Below, in pieces: positions 1-64,000 of a stretch of DNA of 64,000 bases. Numbering within the stretch: the first letter of the stretch is position 1; every line of letters starts with the position of its first letter. Below the pieces are notes generated by a model, which was not told the origin of the DNA, searched no databases, and was given only the letters and a program-made list of their open reading frames with translations. The position numbers were made by a program, and so were the translations under genes. This DNA is from Eledone cirrhosa (taxonomy: Eukaryota), in assembly GCA_964016885.1 (NCBI GenBank), contig OZ024743.1, positions 177,940,001-178,004,000 of the forward strand, given 5' to 3'.

Positions 1-750
1 TTCTGTACTGAATGAAAAATTAATTCTGGTATTTAAATAGCTGAACTTATCAAGGGGTAATTCCATATATGGTCAAAGAGATAATCACCAGGATTGGTCA
101 CATCACAAGTTAGTAGTAAATCTGTGATGGCAAGTTGGTGGGGGAAGGGGTAGCTAAACCTGCCAGTAGGAGAAAACGGGAGAGGGGATGGAGTAGACCC
201 ATTCATGCGTTGGTAGTGCCAGCTACAGCTGGGTGTGAGGTCAAAGAGGATACTAGGGAGGGGGAGGGGGAGGAGGTTGAAACAGTAAGTAGAACAATGA
301 AAGGTAAAAATGTAAAAGGTACTGAGAGAGAGAAAAAATAAGCAAAATCTGGTTACTAAGACTTAAGTCTCTCGCTATTGCTAGGCTGAAGAAATACATA
401 AATGAATAAATAAACAAATAAGTGAATAAAAGAATAGATAAATAAATTTAAAAAATATGGCAGGTTTAGCTACCCCTTCCCCCACCAACTTGCCATCACA
501 GATTTACTACTAACTTGTGATGTGACCAATCCTGGTGATTATCTCTTTGACCATATATGGAATTACCCCTTGATAAGTTCGGCTATTTAAATACCAGAAT
601 TTATTTTGCATTCAGTACAGAATTAGCCGTCGAAACGGCTTGAGCTCAGCCGTCGGGGTCTTACTTGTTCCTATTACCCACTCTACTACCCTAAGTATTG
701 AGTACTTTGGTGCGTTATGGTCCACCTGGTTCCTTACCACATTTCCTTCG

Positions 751-752
<2 letters not shown>
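1..752. mobile_element. Fold-back PLE-type terminal-repeat derivative: inverted arms 1-165 / 458-622, with a degenerate HHR at about 565-659 (+)
   Basis: 1-165 is the reverse complement of 458-622 with few mismatches. HHR-like layout: acccc-TTGATAA-(cggcta..tagccg)-GAAA-cggct gagctc agccg-TC-ggggt. The tail (655-752) recurs at about 10385-10483 and 42040-42140. Confidence 0.65.
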
Positions 753-807
<55 letters not shown>

Positions 808-810
<3 letters not shown>

Positions 811-1389
811 CGTTTCTGAATTTGTTTAGCAAGATTCTTTATCTGAAATCGTGTGTTGAAACCGATATTGTTACACTTTGGGAGGGTCATGCTGCCAATA
901 AGAAACACACGCACCAGTTGCTTTCACTTCAATTTAATTTATTAAATATTTATAAATTTACAAATTTATAAATTTCTGGTTGGTTGGTTGGTTCCACAAC
1001 CAGATAGTTGTTTATATATATATAGTCATAGTTCTTTCGTCACACACTCTGTGACCTCTTCAGTGACTGGGGATTTCTTTCTTCGTTTCTGTGCCTTTCC
1101 TTTCTTCTATCCTACGCCATTTTGTTTTCATTTCAAACAAAATGGCGTAGGATAGAAGAAAGGAAAGGCACAGAAACGAAGAAAGAAATCCCCAGTCACT
1201 GAAGAGGTCACAGAGTGTGTGACGAAAGAACTATGACTATATATATATAAACAACTATCTGGTTGTGGAACCAACCAACCAACCAGAAATTTATAAATTT
1301 GTAAATTTATAAATATTTAATAAATTAAATTGAAGTGAAAGCAACTGGTGCGTGTGTTTCTTATTGGCAGCATGACCCTCCCAAAGTGT

Positions 1390-1397
<8 letters not shown>
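808..1397. mobile_element. Fold-back non-autonomous PLE derivative (arms 865-1127 / 1135-1397), same family as the PLE at 6116-7660
   Basis: Near-perfect ~262-bp inverted repeat with a 7-nt spacer, flanked by (TA)n. The arm matches 7410-7660, and the left extension 808-873 matches 6116-6178. Confidence 0.85.
1194..1238 (+). ncRNA. Minimal type I hammerhead ribozyme (mirror copy at 1024-1068, minus)
   Basis: agtca-CTGAAGA-g gtcac agagtgt gtgac-GAAA-gaac-TA-tgact. Core, stem I and stem II are all intact. Confidence 0.8.
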
Positions 1398-1430
<33 letters not shown>

Positions 1431-1520
1431 GTAGGAGGTGAGTTTTATTGTAGTACAATAAAGCAATGCAGATATCGGATAAGAAGCACTCTACAGTTTG
1501 TAGGACTGGAGTATACATAA

Positions 1521-1816
1521 TATATAAGATCAAAAGATGGTTAAATGAGTTCCACATATTTTATTATGCGCATTTCAAAAACAAATATCATCATGCAATA
1601 ACATTTGTGTTTTCATCAGATAAAATAGGAGGACATGATATGAAGGTTACAAACAGTTGTGGTTGATTTAAAACTGCACTATACACAAGTGTTTTTAACC
1701 TTCATATCATGTCCTACTATTTTATCTGATAAAAACACAAATGTTATTGCATGATGATATTTGTTTTTGAAATGCGCATAATAAAATACATGGAACTCAT
1801 TTAACCATCTTTTGAT

Positions 1817-1822
<6 letters not shown>
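1521..1822. mobile_element. Fold-back element (arms about 1521-1655 / 1690-1822) with an HHR in each arm
   Basis: Inverted repeat visible directly; lies between (TA)n tracts. Confidence 0.75.
1557..1627 (-). ncRNA. Minimal hammerhead ribozyme (mirror copy 1718-1788 has the CTGATAA variant)
   Basis: tattttat-CTGATGA-stem II-GAAA-TGCGCA(palindrome)-TA-ataaaata. Confidence 0.8.
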
Positions 1823-1889
<67 letters not shown>

Positions 1890-1911
1890 ATACACACATA
1901 TATATATATAC

Positions 1912-1960
<49 letters not shown>

Positions 1961-2080
1961 CATATACATATATATACATAATTATATATATATACATATA
2001 AATATACATATATATACATATATATATATATACATATATATATACATATATATATATATACATACATATACATATATATA

Positions 2081-2627
2081 AAATTAGAAAATATATAGCT
2101 TTCACCGTATTTTAACTAAAGGAATTTTAGCTTGATAATGGGGTTTAGAACCCTCAGATAAATGGAAAAAGATGAGTATTGACGTACATGGGAGTCGAAC
2201 CCACATCTGTGGTTATCGCGACCACTGTGCTACCATTACACCAACACATCACCCATCTCTTTCCATTCAAATTAGAAACTACATTCTTAGCGAGTTTAAA
2301 TGGCAAGTAAGTATGTTTTGAAACAGTGAGCGAGTTTGAAATTAGAAAATGTGGGTTCGACTCACATGTACGTCAATACTCATCTTTTTCCATTTATCTG
2401 AGGGTTCTAAACCCCATTATCAAGCTAAAATTCCTTTAGTTAAAATAGGGTGAAAGATATATATTTTCTAATTTCAAACTCGCTCACTGTTTCAAAACAT
2501 ACTTACTTGCCATTTAAACTTGCTAAGAATGTAGTTTCTAATTTGAATGGAAAGAGATGGGCGATGTGTTGGTGTAATGGTAACACAGTGGTCGCGATAA
2601 CCACAGATGTGGGTTCGACTCCCATGT
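2081..2627. mobile_element. Two inverted, circularly permuted copies of a 258-nt unit containing a tRNA-like cloverleaf
   Basis: aaattagaaaat occurs at 2081 and 2339; atgtgggttcgactc occurs at 2349 and 2607 (both periods 258). 2081-2350 is the reverse complement of a permutation of 2349-2627. Confidence 0.8.
2180..2250 (-). other. tRNA-like cloverleaf (tRNA-derived Pol III promoter; probably not a translational tRNA). Second copy about 2563-2627 (+), 3'-truncated
   Basis: gatgtgt-tg-gtgt aatggta gcac-a-gtggt cgcgata accac-agat-gtggg ttcgact cccat-gtacgtc-a. A box TGGTGTAATGG, B box GGTTCGACTCC. The anticodon loop lacks U33. Confidence 0.7.
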
Positions 2628-2631
2628 ATAC

Positions 2632-2680
<49 letters not shown>

Positions 2681-2709
2681 CACATATATATATATATTTA
2701 TATATATAC

Positions 2710-2771
<62 letters not shown>

Positions 2772-2773
2772 AC

Positions 2774-3310
2774 AGAAAAGGAGGAGAGCACAAGCACGGG
2801 CTGAAAGAAAATGATATACCCTCCGCCACAGGCAGGGAGGAGAGGCCGGGCAACCAACAAGCAAAGGGCAAAGGTGAAAAGCGAAATCACCTTCCGAAGG
2901 AGAACCAAGCGCAGAGGGACCAGTGGACAACTGTTCAAAGGAAGAACAGAAAGCACCGAGACACTGGGAGCAAAAAGACCCAAGTAATGTGCAAGTTTTT
3001 CAAGAACGGGACATGCTGGCATGCAGATTCGCCCACCCTAGGTCTCAAACGAACTATGCCCATCATACTCGCGCAACATGCCCCAGCCAAAGCCGAAATA
3101 AGCCGCTCCAGAAGTATGCTTATGTCGCGCGTGCCGCACCAACAAGGAGAAGGCACGGACATGCCGACGAGATAGAGATGGCAGCAGCAGATCAGAAAAA
3201 TTTTTTAGTGATGGCAGAGAAGATTGTGGGACAGCTGAGCTGGCTGCATCGTCTCCAGAGCCAGGGTCATCCACACCAGCACTCGAGACCACCACAGTTA
3301 AGGGACCCAG
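2774..3310 (+). pseudogene. Frameshifted ORF fragment with a CCCH-type zinc finger (probably a retrotransposon ORF1 remnant)
   Basis: [10 protein letters not shown] in one frame, followed by CRFAHP in another. GC-richer island between (TA)n tracts. Confidence 0.45.
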
Positions 3311-3330
3311 ATATATATATATATAGATAT

Positions 3331-3456
<126 letters not shown>

Positions 3457-3486
3457 GTATATATATATATACGTATATATATATAC

Positions 3487-6028
3487 AAAAAATCTGAGGC
3501 AATTTCAGCTCGTAAACATAAATTGCACAAAACTTTCCTGTATTACAGCCCCACGTTATACCCTAACGGATAGCACGATCTATACGTGGATATTTTACGT
3601 CTTGATGTGGGAGCTAAGTATATGTTTGTTTATTCCTTTACTTATTTGCATAGGTAAGTATATATTACCGGTATGTTTTGTGAAGGTATGTATACCTTCT
3701 TGTACGTATATTTGACTGTTATGGCGTATAATTTTTACATATTCTGGTATTTAGGGTTTGGCTATGTGTATACGGGAGTTTTGCGTCTGCGTGAGTATGC
3801 AGGTTCGTGCGTATGGTGGGTGTGTGTATATGTGTACTTCTTGTTTTAGTTGACTTACGTCTCCGAACATTCGTGTATTTATATGTAGGTATGCGTGTGC
3901 GCTTGTTATATACGTATTTATTTACTTATATACGTTTATATAATTATTTATTTATTTGTACACAAGCATACACATACACACATATATATATGTGCGTGGT
4001 TTTGTATACCTATGGTAAGGTTTTGTGTATGCTTGTGTATGTACGTATCTGTTTGCGTGTATGTATTTATTTGTTTCTATTGCTTCAGTATTGTATTTAT
4101 TTACTTTGTTCTTAACTCTGTAGCGGAGATTCATTTGGTCTCCTAGTTAGAATTTTAGTCTACGACTTCTGCTTACCATTTACGTGATTTTGTCTTTGCG
4201 TGCTATTGTTCTCCACGCTCCGCATTTGACTTATTATCTTTGTTTTTTCGTTCATTGCCAGAGAACGTCTCTATGCACCACCTAAGAGAACATTAGTCTA
4301 CGACCTCTTTTATACCATAAACGTGGTTCTGTCTTTGCGCGTAATTGTTTTTCACCGCTCCTATTAATGACGTATTATTCGTTTTTTCCTGTTCTTTGCC
4401 AGCGAACGTTACCACGAACCAAAGTATCGTCTTCCTGTCTTCCTCCGGTTGCAACGTTTTTTGAAATATCCAGTTCTGCGTTTACAGATTGACTTTGTTA
4501 GTTTCAGAAGATCCCGTTAAGGGTGAAAGCAGCGATTCTTTGCTTAAACTTTAATCTGTTATTTTAATAAATATTTGCTCTACGGTTCTTATATATTTGA
4601 TATATATTTTCCTTATCGAGCCCTCTTTGGATTTTAGTCTTCAATTTTATTATTATTACTATTTGGCTCCTTCGGTTGAGCACTCTACTGACTTATATTC
4701 ATCATGCAGAAACAACATCTGAATATTTCTACAAAGAACATACCCGTACCAAGCAGGAAAACATACCTAAAACTCCTGATACAGAAAACAGACGCGTTCA
4801 TTAAAAGGTTGCGTTGGCGTGCCTTTTACTCTACGCCACAGACCACATCTTAAACAAAAAATCTGAGGCAATTTCGGCTTGTAAACATAAATTGCACAAA
4901 ACTTTCCTGTATTACAGCCCCACATTATACCCTAACGGATAGCACGATCTATACGTGGATATTTTACGTCTTGATGTGGGAGCTAAGTATATGTTTGTTT
5001 ATTCCTTTACTTATTTGCATAGGTAAGTATATATTACCCGTATGTTTTGTGAAGGTATTTATACCTTCTCGTACGTATATTTGACTGTTATGGCGTATAA
5101 TTTTTACATATTGTGGTATTTAGGGTTTGGCTATGTGTATACGGGAGTTTTGCGTCTGCGTGAGTATGCAGGTTCGTACGTATGGTGGGTGTGTGTATAT
5201 GTGTACTTCTTGTTTTAGTTGACTTACGTCTCCGAACATTCGTGTATTTATATGTAGGTATGCGTGTGCGCTTGTTATATACGTATTTATTTACTTATAT
5301 ACGTTATATAATTATTTATTTATTTGTACACAAGCATACACACACACACATATTTATATGTGCGTGGTTTTGTATACCTATAGTAAGGTTTTGCGTATGC
5401 TTGTGTATGTACGTATTTGTTTGCGTGTATGTATTTATTTGTTTCTATTACTTCTGTATTGTATTTATTTACTTTGTTCTTAACTCTGTAGCGGAGATTC
5501 ATTTGGTCTCCTAGTTAGAATTTTAGTCTACGACTTCTGCTTACCATTTACGTGATTTTGTCTTTGCGTGCTATTGTTCTCCACGCTCCACATTTGACTT
5601 ATTATCTTCGTTTTTTCGTTCATTGCCAGAGAACGTCTCTATGCACCACCTAAGAGAACATTAGTCTACGACCTCTTTTATACTATAAACGTGGTTCTGT
5701 CTTTGCGCGTAATTGTTTTTCCCCGCTCCTATTAATGACGTATTATTCGTTTTTTCCCGTTCTTTGCCAGCGAACGTTACCACGAACCAAAGTATCGTCT
5801 TCCTGTCTTCCTCCGGTTGCAACGTTTTTTGAAATATCAAGTTCTGCGTTTACAGATTGACTTTGTTAGTTTCAGAAGATCCCGTTAAGGGTGAAAGCAG
5901 CGATTCTTTGCTTAAACTTTAATCTGTTATTTTAATAAATATTTGCTCTACGGTTCTTATATATTTGATATTATTTTCCTTATCGAGCCCTCTTTGGATT
6001 TTAGTCTTCAATTTTATTATAATTACTA

Positions 6029-6030
<2 letters not shown>
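3487..6030 (+). mobile_element. Internally deleted non-autonomous PLE with a tandem (pLTR-like) duplication: 3487-4660 and 4857-6030
   Basis: Direct repeat with offset ~1369. The spacer encodes MQKQHLNISTKNIPVPSRKTYLKLLIQKTDAFIKRLRWRA (4704-4853; PLE N-terminus-like), fused to [14 protein letters not shown], which resembles the GIY-YIG C-terminus [14 protein letters not shown] at 48.7 kb. Confidence 0.75.
4500..4550 (+). ncRNA. Variant hammerhead motif (CAGAAGA core); further copies at 5868-5918 and 8099-8149
   Basis: agttt-CAGAAGA-t ccc gttaa ggg t-GAAA-gca..tgc-TT-aaact. Confidence 0.55.
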
Positions 6031-7919
<1,889 letters not shown>

Positions 7920-7974
7920 ATTATATTATAATATAGTATAGTATAGTATATTATATTACATTATATATATATTT

Positions 7975-8160
7975 ATAGTAATAATAAATGTGAAGACTAA
8001 AATCTGAAGAGGGTTCCATAAGGATTATACATATATAAATATATATGAAAATCCGTAGGGCAAATATTTATTAAAATAAACGATTAAAGTTTAAGCAAAG
8101 TTTCAGAAGATCCCGTTAAGGGTGAAATCAGCGATCCTTTGCTTAAACTTTAATCTGTTA

Positions 8161-8168
<8 letters not shown>
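7975..8168. mobile_element. Fold-back remnant of the 3487-6030 PLE family tail (inverted tail + HHR-bearing direct piece)
   Basis: 7975-8100 is the reverse complement of about 4538-4660; 8099-8168 is a direct match to 4500-4568. Confidence 0.7.
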
Positions 8169-8224
<56 letters not shown>

Positions 8225-8574
8225 AGACAGAGCAACCAGAAGGAAGGTAAGGATTTGTTGTTTTCCCAATCCCCAGATATTTTGCATTAGCTTATGTTTT
8301 TGATATCTCCTGTCCTATGCCACAATAAATGTATTTTCACCTCAGCCTTTAGTCCTGTGTTCCTCAATGTTCCTATGCCATGATCCATATCATTTCAGAA
8401 TCCATATCTGTTAAGTCTTGTCAGCTATACACAAGTCAAGTATTGGTGTTTCTTGTCATCACCTTAGGATAGCTCTATATTGCATTTAATAGTTGTCTCG
8501 AAACACATTTTTGACGTGTTCAAATTTTGTACCCAGCCATTATTCATCAACTGCTGGATAAAAGCTCGCTGGAA

Positions 8575-8725
8575 ACACGAAGTCCGGTACAACCTGCTCC
8601 ATGGTCGGTTGTTCGGCGTCTAAACTAGCAACCCCACCACGATTGATTGGTGAGGAGAGTTTGGACACCCAGCGGAACGAAATCCAAGACCCGTCAATGG
8701 ACCAATGAACTCAAGAAAGTCAAAT
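8575..8725 (+). mobile_element. Diverged fragment of the RTE 5' UTR family
   Basis: Similar to 50590-50750 (taaac..gcaaccccacc..ggtgagga..tttggacacc..caagacc..gaactca..agtcaa). Confidence 0.55.
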
Positions 8726-9905
8726 TACCAGTCACGGGTGATGTATTTCACGATTGTTGAAATTGGAAGAGATACTTTGAGTATCTGCTGCGGTTCTTTT
8801 GGTTTTGGATTCAAATTCCATCAAAATGCAGTTAGCCACGATTAATCACTTGACTACGGAAGCACACCATCTCCCATTCACTTGACTGGTGTGAAAGGTA
8901 AGTCTAGAAGCAACATAGTTGCTGGGCTTTCATCCAGTTCATTCCATTTCATTTCATTCGGACAATATGACACTTGGAGGACGAGCCCCCTCTCTGGACT
9001 GGCTCCAGTGAAGGACATTATTACTCCTGGAGGAGTGATAATACCCAGCCATTGTCGACACTGATAGGACAGAGGTGAGAGTTGACTTCAACGGGAATAC
9101 TGCAATGCATTGTCTACGTAAATGTAAGTATTCATGGGCTATAATAGCTCATGAGTAGCTTTCTTAAGATCGTGTAGCGGCATTAATTTATGTTTTAAAT
9201 TTTTCTTTGATTTCGGCAAGAATTGCTTTTAGTTGGGCTCAAATAGTTTGTTTCGTTGAAAATAACGTTCCGTTTTTTATAATGATACTTCTATCCTACT
9301 TAATAAGGATTCCGCTTTCCAAGAGATTTTTATCTTGCCAATACTTCATTTTTCTGTTCATGTTATAATTCTGTACATTTTCTCTTTGTCTCTTTGTGTT
9401 TTTATATTTCTACATTTTCGTTATTGATCACATTACAGGTTAAATGATTCTTTTTCTATCTTTTTCTACTATTTGTTTTCAACGTTGTTTGTTTGGGGCT
9501 TGCTATTCCTGTATGAATATACTTGAGGAGATACACACTCTTCTTCACATCTATTGTACGTATATGATGCATATATTATTTGGTTTCTCTTGGTAATATT
9601 AGTGTTTGAATAAGATTTCATGATGGCTAGGTTGGGAATTCATTGAATTTTATTGTTGGTACATAGGAAAGTCTATCGAATTTATTTCTATACCCATATA
9701 TATATTTATATATATTTATATATATAATGTATTAAACAATGGTTATTTATTTATTCAATATATATGTCCTGTGATGTAAAACTACTATGATTGTAAATTT
9801 ACAAATTGGATTAAACTCCGAACTGTCTTTTGCCTATCAAAACACTGAATATCTCTCTGCCTAATATAGTTGTATTATCAACTCATCTAATCTACCTTAT
9901 ATATA

Positions 9906-9984
9906 CAGGCTATCACCAAAAAATGTATACACATTTTGATTAGAATGTTGTGGAAGTATATATACATTTTGGGGGGACACCCTG
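9906..9984. mobile_element. ~80-bp Tc1/mariner-type MITE (partial second copy at about 33025-33069)
   Basis: TA-CAGG..ccaaaaaatgtatacac / gtatatatacattttggggggacaccCTG-TA imperfect TIRs with TA flanks. Confidence 0.6.
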
Positions 9985-10265
9985 TATATATATATACATA
10001 TATATCAAAATTATGTGTACAAACGAATCAAGGAGGAGAGATAGATTATTTGTGAGAATTATAAGCAGTAGTGAAGGGGACAGTGTATTAAATGCAAGAC
10101 AAGCGAACACTGAAACTAAGCGTGAGAAATAAATGCCAAGCAAAAAGTGAGCATTAATATAGAAATTAAACGTTACAGAGTAAAATACCAAATTCCTTTC
10201 TGAAACAATTGTAAACCAATAAATATATTTATTCAAGAATTCGGTATTGTATTCTCTAACATTTA

Positions 10266-10313
<48 letters not shown>

Positions 10314-10318
<5 letters not shown>

Positions 10319-10483
10319 AAAATGTTCAAGACACAGACGGCAGAGCTCAAGCCGTTTCGACAGCTATTTCTGGACTCTGCCCTCGGGGTCTTGAACATTT
10401 TCCTATACCCACTCTACTACTCTAAGTATTGAGTACTCTGGTGCGTTATGGTCCACCTGGTTCCTTACCACACTTCCTTCGTT
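10314..10483. mobile_element. Short fold-back remnant of the 565-752 family
   Basis: taggaaaatgttcaagac / gtcttgaacattttccta arms enclose a GAAA-cggc..gccg-TC half-HHR on the minus strand; shared tail tgagtact..ggtgcgttatggtccacctgg. Confidence 0.6.
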
Positions 10484-10803
10484 ACAAAGTACGAGCGAAA
10501 CTATCGATAGTCGGGACTAGAGGAATTTTGGTAAAGTTTATATGCATTTTTTCTTCTAACTTAGACTTAGCTCGGTTTAATTGATTATTTGTCTAGTTAA
10601 TTTCTACGGGCTAACAGGAAAGACTGGATAAATTTTATCTAACTGTTCCTCGCGGAGAATAGTCTGTATCGTTTCTATTATTTCTTCGTATTTACATTCT
10701 AAACTTATAGCTCCGTTTAAATGATTATTTATTTAGTTGATTTCTACGGACTAGGGTGAAGAAAGATTGACTATATTTTATCTAATAATTCTTCAAACTT
10801 GTA

Positions 10804-10851
<48 letters not shown>

Positions 10852-11223
10852 TGAAGTAAAGGTTAAGTGGAAATATCCAAGAGTACGAGCACTCAGTCCA
10901 TAGGACGAGTTTATTGCGCTTCTATTTCCATTCAGAATTGACTGTGGTCTCTCAAGAGTTTACTCCCTCCCTTCTTACACTATTTTTTCAATAACCCCTT
11001 TTTTCTATGCTTTTCCTAAATTACCTGTCAATGACCGGGTTCCGTATGAACCGGAACCCGGTCATTGAAATGATCATAGTATAATAAACCTTTCAAGGAT
11101 TTACACAAATCCAGCCTCCTGTCATTTCATTATATATATATATATATAAAGAGAGAGGGAGAGAGAGGGAGAGAGAGGGAGAGAGAGGGTAGATAGACAG
11201 ATAGATAGATAGACAGATAAGAT

Positions 11224-12290
11224 ATGTTTCTTTTATTTGCCACCAGGGCATCAAAAGTGGGACAAGTACAAAGGGGGGAGTTTACACAAAAAGGCGTCCT
11301 CAATAAGGAGGAGGCAATAACAATGTATAAAAATAAAATAAAATATAACAAAAAATAAAATTTATAACAAAATCCTCAATAGAGAGGAGGCGCCTTGGGG
11401 GGTCGCACACACCCCCGAAAAAAGTGTGCAACCCTTTTCCTCAGGAGCACAGAGAGGGGGTGCTCCCTCGTTCCTTCCTCTTTTCCACCTACAGGCTTAT
11501 GTAAAGAGAAGGCCCATTCACACGGGCCATTCTCGCCACTTTCACCCACCTTTCATAAAAACGACTGGGGTGCAGCACCTCTTTCTCCATCCTGATCCTT
11601 CTTCCGAAATGATATCGGAAGAAACGGACCAGTTGTTGGCCAGAGAGAAAGGTGCCTGACCTCAGTCCTTTCAGACGCGTCCACCATACAACTTCTTTCA
11701 CCATGGCTATTACGCACAGAAACACCGCCTCTCCTTCATCTTTGAAGGGGGGAGGCGACTTGATCATTACAATAGACTCGGTGGTCAACCGGATCGGTCC
11801 CACCCTTGACAGCAGTTGTTCGACATAGCCCCACAGATCGGCTACGCCCGAGCAGTGTACCAATGCGTGTGCAACGGTTTCCTCGTCGCACACGCATCTG
11901 GGACAGATCTTTTTGGCGGGGTCCCTACCCGGGCGCCCGTGTCTGTAGAGCTTTTCTCGAACGGGTAGAGCCCCTCGGTAGCACTGCCAGGCCAGGGACT
12001 TCTGGAAGTTGTCCATAGGTCCCGGGCTGAATGTCCTACCGAACAGGCTGGCCAGTTCGTCCTCCTCCATGTCTAGGGCTTCTCCGAGGGCGTCGTCGCA
12101 CCTGCTGCGTACCAGCCCTCTATAGAATGTTGCGGTGGAGTCTCCACTGATAACCGGATCCGCCTGCCAGAGGGCGGTGAGCGCCTGGGCACACTCAGTG
12201 TGCCAGGCGCCCAGTTTTCTCGGACTTTGCTTGACCCAGGATTGCAGCTCGGTGAGTGAGACGAGTCTGGGAAAGGTTCGTCTCACAAAC
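11224..12290 (-). mobile_element. L1/Tx1-like LINE copy A (5'-truncated; ORF2 C-terminus + 3' UTR)
   Basis: ORF 11489-12286 with CPRC..ETVAHALVHC zinc finger; AATAAA followed by (TATC)n. Confidence 0.85.
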
Positions 12291-12316
12291 GAGGGTAAGA
12301 TAGATAGATAGATAGA

Positions 12317-15300
12317 TTTTTATTTATTGCCACTAGGGCGCAAAAGAAGGGGACAAATACAAGTGGGGAGATAACACAAAAAGGCGAGTAAAGAAAACAA
12401 ATAACAAATATAAAATTAACAATAAAGTCCTGAATGGGGAGGGGGTGTTGGGGGGGGGGGGGGGGGTCGCACACACCCCCGAAAAAAGTGTGCAACCCCT
12501 TCTCCTTAGTAGCACAGAGATAGGGTTCTCCCTCGTTCCTTCCTCTTTTCCACCTACAGGCTGATGTAGAGAGAAGGCCCATTCACACGGGCCATTCTCG
12601 CCACTTTCACCCACCTTTCATAAAAACGACTGGGGTTGAGCATCTCTCTCTCCATCCTGATCCTTCTTCCGAAATGATATCGGAAGAAACGGATCAGTTG
12701 TTGGCCAGAGAGAAAGGTGCCTGACCTGAGTCCTTTCAGACGCGTCCACCATACAACCTCTTTCACCATGGCTATTACGCACAGAAACACCGCCTCTCCT
12801 TCATTTTTGAAGGGGGGAGGCGGCTTAATCGTTATAATGGCCTCGGTTGTCAACCGGATCGGTCCCACCCGTGATAGCAGTCGTTCGACATAGCCCCACA
12901 GATCGGCTACGCCCGAACAGTGTACCAATGCGTGTGCAACGGTTTCCTCGTCGAACACGCATCTGGGACAGATCTTTTTGGCGGGGTCCCTACCCGGGCG
13001 CCCGTGTCTGTAGAGCTTTTCTCGAACGGGTAGAGCCCCTCGGTAGCACGTAGCACTGCCAGGCCAGTGACTTCTGGAAGTTGTCCATAGGTCCCGGGCT
13101 GAATGTCCTACCGAACAGGCTGGCCAGTTCGTCTTCCTCCATGTCTAGGGCTTCTCCGAGGGCGTCGTCGCACCTGCTGCGTACCAGCCATCTATAGAAT
13201 GTCGCGGTGGAGTCTCCACTGATAACCGGGTCTGCCTGCCAGAGAGCCGTGAGCGCCTGGGCAGACTCAGTGTGCCAGGCGCCCAGTTTTCTCGGTCTTT
13301 GCTTGACCCAGGATTGCAGCTCGGTGAGTGAGACGAGTCTGGGAAAGGTTCGTCTCACGGTTGACCGGTGATGAATACGTGGATGTGCCGTAGCCTTAAT
13401 GCGTGTTTACGCATCATTAGCCACGGCATCCCCAGCCCTCCTTTCGAAGGGTGTTGACAGCAGATGGATCTCCTCAACAAAGGAGCCCGCTTCTTCCAAA
13501 GGAATTGGAAGAGTGCGCGCTCCATCTTGGCGAGGGTTTCCCTTTGGCAAGGCACGACGGTCAGGCGGTAGTAGATGACGGACGCGATATAGGTGTTCGC
13601 CACCTCCACCCGACCTTTCAGGGATAGTTTGCAACTGGCCCACTTCTGGGTCAGTGCAAACACCCTCTTCGTAACCTCACCCCAGTTCTTCTCCACCAGA
13701 ACGCCCCGATTTCGGAGGCCGTCGACACCATTACTGTCACGTCATCGGCGTAGGCCGACACCTCTTTCCGCAATCCCGGTTCCCAAGGGGTGCCCTGCAA
13801 CAACTCAAACTTCCGCAGTAGTGGTTCGAGAGTCAATACATACAGAAGGGAGGAGAGAGGGCACCCTTGTCGGATGGATAGCGCGATTTCGAACGGCTCC
13901 GAGAGGTAGCCGTTCACCTTGACTCTAGAACAGATGCGGCTGCTGTGCATAGCAGTGATCCAGACCCTGAAAACGGGTCTGAAGCCTGCCGCTGCTAACA
14001 CCGCATCCAGGTAACCATGGTCGACCCTATCGAACGCCTTAGATTGATCCAAGTTGATCAGGGCACCACCAAAGCCGGATTCTTTCCCAACCCTCTCAAT
14101 GATGTATCGCATGAGATGGAGGTTGTCATGGATGGACCTGGACGGGATAGCACATGTCTGCGCATATCCCACCAGGTTGCCCACGACAAGCGCCAACCTC
14201 TTTGCTAGCACCTTGGCCAAAATCTGTAACTCTATATTTAGTAGAGTTATGGGCCTGAAGTTACTTATTTCGTCCCCCTTGTTCTCGTCCTTCCTCACTA
14301 GCGTGACTACGCCCTTGGTCACAGAACAGGGAATTCTCCCGTTCTGTTGCCAGTTGCAGTAGACCGCCTCGAGAAGATTGGGGAACAGGTCCGGCATAGC
14401 TAGATATAGTTCGTATGGAAGACCATCGAGACCCGGCTATTTGCGTTTGCCGCATTGGTTCAGCACGTCCTCTATCTCAGCGGCTGAAATCGGCTCCTCG
14501 CAGGACTTCGCCTCCTCGTCCGAAAGACGCGGCAGGCCGTCGAGGTATGGACTGAAGTCCACTTCCCCAACCGGCTCCCTGCCCCTTCCGAACAATCGGG
14601 CAAAGTGCCTTTGAAAGGCCTCACACTTCTGCTTAGGTTCAAGGATCGCCCGTCCATCCTGGTCTCGCAAAGACCGGATGGTGGATTTAGTTTCACTCTT
14701 AGCTTCTGTCACGCGGGCCCAGCTAACAGCTTTGGTCCCCTCGTTCCCTAGAGCACGTATTTAACTTTGGACAACACAGCCTTCTTGCTTCGCGTCGAAT
14801 AACTGGCTCAAAGCCTTTCTCGACGCTAGCACTCTAGCCGCGTCGCCGCTTCTAATTGCCTCTTCTACTCTATCTATCAGCTCCCTTTCTTATCCGCAGC
14901 TAGAACCTTACTAAATTCTATCGAGACTAATCTAATCTCTCTCTTTAGAGATACCCACCACCTGCTGTTGACGATCGCTCCAGTCAAGCGCTCCTTAACT
15001 AACGTACTAATCCGGTCCCTGTAAGCTTTACTTGCCGGTAAGGACAAGTTCAGCTTCCAGTAACCGGGACTCTGTCTATGCGTTCTACCAAGGTTGACCA
15101 TGTAGGTCACCAACTTGTGGTCTGAATAGCCAACCATGAGCATTTCTGGACAACTTAAAATGTCCCTGTCCTTATTTCTAACTAAGAACCTATCTAGGTA
15201 CGATCTAGATTGACCGCTGAGATTTGTCCAAGACCAGGTTGGCACCGTCGGAAAATCTAGTCGAAATCTATCGGCCAGGTCAAATCGGCCGAGTAACCCC

Positions 15301-17121
15301 TTGAGGCTCTTGCACCCCTCTCTATCGGGACATGCCCCTGCATAGTCCCAACGTGTATCCAGGATACCATTCCAGTCCCCCACTAAAAGACTCCAGACGC
15401 TGGAAGAAGTCGGGCCGCTCTGTCCCAAAAGGGGCATATACGGCTACCAGCCTAAAGGCTCCACCTTCACCACTGCCAAGGTCCAGCACTACCAGTCGAC
15501 CCGCTGGGTCCAAATGAACTATGTGTGGCGAGACCCAGATGTTTTTGCAGCAAAACGACAACCCCACCGTCACCTCCGGGCTGACAGAGAGATGCGTGCA
15601 TTTCAAAGTCATCAAAGGTGGGGGCTAGCTGTCGCACGCTGCTGATCCGGGCCTCTCATTTAGAAGCATTGCTTGCTTCCAAGGTGAGCACAGGCCACGC
15701 GCATTTAGACACCCTACTCTCAGCACAGCCATGTTGGTGGTAAGGAGAAAAGGCACTTACCTCTCTGCGTCCCGGGGAGCGGGCCGCTCAATTTCCATGA
15801 GGGTTGGGGATGGGTTGTTGGGTGGGGTGGTGGTTTGTGGAAGTGTAGGGGCATCAGTGTGTTGTGGGTTTGGGGTGTTTGTAGTTGAGTGGTGTCTGGG
15901 TAGAGGGGTGGGGAAATATTTTAGGACGCGATTGATTGGCTTGGTGCAGAGTGGGGGGGGGGGACACGTCCTCCGTGAAATTTATTTTCAACGTTTTGTA
16001 TAAGTTCATTGGGACTTTAATCATTTGTAAATGAGGTAGTCCCACAGCAGTTAGAAAGTTAGGCCCTTCAGTTTGGACCGAAGGGTTTGACGAAATTGTG
16101 TTCATTAGTTCTTTGTTCATGTATGTATATTGTAAAGTCTTTTTTTGCGTTGCAGTTAGTGATGCGTGACGGGGAGGGGAGGTTTGTATATAGTTTGTTT
16201 TCTCTTGGGAAGGGTTTATGTTAATAAGTGTGTCTGTGGTGCGCCTCCTCTTCTTTCTTTTTACTATTTGAAAGGGGTTCGTCTTCCATATTGGGTGGGA
16301 GGGGTATATTTTCTAGTAGTGTTTGCGGTGTGTGTGTTTTTGTATTTGTTTTGGGTGGGGAGGGGTTGGGTGGGACAGTGTTCTGTGTTGTTTTTTCACG
16401 TGTTTGTTGTTGTTGTGGTGGTAGTGTTGTTGGTTTCTCTTGTTGTTGTTGTGGTTGTTTTTGTTGTTGGGGTGGTGGTGGTGTTGGTTGTTTTTGATGT
16501 TGTTGTTGGGGTGTTGGTAGCAATGGTTTTTTTCGGTGTGAGCTGGGGACAGGCAGCCCTCAGGTGACCTCTGTTGCCACAGAGGTAACAGGAGGGACGC
16601 CTACCTTCCATAATAATGTTGAGGTGGGTACGGTCATCCAGCATGACGCGTTCAGTATCCGAGAGACTTGTAGTCACAGCTTCTACTTCTCTTTCACCTT
16701 TGCTGGTGGGCGTGGCACCGTGAAAAGTCGAAACGGCATCCATTAATGTTGGCAATTTCTCCGAGTCAATTTTTTTCATTGGGTTTAGGCTCCTTTTTTT
16801 TCAATGTTTCTAATAATCATTATTCTTTCAGTAGTGAGGCTTGTTGCCTCCGCTATCCGCTCGCCTTCAGTTTGTTTAGTGGGCGTGTCATCGTTACCTG
16901 TGGTAATGGCTTCCATTACCACTAGCGTAGAGACAATCACAAGATTTTTACGATGAAAAATTTCACCCCAAAAGGGGTGAAATAAATTAACCCTAATGTC
17001 CGAAGACCCAGGCAAGGGGGTTAATTAACACAATAACGGAAGAATACAGACAAACACTTACTGTTAACACGTAATATCTCCAATACTCGAGGAGCCGATG
17101 TGAAGAACGTCTATACTATCC
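12317..17121 (-). mobile_element. L1/Tx1-like LINE copy B (near full-length, frameshifted)
   Basis: ORF1 remnant with CYLCGNRGHLRAAC knuckle. ORF2 from ATG about 15732: APE (LLVGDWN, SYLDRFLV, YSDHK), RT (FRPITLLN, QGCPLS, YADD), C-terminal zinc finger. Confidence 0.9.
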
Positions 17122-17131
17122 GGAGATAGAT

Positions 17132-20100
17132 AAAAAGTTTCTTTATTTGCCACAAGGGCGCAAAAAGATGGGGACAAATACATAAATATAGTGGGGAGTT
17201 TACCTACAGGCGTGTAAAGAAAAAACAATTAATAACAATAATATTAAATTTAACAATCGAAATCCCCAATAGGGGGGAGGCGTTACACATGTGTTGTACA
17301 CAACCCGAAAAAATGTACAACCCTCATCTCCAGGAGCACCAAGAGTGAACGTTCCTTTCCTCTCTTCCTCTTTTTCCTCAACCTACAGGTTTATATAAAA
17401 AGAAGGCCCAACCACTCGGGCCATCCTTTCCACATTCACCCACCGTAAAATTTGCTGGGGTGCAGCACTTCTCTCTCCACTCTGATTCTTCTTCAAAAGT
17501 GATATTTGAAGAAGCGAACCAGTTGTTGGCCGGAGAGAAAGGTGTCTGACCTCAGCGCTTTTAACCTCGTCCACCATACAACCTCTTTCGCCATAGCTAT
17601 CATGCAAAGGAAAACCGCCTCTCCTTCGTTTTTGAAGGAGGGTGGCGGTTTGATGATGACAATGGACTCAGTGGTCAACTTGATTGGTCCCACCCGCGAC
17701 AATAGTCGTTCTACATAGCCCCACAGGTCGGTAACGCCCGGGCAGTATATGAATGCGTGTGCGACAATTTCTTCGTCTCGCACGCATCTCGGCCAGATCT
17801 TTTTCGAAGGGTCCCTTCCCGGACGCCCATATCTGTAGAGCTTGTCTCGAACTGGTAGAGCTCCTCAGTAGCACTGCCAGGCCAGGGACTTTTGGAAGTT
17901 GTCCATCGCTCCCAGGCGGAGGGTCCAACCGAACAGACTGGACAGTTCATCTTCCTCCACCCCTAGCGTTTCTCCGAGCGCGTCGTCGCACTTGCTGCGG
18001 ATCAATCCTCTATAGAATGACGAAGTGGAGTCTCCACTATTCACCGGCCCACCTGCCAGAGGGCTGTGAGCGCCTGAGCACATTCGATGTGCCAGTCGCC
18101 CATTTTCCTCGGTCTTTGCTTGACCCAGGACTGCAGCTCGGTCAGCGAGACGAGTCGTGGGAAGGCTCGCCTCACGAACGGGGCGCACACCGATTGTCCA
18201 GTGAGGAATACGTAGAGCTGCCGCAGCGTGAGCGCGTGTTTGCGCATCGTCAGCCATGGCATCCCCAGCCCTCCGTTGGAAAGGTGTTGGCAGCAGATGG
18301 ATCTTCTCACCAAAGGAGCCCGCTTCTTCCAAAGGACTTGGAAGAGCGCGCGCTCCATTTTGGTGAGCGTTTTGGTTGGACAAGGCACGATGGTCAAGCG
18401 GTAGTAGATGACGGACGCTATGTGTTCGCCACCTCCACTCGACCTTTCAAGGATAGTTTGCACTCGACCCACTTCTGGGTGAGTGTAAACACCTTGGCCG
18501 TCACCTCGTTCCAGTTCTTATCCACCTGGAGGTCCGGACCAAACCAGACCCCGAGTAGCTTCACCGGTGCTTCCGTCCAACGTCCGAGTTGCAAACCGAT
18601 GCACTTGTCATGGTTCAGCTTGGCTCCTGTGAACCTTTCGTATTCCTTCAGTAAGGTGCCGACTTCCTCGATTTCCGATGTGTGCGACACCATTACTGTC
18701 ACGTCGTCGGCGTAGGCCGACGCCGCTTTCCACAGTCCCGGTTCTTGAGGGATTCTCTGCAATAGCTCCAACTTCCGCAGTAGTGGCTCGAGAGTCAGTA
18801 CGTACAGGGAGGAGAGAGGGCATCCCTGTCGGATGGATCGCGTGATATGGAACGGCTCCGAGAGGTAGCCGTTCACCTTGACCCTTGATCAGATGTTGCT
18901 GTTGTGCATTGCAGCAATCCAGCCCCTGAACACGGGTCCGAATCCTGCCGCGTCGAGCACCGTATCCAGGTAACGATGGTCAATCCTAGCGAAAGCCTTA
19001 GACTGATCCAAGTTGATCAGGGCCTCACCGAAGCCGCGTTTACACCCTACCCTCTCTACCATGGATCGCATGAGGTGGAGGTTGTCGTGTATGGACCTGG
19101 TCGGGATTGCGCATGTCTGCGCTTATCCCACCAGGTTTTCGATGACAAGCGCCAGCCTCTTTGCCAACACCTTGGCCAAAATCTGTAACTCTGTGTTTAT
19201 CAGAGTTATGGGCCGGAAGTTGCCTATGTCATTCCCCTTATTCTCGTCCTTCCTGACTAGTGTGACTACGCCACTGGTCACAGAACTAGGAATTGCTGGT
19301 TCTGCTGCCATTTGCAGTAGACCGCTTCCAGGGGACCGGAGGACAAGTCCGGCACTGCTACGTAAAATTCGTAGGGTAGACCGTCGAGACCTGGAGATTT
19401 GCGTTTGCTGCATTTGGCTCAGCACGTCCCCTATCTCAGCGGCTGAAATCGGCCTTTCGCAGAACTTCGCCTCGCTGTCCGAGAGTCGCGGTAGGCCGTC
19501 GAGGTATGGACCGAAATCCATAGCCCTTCCCGACGCGCCGCCCTGTCCGAATAGCTCTGCAAAGTGCCGCTGATAGGCCGCGCACATCTGCTTCCGCTCA
19601 CGTATCACGCGTCTTTCTTGGTTCTTCAAAGACCGAATCGTGAACTTGTTGCCACTTTTCGCCTCCGTCACCCGGGCCCAGCTAACAGCATTGGCTCCCT
19701 CGTTACTCAGAGCACGTATTTTGCTTCTGACAACGCAGCCCTCGTGCTTTGCGTCGAAGAACTGGTCCAAGGCCGTTCTCGTTGCTAGCACGCTGGCTAC
19801 GTTGCCACTTCTAATTGCCTCTTCTACTTTATCTACCAGTTCCTTCTCAGTCCTATTTCTATCTAACGCTAATTCTTTACTAAAAACTAACGAGTCTAAT
19901 CTAACTTCCTGCTTGAGAGAGTACCACCATCTGTTGTTGACAATGGCCCCTGTCAAGTGCTGTTTAACTAAAGTTCTAATCCGCTTACTGTAAGCTTTGT
20001 TTGTCGGTAAGGACAAGTTTAGCTTCCAGTAACCGGGTCCTTGTCTATGGGTTCTATCAAGGTTGATCACTCCGGTCACCAACTTGTGATCCGAATAGTC

Positions 20101-23100
20101 AAACATGAACATTCGTGGACAGCTTAATATGTCCCTATCCTTGTTTCTAACTAGGAACCTATCTAGGTACGACCTAGATGTTGCGCTACGATTAGTCCAC
20201 GTCCACAGTGGCACAGTCGGAAAATCTAGTCGATATCTATCGGCCAGATCAAATCGGCTGATTAACCGTTTGAAGCTGTTACACCCCCTCTATCGGGACA
20301 TGCCCCTACATAGTCTCAACGTGCATCCAGGATATAATTCCAGTCCCCCACTAAAAGCAAGGAGCGGGATGTTCCCAGAAAAGTCTCTAGGCGCTGGAAG
20401 AAGTCCGGTCGCGGTGTACCAGATGGGGCATATGCTGCCACCAGCCTGAAGGGTCCATCTTCGCTACTGCCGACTTCTAGAACCACCAGTCGACCCTCCG
20501 GGTCCAGGTGTACCTTCCGTGTTGCGAGGCCAAGGTGTTTTCGCAGCAGAACGACCACCCCGCTCTACCCCACCCCCGGCTGACAGAGAGATGCATAGAA
20601 CTCAAAGTCGTCGAAGATGGGGGCCAGTTGGTGCTCGCTGCTGATCCTGGACTCACAAATAGCTATTACATCCATTCTGTGCGACCTGAAGTCATTTAAG
20701 AGTTTGCCCTGCTTCCAGGACATCTCCAGGCCGCGCACATTTAAACATCCAACTTTTATAACAGCCATGTTGGTGGTGAAGAGTTAAAGTGGAGAAAAAG
20801 GAAAAGACACCTATCTGTCCCTCTCCTGGGGACCAGGTTGCACACTCTCCATGGGGGTGTCAGACGGGTTGTTTGTTGGGGGGATGTGGGGTACATAAGT
20901 GTGTGGTGGGCTGGGGGTGTTTGGTGGGGGAGCGGTGTCTGGGTGGTGGTGGGGAAACATTTCAAAAGGACGCGATTGATGGGTCTAGTACAGGAGTTCC
21001 CCACGTCCTCGGAGAAGTTCTGTTTGAGCATTGCGTAGGTGTCCCTTGGGACCCTAATCATTTTTAAATGCGGTTTAGTCGCCGCGTTGGTGAACATTTT
21101 CCCTTCAGTTTCCACCGAAGTGTCTTTGTCTATCGTTTGTATAAGTGTTTTGTTGTTTGTGTTGATGTATGTATATGTTTTTGTTGTATTGTGTTTCTTT
21201 GTTGTTCTTGTGTGTGTTTGCGTTTTGTAGTATGTATTATGTTTTCAGGAGGGGTGGGTTTTTTTGTTTGTGATGTTTGTTCTGTTTGAGCTGGTGGTTG
21301 TGTGTCTGTTGCATTTTTGTTAATGTGGTGCTTTCTTTTCTTTATGTTTACTGGTTGAAAGGGTTCTCCCTCGCCGTCACTGGGTGACGTTGATAAGGGG
21401 TCCTCGTCCGTGTTGTTGGGGAGGGGTATATTTTGGGGTTTTGTTGTGGTTGCGGGTGCTTTTGTGTTTGTTTTAGGTGGGGAAGGATTGGGTGGGACGG
21501 TGTCTTGTGTTGTTATTTGTTCGTGTTGTTGTGGTTGTGGTGGTGGTGGTGGTGGTGGTTGTGTCGTTGATGTATGTGGGGTGGGCAGGGGCGTCTTTTT
21601 TTTGGGGGGGGGGGGGCATTTAAAAGGGGACAGGAAGTCCTCAGGTGACCACTTCTTGAACAGTGGTAGCCTGAAGGCCGCCTGTCCCCGACAGAAATGT
21701 TTATGAAGGCAACTCCATCCAGGGACACCCGCTGCGGTATTCTTGCTATCCATTCTGGTCTCATTTGGACCAGAACTTCAAGGCTATGGCCGCCGAATAC
21801 GCCCCCGAGAGGATTGCGTCCTCATCGTCTAAGAATCCGTTAGCACCCACCAAATGTCCTCATGTCCGAGATTCTTATCCTTTGAGTTCTTTTCCCCAAA
21901 TATGTAGGGAAAAAGGTGTATGATTTGGATACAATTGGCGACACAGAGTATTTCCGTGCCACCAATTGATCTTTCATTAGCACAGATATGCCTCCATAGA
22001 GTTTCCCTTTCTGTATGAAAGCGATATCTTTCCAGGCACTACTTAGGACCAGCTCATTTTCGCTTTGGGATAATTGAGCCGGTTTCCTAGTTGCGTTGGA
22101 AATTGTTTTAAAAATTAAAGTTCTGAGGACTGTGTCTTTTCTAATTTCTTCGGGGGAGGTAATTGTGAATTCCCCACCTTTCCCAAAAGTTACACAATTT
22201 CTTGCGTCCTTCAGCAACTCCCTGGCATTCGAGATGTCCAGTGCCTTGTAAGTTTGTGTCTCTCGGACCGCCTGTGCGAAAGAGATTCCAGTTGTGGGTC
22301 CGCTCTCTTTCGTGCTGTTGTTGTTATCATTATTGTTCTTATTGTTGTTGTTGTTTTTGTTGTCACTGATGTTGATATTGTTCGTATTTTCCTTGGTGTT
22401 GGTGTTGTTGTAGTCTTTGATGCTGGTATTATTGGTGTTGTCTTTATTTTTTCTTTGTTGTTGTTGTCATTGTTGTTTTTATCATCATTATTGGTGTTGT
22501 TGTTGTTATTTTTGTTGTCATTGTACTGTTTGGTGTCATTTGTGTCGTTTGGATTTGAATTTGTTTTTACAATTTGATTTCGTCCTTCCATTTCATGTAT
22601 GTATGTTAATAGGTTTAATTTTTGTGTTTTCATGTGAGTTAGTGTTATTTTTCTCCGCTTCGACGGTAGAAATTGTACAATTTTCGAGTGCTAACATTTT
22701 TTCCTCTTTGTTGACAGTCGTATCTATGGCAACACCCATAGTAGCAGAAGCAGATATAACGTTAATATCTGCTTCTTTCTCTCTCTTTTCTCTATTGACA
22801 TTCTCCAGCGTTCTTGTGTTGTTCAAGTATAGTTGATATAAGTTGTAACTATGAAAGACTGGTATTTAACTAATGTATTGGTACGCGATGGGGCCCACCC
22901 ACAGCCCCGGCGGACAGAATGGAGAAGGCGCTTCCCCGGTGGACGGCAAGGGAGACGCGCTGGAAAAGCCACTCCAACTCGCGGGGCTCACACCTGCGGC
23001 TGGCCAGCTCAGCGCCTATTGTGGTGAGTAAGGAGGTAGCCCTGGGGCCGAGGACACCAGAAATTTCCACTGCCAAGGGAACGACCGCAAACCTGTCGGA

Positions 23101-26100
23101 GAGCGACCGGTATTTGAGGAGTTTGGCCCCCTCAGCCCGACGTGCTGCAGAACCTGGGTCAGTCGCAGACTTCACCAGGTTGCTGCTGCGGAAAGTCTCG
23201 GTGCAAGTTGCATCCCGGACGAGGGGTTTGCCACCGCGGAACGAGAAGATGGTCATGCCATCTGGCCTTTTGCCGACCCCTCGATCCAGCCCCACTGGCT
23301 AGAGCTGGGAAGGGAAGCCTGCAGCGTCCAAGCCATGCTTAATGACTTCGCTAAGGGCAGCATGGCGTGGAATGCGGCCGGCACTGTGGCGACAGGAAAG
23401 CGGGTGGAGGACGAAAGAGTCCACGGTGGAACCGCAGCGACATTGGTGTGGCTGGCAGATCCGGAGGACGAGCCTCAGGGAAACGCCGATTCGCAGGCTA
23501 TGGTTGTCTAGCTGCGTGCCAGTGGAGAAGGAGGGCAGAGCATGGAGCCAGGCACCACTGTGGGGTTTGGAGGCCGCATGAAAACAAGCAAGGCGGTGCC
23601 GGTTGAGCTGGCGCGTGAGCCTGTCTGAGGCCAGGCTGCATTGGATGGCATCCCAAGTGCGTTGGGGTGGACTTGACGTCAACAGGGGAAGAAGGAGGAG
23701 GGACGTATACTGGGCTAATCCCAGCCGGCCCCACGTCTCACAGGCGGCCTCACGTTCTCTGAACACAGAGAGTTCTGTTGTGTTTTGAAGAACCCTGCTG
23801 ACGAGGACGCGACAAGAGGTTACCGACGAAAGATACGCCGGCAAATCTAGTGAGATCAGGGACCGGAGGCCTAGGCCGCCATACCTGACCGGTAAAGTGG
23901 CCTGTTGCCACCCTATGTCGTCAAACTTGACGTTGCATATCCCCTCGGCTGCTGCTCGGATACAAGTATCGAGGCCAGCGAGGAGAGATGTCTAGGTGTA
24001 GCATGGAGCACTGCGGAGTGTATAGAGGAACTTCGGCATGGCGAAGCAATTCCTCAGCAGAAAGAGAGCTGGGTGGCGGTCAATGAATCCCAGTCGGCTC
24101 GTGTGAGTCTGGAGCTGTTGAAGCCTGGAATTGATGGTGGAGCGGATGGCCGGCGGGTAGATCGGTGACCCGAGGATGAGGACATCCTCTTTGGGAGTCA
24201 CCTGAACCTAGCGGAGAATGGACCGCACGTCCAGGACGGAGGCCGCAAAGCTCGCAGCATCGAAGCTGACGTTCACCATCTCCGACTTGGCCGAGTTGAC
24301 CTGGAGGCCTATTCCCGCCAGGGCAGGAATCACCGATTGAAGGTCTTGGCAGACCGTCCGTACGGGCCCGCCCAACGTAGCATCATCCAGATACCAAATG
24401 TTGAGAGGGGCCGTGATACTCCGGGCGATGTGATCAATACCAAGGGCGAACAGGAGGGGTCCCAAAGGGTCGCCCTGTTGGACCCCAGTAGCCGAGGGTA
24501 TGACAGTATCAGCAGCTAGGAGCATGCTCTGGGCTCCATAGACAGGTAGGCCAGCGGGTAGGCAGATGGGGCTCAGTTGAGGCAGGCCTTGTGCAGATGA
24601 TCCCGGCGTAAAGTTAAAGGCATTCCTCATGTCAAGCTTGGCAATCAGGTGCCTGGAGTCCCTGGATGCCGGTACCGTTGGGCAGCTGCTGAAGAACTGC
24701 CTGATTGCATGAGAGGCTCCCTCACAACCACCGGACACGCCGACACCCAGTTGCACCTGACTAAACTCCTCACCCAGTTCGTGTGTGACTGACTTGCAGA
24801 TCACCTTGAGGATCACCCCGGAAGACATTGCCCACAGCAATGGGGCGTATGCCACCCTCTTTCTTCCTGAGAGCGGTGAGGCTGGCCGAAAAAAAAGGCC
24901 TCGGGCGTAAGGGTCGAGGGCACTATGAATGAGCCTATTGGTGAGCGCCACAATTGCACTCAGAAGGCGGAGCCCGGCCTCAACGGAGAGGGGGATGTCA
25001 ACTCCTTGGGTGGCCTGGTCGTTGACCATCAACCCCTCCGCAGCTGCTAGCTGGGAAGGACCTAATTGCGGATATAATATCTGCATCAGTAGCCACAAGG
25101 AGCAGGTGGGGGTCGGGTCGGAGTATGGGTCTGAGATCAGTGGGTGGCTCAGGGTGTTTGAGCCGCAGAGCAGCCAGGATCTCCTCGGTGGGTTGGAGGA
25201 CGGTGTCCTCTGAGGCAACAACTCTGACTGCGGCCGAGACATCACCCATCATAAACTTTGCGTTTACCTTGTCATGCAAACGCTTGGCGATGGCCTCGGG
25301 GGTGGAGGATAGGGGGTACCTCGGGGTGGGGTGTGTGGCGTCCCTGGGCACGCTTGTAATGGGCGCTCGCCCAAATGACGAGACATTGGCCTTGACGAAG
25401 GCTGCTGTTGACCGGCCGCCCCGGTCAGCGCCAGAGCTGAGGAGGCCGAGGGCGAGTGGGGCGAAATAGAACAGCCGTTCCCAGTCACTGGCTCGATTGG
25501 AGTCCAGGGCGTTCTCAATCGAGGAAGCGAGGGCATCGTCTACCGGCACCCGTCCTCCTCTCGGGATCCTGAGTGCGATTTTCCGGAGCCGCCTGAGCCG
25601 AACGATGTTGACCAGTGAGGCTCGGGCGTCAGGCAAGCTCGCTGTCCCATCTGGTGTGCCAGACGGCCGTGGCTGGGAAGACGTGGGGAAGAGGCAGCTC
25701 CTGCGCCTCCACGCTGCGAGGGCACTGGAAGCTCGACGAGTCAAGCCAACGCAGGTGAGGTGGTGGAAGCAGCCGCACCCCAAATAGTTCCGGTCCCTCT
25801 TCCGTTTGTTAGTGGTGCCGCAAGTGCTGCAGGTGTCGATTTGGAGGGGTGGGGGTTGGGGCGTGGGGCCGGGGAGTGGGGAACCGAGCGGCATCAAGGG
25901 TGGGTGGCTGGTATGTGTGGGTGGAAGGAAAAGTGCTGGTAAGAGGGCAGCATAGTTCACCTATATATATATGGAGGTGCCAGAAACGAGAGCGAAAAGG
26001 AGCTGCATGGAGGGGGATACACAGGAAGGTTGAATGGCAGTAAATGAATGAGTGAATGGAAGGATGTTGTTCAAGTTATAGTTGGCAAAATTTGATATTT

Positions 26101-26283
26101 TAAAACAATTTTTAAAATAAAACTTTCGTCCCTGAAGGGGCGAAAAATGGGATTACCACTCATCTGACAATTTAGTTTGGGGGTTAATCTACAAAATAAT
26201 ATGTTTTTCAAACAGTTTGGTCTGTTTTTCGTATATAAATTTACAAAAATCCTACCGGCGATGTTTCCCGCGTCAGGCAGAAA
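17132..26283 (-). mobile_element. L1/Tx1-like LINE copy C (full-length, interrupted by a CRE-like element at 22836-26064)
   Basis: ORF2 ATG at 20768 (GCLNVRGL); APE, RT and zinc-finger motifs in several frames; ORF1 remnants 20756-22830; 5' leader 26085-26283. Confidence 0.9.
22836..26064 (-). mobile_element. CRE-clade-like non-LTR retrotransposon (RT + C-terminal RLE), decayed
   Basis: N-terminal Cys/His cluster CSTC..CGCFHHLTC; RT KLDMRNAFN, GVQQGDPLGPLLF, WYLDD; CRC..HPLSC; RLE GKRPDG..DATC. TSD tgttgttcaagt(t)atagttg at 22817-22835 / 26065-26084. Confidence 0.8.
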
Positions 26284-26298
26284 GATAGATAGATAGAT

Positions 26299-29200
26299 AT
26301 ATTTCTTTATTAGCCACAATGGCGCACAAGAAAAGGGGACAATACAAAGACATGCCGGGGATTTTACATACAGTCTTGTAAAAATTATAAAAACAAACAA
26401 TTACAACAATCGAAATCCCCAATAGGGGGGAGGCGCCACAAATGGGTTGTTTAATACCCCGTCGATAGAACAACCCTCAACTCCAGGAGCGTGTTGTACA
26501 AGTGCTCCTTTCTTCCTTTTGCTCTCTTCCTCAACCTACAGGCTTATAAACAGAGAAGGCCCAATCACTCGGGCCATTTTCGCTTCATTCACCCACCTTT
26601 CAGTAAATTTACTGGGGTGCAGTGCCTCTCTCTCTCCACCCTGATTCTCCTTCTAAAGTGATACTTAAAGAAGGGAATCAATTGTTGTCCGGAGAGAAAG
26701 GTATCTGTCCTCAGTCCTCTCAACCTCGTCCACCATATAACTTCTTTCACGATAGCCACCGTACAGAGCAAAACCGCCTCTCTTTCGTTTTTGAAAGAGG
26801 CTGGCGGTTTGATCCTTACTATGGACTCAGCAGTCAACAGGATTTGTCCCATACGCGACAGCAGTTGTTGTGCATAGTTCCACAGGTCAGTTACGCCCGG
26901 GCAGTGTACAATTGCGTCCAGGGCTGTTTCAATCTCCTGCGCGCATCTTGGACACGTCCTCTTGGAAGGATCCCTGCCGGGGCGTCCGTGCCTGTAGATC
27001 TTGTCACGAACCGGTAGAGCTCCTCGGTAGCACTGCCAGGCCAGGGAACTCTGGAAGTTGTCCATAGGTCCCGGGCGGATATTTCTACCAAACAGACTGG
27101 TGAGCTCATCGTCTTCGACGCCCAGAGTTTCTCCGAACACGTAGTCGCCCTTGTAACGTGCAATCCCTCTATAGAATGTCGAAGTGGAGTCTCCACTGAT
27201 TGCTGCGCCTGCTTGCCAGAGGACTGTGAGCGCCTGAGCGCATTCAATGTGCCAGGCCCCCATCATTTTCGGTCGTTTCTTCACCCAGGACTGCAGCTCC
27301 GTCAGCGAGACGAGCTGTGGGAAAGCATGTCTCACAAACGGTGCCCACACCGATTGGGGGTCGGTGAGGAATACCTGGAGATGCCGCAGCCTCAGCGCAT
27401 GTTTGCGCATCATCAGCCACGGCATTCCCAGCCCTCTGTTGGAAGGGTGCTGATATCAGACGGATCTCCTCACAAGCGGAGCCTGCTTCTTCCACAGTAA
27501 CTGGAAGAGCATGCGTTCCATCTTGGCGAGGTTTTCACGTGGACAAGGCACGACAGTCAAGCGGTAGTAGATGACGGACGTTTGCACTCGGCTCACTTGT
27601 GGGTGAGTGCAAACACCTTGGCCGTGACCTCTTTCCAGTTTTTCTCCACCTGGAGGTCTGGACCGAACCAGACCCCGAGCAATTTCACCGGTCCGTCCGT
27701 CCAGCGTCCAACGACGCTCTCGGACGTCATCGGTTTGCCTCTCCACATAGCGAGTTGCAAACCGACAGACTTGTCCGGGTTTAGATTTGCTCCCGTCAGC
27801 GTTTCGTATTCTTTCAGTAAGTTGCCGATCAACCCGATTTCCGAGGTGCTCGACACCATTACCGTGAAGTCGTCGGCATAAGCCGACGCCGCTTTGCGCA
27901 GTCCCGGTTCTAGAGGGATGCTCTGCAACAGCTCCAATTTCCGCAGTAGTGGCTCTAGAGTCAATACATACAGAATGGAGGAGAGAGGCCACCCCTGTCG
28001 AATGGAACGCGTGATTGCGAACGGCTCCGATAGGTAGCCGTTCACCTTGACCCTCCGGCAGATGCTGGTGTGCATCGCCTCGATCCATCCTCTGAACACG
28101 GGACCAAAACCGGCCGCCTTGAGAACCGCTTCCAAGTATCGATGGTCGACCCTATCGAATGCCATAGACTGATCCAAGTTGATCAGAGCCCCACCGAAGC
28201 CGGGTTTACTACCCACCCTCTCTATGATGTATCGCATGAGGTGGAGGTTGTCGTGTATGGACCTGGTCGGGATTGCACACGTTTGCGCTTTCCCTACCAG
28301 GTTCTCGACGACAAGCGCCAACCTCGTCGCTAGCATCTTGGCCAAAATCTTTAACTCTGTGTTGAGCAGAGTTATAGGCCTGAAGTTGTTAATTTCGTCC
28401 CCCTTGTTCTCGTCTTTCCTGATCAGCGTTACTACGCTCTTTCCTGCAGAACTGGGAATTCTCCCGTTCTGCTGCCAATTGCAGTAGACGGCTTCGAGGA
28501 CGCCAGAGAACAAGTCCGGAATGCCTATGTAAAATTTGTAGGGTAGACCATCTAGACCGGGTGACTTGTGTTTCCCGCAGCGGCCCAGAGCGTCCCGTAT
28601 CTCAGTGTCCGTCATCGGTGTTTAGCATCGAAGAACTGGTCCAGTGCCGTTCTCGACGCTAACACTCTAGCCGCGTTGACACTTCTAAGTGCCTCCTCTA
28701 CTTTGGCTACCAGTTCTCTTTCTATTCTGTTTTTCTCTAAGGTTAACTCTCTTCTATACCCTATCGATTCTATTCTAATTGCTTTCTTGAGAGAGTACCA
28801 CCATCTATTGTTGACGATGGCTCCCGTTAACTGTTGCTTGACTAGTCTACTTATCCGTTCACTGTAAGCTTTATGTGCCGGCAACGACACGTTCAGCTTC
28901 CAGTATCCGGGACCCTGTCTATGTATTCTATCACGGTTGACTAAGCAGACGACTAACTTGTGATCTGAATAGGCAACCATGTGCATTCGCGGACAGCTTA
29001 ACATCTCCTTGTCCCTTTCTCTAATGAAGAACCTATCTAAATACGATCTAGATGTCCCACTGCGGTTTGCCCACGTCCACTGTGATGCAGTCGGGAAATC
29101 CAGTCGATACCTATCGGCCAGTTGGAATTGGCCGATTTAAGTTTTGAGGATGTTGCACCCCGCTCTACTGGGACATGCTCCCACATAGTCCTAGCGTGCA

Positions 29201-31460
29201 TCTAGGATACCATTCCAGTCCCCCACTAAAAGTAAGGAGCGAGACGTTCCCAGAAAAGACTCTAGACGCTTAAAGAAGTCTGGCCCTGATTGCGATTGCC
29301 CGGTCGGGGCATAAACGGCCACCAGTCTGAAGGCTCCACCTCCGATACTGTTCACGTCTAGGACTACCAGTCTACCCTCCGGGTCCAAGTGTACTTGCTG
29401 TACTCCGACGTCCAGGTGCTTCCGAAACATGACAGCCACTCCAGCTCCACCTCCTGGCTGACAGAGAGATGCGTAGATCTCAAAGTCGTCGAAGATGGGA
29501 GTTAGTTGCTGCCTGTTATGGATGCTGGACTCGGAGATGGCTATCACATCCATACTGTGTGACCTAAGGTCGTTTAAAAGTTGGCCCTGTTTCCGGGGTA
29601 TCCCTAGGCCACGCACATTCACGCTTCCAACTCGTAAACTAGCCATGTTGGTGAAGAAAAGTTGGAGAAAAAGGACGAAAGGTGCACTTACCTTTTCGTT
29701 TCCTGGAGATCGGGTTGTTCAATCTCCATTTGGGTGCTGGATGGGGTGTTGGGTGGGGTGGGGAAACATTTTAACAGGATGCGGTTGATGGGTTTGTGGC
29801 AAGGGTTGCCCATGTCCTGTGAAAATTTATTTTTTAGGTCATATGTTTCAATAGAAACCCTTATAAGTTTAAGGTGTGGAGACGATTCTGCCTTGACGAA
29901 AGTTTTGCCCTCTGGCTCCACCTTGGGGTTTGGGGAGATGACCTCCATCAAACTCTTGTTGTTTGTGTTGATGTATGCGTATTGTTGTTTGTGTTTTTTT
30001 GTGTTGTTTTAGTTTGTTGTTCGTCCGGGAGTTTTCTTTTTATGGTGGGTGCTTGTGTTTGGGGTGGTGTTGGTGCTGGTTTTGCTGATAGGGGGACGTT
30101 TGACTGTGGTGTTGTTTGTGTTGTTGTTTGTGTCTGTGGTTGGTTATTGGAGTTTTGGGGGTTTTGTGGTGACTCTTTTTTTGTTTTTTAGATTTCCGAG
30201 GTTCTCCCTCTTCTTTACTTAAAGAAGGAGAAGCAGCTTCATCCGTCGATGAATAATCATCGTCAGGTGTGTGGGGTAAGGGTATGTTGTGTGGTGGTGG
30301 TGTTTCGCTGTGTGTGTTTGTGGTAGTGTTTGATGGAGTGGGTTGGAGTGGGGCTGTGTTCTTCAGGGGTGTTGTCTCTGTTTTTTCTGTTGTTGTTGGT
30401 TGAGTGTCTGTTTGTTTTGGTGTGGTTGCTCGTTTCGTCTGTCGTTGTACTTGTGGTGGTGGTGTTTGTTTTGGTGTTGGTGTTGGTAATTGCGTTTTTT
30501 TTTATGATGTTGTTGTTGTGTGTTTGTGGACAAGAGGCTTTTAGGTGTGCTGTGCTACCTCAGCGAAAGCAATGAAATTTTCGTCTTTCTACCGAAATGT
30601 TTATTTTGTTGTTATTATTGATAACGACAATTTCGGGTATTTTGGAGATTCTCTCCGGTTTCATTTGCAACAGAATCTCCAAATCTGTGCCCGCCCACCT
30701 TTGTCGAATAGATTTTCGTATCGAAAGTATCATATCAGTTTCTGGCTCTACGAAGCCAGCCAAGATCCACCAGATGTTAATGTTTGGAGGTATGTTTTTT
30801 ATTTTTATTTTTTGTGTCCTTTTTCCCATGTATGTAGGGAAAAAGGTGTATGCTTTTGACACCATTGGTGTCACAGAGTTTTTTGGGGCGAGTGCCTCGC
30901 TTTTAAACAGTACGGAAACACTTCCGTACTGTTTTCCTCGCTGGAGAAAATCGACATTTGCTAGAATTTCCTTGAAAGTATCTTTTATATCTGCTTGGTT
31001 AACAAATGTCGGCTTTCTTGTGGAATTGACACAGTCCTAAAGGTGACTGATCTGTGGATTGTGTCTTCCTTTATTTCAAGGGGTGAGTTAATTCAAAACC
31101 CACCTCTTTCTTCGAAAGTTACAAATATTCTCCCTTGCTGGAGCATATCTTTTGCGTTGGAGATATCAAGATTTATAAAATCTTGTTTTTTGTTCACTGT
31201 TTCAGCGAAATACATTTTCTTTTTTTGTGTGGTGTTGCTGTTGTTGTTGTTGTTGTTGTTGTTGTTATCGTTGTTGGAAATCTCAGTTCCTTGTCGAGGT
31301 GAAACATTGTGTGTATATGTATCTGTAGAGTTGTTGATGTCTTTTTCATGTGTATGTATGTTAATAGGTTTAATTCCTGTGTTTTCCTGTGTGTTATTGT
31401 TATTTTTCTCCGCTTCGACAAAAAAGCTTACCGGCGATGTTCCACGCGTCAGACAGAAAG
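26299..31460 (-). mobile_element. L1/Tx1-like LINE copy D (near full-length)
   Basis: ORF2 ATG at 29646 (GSVNVRGL); RT ORF 27593-28615 (SPGLDGL, YADD); zinc finger CPRC..HC; 5' leader shared with copy C. Confidence 0.9.
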
Positions 31461-31465
31461 AGAGG

Positions 31466-31466
<1 letters not shown>

Positions 31467-31551
<85 letters not shown>
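31467..31551. repeat. (GATA)n tract between LINE copies D and E
   Basis: Directly visible. Shorter tracts occur at 11191-11223, 12298-12317, 17124-17131 and 26283-26298. Confidence 0.95.
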
Positions 31552-32987
31552 TCTTTATTTGCCACAGGGGCGTACAAAAATGGGACATTACAAGACGTGA
31601 CGACGGGGGTTTTACATAAAAATAACTTTAACATTAATAAATAACAATAAACTATATATATAATAAAATAACAATTGAAATCCCCAGTAAGGGGGAACGT
31701 TACTGCAGGGTTGTTTTATACCCCGTTAATAGAACAACCCTCAACACCAGGAACACGTTTTGTACGTGTTCCTGTCTTCCCTCTGTTTATCTTCCTCAAC
31801 CTACAGGTTTATATACGGAGAAAGCCCATTCACTCGGGCCATTTTCGCCACATTCTCCCACCTTTCAGCGAATTTACTGGGGTGTAGCACCTCTCTCTCC
31901 ACTCTCACCTTCCTTCTGAAGTGGTTCTTAAAGAAGGGGATAAGTTGTTGTCCGGAGAGAAAGGTGTTTGCCCTCAGTCCTTTTAACCTCGTCCACCATA
32001 TTACCTCTTTCACCACAGCCACCAGACAGAGGAAAACCACCTCTCCTTCGTTCTTAAATGAAGGCGGCGGGGGTGATCCTCACGATGGACTCGGCTGACA
32101 ACTGGATGCGTCCCACACGTGACAGCAGCTGTTCGACATAATTCCACAGGTTGGTCACCCCTAGGCACTGAACAATTTCGTGCAGAACGGTTTCGATTTC
32201 CTGCTCGCATCTTGGACAGGTCCTTTAGGCAGGATCTCTGCCAGGGCGTCCGTGTCTGTAGATTTTGTCTCGAACTGGTAGAGACCTCTGGAAGTTATCC
32301 ATAGGCCTTGGACGGAATCCTCCCGAACAGACTGGTCAATTCGTCCTCCTCGATGCCTAGAGTTTCCCCGAGGAAGTATCCGCCACTAATCCCCTATAGA
32401 ATGTCGAAGTGGAGTCTCCGCTGATTGCCGTCTCCGCTTGGTAGAGGACTGTGAGCGCATGTAGGCACTCGAGGTGCCAGGCACCCATTTTCGGTCTTCG
32501 CTTGACCCAGGACTGCAGTTCTGTTAGTGAGACGAGTTGTGGAAGAGCTTGTCTCACAAACGACAGCCACACCTGTTCACCGGTCATGAATACCTGGAGA
32601 TGGCGTAGCTTCAACGCATGTTTGCGCATCATCAGCCACGGCATGCCCAGCCCTCCGTTAGAAGGGTATTGACAGCAGATGGAATTGACATCCAGAGGAA
32701 CTTGATGAGTGGGCGTTCCATTTTGGTAAGGTATTCGCGGGGGCAAGGCACGACTGTCAAGCGGTAGTTGATGACGGACGCTATGTAAGTGTTCGCCTTT
32801 CAAGGAGAGTTTGCACTCAGCTCACTTCTGGATGAGTGCAAACACCTTCGCCGTGACCTCGTTCCATTTCTTGTCCACCTGGAGATCTGGACCGAACCAG
32901 ACCCCGAGCCATTTCACCGGTCCTTCCGTCCAGCGTCCAACGATACCGTCGGAATGCATGGGTTTGCCTCTCCATGTGCCGAGTTGC
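31552..32987 (-). mobile_element. L1/Tx1-like LINE copy E (5'-truncated)
   Basis: WLGVWFGPDLQ, GGLGMPWL and EVIWWTRLKG motifs; same 3' end gtggcaaataaa. Confidence 0.85.
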
Positions 32988-33434
32988 AAAAATATATAAA
33001 CATTTACCTGTATAGGCAATATTTATTAGAATGCTGTTGAAGTGTGTATACATTTTTGGGGACACCATGTATACATATATATATATATATGTGCCTGCGT
33101 GTGTGTGTTAGTGTATATGTGTGTGTATCGAGGTTGTGTGAAAAGATAACTTTTAAGGAAATTAATGGTACACAGCATGCTAATAACATTATTATTCCAA
33201 AATAAATAAAATCGATTATATTCATCTTTTTTTTTATCATTGTGAAACATACAATAACAAGATTTCATTTCCATTTCTTCGATTGGTGACGAATACCATT
33301 GATATAGCTTTCCGGTAATGTGACATATAGAATAGTTCCAGTATGTTGATACCAACCATTCAGAAGAAATCAATATTGTATTTGATGTTAAGATTATCGA
33401 TCTCTAAATGTACGGATGAAAAGGCATATATATA

Positions 33435-33537
<103 letters not shown>

Positions 33538-33555
33538 CATTTCTCTCTCCCTATG

Positions 33556-33608
<53 letters not shown>

Positions 33609-34293
33609 AGAGAGAGAGGGGGTGGGGATGTGGAGAAAGCATCAGACAGATAGACAGATAATCGCATGTACATACACACATGAATATATATATATATATG
33701 CGTGTGTATGTGTGAATGTATATGTGTATAACATGTCGAGATACACATAAACACACAGACACACAGACACATATACACACTATATAGATATATATGTTAT
33801 GATATATACATAAATATATATATATATTTACACACACACATTCGTTTGTGCGTGATATTTCTCAATATGTTTCCCTATGTAACTTTATTTTACAGATGTG
33901 CTGACTGACAGCAACGTACTCGATATAATTTTTCACATATATGTATATATACATATGTGTGTGTGTGTGTGGGGGGGGGGGTATTAAAGAAGTAAAAAAA
34001 CAACGCACTTTTGGTTTAAAAAAAACATTAACATTTAAATACCTCGGTTTTTCACTTCATACCCATTCAACTTACTATGAATTTAGTTTACACCATGCTT
34101 CTATTCATATGGAAGTTTTCTGTTATTCTGAGTTGCTCCAAGTAAATCACCTGATTTTCCGATTCTATGCTTGTTTGACGAAGTAAACTGTTATCAGAAA
34201 TCTTTCTAGTGCAAAATAATATACTCACAACGGAGATGTTATTGGAGTTTCGGTGACTAAAGAAATTATTACACCCGTGTGAGCTTACTCACA

Positions 34294-34329
<36 letters not shown>

Positions 34330-34335
<6 letters not shown>

Positions 34336-37196
34336 ATAAAGCACTAACATACCCATTTAAACATACAGACTTAACTAGTAATGAAATGCACATTATATTA
34401 TCGGCATGGAAAACATTAATAGAATTTAATAACCAACTCTGGACTAGAGCAGATAGAAATAATAACTTTGATATAACTATAGGATCATCCGATTCCGCTC
34501 AGGTAACGGATCTTGTGGGCCTCTTTATAAATAATTATCTACATAGGAAAATACCTGAGATGACCGGAGGTTTATATCGTGACGACATGCTTTTACTTAT
34601 CGAAAATAATAACTGTGAATTAAATAGAAAAAGAAAAGAAATTATACAATTGTTTAATTACCTTAATCTAAAAGTAGAAATAGAGAATAACCATAAAATA
34701 GTTAACTTTCTAGATGTAACATTAAACCTTAACACATGTCTTCATTATCCATTTCACAAACTAAACGAGAACTTAAATTACGTTAATTTTAACTCTAATC
34801 ACTCCAGATCCGTTAAAATACTATAGTGAATTCTGTACAGCAACGCATTTCTAGAATTTCAGCTAATAAGTATATATTTGATGATAAAGCACATTATTAC
34901 AACGAAGCGTTAGGTAGAGCTGGGTATAGAAATAAAATTAAATACATTGATAATAATAATATAACAACTAACCATAATCTTAACAATTTTAACAATTTTA
35001 ACAACTATAATAGAAAACCTTACAATAATTCGGAAAACAAAAAAAGAAATAGAACTAGGAATATATTATGATTCGCTCCTCCTTTCTCATTAAATATTAA
35101 AACCCCTATTGCTAAACTATTCTTTAAAGCTCTTGACAAATGCTTCCCTAGAACACATAGATATTACTCAATTTTTAATAGACATACTATAAAATTAACT
35201 TATTCATCCACCAAAAATTTAGCGCAAAATATTAATAGAATTAATAATAGAAATTTAAAACCTAACCAAAATACCACTAATAACCCAAGCAATATCCAAT
35301 TTGATAAATGTAACTGTAGAAATAAATCTAACTGTCCGTTAAATAACAATTGCTTAGCTAAAAATATAGTATATAATTGTAATGTAAAAACTAATTTAAA
35401 TTCATTTAATTATGTAGGATCTACTTCCACAGATTTTAAATCCCGTTTCAATAATCATAAAAACTCTTTTACACATCCAAACAAAAAATCTTCAACTTCT
35501 CTATCTAGCTTATTATGGGATCTCAAATTAAAGAACGTTAAATATTCGTTGCTTCGGAATATTATTTCAAAAGTTACTCCTTTTAACTCCTCTTCAGAAA
35601 ATTGTGATCTTTGTATAGAGGAAATATTCTTTATATTAAAGACCAAAAATTCCCTGAACCTAAGGAACAATTTATTCAGTTGCTGCAGACATAGATTGAA
35701 TTCAACGTTTAAATATAAATTTAAAATGTAATATATAATTAATTAATTCTATTAATATATTGAACCTATCGATAAATCATTAGATTCCTTCAATTGACTG
35801 CTTAAACTCTCAAGTTTAAAAAAAATTTTCCTCCTAAATATAAATAAAAATAAAAAAAACTCTTCTAGAGAAACATACTGAAAGCTCTTAATAGGTGAAA
35901 ATATTTTATTTGAAAGTTTCTCTTTTGAAAGTCTCTCTTTCTTTCTCTTATGGCTATAAAATTAAGTTAAACATACGAAGAAAATGTTTATACTGAATCT
36001 ATTAAACATATTATTATTTTAAAATTATAACTTGAAATATTCTATAATATTTTTAAAATTATATTGATTTAAAGTTATATTGCTTATAAATATATTTCCA
36101 AATCGTAATATAATTGTTTTATTTTAATTTAATTTTTTTTTATTTCATTTCATTTCATTTCATTTCATTTCATTTTATTTTATTTTATCTTATTTTATTT
36201 TATATTATATATATTATGTACTTCAATTATACTATGTACTGTATTTATATATATCTCTCTCTCTATATGTATGTGTGTATATATATATATGTATGTATAT
36301 ATATATATGTGTGTGTGTATGTATATATATATGTGTGATGCATATCTACCTATATATGTAAGCACATCTATGTGTATCTATGTGGGGATTGTGTGTATAT
36401 ATATGCATACAATTCGATTGCACTCGTTTATAAGGATTTTCTTAAGGTTCGTGATAAACAAACCTATATAATAACAGTCACAACTACATAACAGGTGGAT
36501 TTATTAGATATAAAACTTATATTTAAAAAAATTTGTATAATAACATAAAGTGTGTATAACCTAAAATTTCCTTTACTATCTTAACATTTGTAACATTTAT
36601 ATAACTAAATAACGTAATTTCCTTCACGCTGTTTTGATATTACATAGAAATGATTTTCTCTGTTTTTTCTAATATTTTTTCAGAAAAATCTAAGTTTATG
36701 AAAATTCCTATATCTTAAATTAAAAATCCTTTATACTTTGTATGTATATGTCTATATGTGTAGATTTATGTATATATATTTATATGTATATATATATGTT
36801 GTGTGCGTATGTATATATATGAATATATTCTTTTAATAATATATAGATTTTTAATAATATATAGATTTCTTAATAATATATAGATTTCAATTTTTAATGT
36901 ATAGATCTCAATAATTTAAATGATAAACTAAACATTTAATCATATTTAAAGAATGGTTAAAATTCTCCTATTGTGTATGTATTTTCCATTCACGCTCATT
37001 TACACTTCTCTATTCATCCATTAAATATTTATTCTTTCACTTCATCTCAAAAGTTAAGATAATTCAACAACCTATCACTTAGAGCTTTCGCTTTCTCTTT
37101 TCTTCTTCTTTTCTCTCTCTCCTTTTCTTTCTTTTTTCTACTTAGAGTTTGCTCTTTTTTTCTCTTTTTTATATCTCTCTCTTTTTTTTCTCTCTC

Positions 37197-37285
<89 letters not shown>

Positions 37286-37550
37286 ACCCAACGGCTTATT
37301 TAAATCTACTCTGATTTAAAAATATCCAAAACTAATTTACATAATAGTATAAATAAATTTATAACCCCACTATCCGGGAGCTTCCAACAGTAATGGTCGC
37401 ATTCTTTAAGGGTATGTCAATATCTATTTATAAAACTGCTCTATATTATATTTTATCTGATGAAAGCACACCATAATTTAACTTGGTGTCCTTGAAATAT
37501 GTATAATGAAATAAATATGCTTTTATAAATATAGTTTCCATTTGTTAATA
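34330..37550 (+). mobile_element. 5'-truncated Penelope-like element (RT + GIY-YIG, decayed) with a probable long AT-rich 3' region ending in an HHR
   Basis: FDITIGSSDSAQVTDLVG, LYRDD, NFLDVTLNL; downstream CNCR..CPL..C, NIVY..YVG..F..R..NH, CDLCIEE..CRH (to 35731). HHR at 37449-37513; linkage of this tail to the ORF is inferred. Confidence 0.8.
37449..37513 (+). ncRNA. Minimal hammerhead ribozyme
   Basis: tattttat-CTGATGA-aag cacacca..tggtgtc ctt-GAAA-tatgta-TA-atgaaata. Confidence 0.7.
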
Positions 37551-37554
37551 TATC

Positions 37555-37620
<66 letters not shown>

Positions 37621-37925
37621 CCACACACAATGATATTAAACAATTGGAAACTATATTTCTAAAACCATATTTATTTTATTATATATATTTCAAGAGTAGC
37701 AAAATATTTCTGTACGCTTTCCTCAGATAAAATACAAAGTTTGTTTTATAGAGACATACCCAGGGAAATCATACCTTATCAGTTTAATATTCTCTGGCTA
37801 GTATTTTCTCTGGAGATATTTACTCCAGGTTCTGTCGAGAGCTCTAAATCAGTTATAAATATTTATACTTGTCGGATTTCCAACAAATTAATTATCCCTT
37901 CTACTTATACATATATATATATATG

Positions 37926-38041
<116 letters not shown>

Positions 38042-38134
38042 GTGTGTGTAAAAGGTAAACAGAAATAACAACATAATCGGTACAGTATATGGAAGGTATA
38101 TATTAGGTTAACACTTGATATAGCAGGAAGAGGG

Positions 38135-38170
38135 TCTTAACGTTTCGGACGCAGGTCCTTCATCAGAAGA
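38135..38170 (-). ncRNA. Minimal hammerhead ribozyme in a PLE tail fragment (38065-38292). The second copy, 47705-47930, has a mutated core at 47775-47810
   Basis: tctt-CTGATGA-a ggac ctgc gtcc-GAAA-cg-TT-aaga. Confidence 0.75.
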
Positions 38171-38373
38171 ACGAATGAGAAATAAAATTGATCAAGTGGA
38201 CAGTTGGGATGGAATTGGAAAAAATGTCTTTAGATAAAAATAATAGGTCTATTCAAGTTGAAATCTCTTGCAAAACTGTTGGTGCTGGCATTTTGTGTAT
38301 GATTTATTTTTTAGAAAAGTGTATGATGACAGTACACATATACACACAGACTTATATATACAGTATATATATA

Positions 38374-38503
<130 letters not shown>

Positions 38504-38851
38504 CACACACATATATATATGTACATATGTATATGTATATACATATGTACGCATGGGTTGTATCGAATGTCAATAATAATATTCGATTCGTTTGTAAACA
38601 AACGGTCCGATTAAAACTGTGCCGTGCCGATGACAAATCGTCAACCATTTGTTCAACTCTGGCTTTTGATTCCAGAGTCGAGCCAGATCTATACAGATTG
38701 AACCTTGAGCTGATCAATAGCGAAACGTGCATCACCAATCAATAAACGCAATGAAGGCTTAACAAATCTTCCTTGTATATATATGTATATATATATATAT
38801 TGAAAGAGTGAAGTATAACATGGTCAAAAGTACAAAAAGGGTTTTATTTAC

Positions 38852-38909
38852 AGTCTAACAATTGTTTCACTGATTAAGTTGTTAGCTTACCCAGATCATC
38901 AGAGAAACT
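38852..38909 (-). ncRNA. Hammerhead-like motif
   Basis: agtttct-CTGATGA-tctg..cagt-GAAA-CAATTG-TT-agact. Confidence 0.6.
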
Positions 38910-38994
38910 GTTAAAATATGTTCAGTTTTCACGAATTCAAATTGCAGCACCATTAATAAAGAAAGAGAGAGAAAAAAAGAGAGAAAAAAAGAAA

Positions 38995-39075
<81 letters not shown>

Positions 39076-39392
39076 AAAAAGGAGAAAATGAAAAAAAGAA
39101 AAAGATATAGAGAAAAAAGACTGAGAAAAGATGAGAGAAAGAGAAGAGAAAAGGATAAATAAAAATGAAAAGAAAAAGAAAAAGAAAAAGAAAAAGAAAA
39201 AGAAAAAGAAAGGGAAAAATAATATCAACAATAAATGAATAAATGTTAATAAACAAGTTACACCGAGGATGATAAAAAGCAATACAAAATATGAAAATAA
39301 ATAAATAAAAAATGTTTATATGTGCAAAGAAAAGTAAACATAGTATGATTATTGAGAGTAGTTGTGGTGTTGGTGGTTAAAATATAGAGATA

Positions 39393-40229
39393 CTAGCAGC
39401 AGTACCCAGTGTTGCCTGGGTAGGTAAAATAATATCTGCTTTGATGAAAATGTGTTGATCTTAGCGACTGCTTCTCGATGACATAGGCCATTCGGAGGAG
39501 GGTAGTGATGACCTCTATCACTAGGAAACGCGGGTGACTGACGAAGGGGCATGCTGGGGAATGGAGGTAAAGACCTCTAACACTAAGCCAAATTTCCTCA
39601 CGCTAGTTGATTGGAAACCGATGAATTCTCAAATACACAACTAAAAGCTCAGACGACGTCAGTGACCATCGTTTTGCCTTTAACCATCTATAAGATGTGC
39701 AATGATAGGTTCTATCGTAGTATAAAATTTGAACCAAACAAATGTATTTATGTGTGAGGTAGAGCCGAAGTTTCAAATTTGAATGAAATCGGTTGAAAAT
39801 TGTGGGAGCTAGAGCCGAAAAGACGGAAATTTGAGCGAAAAGGTGGTATTTTCGAATATTTAAGCGGCTGCCACGCCATTCTTGAACAAAAAGTCCAAAA
39901 GGTAAAGCCACTTTAAGACGTGAAATAATCAGATCTAGCGTAGTGTAAAATTTGAACAAAGTAGGTTGATTAATGTAGGAGCTAAAGCCGAAAAAGTGGA
40001 AATTTGAGTCTAAAAGAGGTATTTTTGAATATTTAAGCGGCTTCCATGCCGTCTCTGAACAAAAAATGACCCCGGAATAATAAAAAAACGATACGCTGAT
40101 ATATAGAAAACACTACCTGATGTCTAATCTATGAGCCTGTAAAGTTTCAAAAAAATCGGTCGTAAGATGTAGGCCCCTAATAGGTAATACACAGACACAC
40201 ACACATACTTAATTTTATATATATACAGA
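39393..40229 (-). mobile_element. Non-autonomous Helitron
   Basis: Minus strand begins TC and ends CTAG, inserted between A and T. Subterminal hairpin tacccag/ctgggta (39403-39422); two internal diverged repeats (about 39776-39890 and 39949-40066). Confidence 0.7.
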
Positions 40230-40489
40230 TGATGGTATAGTATAAACATGAAAATGTTAAATATATTCATGTATGTATTGGTTATTTTAATAAATTAATT
40301 AAATAATTAATTATTTGATTAATTAATTGTAAGTTATATTAGAAGTGAAAATAATACGATAAGATATAAGGTAAGAGATGAAATAAATTTAGGGAGAGAA
40401 ATAGAAAGATAGAAAATGAAAGAGAGAAAATATAAAATATAAAAGGTTATGATGTTGGTTCATTGACAGTTGATGACAATAATAATAAT

Positions 40490-40667
40490 TGTTTCTACTT
40501 TAGGCACAAGGCCAGCAATTACCCAGTGCATTACTGGTACTTTATTTTATCGACCCCGTAAGGATGAAAGGCAAAGTCAACCTCAGCGGGATTTGAACTC
40601 AGATCGTAAAGGGACGTAGCTATGCTGGAAAGCATGGCGTCCGACCCTCCACCGATACTGCCAATCC
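40490..40667 (-). mobile_element. tRNA-derived SINE with an 18-bp TSD
   Basis: Same family as 7753. TSD gatgacaataataataat at 40472-40489 / 40668-40685. Confidence 0.85.
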
Positions 40668-41239
40668 GATGACAATAATAATAATGATAATAGGTTATTA
40701 TAATAGATTTAAGTGGTACAATTTGAGTTATGGAATAGATGAGATGAATTAAGTTGGTCTAAAATTATCGAATTTGGTCGCCGTTTTATGCCTACAGAAA
40801 ATTGTTCGTTCAATTTTGCCTGTAAGTAGCATTTTGTTGTATTTTAAAATATTGATTAGTTCCATATTACAAAGTCTACAGTGGGACATGCCAATTATAT
40901 AGGCCATTGCCCTAGACAACTTCATCCAGCTGATTCTGTATTCCTGGTTTGTATCTTCGAGCTGTCAGATTTTATTGGCGAGCGTCGTTGTATTCATAAG
41001 CTTCCTGTTATTTATAGAGTGTCTGTGGACATACCATCTTTTCTTGAACTCCCCCGCCGTCGAACCAGTGCCATGATAAGTTACCTGAATTTATAGCACA
41101 TAGGTACGCTATATTTGACTCCAGGCATCTATTTTGTAATGGGCATTTATCAGGCAAATGACAGTTACATTTTGTATATATGTATATATGATATAATATA
41201 ATATAATATAATATAATATAATATAATATAATATAATAT

Positions 41240-41430
41240 AATTGTTTCTACTTTTGGCACAAGGCCGGCAAAAACCCAGTGTATTACTGGTACTTTATTT
41301 TATCGACCCCGTAAGGATGAAAGGCAAAGTTAACCTCGGCGGGATTTGAACTCAGATCATAAAGGGCCGTAACTCTTTGCTGCAAAGCATGGCGTCAGAC
41401 CCTCTACCGATACTACACATCCAGCGCCGT
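41240..41430 (-). mobile_element. tRNA-derived SINE within (ATAAT)n
   Basis: Same family; B box gagttcaaatccc. Confidence 0.8.
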
Positions 41431-41978
41431 AATGTAATGTAATATAATATAATATAATATAATATAATATAATATAATATAATATAATATAATATAATAT
41501 AATATAATATAATATAATATAATATAATGTAATGTAATGTAATGTAATTTAATGTAATGTAATGTAATATAATATAATATAATATAATATAATATAATAT
41601 AATATAATATAATATATAGAAATAAGCACACAAAGAAATGTGTTTTGAATTACATGGGTTGGAAACCAGTTTGGTGCAATGCATATAATCTATGAACAAA
41701 TGGAAAATACATAATAACCGAAAAAATAAATTAAAATGTACTAATCATTTCAATAACTATTAAACTCATGGACAAACTACAGATAGGGTTTGTTTCGCTG
41801 AAAATTAGTGGCTGTGACCTAGAGCTTTTCAACAGAAGTAAGGATTATCTGAACAGCACACCTAGATATCATTTAGGTAACTAAATATCGCGCATTGTGT
41901 ATAAGCCGTTTTACGATCCACTAATGCCACTATGTGCTGACTGTCGCACGAGGTATTACTTGTTCTCTTACTATATAT

Positions 41979-42137
41979 ATAGGAGAATAGTCAGGACCTT
42001 GACGGATCTAGCTGACGAAACGGCTGGAGCTCAGCCGTCGGGGTCCTGACTCTTTTCCTATTACCCACTCTATTACATTAAGTAGTGAGTACTCTGGTGC
42101 GTTAAGGTCCACCTGGTATCTTACCACATCTTCTTTG

Positions 42138-42140
<3 letters not shown>
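41979..42140 (+). mobile_element. Short fold-back remnant of the 565-752 family
   Basis: aggagaatagtcaggacc..gacgg / ccgtc..ggtcctgactcttttcct arms; GAAA-cggct gagctc agccg-TC. Confidence 0.6.
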
Positions 42141-42187
<47 letters not shown>

Positions 42188-42191
<4 letters not shown>

Positions 42192-42880
42192 CAAATTTAT
42201 ACGGGAACAAAACAGAGAGGCAGACAAATAAAGGTTTATTAGGTTCACGTTTTTGAGAGTGGGGGTGGTGCGTTTCGGGCATATGCCCTTCTTCAGGAGT
42301 AAATAGGTTAGGAAGAGAGTTCAGAGGGTGTGTGGAAATACATTTAGAAAAAAGGGGGAAGGAGAACAAATAAAAATAAAAATAAACGTAAACGTAAAAA
42401 TAAACATAAGAATAAACAATAAGATGGACAAGTGGTGGAAGGGTGTGAGTCGTGTAAGGGTGGTGGCGGGTGGAGTTGGGAGAGGGAGGCGGGGGGTCGA
42501 AGCGGGGAAGGTAGGTGGTGTTTGTGTATGTGTGTAGGTGTACGTGAGTGTGTGTGCGTGCGTATGTGAGAGTTGGAGGAAGAACGAGGTTCCATGGTCC
42601 GAAAAAGGTGTGTGCGTGGGGTGGAGTGTAAGTCGGTGTGTGCGTGCGTGTGGAAGGAGAGGGGTCAGAGGGTGGGGGAGGCGGCGTATGGATTCCGGAG
42701 GTTGTGTACATGTGGGGGTACGCGCGTGTGTGTTTGTATTTATATGTGGTGTGGATGTGGGTGGCGTGGTGCGAAAAAAAAGGTGTGAGTGTATGTTCGT
42801 GGGTAAGGCCCTGAGGTAGTTCCGTCAGATGTGTGGAGAGTGCTGGATATTTTTCAAGATATGGAGTGGATGGTTGGAGA
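42188..42880 (-). mobile_element. Probable PLE 3' region with a partial HHR (42269-42300)
   Basis: CTGAAGA-a gggc atat gccc-GAAA-cg on the minus strand, AATAAA downstream; stem I not conserved. Confidence 0.45.
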
Positions 42881-42894
42881 TATATATATATATA

Positions 42895-43082
42895 GACGTG
42901 GTTACACAACAGTTAGTTCACCATACCGAGAACAATTGTTTCACCTTAGCGGACCCTCAGCTCAGCTCGTAATGGACATGGTTATCCTGTTCCGTATAAC
43001 CATGTCCATTACCAGCTGAGGATCAGCTAAGGTGAAACAATTGTTCTCAATATGGTAAACTAACTGTTGTGTAACCACTTCT
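42895..43082. mobile_element. ~190-bp fold-back element with an HHR in each arm (42928-42963 minus; 43013-43048 plus)
   Basis: Inverted repeat; arm consensus gag-CTGAGGA-t cc gctaa gg t-GAAA-CAATTG-TT-ctc. Confidence 0.7.
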
Positions 43083-43635
43083 ACTTAACTCGTCCGATGG
43101 ACTGAGTGCTCTACCACTACGGATATTACCTTCCAGTGTTCTACCACTATATATATATATATATCACGATACATTAACGGAGCCATAGACTATCGACGTT
43201 CCCTGTAAATAATGTGCTCAAAGGAGAGGAAATCCTGAGCACCTTAAAATACAATATGTTGAAAAGGTAACACACTAGAGAGAGATACAGTGCGCCATGA
43301 ATAAAACAGGGGAAAACCACCAGTGTATGGAATCTATAACCTATGAAAGGCAGAATATAGACACGATAATTAAAATATAAATTAAAGCGTAAATAAATAC
43401 CTCTATAACTATATAACACACGGACAAATCCAAAGTGATCTGTTTCGCCAGTAAGTTGTTGACAGAAATGAAATAACCCAGGTTCATCAGCGTGTGTAAG
43501 GCCATACATTTCAGACAACACTAAGAGAATTGTTAAAGCGACCGTCCAACTACACGTGGGAGAGAGAATATATATCTTACCAGTAGTACTCGAGAGTGAA
43601 CTGACATAAACATACATACATGCATACATACATAC

Positions 43636-44165
43636 ATATTATGGGACAGGGAAAAGAAGGCATGCACTGTAGTGGAAGTTAGCTGCCCATCAGATGCCAA
43701 TAAAATATCAAAGATTAGCGAAAAAGAGAATATCTATGCAGAACTAATGAGAAATCTGCAGATACTCCACCCTGAATATACCTTCTGATTTATGCCTGTG
43801 ATTATTGGGGCACTGGGATATGTTAGTAACTGCCTCAATATAAATCTTGAGAAGCTAGGCTTCACAGAAACAGAAATTACACGGTTAGTTAGGAAATTAC
43901 TAGTACAATCCATGAATGGAAATATATGTAAAACATTCCAAAAATTCTGCATCTAATAATTGCATATACACTTGTAAAGATACAAAGCATATGCAGATGC
44001 TTACATACAACTCAAAATATACACATCCACACATACAATAACATCCATATCTGCACACACACGCATGCAAGCAGACATGTATACATATCTATCTAGTTGA
44101 TGTGTAAATTCCAATGTGAGAGACTTGTATCTATGTTAGAAACCCATAATCTCTCTCTATTGGTA
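43636..44165 (+). mobile_element. 3' fragment of an RLE-type (R4/Dong-like) non-LTR retrotransposon
   Basis: Translation ILWDREKKACTVVEVSCPSD..EKENIYAEL..PVIIGALG..(stop about 43956), with one internal TGA. Confidence 0.6.
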
Positions 44166-44190
44166 AAAATGTGTGAAATTGTGTGTGTGT

Positions 44191-44317
<127 letters not shown>

Positions 44318-44659
44318 CGCGTGTGTTTGTGTACCTGTGTGTGCGTGTATAAATGTATCTGCTTGAATGCGCGGAGACGTGTAAATTGATCAATTACTTG
44401 CGCAGTTCTAATCACCTGATCACTACTTTATTAGCCAGTCCAAGTAGTGGGGGGTAGAAGAACCATTGAAATGAATGACCTGAAAAATCAGATCAATTCA
44501 AGCAAAGGAAAATATCTCCTTTAAAACATCGAATTACCAGTTATTATCTGTCTCTGTTATATTTAACTGTAATAATCAGACATCCCTTTCCCTTCGTTGT
44601 TTACATTTCACTTAATCCTCAGTTTATTTGAATTAACACGCAGATAAATATCATAATTA

Positions 44660-45390
44660 TATTTAAGATTTTGTTATATTTGGGTAGGGTCATGTTACCA
44701 ATAAATACACACGCACTGGACGATGATGTTTTACTGCGGTTTCATTATTAGTACGTTTATAGCTTGGTTGCAATAAGTTATTGTTCTATCTTGCATCTTA
44801 ATCCACGGACAATGCTTTGGATTGTGTCAGATGTTGTGACCCCGGGTGGACCAGCAATACCATTTGTAAGGGTCGAAACTCCCAAAGTACATCTCAAAGA
44901 CCGATGACCTTAGTGTACTGTGTTTCGTTTGTATTTCTATTTTATTTTTTAAATTCAATGTTTCCCCTTCAATTTTTTTCCGTTTAACCTTGTTTTCGTT
45001 CGTTGTCTTGTCTTCTCTTTGTTAATTTTCCTAAGTTCATTATTATTAGTTCGCTTGGTAATTAGTTACTTCTTCGTAACTGGAAGTTATCTTGTGTAGT
45101 ATTTTGTCTACATCATCTTGAAAGACAAGATGGTGTAGACAAAATAAAACCAGAACGAAGAGGAGTCACAGAGGATCCCAAATAGTTGTTGATGAGGTCA
45201 CAGAATGTGTGACGAAAGAACTTTGACAATTATACAAGATAACTAAACAACAATCCGGTTACGAAGAATAATAATGAAAACCTAGTAAACATCAACCAGT
45301 GCGTGTGTTTTTAATGGCAAAATGACCCTCCCCAAATATAATAATATATGTTTCAACACACTATTTCACATCAAGAATCTTGCAAAATAT
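44660..45390. mobile_element. Old IR-flanked PLE derivative related to the 808/6116 family, with a decayed HHR at about 45185-45228
   Basis: 44675-44750 is inverted relative to 45269-45340; TGATGA-ggtcac..gtgac-GAAA-gaac-TT-tgaca. Confidence 0.6.
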
Positions 45391-45394
45391 ACGC

Positions 45395-45680
45395 GTAGCT
45401 TTCCACACTGCAGAACTTTCTACAAGTCTCGTGGAAAGAGGTTGTATGTCTCTTCGAGATTTGTTAAACGAGTAATATTACCGGAATATCTCGGTGAACT
45501 ATCGCAGGGGAATATGTGCGAAAACTATACTGTTCGTCAGCTAGCTTGGATTCGATAATATCTCTACATCTCTTTGACAGACACTTAGCATAGGCTTTAC
45601 TGGTGAGACTGACAAAGAAGATTCTTCTATACGTAGATCAATCTCTCTTGGCTTCCTTTGTGAAAATTGGGATACTTTAA
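45395..45680 (-). pseudogene. Highly decayed LINE RT fragment (RTE-like)
   Basis: Minus-strand frames give IPIF..YRRI..SL..KAYAKCL..IIESKLADEQYSFR. Confidence 0.45.
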
Positions 45681-46579
45681 AATAGTATAGACTTTTTTTT
45701 TATAGCATAGTAAGATTTGGTGCTTATTTTTAGCAGTTTGAATGACTGTGTAGGTGCTCCCACGATAGCCAGCCATTTACAGGCTGGAGAGAGGAGGTGA
45801 AAGAGTAGTAAGATTTTTGGTTCTAGCCTGCGTCAAATTATTACATCAATGGAAATCCTTTCCAACCATTTTACGCATGGAATCCCGTCTGTGGATTACT
45901 CTTTATCGAGATTTTAATCTAGTACCGTATAATATATCGTACGGAAGTTGTAATCGATTATTAAAGAAAATGTATTGCAGTGGAATGGCAGCCGATCAGC
46001 TCAGTCGTTTTGTCGAGGGCAATGGTGGGTGAAATCCTGAAGCGATTTCCCTTTCTTTTTTGTTTTGTTTTTTATATTATTTTCTTGTTGTTGTTGCTTT
46101 CTTTGTCTTTTAGTGTATCATTTATTTAAAGCCTAAGATACGAGAAAGCGTGATAAAAGACTAAGAAAGAACTTAATGGAGTGCATGAGTGAGTGAAAAG
46201 AAATATCAAGAGAAAATTGAGAACAGAAAAAGAAAAAAACGAGATAGAAAATGCACCACTGTGCTATAGACGAAAAAACAAAACGTTAGTACTTAGAAAC
46301 GACTGCCAAGAAAGAAATTATAGTACCGTTAAGTGGAAAGAGTGAATATCTTGGTTGCTATGTCTTCATTTGTTTGTTTGTTGATTGGTTTAGTTTTCTA
46401 TTCCTTTCATTTATTTTTGTGTTTTTACTTTTCGTCTTAATATTATTTCACAAATATGCCTTAAACTTGAACATTTCCCTGATTATCAAACTAGAATGAA
46501 ATGAATTCGGTTTATATATGTGTGTAGGAGAGTGTGGGAGTCTGTGTATGTGTGTTTATGTATGTGTGTATATGTATGT

Positions 46580-47480
46580 ATTGGCAGGAGACAGACAGTT
46601 CAAGTGTTACATCTGTGAACATATCTGCAAAACAAAAGTGGGTCTGAAAAGTCACCTGCGTGCACATGACCGTGCAATGTTCAATGAAGGGATGGCACTC
46701 TTCTGATAAGAAGTAGTAATCAACATGTATGTATGTATGAATGTATGTATGTCGGGTTACTCTTGAGTGCTACTGGTAACATGTAACCCAGTACAACCTG
46801 TCGCATGGCCGGGTCGTAGGTGACTAAACCGGCAACCCACCAAGTTTACACCCTGCGGGACAAAAGGCAAAACCTGACAAAGGGTGGAAGAACTCATAAG
46901 AGTCAACGGCCATCCAAAAATGTGTAAATATTTATATACACATGTATATATGTATGTATATGTATATATGTATATGCATATGAGCGGGGACATAGAAATA
47001 GTCAGGCTGGACACCCGATCGCGTAGTTAAACCACTTGAAGTGAAGAACCCCTAGCCTTTGTCAGGGCATTCTTCTAGGAGAAGGAAACTCAGGAAACTG
47101 AGATAACTCCGACTTAAAACCTGCGGCTCAGTAGTTACCGATGATGTTGATCTTTTCTTCTTTTCGGGTTAAAGCTACTGTCGCCCAGAGAGTGGGATTC
47201 CTCACTTTAAAAAATATCTTCACGCACAGGCATTGCACGATAGCTTGATTGATAATTATTAATAATGTTATACCGTGCAATGGCCATACTCGATAACGCG
47301 GGGGCAGCCATCATGTATGTATGTATGTCTTTTTTTCTGGGGCGTGAGTCTCCAAATTTTCATTAAGACATTTCTCTACGAAAAGGTTACTCTGATATAA
47401 AACTTGCGACTTCGATTGCATCCGATGATGTAGACCAGTTCTGCTTTTGGGGAAAATGCATTCGATGTTCAGAGAGTGGG
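46580..47480 (+). mobile_element. Cluster of RTE fragments: 3' C2H2 end (46580-46730) and 5'UTR/3'-end bipartite pieces
   Basis: CYICEHICKTKVGLKSHLRAH. 46775-46920 and 47048-47235 match the RTE 5' UTR at 50590-50963; the piece ends gcagccatcat like 54385-54392. Confidence 0.7.
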
Positions 47481-47954
47481 ATTGTATGTATGTGTGTAAG
47501 TGTGTGTGTGTTTGAGAATAATTTTGTGTATGTGTGGGTGGGTGAAAGTAAATTTTTGTATCCTCGTTTACAAATACTTTAGCCTCTAAAGGTCACAAAG
47601 CTGAAACTAGAGATTCTCTGATTAAACCTAAAGTCTCTTCGAATATATGTATATTTAATCAACGGTTATATGTGTGTAAGAGGGGGGTAAGATGGTGCTT
47701 CGGCATAATAACACAATCAGTTCAGTATATGGAAGGTATTTATTAGGTTAACGCTTGATATAGCAGGAAGAGGGTCTTAACGTTTCGGACGCTAGTCCTT
47801 CATAAGAAGAAAGAATGAGAAATAAAATAGATTAAGGGGACGGGCGGGATGGAATTGGAAAAAATGTCTTTAGATAAAAATAATAGGTTGATTCATGTTG
47901 ACATCTCTTGTAAAACTGTTGGTGCTGGCGTTATGTATATACATGTATACACAG

Positions 47955-48048
<94 letters not shown>

Positions 48049-48087
48049 GTGTGTATATATATATATATATATATGTGTGTGTATATA

Positions 48088-50130
48088 TTTTTTCAAAGCC
48101 TTAGATAAATGTTTCCCTAGAACACATAAGTATTACTCTACCTTCAATAGACACACGGTTAAACTTTCGTACTCACCAACCATGAAGAGGGCTCAAAATA
48201 TTGCAAAAATTAATAGCAGAATTTTTAATTCAAACCAACATATAATTAGCGATAATAACAATAGTAATAATAATAATACAATAGTTATTGAGAATAACAA
48301 TCATTTAAACACATATTGTAGAACACCTACAAATATTAACAATGATAATATGAAGAGTTTAGATTATAGAAATACCATGAAATTGAACTGTAATTGTAGA
48401 AGGAAATACGAATGCCCTTTACAAAATAACTGCCTTGATAGTAATTTAGTTCATAAATGTACCATTAAAACAAATAATAATATTACTTATAACTACATAG
48501 GTGCAACTTCATCGAACTTCGAACTTAGATTTTCCAATCATAAACATTCTTTTTCTAATCCAGATAAAAGATTTTCCACTTCATTATCACAATTAATATG
48601 GTCTTTAAAAGAGAAAAATATGAAATACTCAATTTCTTGGATTAAGCTTAGAAACTCAGAATCCTATCGGAACCATTCCATTTCACCTAATTGCAATCTT
48701 TGTAATTTTGAGACTCTATTAATAATTGCTAATTATGGTAATTTAATTAATAAAAGAAGTGAATTATTTTCAAATTGCCTCCATAAATCTACAAAAACAT
48801 TTCAAGCATCATATAAATTTAGGAAAAAACATTGACTGAGTGAGAAAAGATATTGACTTTTATTAATAATTCTTGTTTTTTATTAGTATTTTGTAAAATG
48901 TTTTACCTCACCTTAGGAAATGCATATCGTTTCTTTTATATAGTAAGTTAATCTCTTGATTGACTAAATACCTTTAGTTTGCTTTTTAAATCCCCATTTT
49001 ATGTCTTGAATTTTCTATATTTGAAATCTGAAATACCTTCATGCTTTCAAACATTTTAGTTAATTTAGACGTTTAGCTATGTTGTACGGAGCTTTTGTTT
49101 ACATTTATCGTGTATAATTTTTCATTTTATCCAAATTGATTAATAATCTGTATTTAACTTGACCTATAGTATTGAATACAATACGATTTGGTTAAATCGA
49201 AATAATAATACTTTCAAGAGTAAATATAACTAATAATTAATCCAATATGTAATTGACATCTATTGATTTAAATAGTTTTATTTATAATATTTATAATTCT
49301 AAACATTATATAAAATGCATATACAGATGCTGATATGCAATTAAGTTATGATAAATACTCTCATACTTATTTACTATAAATATCATTGATACTTAATAAT
49401 ATTTCAGACTTTGAATTTTGTAACTAACTATTGAATATATTTATTAATTTAACTATGCTTCTGATTATTATTGAAAAATATTTTATATTGTTTAATTTAG
49501 ATATAATATAATAGTTTAAAATTTCACGGTATTTAATTGATCGCTTTTACCTGACTTAATATTTGAAAAAAAACGGTCACACATCATGTCCCTTTCTTCT
49601 TTCTTTCTTTCTTTTATCTTTTATCTCTTTTCCTTATGCAGTTATATATTCTATCATCACTATCTCCCTCTCCCTTCTTTTTACCTTTATATCTTTTTCC
49701 CTTCTATCTTCTATTTAGCACTCTCTCTCTCACTCATTTGTCCTTTTCTCTAACACAGATATTTACATATTTAAATATTTATACTTATGTGTTTATTTAT
49801 TCATTTATGTATTTATTTATTTTTTTTTATTTATTCTTTACTTTCTCCTACTCACCCCCTCCTAATACTTATATCTCGCTACTTATCCCTCTCCATCATA
49901 TTTAGTTTATCACTCTTTTACTTGTGGTATATAAATATTGAGTTTTGTTGTAATAAATCACTGCCAAGACTGGAATTGAACCATCAGCACAGTTGAGGTA
50001 TGTCATGCATCAATTTATGTATTTTATCTGATGAGGACGTACTGAAAAAACAACACAGTACCTCCGAAATATATATAATAAAACATATATTTTGATTATG
50101 TGAATGTATCCATTTATTAATATTTTGAAT
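48088..50130 (+). mobile_element. 5'-truncated PLE (GIY-YIG end) with a long 3' region and an HHR at 50020-50085
   Basis: [49 protein letters not shown] (stop 48835); tattttat-CTGATGA-gga..tcc-GAAA-tatata-TA-ataaaaca. Confidence 0.85.
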
Positions 50131-50134
50131 AATA

Positions 50135-50197
<63 letters not shown>

Positions 50198-50276
50198 ATA
50201 TATATATATATATTTTTTTTATACTTGGGGAGGGTCATATTGTTGTAATAATATTGCCAGAATTATATTATATATG

Positions 50277-50330
<54 letters not shown>

Positions 50331-50587
50331 CATGCATACATATATATGTATATATATATCACGATACATTAACGGAGCCATAGACTCTCGCCGTTCCCTG
50401 TAATTAATGTGCTCAAAGGAGAGGAAATCCTGGGCACATTAAAATACAATATGCTGAAAAGGTAACACACTAGAGAGAGAGATACGGTGCGCCATCAATA
50501 AAACAGGGAAAAACCACCAGTGTATGGAATCTTTATATATATACACAAACGTACATGTATATATGTATATATGTATATATATGTATA

Positions 50588-53500
50588 TAACATGTAACCC
50601 AGTACTACCTGTCTCGTGGTCGGGTACTCGGCGACTAAACCGGCAACCCCACCAACCTTGCTTGGTGAGGAGGGTGATATTTGGACACCCTGCGGGATGA
50701 AATACAAGACCCTGAAAAGGGCGGTGGAACTCAGCAGAGTCAACGACCATCCAAATAGTACTTTTTTTTTACCTGGGAGTGTAAGGCCCCAGTTGTTGCC
50801 ACAGCACCTTTCTAGAAGAGGGAAACTCTGAAACCTGCGGCTTCGGAAGCATCCGATGATGTTGACCAGTTCTCCTTTTCGGGTAGTGTTTTCGATGCTC
50901 AGAGAGTGGGATTGGTCGCGTGCAAGGCCTTTCCCACTTAAAAAACCTTCAAAGCACAGGCATCGCTTGTTGGAGATCTGTTACAGGTTCGTGTGGCTGA
51001 CCGTCGCCTAAAAGTGCACCAAACTCTATGATGATAGATGATAACCTTGAAGTCAATCTTAGTAAGGGCTCTGGAACTTATTGTGAAGAGATCTGGCCCG
51101 GCAGGTGTCCCATGGCACCTCAGCGTGGGCCCGGTCGTCATCCTGCAACGGCAAAGAGGTTCAAACCTCTTAATATTGGATGCTGGAATGTAAGAATTTT
51201 ACTTGATTCCCAGTCCAGTGAAACTCGCCCTGAAAGAAGATTTGCTTTTGGTGTCGAGGGAACTCAATTGCTATAACATGGACATCGTTGCTCTTTCAGA
51301 AACGAGATTGGTAGTTGAGGGTCAATTCACAGAACAGAAGGGAGGATATACCTTCTATTGGAGGTAGTGGAGCAGAGGGTTGTAGGAGAGAGGCAGGAGT
51401 CGCATTTGCTGTCAGGAATGGAATCGTCTCAAAGCTGGAAAATCTTTCTTCTGGATTCAATGATCGGATAATGTCCAAGAGAGTCCCTCTGATTCAAAAC
51501 CGCTTTGTGACTCTGGTCAGTGTGTACGCTCCTACTATGTGTGCCAGTGATGATGAAAAACTAAGTTTCTACATGTCTTTGAGAGAGGTCATCCATGGTA
51601 TACCTTATACAGACAAGATTGTTATCCTTGGTAATTTTAATGCACGTGTTGGTAATGACTGGGAAGCTATAATAATGGGCAAGCATGGAGTAGGTAAGTG
51701 CAATAACAATGGTCTAATTCTGTTGCAGATGAGCACTGAGATGTATCTTGTTGATGGGAACACGCACTTTCAGCAGAAAGACAAATATAAGACGACTTAG
51801 GTGCATCCAGGTTTCAAGAAGTGGCACCTTATTGACTTTGTTTTGACGGGGAAACGTGATATCAGGGATATCACATTGGTTCGTGTATTGCGAGGCGCGG
51901 AATGTTGGACTGACCATCATCTGGTGCGCGCCAAGTTTCAATTTGTTTTGAATCCCAAAGTAAGGGGGAAGAAGGTTGCACTTCCAAAACAACTAAGCAT
52001 GGCTCGTCTGAAAACAGAGAAAGTTAGAGCTGAGCTGTCGAGGTCCCTTGAGTCCATGGAATGTGAAAACGCGTGTGAATCATTGAAGAAAACCTTCTAT
52101 GATGTTAGTGCTGGAGGTTTAGGTCATACCACTAGAAAGCACAAAGACTCGTTTGATGAAAATGATGCAGTGATCCAGACCTTGCTTGAAGAAAAACAAA
52201 AAGTGCTAACATCATTGTTGTGTGGGACACGTTCTGACAGGTGTGACCGGACCTTCGGGCAGATCAAGGCACGTGTGCAACATCGATTGAGAGCCATGCA
52301 AGATATCTGGTGGAGCCAAAATGCTGATGAAATCCAGAAGGCTTCAGATAGACATGATACAAAGCTCTTATATAGTCTGCTCAGGGAGGTGTATGGTCCG
52401 ACCGATCCACAAAGCTCCAGGGACGGCAAGAAATTACTCAGAGATCCGAAGGAAATCCTGATCAGGTGGCATGACCACTTTGATGAGCTTCTCAACAGAC
52501 CATCAGAAATTGATGATGAGTTCATCCGGTCGATTCCATCCAGACCTACAAAGCTGGCAACGGCTGATCCTCCTTCATTTGATGAGGTGGCGAAGACCAT
52601 TGCCAAATTAAACAGCGGCAAGTCACCTGGAATGGATGGACTGAGTGCCGAGATTTTCAAGTGTCCTGGTGATAACTTCTTAAACCGCCTTACTGAATGT
52701 TTGGAATGAAGATGTACCACAGGACTGGAAAGATGCATTGATGGTGGTACTTTTCAAAGGAAAGGGAGCCAAAGATAACTATGGCAACTACAGAGGTTTC
52801 TCACTGCTATATGTGGCTGGGAAGATCTTGTGCAGGATTTTGTTGGACAGATTGATACAGCACATTGCTGTTGAGGTACTTCCTGAGTCCCAATGTGGCT
52901 GTAGGAATGGCAGAGGCACTGTTGACATAATATTCTCGGCCAAACAACTTCAAGAGAAATGCATTGAGCAGCGCATGGACTTATACTAACTTTTTGTCGA
53001 TCTGACCAAGGCATTTGACACCGTTAATCGGAAGGTTTGTGGGTTATTTTGGAAAGATTGGGCTGTCCTGAAAAGTTTGTGAACATTCTGAAACTCTTCC
53101 ACGATGACATGCAGGCATGGGTGAATGTTGGAGGTAAACTGTCTGAGCCAATCTCGGTTGAAAATGGTGTCAAGCAGAGTGATATACCTGCACCAACTTT
53201 GTTTGCCTTGTATTTCGCAATGGTGTTCTTCATGGCCTTCATGGATTGTCAACACCGTATCTACCTCAGATATCGCCCTTCCGGCAAGCTGTTTAACCTC
53301 AGGCGTCTCACTGCCAACACTAAGGTACTGAGTACCTTGATCACCTTATGAATTCTTTTTCCAATGTGTGCAGTGCTTTGGGACTGACAATCAGTCTGAA
53401 GAAGACTGTCGTCATGTACCAACCTGCTCCGGATAAAGTTTTCAATGAACTCTCCATATACGTTATACAGTCAAAAGCTGAAGGCTGCTGACACATTTGT

Positions 53501-54392
53501 GTATTTGGGGAGTACTCTGAGTGTGGCTTGCTCTCTGGATGCAGAAGTTGTTCTACGTATTAGTAAGGCAAGTGAGTCATTTGGAAGGCTCAACTACCGT
53601 CTTTGGTGCAGGCGAGGAATCACAATGAGGACCAAGGTGAGAGTGTATGCTGCATGTGTACTGTCAGATTTGCTGTGTGCATGTGAGACATGGGTTGCCT
53701 ACAAACGGCATATGAACAGACTGGAACGGTTTCACCAACAGTGTTTCATAAAGATGCTCGGTATCAAGTGGCAGATGCATGTGAGAGATGTTGAGGTCCT
53801 TGAGAGAAGTGAGTGTTGAAGCATTGAAAGTATCATCCACCAACGGCGTTTGCCATGGACCGGAGACCTCTGCAGAATGGAGGATGATCGAATCCTAAAA
53901 CAACTCTTGTATGGCTTTGTGAGGGTTAGAGACCACCTCACAAGCCAAGGCTCCGATTCAAGGATTGTGTAAAGGGCTCATTGAAAAAAAATTGGTTTGA
54001 TGATGACTGGAAGATAGAAGCTCTTGAAAGAGAAACTTGGCGCTGATTGGTGAATGATGGGGACCATAATTTGGAGGACAGACGCATAGAGCACGAGAAG
54101 ATGAAACGGGATGTGCTCTGAATTGAAGTGCCCTGAGTGTGGAAAGATTTGCTTGAGCAAATCTGGTCTCAGGAGCCACAATCGCAGCCATGTTCAAAGA
54201 GAACCAGTGAACTATGATCTCCACAGTGCTGTGAGGGTTCACGGGCAACCTGATGCAGGACCTCAAGCCAGGGTGATCCATAGTTGTCATCAGTGTGTGA
54301 AGGAGTGCAAGTCTCTAGCAGGCTTGAAAAGCCATATCCGAGCGTCCCACATCTGAATCTGACAATCGATTGCAATACTCTTGGCAGAGTTT
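50588..54392 (+). mobile_element. Near full-length decayed RTE-clade LINE
   Basis: APE (GCWNVR, DIVALSETR, LGNFNAR, TDHHLV); RT (SPGMDG, YRGFSLL, FVDLTKAFDTV, GVKQ, YLGS); two C-terminal C2H2 fingers; many stops and frameshifts; ends in (TA)n. Confidence 0.9.
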
Positions 54393-54395
54393 GAA

Positions 54396-54466
<71 letters not shown>

Positions 54467-54468
<2 letters not shown>

Positions 54469-56300
54469 CTCTAAACTCAGTACCCAGGACCTTACACCCT
54501 AAAGTAAATCAAAACGCAACTAAAAGCTCTTCCATACATCTCCACACACAACCCCCTCAACAATGAGGCCTTTGACACCATCCTCTAGAACATCCCTGTG
54601 TTAAAAAAGGACCATAGAATGAACCAAATCCTTCGAACACACGTTATCATAAAGAGCAAAAGACAATCTAAGTCAATGAAAAACATCCTAACACATGCCA
54701 AAGTACTGCCAACCACAACAACGAAACCCACAGTAAAAAAAATGCGATAGACCCAACTGTGGCATATGCATCAACCTAATAGAGGGTTCGGAATTCTATT
54801 TCAAAGAAGGACAACGTTTTATAGTAAAACACAATTTCACATGCGCATCAGAAAATCTAATATATGTATTAACTTGCTCAGGTTGTCGAGAACAATACAT
54901 AGGCCAGACTAAAAACTGCCTCCGCCAACGCATTACTGTCCATAGAGCCCAAATTAAAATACGGGAATTCAGAAAAATACCACTGAGTGAACACATTGAT
55001 ACCTGTGCCGCCCAAAATCATCCCAACTTTAGAATCTTTCTCCTCTACAAATTTAAAGATAATGCCACCCACGCCCAGCGCATCAGCAAGGAATCTCACT
55101 TTATTAACAAATACGGACTCCGTCTAAACACTTCTCCCTAAGACGAACCCACAAAATACACACCTCAACATACATATCTACATCAACATACATCCTACAT
55201 ACATTTCTATCCACATATAAACACAATGACATACGTAAACACACGGCCTATGGTGCAACACAAATATACACAAATTTGCATACCTTTTGATGTTTATAGA
55301 TATAAACGTGCCGATACACGCACACATGCATTGCACACTGATGGGCACATACATATTTGTACACAAGTATTCCAATAAGGCATGGCCTAATGGATTCCCC
55401 TTGCAGTACGTACAATCTGGACACTCACACACACCTTGGTGTTATGACAATACTATACATCATTTCACCACTTTTATTATTGATGTTTTTGATGTTCTTT
55501 TGAGAGAATGGTTTTTGCAAATGACTGAAAATATCGAATAATGTACACCATTTTTACCAGTATCACAAAAATACTGGTCCATCCACACACACACATACAC
55601 ACACACACACACATGTATACACACACACATACACACGCGTACACTAACATACATACACACACACACACACTTCTCCGTATAAGACAAGAGCTGAAAAATG
55701 TTTCAACATGTTAAAATTCCCCCACACACGTACACACACATTCCTACTGACCGATTCATTCCCTCTACCACGAACCACTCTGCTACCCACACACACATAC
55801 ACACACAGACATATTTGTCTTAATAGACATGTTTTTCAGGGACTTCTCAACATGACTGCAACTCAATCAAGCGAAAAACGACACTCTTCGACAAACCTAC
55901 ATTTGGCGCCAAACCAGTTCGCGCTAAAATGAATTTTTAAGATTCACGTAACCTCTACCGACCAATCAAAATTGTTTTGACTACGAGAATTTTTGCAACA
56001 CGAATTGGCGCGAAATTTATAGTACTTATTCACGTGACATTCAATATCCAACCAAATCTTAATACCTCTGGAGCCACTTTTTTCACATAAAACAGGAAGA
56101 ATTTCCAAAACTGATCAGATTAGAGCAAACATCACGCGCGCTCTATCACAAAATTATTTTTGAAAATCATTAGAAATGCGCAACCGGTAAAAACTTAAAA
56201 CTAAAACTGAATACTAACCAATATTTATTACTAATTTTTACTTATTCCTAATTAAACTATTTTTCACTGGGAATGTGTCACCATTTTCTTTTCCTTTTTA

Positions 56301-56303
<3 letters not shown>
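54467..56303 (+). mobile_element. 5'-truncated PLE (GIY-YIG C-terminus + 3' region)
   Basis: CDRPNCGIC..NLIYVLTCSGCREQYIGQT..LRQR..H..E..FI..LN (stop about 55141); 3' region homologous to 59087-60598. Confidence 0.85.
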
Positions 56304-56350
<47 letters not shown>

Positions 56351-56353
<3 letters not shown>

Positions 56354-57143
56354 AAAAATAGACCGAGAAACAAGAATGTCCGTCATCAGTAGTCTGCTGA
56401 TTTTTCATTGGTATTTCTTCGCATTAAAGACTAGATACCTAAAATCAGTGCGAGCGATAACTAAATTAAGTTATCGAGACAGAGGAAAAGAGAGGAAAGG
56501 AAATAAACAAGATGGTAGTAATGCAACGTAAAGAGAGGAAAAGAGAGACAAGTCAATGAATCTTGTGGGCTTAAGTACGACAAATCAAATGATGAGAAGA
56601 AACAGACGCGTCCGACGCAGCACGCCATTTTTCATTCACATATATTTTTACCCTTCGCTGTGATTCGTATATTTTCTCTCACCTTACTGCTATCTTCTTT
56701 CTCTCTCCCCCTTCTCTCTCCTTCACCTCTTGCTTTCCTCTACTCCCGCTGCTCGTCACTCACTCTCGGCTTGCCCCTTCCTCCCACTTTCACTCACTCA
56801 CTCTCTGCTACTCCTCCTCTCTCACTTCCTCCCGTCTGATCTGCGTGAAATATTCTTTCCTCTCTCACTTTTCTCGTGGCTCAGAAGCGTCTGTTTCTTC
56901 TCGTCATTTGATTTGTCGGACTTAAGTCCACAAGATTCATTGACATGAACTCTCTTTTCCTCTCTTTACGTTGCATTACTACCATGTTGTTTGTTTCCTG
57001 TCCTCTGTTTTCCTCTGTCTGATAACTTAATTTAGCTATCGCTCGCACTGATTTTAGGTATCTAGTCTTTAATGCGAAGAAAAACCAATGATAATCAGCA
57101 GGCTACTGATGAAGGACAGTCTTGTTTCTCGATCTATTTTTAT
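56351..57143. mobile_element. Diverged fold-back element (arms about 56351-56609 / 56888-57143) between (TA)n tracts
   Basis: ~255-bp inverted repeat with scattered mismatches. Confidence 0.7.
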
Positions 57144-57204
57144 TCATATATATGTATATATATAGGTACACATACATGCATACACGCACACATATACATA
57201 TATA

Positions 57205-57254
<50 letters not shown>

Positions 57255-57366
57255 TATATATATATATATGTGTGTCTGTGTATATATGTGTGTGTGCGAG
57301 CGTGTGAGACGGTGAGAGGGGGAGGATATACATACATAAATACCAATATACATACATGTACGAAAA

Positions 57367-57434
<68 letters not shown>

Positions 57435-57578
57435 GCGGGCTGCTACCAGTGGTCATAATAATAATGACGTCACTAACCAGGGACCAACCCAAGGACGCCC
57501 AAAGCGGATGAAGGTGGACGATACAGACCTGTAGGGTTAGGAACCCAAGAAAGAGGATATGCTCCGAAATCAATAGAC

Positions 57579-57659
57579 GTGTCCGAGGAACCTGCGAGTC
57601 AGGTCGATCTACACACAGATCGCACCTCGAGCTGTTCGCCGGGGAAACAATTGTAACAC
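57579..57659 (+). ncRNA. Hammerhead-like motif with an enlarged stem II domain (core CCGAGGA)
   Basis: gtgt-CCGAGGA-(acct/aggt and cgatct/agatcg hairpins)-GAAA-CAATTG-TA-acac. Confidence 0.5.
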
Positions 57660-57828
57660 ACAATAAATTGAGCTCCGATGCATCACTGATTTTTCGTTTT
57701 CCATTATATATATATATATGTATGCATGTATATGTACACATACATGCATATATACACGTGTATATATATATATAGAAAGCTCTCAACATTCGTAGTTTGT
57801 AGTTACGATGGAGATTCAGTATAATAAT

Positions 57829-58015
57829 TGTTTCTACGTTAGGCACAAGGCCAGCAATTAGCCAGTGCATTACTGGTACTTTATTTTATCGACCCTGTAA
57901 GGATGAAAGGCAAAGTTAACCTTGGCGGGATTTGAACTCAGAATGGCCAGGGCCGTAACTCTATACGTCAAAGCATGGCTTCCGACCCTCTACTAATACT
58001 GCCAATCCACCGCCC
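57829..58015 (-). mobile_element. Full-length tRNA-derived SINE with a 14-bp TSD
   Basis: 5' gggcggtggattggcagtattag, B box gagttcaaatccc; TSD ttcagtataataat at 57815-57828 / 58016-58029. Confidence 0.85.
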
Positions 58016-58037
58016 TTCAGTATAATAATATTCAGTA

Positions 58038-58430
58038 TAATAATAACATTAATGAAGATGCCGATGTTTCATAAATCGTTTATTAATTATAATTATTTCA
58101 ACGGTTCTCCCATGCAATCAAGATGTAATTCATGTATGTGTTGCTGTTATGAGAACGGTATCCTCAGATGAAATTCGATTTTGTGATATGCTGCCGGCAC
58201 AAAAAAATATACGTCCTTCTGCTCGTACGTCCAGCACACATATGCAGAAGGAGGTGTGTTTTTTTTCCTCCCAGCAACATATCACAAAATCGAATTTAAT
58301 CTGAGGATACCGTTCTCACAACAGCAACAAATTCATGAATTACATCTTTATTGCAGAGGAGAACCGTTGAAATGATTATAATGAATAAACGATTGATGTA
58401 GCATCAGCATCTTTATTAATGTTATTATAT
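58038..58430. mobile_element. Fold-back element with an HHR in each arm (58083-58172 minus; 58296-58385 plus)
   Basis: ttcat-CTGAGGA-..gttctc..gagaac..-GAAA-taatta-TA-atgaa; arms inverted. Confidence 0.7.
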
Positions 58431-58454
58431 ATATATATATTATATACACATACA

Positions 58455-58511
<57 letters not shown>

Positions 58512-58544
58512 GTATGTGTGTGTGTAGGTATATATATATATGTA

Positions 58545-58585
<41 letters not shown>

Positions 58586-58614
58586 CACATACATGTATAT
58601 ATATATGTATATAT

Positions 58615-58703
<89 letters not shown>

Positions 58704-58968
58704 AATGAATAATAACAGGTAGACATCATAAAAAGGTAATTTATTCCGTGTGCTTACAAGTGTTTCCACGGTGGTACTGCAGCCTAGTTACGCTACGTGC
58801 AAATTCACAAGTACTTGCAGAACTCGAATATCCAATGCTGTGACCAGGATCAGGAACTAAGTTTCTTGAACAATTCTTCCATAACTCGTAGAGTAACCTC
58901 TTACCGTACGTCAACCATATCCAGTGTAGTAATCAACCATTACTACATCTTGGATAATCCTATACCTA

Positions 58969-59000
<32 letters not shown>

Positions 59001-59016
59001 CACATACATGCATATA

Positions 59017-59070
<54 letters not shown>

Positions 59071-59086
59071 TAAACGGAATAGAAAA

Positions 59087-59610
59087 TGCTGACAAATTGT
59101 TCACAGTTGAAAAATGGTTTAATTAGGAATAAAAGAGTATTAGTGATTGTATGGGTTAGTATTCAGTTGTGGTTTTAAGTTTTTAAGTTTTTACCGGTTG
59201 CGCATTTCTAAATGCTTTTCAAAAATAATTTTGAGATAGAGTGTCCGTGCTGTTTGCTCTGATCTGATTAGTTTTGGGAATTCTACCTGTTTTTATGTTA
59301 AAAAAATGGCTCCAGCGTTATTTTTGTGTTGTAAAAATGCTTGTGGTCAAAACAATTTTGATTGGTCGGTAGAGGTCATGTGAATGTAAAAAGTTGATTT
59401 TGCGCCAAGACTGTTTTTATGTTAAAATGTTAGAAAAGTGGCTCCAGCAAAAATTATGTGGATAAAAAATTGGTTTTGCGCCAAGATTGAGAAATGACTC
59501 TTTCACAACAAATGTGTGTGTGTGTGTGTGTGTGTGTGTAGTAGTAGTAGTAAGGTGTTCGATGCTGCGACAATAGCCACCAGCGATGTGTGTCAAATGG
59601 CTATTAAGAT

Positions 59611-59644
<34 letters not shown>

Positions 59645-59710
59645 ACATACACACAGCAGAGTCATTCGAAGGTCAAAAGATATTTTTCAGCTTTTGTCTT
59701 ATACGGAGAA

Positions 59711-59745
<35 letters not shown>

Positions 59746-59945
59746 AGTCTCTTTGTATGTTGATGTACGCGTGTGTATGTGTTTGTGTATATATGTGTGT
59801 GTGTGTGTGTGTGCGTGTGTGGGTGGACCAGTATTTTTCCCCCCCCTGGTAAAATGGTGTACATTATTCGATTTTTTCAGTAAAATCGGTTCTCTTAATA
59901 GAACATCAACAATCTTAACAATAAAAGGTGTGAAATGATATTCAC

Positions 59946-60000
<55 letters not shown>

Positions 60001-60003
60001 TTT

Positions 60004-60043
<40 letters not shown>

Positions 60044-61282
60044 TGGCTGCCAACTCGTTTTCGAGTACGGCCACCACTTTATATCCATGTAGGAGAACCC
60101 CTACCGATGCGCTGAACGAATGTGACTTTTTAGTCCAGCCAGCGACTTGAAAACTCTGGTACAAAGACTACACTTGTGACCATTATTGACACATAGTGCA
60201 GGGCCCATGGTACCATGTGATGACAAGTGCAGAGAGATCTCCAGATATAAAGAAATGCCTGTGCTGTGAAGCTTTTATAGTGAGCAAAGGCACTGCACAA
60301 AGCCAGTCCCACTCTCTTAACCAAGATGATATTTACCAAAAAGAAGAACAAGTCAACATCATTGGATACCATCAGGGTTGCAGGTGTTATATCAGAGTTT
60401 TCCTTCTCCTAGAATTCTGCCTTGACAAAGGCTAAGGGGTCATATGTATACATATATACATACATATATATGCACATATATTTTTTTGTATTGCACCATA
60501 GAGCATGTGTGTTTACGTGTGTCATTGTGTTTATATGTGGGTAGAGATGTGTGCTGATGTAGGTATGTATGTTGACGTGTGTATGTTGTGGGTTCGTCTT
60601 AGGGAGAAGTGTTTAGACGGGGTCCGTATTTGTTAATGAAGTAAGATTCCTTGCTGATGCGCTGGGTGTGGGTGGCATTATCTTTAAATTTGTAGAGGGG
60701 AAAGATTCTGAAGTTGGGATGATTTTGGGCGGCGCAGGTATCAATGTGTTCACTCAGTGGTATTTTCCTGTATTCCCGTATTTTAATTTGGGATCTATGG
60801 ACAGTCATGCGTTGGCGGAGGCTGTTTTTGGTCTGGCCTATGTATTGTTCTCGACAACCTGAACAAGTTAATACATATATTAAATTTTCCGATGCACATG
60901 TGAAATTGTGTTTTACTATAAAACGTTGTCCATCTTTGAAATAGAATTCCGAACCCTCTATTAGGTTGATGCAAATGCCACAGTTGGGTCTATCGCATTT
61001 TTTTACTGTGGGTTTCGTTGTTGTGGTTGCACAGGCATTTCTTTATATCTGGAGATCTCTCTGCACTTGTCATCACATGGTGCCATGGGCCCTGCACTAT
61101 GTGTCAATAATGGTCACAAGTGTAGTCTTTGTACCAGAGTTTTCAAGTCGCTGGCTGGACTAAAAAGTCACATTCGTTCAGCGCATCGGTAGGGGTTCTC
61201 CTACATGGATATAAAGTGGTGGCCGTACTCGAAAACGAGTTGGCAGCCACCATATATATATATATATATATATGTAGTGAAA

Positions 61283-61331
<49 letters not shown>

Positions 61332-61631
61332 GTGAATATCATTTCACACCTTTTATTGTTAAGATTGTTGATGTTCTATTAAGAGAACCGATTTTACTGA
61401 AAAAATCGAATAATGTACACCATTTTACCAGGGGGGGGGAAAAATACTGGTCCACCCACACACGCACACACACACACACACATATATATACACAAACACA
61501 TACACACGCGTACATCAACATACAAAGAGACTTATACACACACACACACACACACACACAAGCACTTCTCCGTATAAGACAAAAGCTGAAAAATATCTTT
61601 TGACCTTCGAATGACTCTGCTGTGTGTATGT

Positions 61632-61683
<52 letters not shown>

Positions 61684-61752
61684 ATCTTAATAGCCATTTG
61701 ACACACATCGCTGGTGGCTATTGTCGCAGCATCGAACACCTTACTACTACTA

Positions 61753-61784
<32 letters not shown>

Positions 61785-62265
61785 TTGTTGTGAAAGAGTC
61801 ATTTCTCAATCTTGGCGCAAAACCAATTTTTTATCCACATGACCTCTACCGACCAATCAAAATTGTTTTGACCATAATTTTTGCTGGAGCCACTTTTCTA
61901 ACATTTTAACATAAAAACAGTCTTGGCGCAAAATCAACTTTTTACATTCACATGACCTCCACCGACCAATCAAAATTGTTTTGACCACAAGCATTTTTAC
62001 AACACAAAAATAACGCTGGAGCCATTTTTTTAACATAAAAACAGGTAGAATTCCCAAAACTAATCAGATCAGAGCAAACAGCACGGACACTCTATCTCAA
62101 AATTATTTTTGAAAAGCATTTAGAAATGCGCAACCGGTAAAAACTTAAAAACTTAAAACCACAACTGAATACTAACCCATACAATCACTAATACTCTTTT
62201 ATTCCTAATTAAACCATTTTTCAACTGTGAACAATTTGTCAGCATTTTCTATTCCGTTTACCAAT
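59087..62265. mobile_element. PLE copy (GIY-YIG end 60599-61030, minus) with a ~1.2-kb inverted duplication of its 3' part (59087-60261 / 61030-62265)
   Basis: Arms nearly identical; homologous to 54467-56303; contains an RTE-derived insert at 60041-60441. Confidence 0.85.
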
Positions 62266-62299
62266 ATATAATAACTTGTGTGTTACACCTCTATTCTTT

Positions 62300-62359
<60 letters not shown>

Positions 62360-62885
62360 CATGCATTTTTATATATATACATACTTATATTTATATACAC
62401 TAGCAGAAAAACCACCCTTTGGTTGGTTTTCTACTAGCATGTGTAGTGTGCATATTGATATTATACGCCGGTATATATGCATGTAGATATGATACATCAA
62501 ATAAAATCGTAATTTAAATATCCACAGAAATTGAACGAAGACTGTGTTACACTGCCTTATGTAATCAGTAACATAATCCATGATACATTAAAAAAAGATG
62601 ATATTATATATAAAGTGCATTAGTAGAAAATTAGTGAATGTTTATTTAAGTGATCGCTAACCGGAAGTGTTGACATTTGAAAATTTAAAAGAAGTGAATC
62701 TTTAAATAAACAATAAAATATATTTAAACAAGAATAATGAAATTTAGTAGATAAATTATGTAATATTCATTCATTATTTATTCAAAGTAATACAACTTAT
62801 TTTACTAATGGGATAAAAAATTATAAACTGTACGCAGTCCCGCACTCCTCCCTTTATTATAGTTTCGATATACATATAAACATGC

Positions 62886-62917
<32 letters not shown>

Positions 62918-63028
62918 ACATGCATGTATATATATACATACATATAAACATGCATGTATATATATATACATATAAACACATATATACATATATATATATA
63001 TACATGTATATATATATATATACATACA

Positions 63029-63090
<62 letters not shown>

Positions 63091-63095
<5 letters not shown>

Positions 63096-63208
63096 TAAAA
63101 AAACGAAAAATCAGTGATGCATCTGGACTCAGTTTATTGCGTGTTACAATTGTAACACGCAATAAACTAAGTCCAGATGCATCACTGATTTTTCGTTTTT
63201 TTATACTA
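63091..63208. repeat. 118-bp spacer-less palindrome centred on CAATTG; PLE tail family of 57640-57710
   Basis: Self-complementary about 63149/63150 with about one mismatch. Confidence 0.9.
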
Positions 63209-63290
63209 TTCACACTCTACTCTACATGAATATTGAGTGCTAATTTTGGCATACCACCTATGGAAGCACCATAGCTACCATTATACACAA

Positions 63291-63372
<82 letters not shown>

Positions 63373-63537
63373 CTACAGATACGCATATGCGTATAGAGAG
63401 ATATTACATCAAACAAAATTAGTTACTTTGATTGATTTGGTTAAAAACAATAAGGCGAAGTATATAGTTATCTGTCTGTAGACTGAGGATTTTTTTTATT
63501 TCTCGAAACGTCTAATGATTGGGTGGTTAAACGTCTA

Positions 63538-63701
63538 GGTGGTGTTAGTGGTGTTGGTGGTAGTTGGGGTGGTGGTAGTAGTTGTAGTGGTGGTAGTAGT
63601 AGTGGTGGTAGTAATAATAGTGGTACTGGTGCTGGTAGTAGAAGCAGTGGTGGTGGTGATGCTGGTGATAGTAGTAACATCAGTGGTGGTGGTGCCGGTG
63701 A

Positions 63702-63765
<64 letters not shown>

Positions 63766-63770
63766 TTCTA
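63538..63770. repeat. (GGT/AGT)n trinucleotide low-complexity repeat
   Basis: Directly visible. Confidence 0.95.
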
Positions 63771-64000
63771 GTGTTGTTTTTGTTGTTGCAACAGCATTAG
63801 TACTAGTACTGTGTTCCATTGGAGTAACAATGGTAACAATAGTTGCACTAGTAACCACTATGGTAGTAACAACAGCGTTCTTCTACTGTTATCTGAGTAC
63901 ACTAGTTAAAGATAACATTATTTGCTTTGTAGTGGTTCAACGTTGACACATACTGATCTACTGACAGAGTGCTAGCTGTTGGTACAACTTAACGCCGTTT

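What the first reader, a model, noticed from the sequence alone, without database searches (positions are those of the whole stretch)
2081..2627. 258-nt tRNA-containing unit inserted as two inverted, circularly permuted, terminally redundant copies: candidate Pol III retrozyme / circular-RNA retroelement
Seen: both halves are slightly longer than one 258-nt monomer but start at different points of the unit (redundant ends at 2081/2339 and 2349/2607), joined head-to-head inside (TA)n. The unit has a fully pairing tRNA cloverleaf (A/B boxes, odd anticodon loop CGCGATA) closed by an extra stem (aatggaaagagatg / catctttttccatt). A hammerhead-like stretch follows: CTGAGGG..accc..gggt-GAAA-gc-TA (core off by one base, stem I poor). 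Known: animal non-LTR retrozymes are short HHR-bearing tandem units with circular RNA intermediates, and Schistosoma Sm-alpha combines a tRNA-type promoter with an HHR. Inference: the template was circular or multimeric RNA, copied by PLE machinery, which produces the same inverted architecture nearby. A conventional SINE would have the tRNA part fixed at its 5' end.
Basis: partly seen in the sequence, partly recalled or inferred. Interest (0 to 1): 0.78.

Follow-up and report, generated by a model that had tools for sequence, protein, structure and literature searches.

The report
Retroelement likely circularised by tRNA splicing
This is one copy of a dispersed family of short tRNA-derived repeats that sit head-to-head in TA runs, likely pasted there by Penelope-type retrotransposons from a likely circular RNA, and the circle is predicted to be cut out by the host's own tRNA-splicing enzymes rather than by a ribozyme.

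Summary
In detail: two inverted arms of a 258-nt unit (270 and 280 nt), each just over one monomer and starting at different points, lie between (TA)n runs. It is a dispersed family (2129 candidates). In 117 distinct loci, 68 of 73 adjacent arm pairs are head-to-head. In 49 of 50 pairs with standard ends, one arm ends at site A and the other about 40 nt further at site B, the Penelope 'tail' signature. Most arms run past the tRNA start into the previous unit without a seam, so the template was circular or multimeric. The hammerhead is not supported: its core is absent from two sister lineages with the same architecture. Instead, anticodon-loop positions 32-35 are self-complementary in every amplified state (CCGG, CTGG, CGCG). 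A dimer transcript can therefore fold into a strict bulge-helix-bulge at the canonical 37/38 splice site. Cutting there would free exactly one monomer for RtcB to close, as for tRNA-intron circles and permuted tRNAs. No RNA data were available, and the commonest state (CTGG) does not favour this fold in silico. Penelope mobilisation about 0.93, circle about 0.65, tRNA-splicing route about 0.45.

The parts
2081..2350 (-). Arm A, 1.05 units (unit 115 round to 126); 3' end at family site A on (TA)n; one difference from the young majority sequence
2349..2628 (+). Arm B, 1.09 units (unit 1 round to 22); atypical 3' end; seven differences from the young majority sequence
2349..2350 (.). Head-to-head junction of the two 5' ends, 2-nt microhomology
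   Evidence: 0-7 nt overlap in most pairs
2180..2250 (-). tRNA-like domain of arm A (cloverleaf with A and B boxes; +1 at 2250)
2214..2220 (-). Anticodon loop 32-38 of arm A: self-complementary 32-35 (2217-2220) plus 3-nt 36-38; predicted half of a bulge-helix-bulge in a dimer, predicted cut between 2215 and 2214
   Evidence: sequence; folds of genomic dimers, (prediction)
2251..2267 (-). Leader strand of the 17-bp stem that extends the acceptor stem (arm A)
2161..2177 (-). Trailer strand of the 17-bp stem, holds the T5 run (arm A)
2563..2628 (+). tRNA-like domain of arm B, cut off in the 3' acceptor strand; loop 32-38 at 2593-2599
   Evidence: sequence
2398..2455 (+).
2460..2519 (+). Region holding the family's two preferred 3' ends (inferred reverse-transcription starts): site A peak at unit 124 = 2472, site B peaks at 161 = 2509 and 168 = 2516
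1819..2080 (.). Left (TA)n-type target array
2627..2772 (.). Right (TA)n-type target array

Best explanation
The locus is one insertion of a dispersed, non-coding, tRNA-derived repeat family whose copies are permuted multimers joined head-to-head in (TA)n, likely made by a Penelope-like retrotransposon protein copying a likely circular RNA that is predicted to be released by the host tRNA-splicing endonuclease and closed by RtcB. Steps: (1, inferred) a source copy longer than one unit is transcribed through both anticodon arms. (2, predicted) The two loops swap partners: positions 32-35 of one loop pair with 32-35 of the next, leaving 36-38 bulged on both strands between two anticodon stems, a strict bulge-helix-bulge at the canonical site. 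(3, inferred from known TSEN/RtcB chemistry) Cuts at 37/38 release exactly one monomer folded as a permuted pre-tRNA, clamped by the 17-bp trailer/leader stem, and RtcB ligates it into a circle; the two outer halves give a linear RNA starting at +1. (4, inferred) A Penelope-type protein nicks both strands of a (TA)n run and primes one cDNA at site A and the other at site B; on a circle the copies roll past any start point, on the linear RNA both stop at +1; the two cDNAs are joined at their ends by microhomology. The resulting architecture (step 4's product) is shown directly.
For: Architecture: 68 of 73 adjacent arm pairs head-to-head; 167 of 192 arms end in site A or B; 49 of 50 pairs with two standard ends are A+B; (TA)3 within 4 nt of both 3' ends in 49 of 68 pairs, one in 17, none in 2. 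A GIY-YIG-bearing element in the same window shows the same long-end/short-end pattern. PMC11167929 (parts 1-2 read): a purified Penelope protein cuts and extends both strands at AT-rich DNA and starts at two internal RNA sites that define the 30-40 nt tail. No 5' end: 59 of 82 motif-bearing arms pass +1 by more than 7 nt; the +1 junction has no length change in 123 of 123 cases; subfamily alleles are shared by both repeats of an arm in 446 of 496 cases with no directional difference; no young array above about 2.5 units among the 40 candidates scored in each. Two template classes: both arms stop near +1 in 8 pairs, one in 2, neither in 40. Splice motif: amplified states of 32-35 are CCGG, CTGG, CGCG only while 36-37 and so the anticodon vary; C32, G35, A38 are constant. 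P(helix) 0.93-0.96 in two young genomic dimers; 0.94, 0.91, 0.96 for majority dimers of three lineages; only CG and GC of 16 states at 33-34 exceed 0.9 in the young background, and both occur. tRNA domain more conserved than spacer (59 of 72 against 85 of 197 columns), leader and trailer both 2 nt longer in the third lineage. PMC6614914 (passages): Drosophila intron circles need a C-G proximal pair, a 3-nt bulge and 6 nt from C32 to the exon end, all met here, and work with G-U pairs in the middle. TSEN-domain and RtcB genes are in the genome.
Against: No RNA was seen: circle, cut site and transcription are untested. The commonest state, CTGG (about 80% of read depth at position 33), does not favour the swapped fold (P 0, +3 to +5 kcal/mol). 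The covariation is weak by construction: both loops are copies of one unit, so any change hits both sides; CG to TG is an ordinary transition, leaving one informative double change (to GC; about one chance in three or four in nine by my count) plus the starting state. PMC6614914 reports that a fully paired helix lowers splicing. 5' ends show a small peak at unit 245-250 (12 of 178, 4.1 expected, window chosen afterwards), not at the predicted cut (251). Only 5 of 82 arms get a full turn past +1, a sharper drop than free rolling suggests. Only 6 of 113 young arms could form the fold and 4 hold two whole tRNAs; the window copy cannot. The invariant T5 should stop Pol III (established knowledge). 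The partner element was not identified: no likeness to the ends of the elements in the window. Arm B has 7 differences from the majority and arm A 1, not what one shared template predicts.
Confidence: 0.45

Rival explanations
1. Same Penelope-mobilised family, but the monomer is cut at the tRNA +1 by RNase P (or begins there), its 3' end is held next to its 5' end by the 17-bp stem, and it is either ligated by a 5'-phosphate ligase or copied with repeated template jumps.
For: 5' ends peak at +1 (19 of 178 at unit 213-222, 6.9 expected); the stem is conserved and would splint the ends; it needs no swapped fold, so it covers the CTGG lineage.
Against: No length change at that junction in 123 of 123 cases, whereas template jumps usually leave scars (established knowledge, recalled); it does not explain why 32-35 stays self-complementary; arms stop at +1 together or not at all, which fits two RNA classes better than chance jumping.
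Confidence: 0.2
2. The template is a linear multimer read through from tandem DNA copies (2-3-unit insertions or the long arrays); no circle exists, and the palindromic loop is chance or serves loop-loop dimerisation of two RNAs.
For: Arrays of 10-28 units exist; few arms exceed about 1.8 units; one young 2.4-unit arm lies within the span of another of 2.5 units; 16 of 116 motif hits were not listed and an assembly can collapse a young array.
Against: All long arrays found are old types with mosaic unit variants that dispersed multimers do not repeat; new subfamily alleles appear in all repeats of an arm at once; no pile-up of 5' ends at the second +1 (1 of 82).
Confidence: 0.25
3. A hammerhead retrozyme.
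For: CTGAGGG and GAAA are present in one lineage and pass a relaxed descriptor; unit size and tandem habit fit animal retrozymes (PMC7229834).
Against: A9 is wrong, stem II is not flush, both core halves are absent in two sister lineages with the same architecture; the relaxed descriptor fires on 174 of 1000 shuffles.
Confidence: 0.03
4. A DNA-level product: local inverted duplication or pieces scattered from a satellite.
For: The long arrays did grow or turn over at DNA level (non-star pattern, lag-2 and lag-3 repeats).
Against: Fixed, strand-paired A/B ends on (TA)n, variable 5' ends, head-to-head only, and a peak at the tRNA +1; the long arrays themselves end at A or B.
Confidence: 0.03

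Closest known systems
Animal non-LTR retrozymes (PMC7229834; parts 1 and 4 of 6 and passages read; review PMC7761336, passages)
   Same: Short non-coding unit of 170-400 nt, tandem dimers to large multimers, proposed circle closed by RtcB, Penelope elements proposed as carriers.
   Different: No hammerhead; a tRNA body takes its place. Here the Penelope footprint is shown in the genome, where those papers only propose the partner. Circles are shown there and only inferred here.
Penelope-like elements and their non-autonomous partners (PMC11167929 parts 1-2; PMC8557442 and PMC3846280 passages)
   Same: 5' truncation, partial tandems, inverted head-to-head copy, 30-40 nt tail at one end, (TA)n targets; non-autonomous head-to-tail multicopy families are known in Chlamydomonas.
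   Different: No ORF, no hammerhead, no detected likeness to a partner's end; a tRNA domain is the conserved part. The tail rule is near absolute here (49 of 50).
tRNA intronic circular RNAs (PMC6614914, PMC4536317; passages)
   Same: Predicted cut at 37/38 by TSEN, circle closed by RtcB, C-G proximal pair, 3-nt bulge.
   Different: The 'intron' is a whole copy of the element and contains a permuted tRNA; the product would be a transposition template, not a by-product of a real tRNA.
Circularly permuted tRNA genes of algae and one archaeon (PMC3978253; passages)
   Same: 3' half, spacer, 5' half; bulge-helix-bulge at the ends; circular intermediate. The review cites cleavage of a tandem pre-tRNA by an archaeal enzyme (original paper not seen).
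   Different: There RNase P and Z open the circle into a working tRNA; here the anticodon is not conserved, the element is in thousands of copies in an animal genome, and the leader/trailer stem would likely keep the circle closed.
tRNA-derived SINEs (recalled)
   Same: tRNA head with A and B boxes; one class of copies starts at +1.
   Different: Most copies run upstream of +1 into the previous unit; no poly-A or LINE-type tail; paired inverted insertion.

Membership tests
Non-LTR retrozyme | Conserved type I hammerhead core | tested here: not met
   the descriptor found 2 of 3 window control stretches; Rfam silence is uninformative since it also missed those controls
Non-LTR retrozyme | Short tandem unit of 170-400 nt, dimers to multimers, dispersed | tested here: met
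   258-291 nt units, 1-28 copies per arm
Non-LTR retrozyme | Expressed as circular RNA | not testable with these tools
   no RNA holder listed
Penelope-mobilised element | Inverted 5'-truncated partner copy, head-to-head | tested here: met
   68 of 73 adjacent pairs
Penelope-mobilised element | Two 3' ends about 30-40 nt apart, tail on one side | tested here: met
   peaks at 124 and 161/168; 49 of 50 mixed; third lineage about 60-70 nt apart
Penelope-mobilised element | AT-rich or (TA)n target | tested here: met
   66 of 68 pairs have (TA)3 at one or both ends
Penelope-mobilised element | 3' sequence shared with an autonomous partner | tested here: inconclusive
   no significant match to 9 end regions of window elements; other families of the genome not tested
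Autonomous Penelope-like element | RT and GIY-YIG ORF | tested here: not met
   258-nt non-coding unit; overlapping frame 2444-3172 has no Pfam match
tRNA-derived SINE | tRNA head with A and B boxes | tested here: met
   B box altered in the third lineage
tRNA-derived SINE | 5' boundary fixed at the tRNA start | tested here: not met
   59 of 82 arms pass it
tRNA-splicing circle (tricRNA / permuted pre-tRNA) | Bulge-helix-bulge at 37/38 with C32-G proximal pair on a tRNA body | tested here: inconclusive
   geometry can form in all lineages (97.5% of helix cells paired in 10 genomic dimers); favoured in three states, not in CTGG
tRNA-splicing circle (tricRNA / permuted pre-tRNA) | Cleavage by TSEN and ligation by RtcB | not testable with these tools
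   genes present; activity on this RNA untested
Functional tRNA gene | Conserved anticodon, U33, purine 37, type-matching variable arm | tested here: not met
   34-36 read CGA, GGA or GGC; 33 is G, T or C; 37 is T in two lineages

The most novel reading that the evidence does not exclude
A class of retroelement with no ribozyme and no protein that uses a self-complementary anticodon loop to turn its own tandem transcript into a tRNA-splicing substrate, so that host TSEN and RtcB make the circular RNA which Penelope reverse transcriptase then rolls into the genome.
Probability: 0.45. Interest if true: 0.9.

Novelty: new variant of a known kind. Interest (0 to 1): 0.76.

Why it matters
If right, it adds a third natural route to a retroelement RNA circle (host tRNA splicing, beside ribozymes and back-splicing) and links retrozymes, tRNA-intron circles and permuted tRNA genes. 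Independently of that, thousands of short copies give a clean record of Penelope integration: each strand is primed at a different fixed RNA site (49 of 50 pairs) and both arms use the same template class. That makes an open question of Penelope biology (origin of the one-sided tail and inverted copy) testable with a 258-nt RNA, and supports by analogy the proposal that Penelope elements carry retrozymes.

Tried and rejected
Hammerhead: my first descriptor missed its own positive controls and was discarded; the second found 2 of 3. Rfam gave no ribozyme hit on the unit but also none on the controls, so it carries no weight. An antisense core-like word had only a 2-pair stem and is absent from other lineages. 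RNA: no RNA holder listed; the four runs are contigs of unknown kind, used only for variant letters; one run of a second organism holds related pieces (5 contigs). The idea that the 25- and 28-unit arrays are single rolling-circle products was rejected: shared variants exceed all 300 column shuffles. Rare variants shared within arms (25%) fell to 5.6% in young arms, driven by one old locus; sharing between paired arms (18% against 0.7%) may be conversion in a palindrome, so I do not count it. Apparent directional differences at unit 93 and 113 were gap-placement artefacts. A two-enzymes-on-one-template test (A arm further than B) was weak: 29 of 49. The tree failed to print. Parent tRNA not identified. 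Earlier-findings look-ups returned nothing. Paper searches for a tRNA-splicing or tRNA-derived Penelope partner listed none by title or abstract; the library lacks most subscription papers and I read no supplements, so absence from print is not proven. The taxon was not established.

Full report
Observation. The two arms, the 258-nt period, the redundant ends, the 2-nt junction overlap and the (TA)n flanks are as described. The tRNA fold passes ARAGORN and Rfam and is extended by a 17-bp leader/trailer stem. Unit positions below count from window 2349; the tRNA +1 is unit 215 and loop positions 32-38 are unit 245-251.

A dispersed family. A search of the window's own genome (G000, 3.0 Gb) gave 2129 candidates, 40 scored, mostly 92-97% identical; an exact 20-base motif occurs 116 times, its reversed control 0 times. 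Queries from older or sister types gave 6515, 2758 and 1751 candidates; these overlap and are lower bounds, not copy numbers. From 139 locus records I kept 192 arms at 117 loci after removing repeated fetches and one segmental duplicate. The sample mixes best-scoring hits with the motif-selected set (100 of the 116 hits were listed); length statistics use the motif-selected set.

Penelope footprint. Of 73 adjacent arm pairs 68 are head-to-head, 3 same-strand, 2 tail-to-tail. 167 of 192 arms end in site A (unit 110-130, peak 124) or site B (151-171, peaks 161 and 168); the windows were drawn after seeing the data. Among the 68 pairs, 49 are A+B, 1 is B+B, none A+A, and 18 have a non-standard end, the window locus among them. 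(TA)3 lies within 4 nt of both 3' ends in 49 pairs, one in 17, none in 2. A window element with a weak GIY-YIG match (E 0.0011, below the Pfam cut-off; zinc-finger-like cysteines before it) shows the same pattern, with a 55-nt tail on the inverted arm only. PMC11167929 (parts 1-2 of 4 read) shows a purified Penelope protein cutting and extending both strands at AT-rich DNA and starting at two internal RNA sites that define the tail; it saw no strand difference in start site in vitro, whereas the genomic pairs here are strictly mixed. PMC8557442 and PMC3846280 (passages) describe the inverted copy, one-sided tail and (TA)n bias; the latter offers self-priming on an antisense template as another reading of head-to-head junctions, which I did not test. 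No partner was identified.

Template. 5' ends peak at the tRNA start (19 of 178 arms at 213-222, 6.9 expected), and in pairs both arms stop there (8), or neither (40), rarely one (2): a linear RNA class beginning at +1. But 59 of 82 motif-bearing arms run more than 7 nt past +1, and 51 of 111 arms at those loci exceed one monomer (counted before the one duplicate was removed). The junction is seamless (123 of 123). Subfamily alleles at 13 sites are shared by both repeats in 446 of 496 cases, with no directional bias on raw sequence. Young arms reach 2.5 units; arrays of 10, 17, 25 and 28 units are old types, end at A or B, and show later DNA-level turnover. This favours repeated copying of one monomer. 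Against it: only 5 of 82 arms complete a turn past +1, and a collapsed young array cannot be excluded.

No hammerhead. The proposed stem II depends on a base found in 2 of 191 calls. A 271-nt lineage reads CCGAGGG and GATA at the two core words, a lineage of about 290 nt reads CAGAGGG with no GAAA, and both still form head-to-head multimers with mixed ends. A descriptor loose enough to accept the first lineage hits 174 of 1000 shuffles.

What is conserved instead. Across five majority sequences the tRNA domain keeps 59 of 72 columns, the spacer 85 of 197. Changes keep the fold: pair 27-43 is T-A, G-A or G-C, acceptor changes stay paired, and leader and trailer are both 2 nt longer in the third lineage. 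The anticodon is not kept. Positions 32-35 are: CCGG, CTGG or CGCG; self-pairing in 178 of 188 dispersed loops, the rest scattered single changes; in contigs of three runs of one sample no other letter reaches 3% there. In a dimer this gives two 3-nt bulges around a 4-bp helix between two anticodon stems, the strict motif of PMC3978253 (passages), at the canonical site. Two young genomic dimers fold this way unprompted (P 0.93-0.96), one old one does not; majority dimers give 0.94, 0.91, 0.96, and 0 for both CTGG types (+3.3 and +4.7 kcal/mol). On 10 genomic dimers 93% of cells pair, 97.5% in the central helix; since both loops copy one unit, 'both sides changed' is automatic and only the persistence of a palindrome counts. 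That rests on the starting state and one double change with no amplified intermediate among about 210 dispersed calls. PMC6614914 (passages) lists the needs of Drosophila intron circles: C-G proximal pair, 3-nt bulge, 6 nt from C32 to the exon end, some pairing, not too much; the CTGG state resembles its wild-type helix with two G-U pairs, the CGCG and CCGG states resemble the over-paired mutants that spliced less. Catalytic TSEN domains (two loci) and RtcB are in the genome, as expected for an animal.

Mechanism and odds. Shown: family, architecture, paired A/B ends, passage through +1, loss of the hammerhead words, palindromic loop. Inferred: Penelope mobilisation (about 0.93), template without a 5' end (about 0.9), a true circle (about 0.65). 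Predicted: release by tRNA splicing (about 0.45 overall). The model also accounts for the long stem (it clamps the excised permuted monomer) and for the +1 class (spliced outer halves, or primary transcripts). Open: the polymerase (T5 in 195 of 204 trailers; altered B box), the small peak of 5' ends at 245-250 rather than 251, and the few possible source copies (6 of 113). The window copy itself is a dead end under this model: neither arm holds two anticodon arms.

Verdict. It works like a retrozyme but is not one by the defining test; it is not a standard SINE. My paper searches (listings and abstract starts) showed no such element, within a library that lacks most subscription journals. Filed as a new variant of a known kind; it would be a new kind if the splicing step is shown.

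Noticed in passing
window 809-1397 and 6116-7660: Penelope-like element family: head-to-head palindrome of its terminal repeat with a hammerhead core (CTGAAGA, stem, GAAA), and a 3' ORF piece with a weak GIY-YIG match and one stop; the 55-nt tail is on the inverted arm only.
   Followed up: partly
window 1-752: Second inverted pair (1-165 with 458-622) holding a hammerhead-like motif with a U3-A8 type core word, long stem II and a GTC site; related pieces at 10370-10484 and 42009-42188. My descriptor did not confirm it.
   Followed up: partly
window 1512-1834: Palindrome of two 142-nt arms next to the (TA)n array; likely another head-to-head insertion of an unknown non-coding family.
   Followed up: no
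window 3482-4662 and 4851-6029: Direct repeat of 1181 nt, 98% identical, period 1369, between TA runs; looks like a partial tandem of a non-coding element.
   Followed up: no
window 11331-32990: Several nested or tandem copies of a non-LTR retrotransposon with RVT_1 and zf-RVT matches, 75-95% alike.
   Followed up: no
window 54710-62353: Cluster of large inverted repeats (489-830 nt, 92-95%) among microsatellites.
   Followed up: no
L113:923-7828, L114:411-7585, L126:1892-6199, L127:2136-4898: Mini-satellite arrays of 10-28 units seeded by single insertions (standard A or B ends, one with its inverted partner) and later reshuffled at DNA level: a retroelement turning into satellite DNA.
   Followed up: partly
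L005 / L101:1501-2593: Young 2.5 + 1.7 unit pair without (TA)n flanks, holding two whole tRNAs: a candidate source copy.
   Followed up: partly
L008 and L030: Two independent insertions share the same junction (unit 1 with 149) through a 4-nt microhomology.
   Followed up: yes
window 7752-7991, also 40479-40659, 41167-41414, 57821-58008: SINE-like repeat ending in short A/T-rich tandem runs; family not identified by any search.
   Followed up: no
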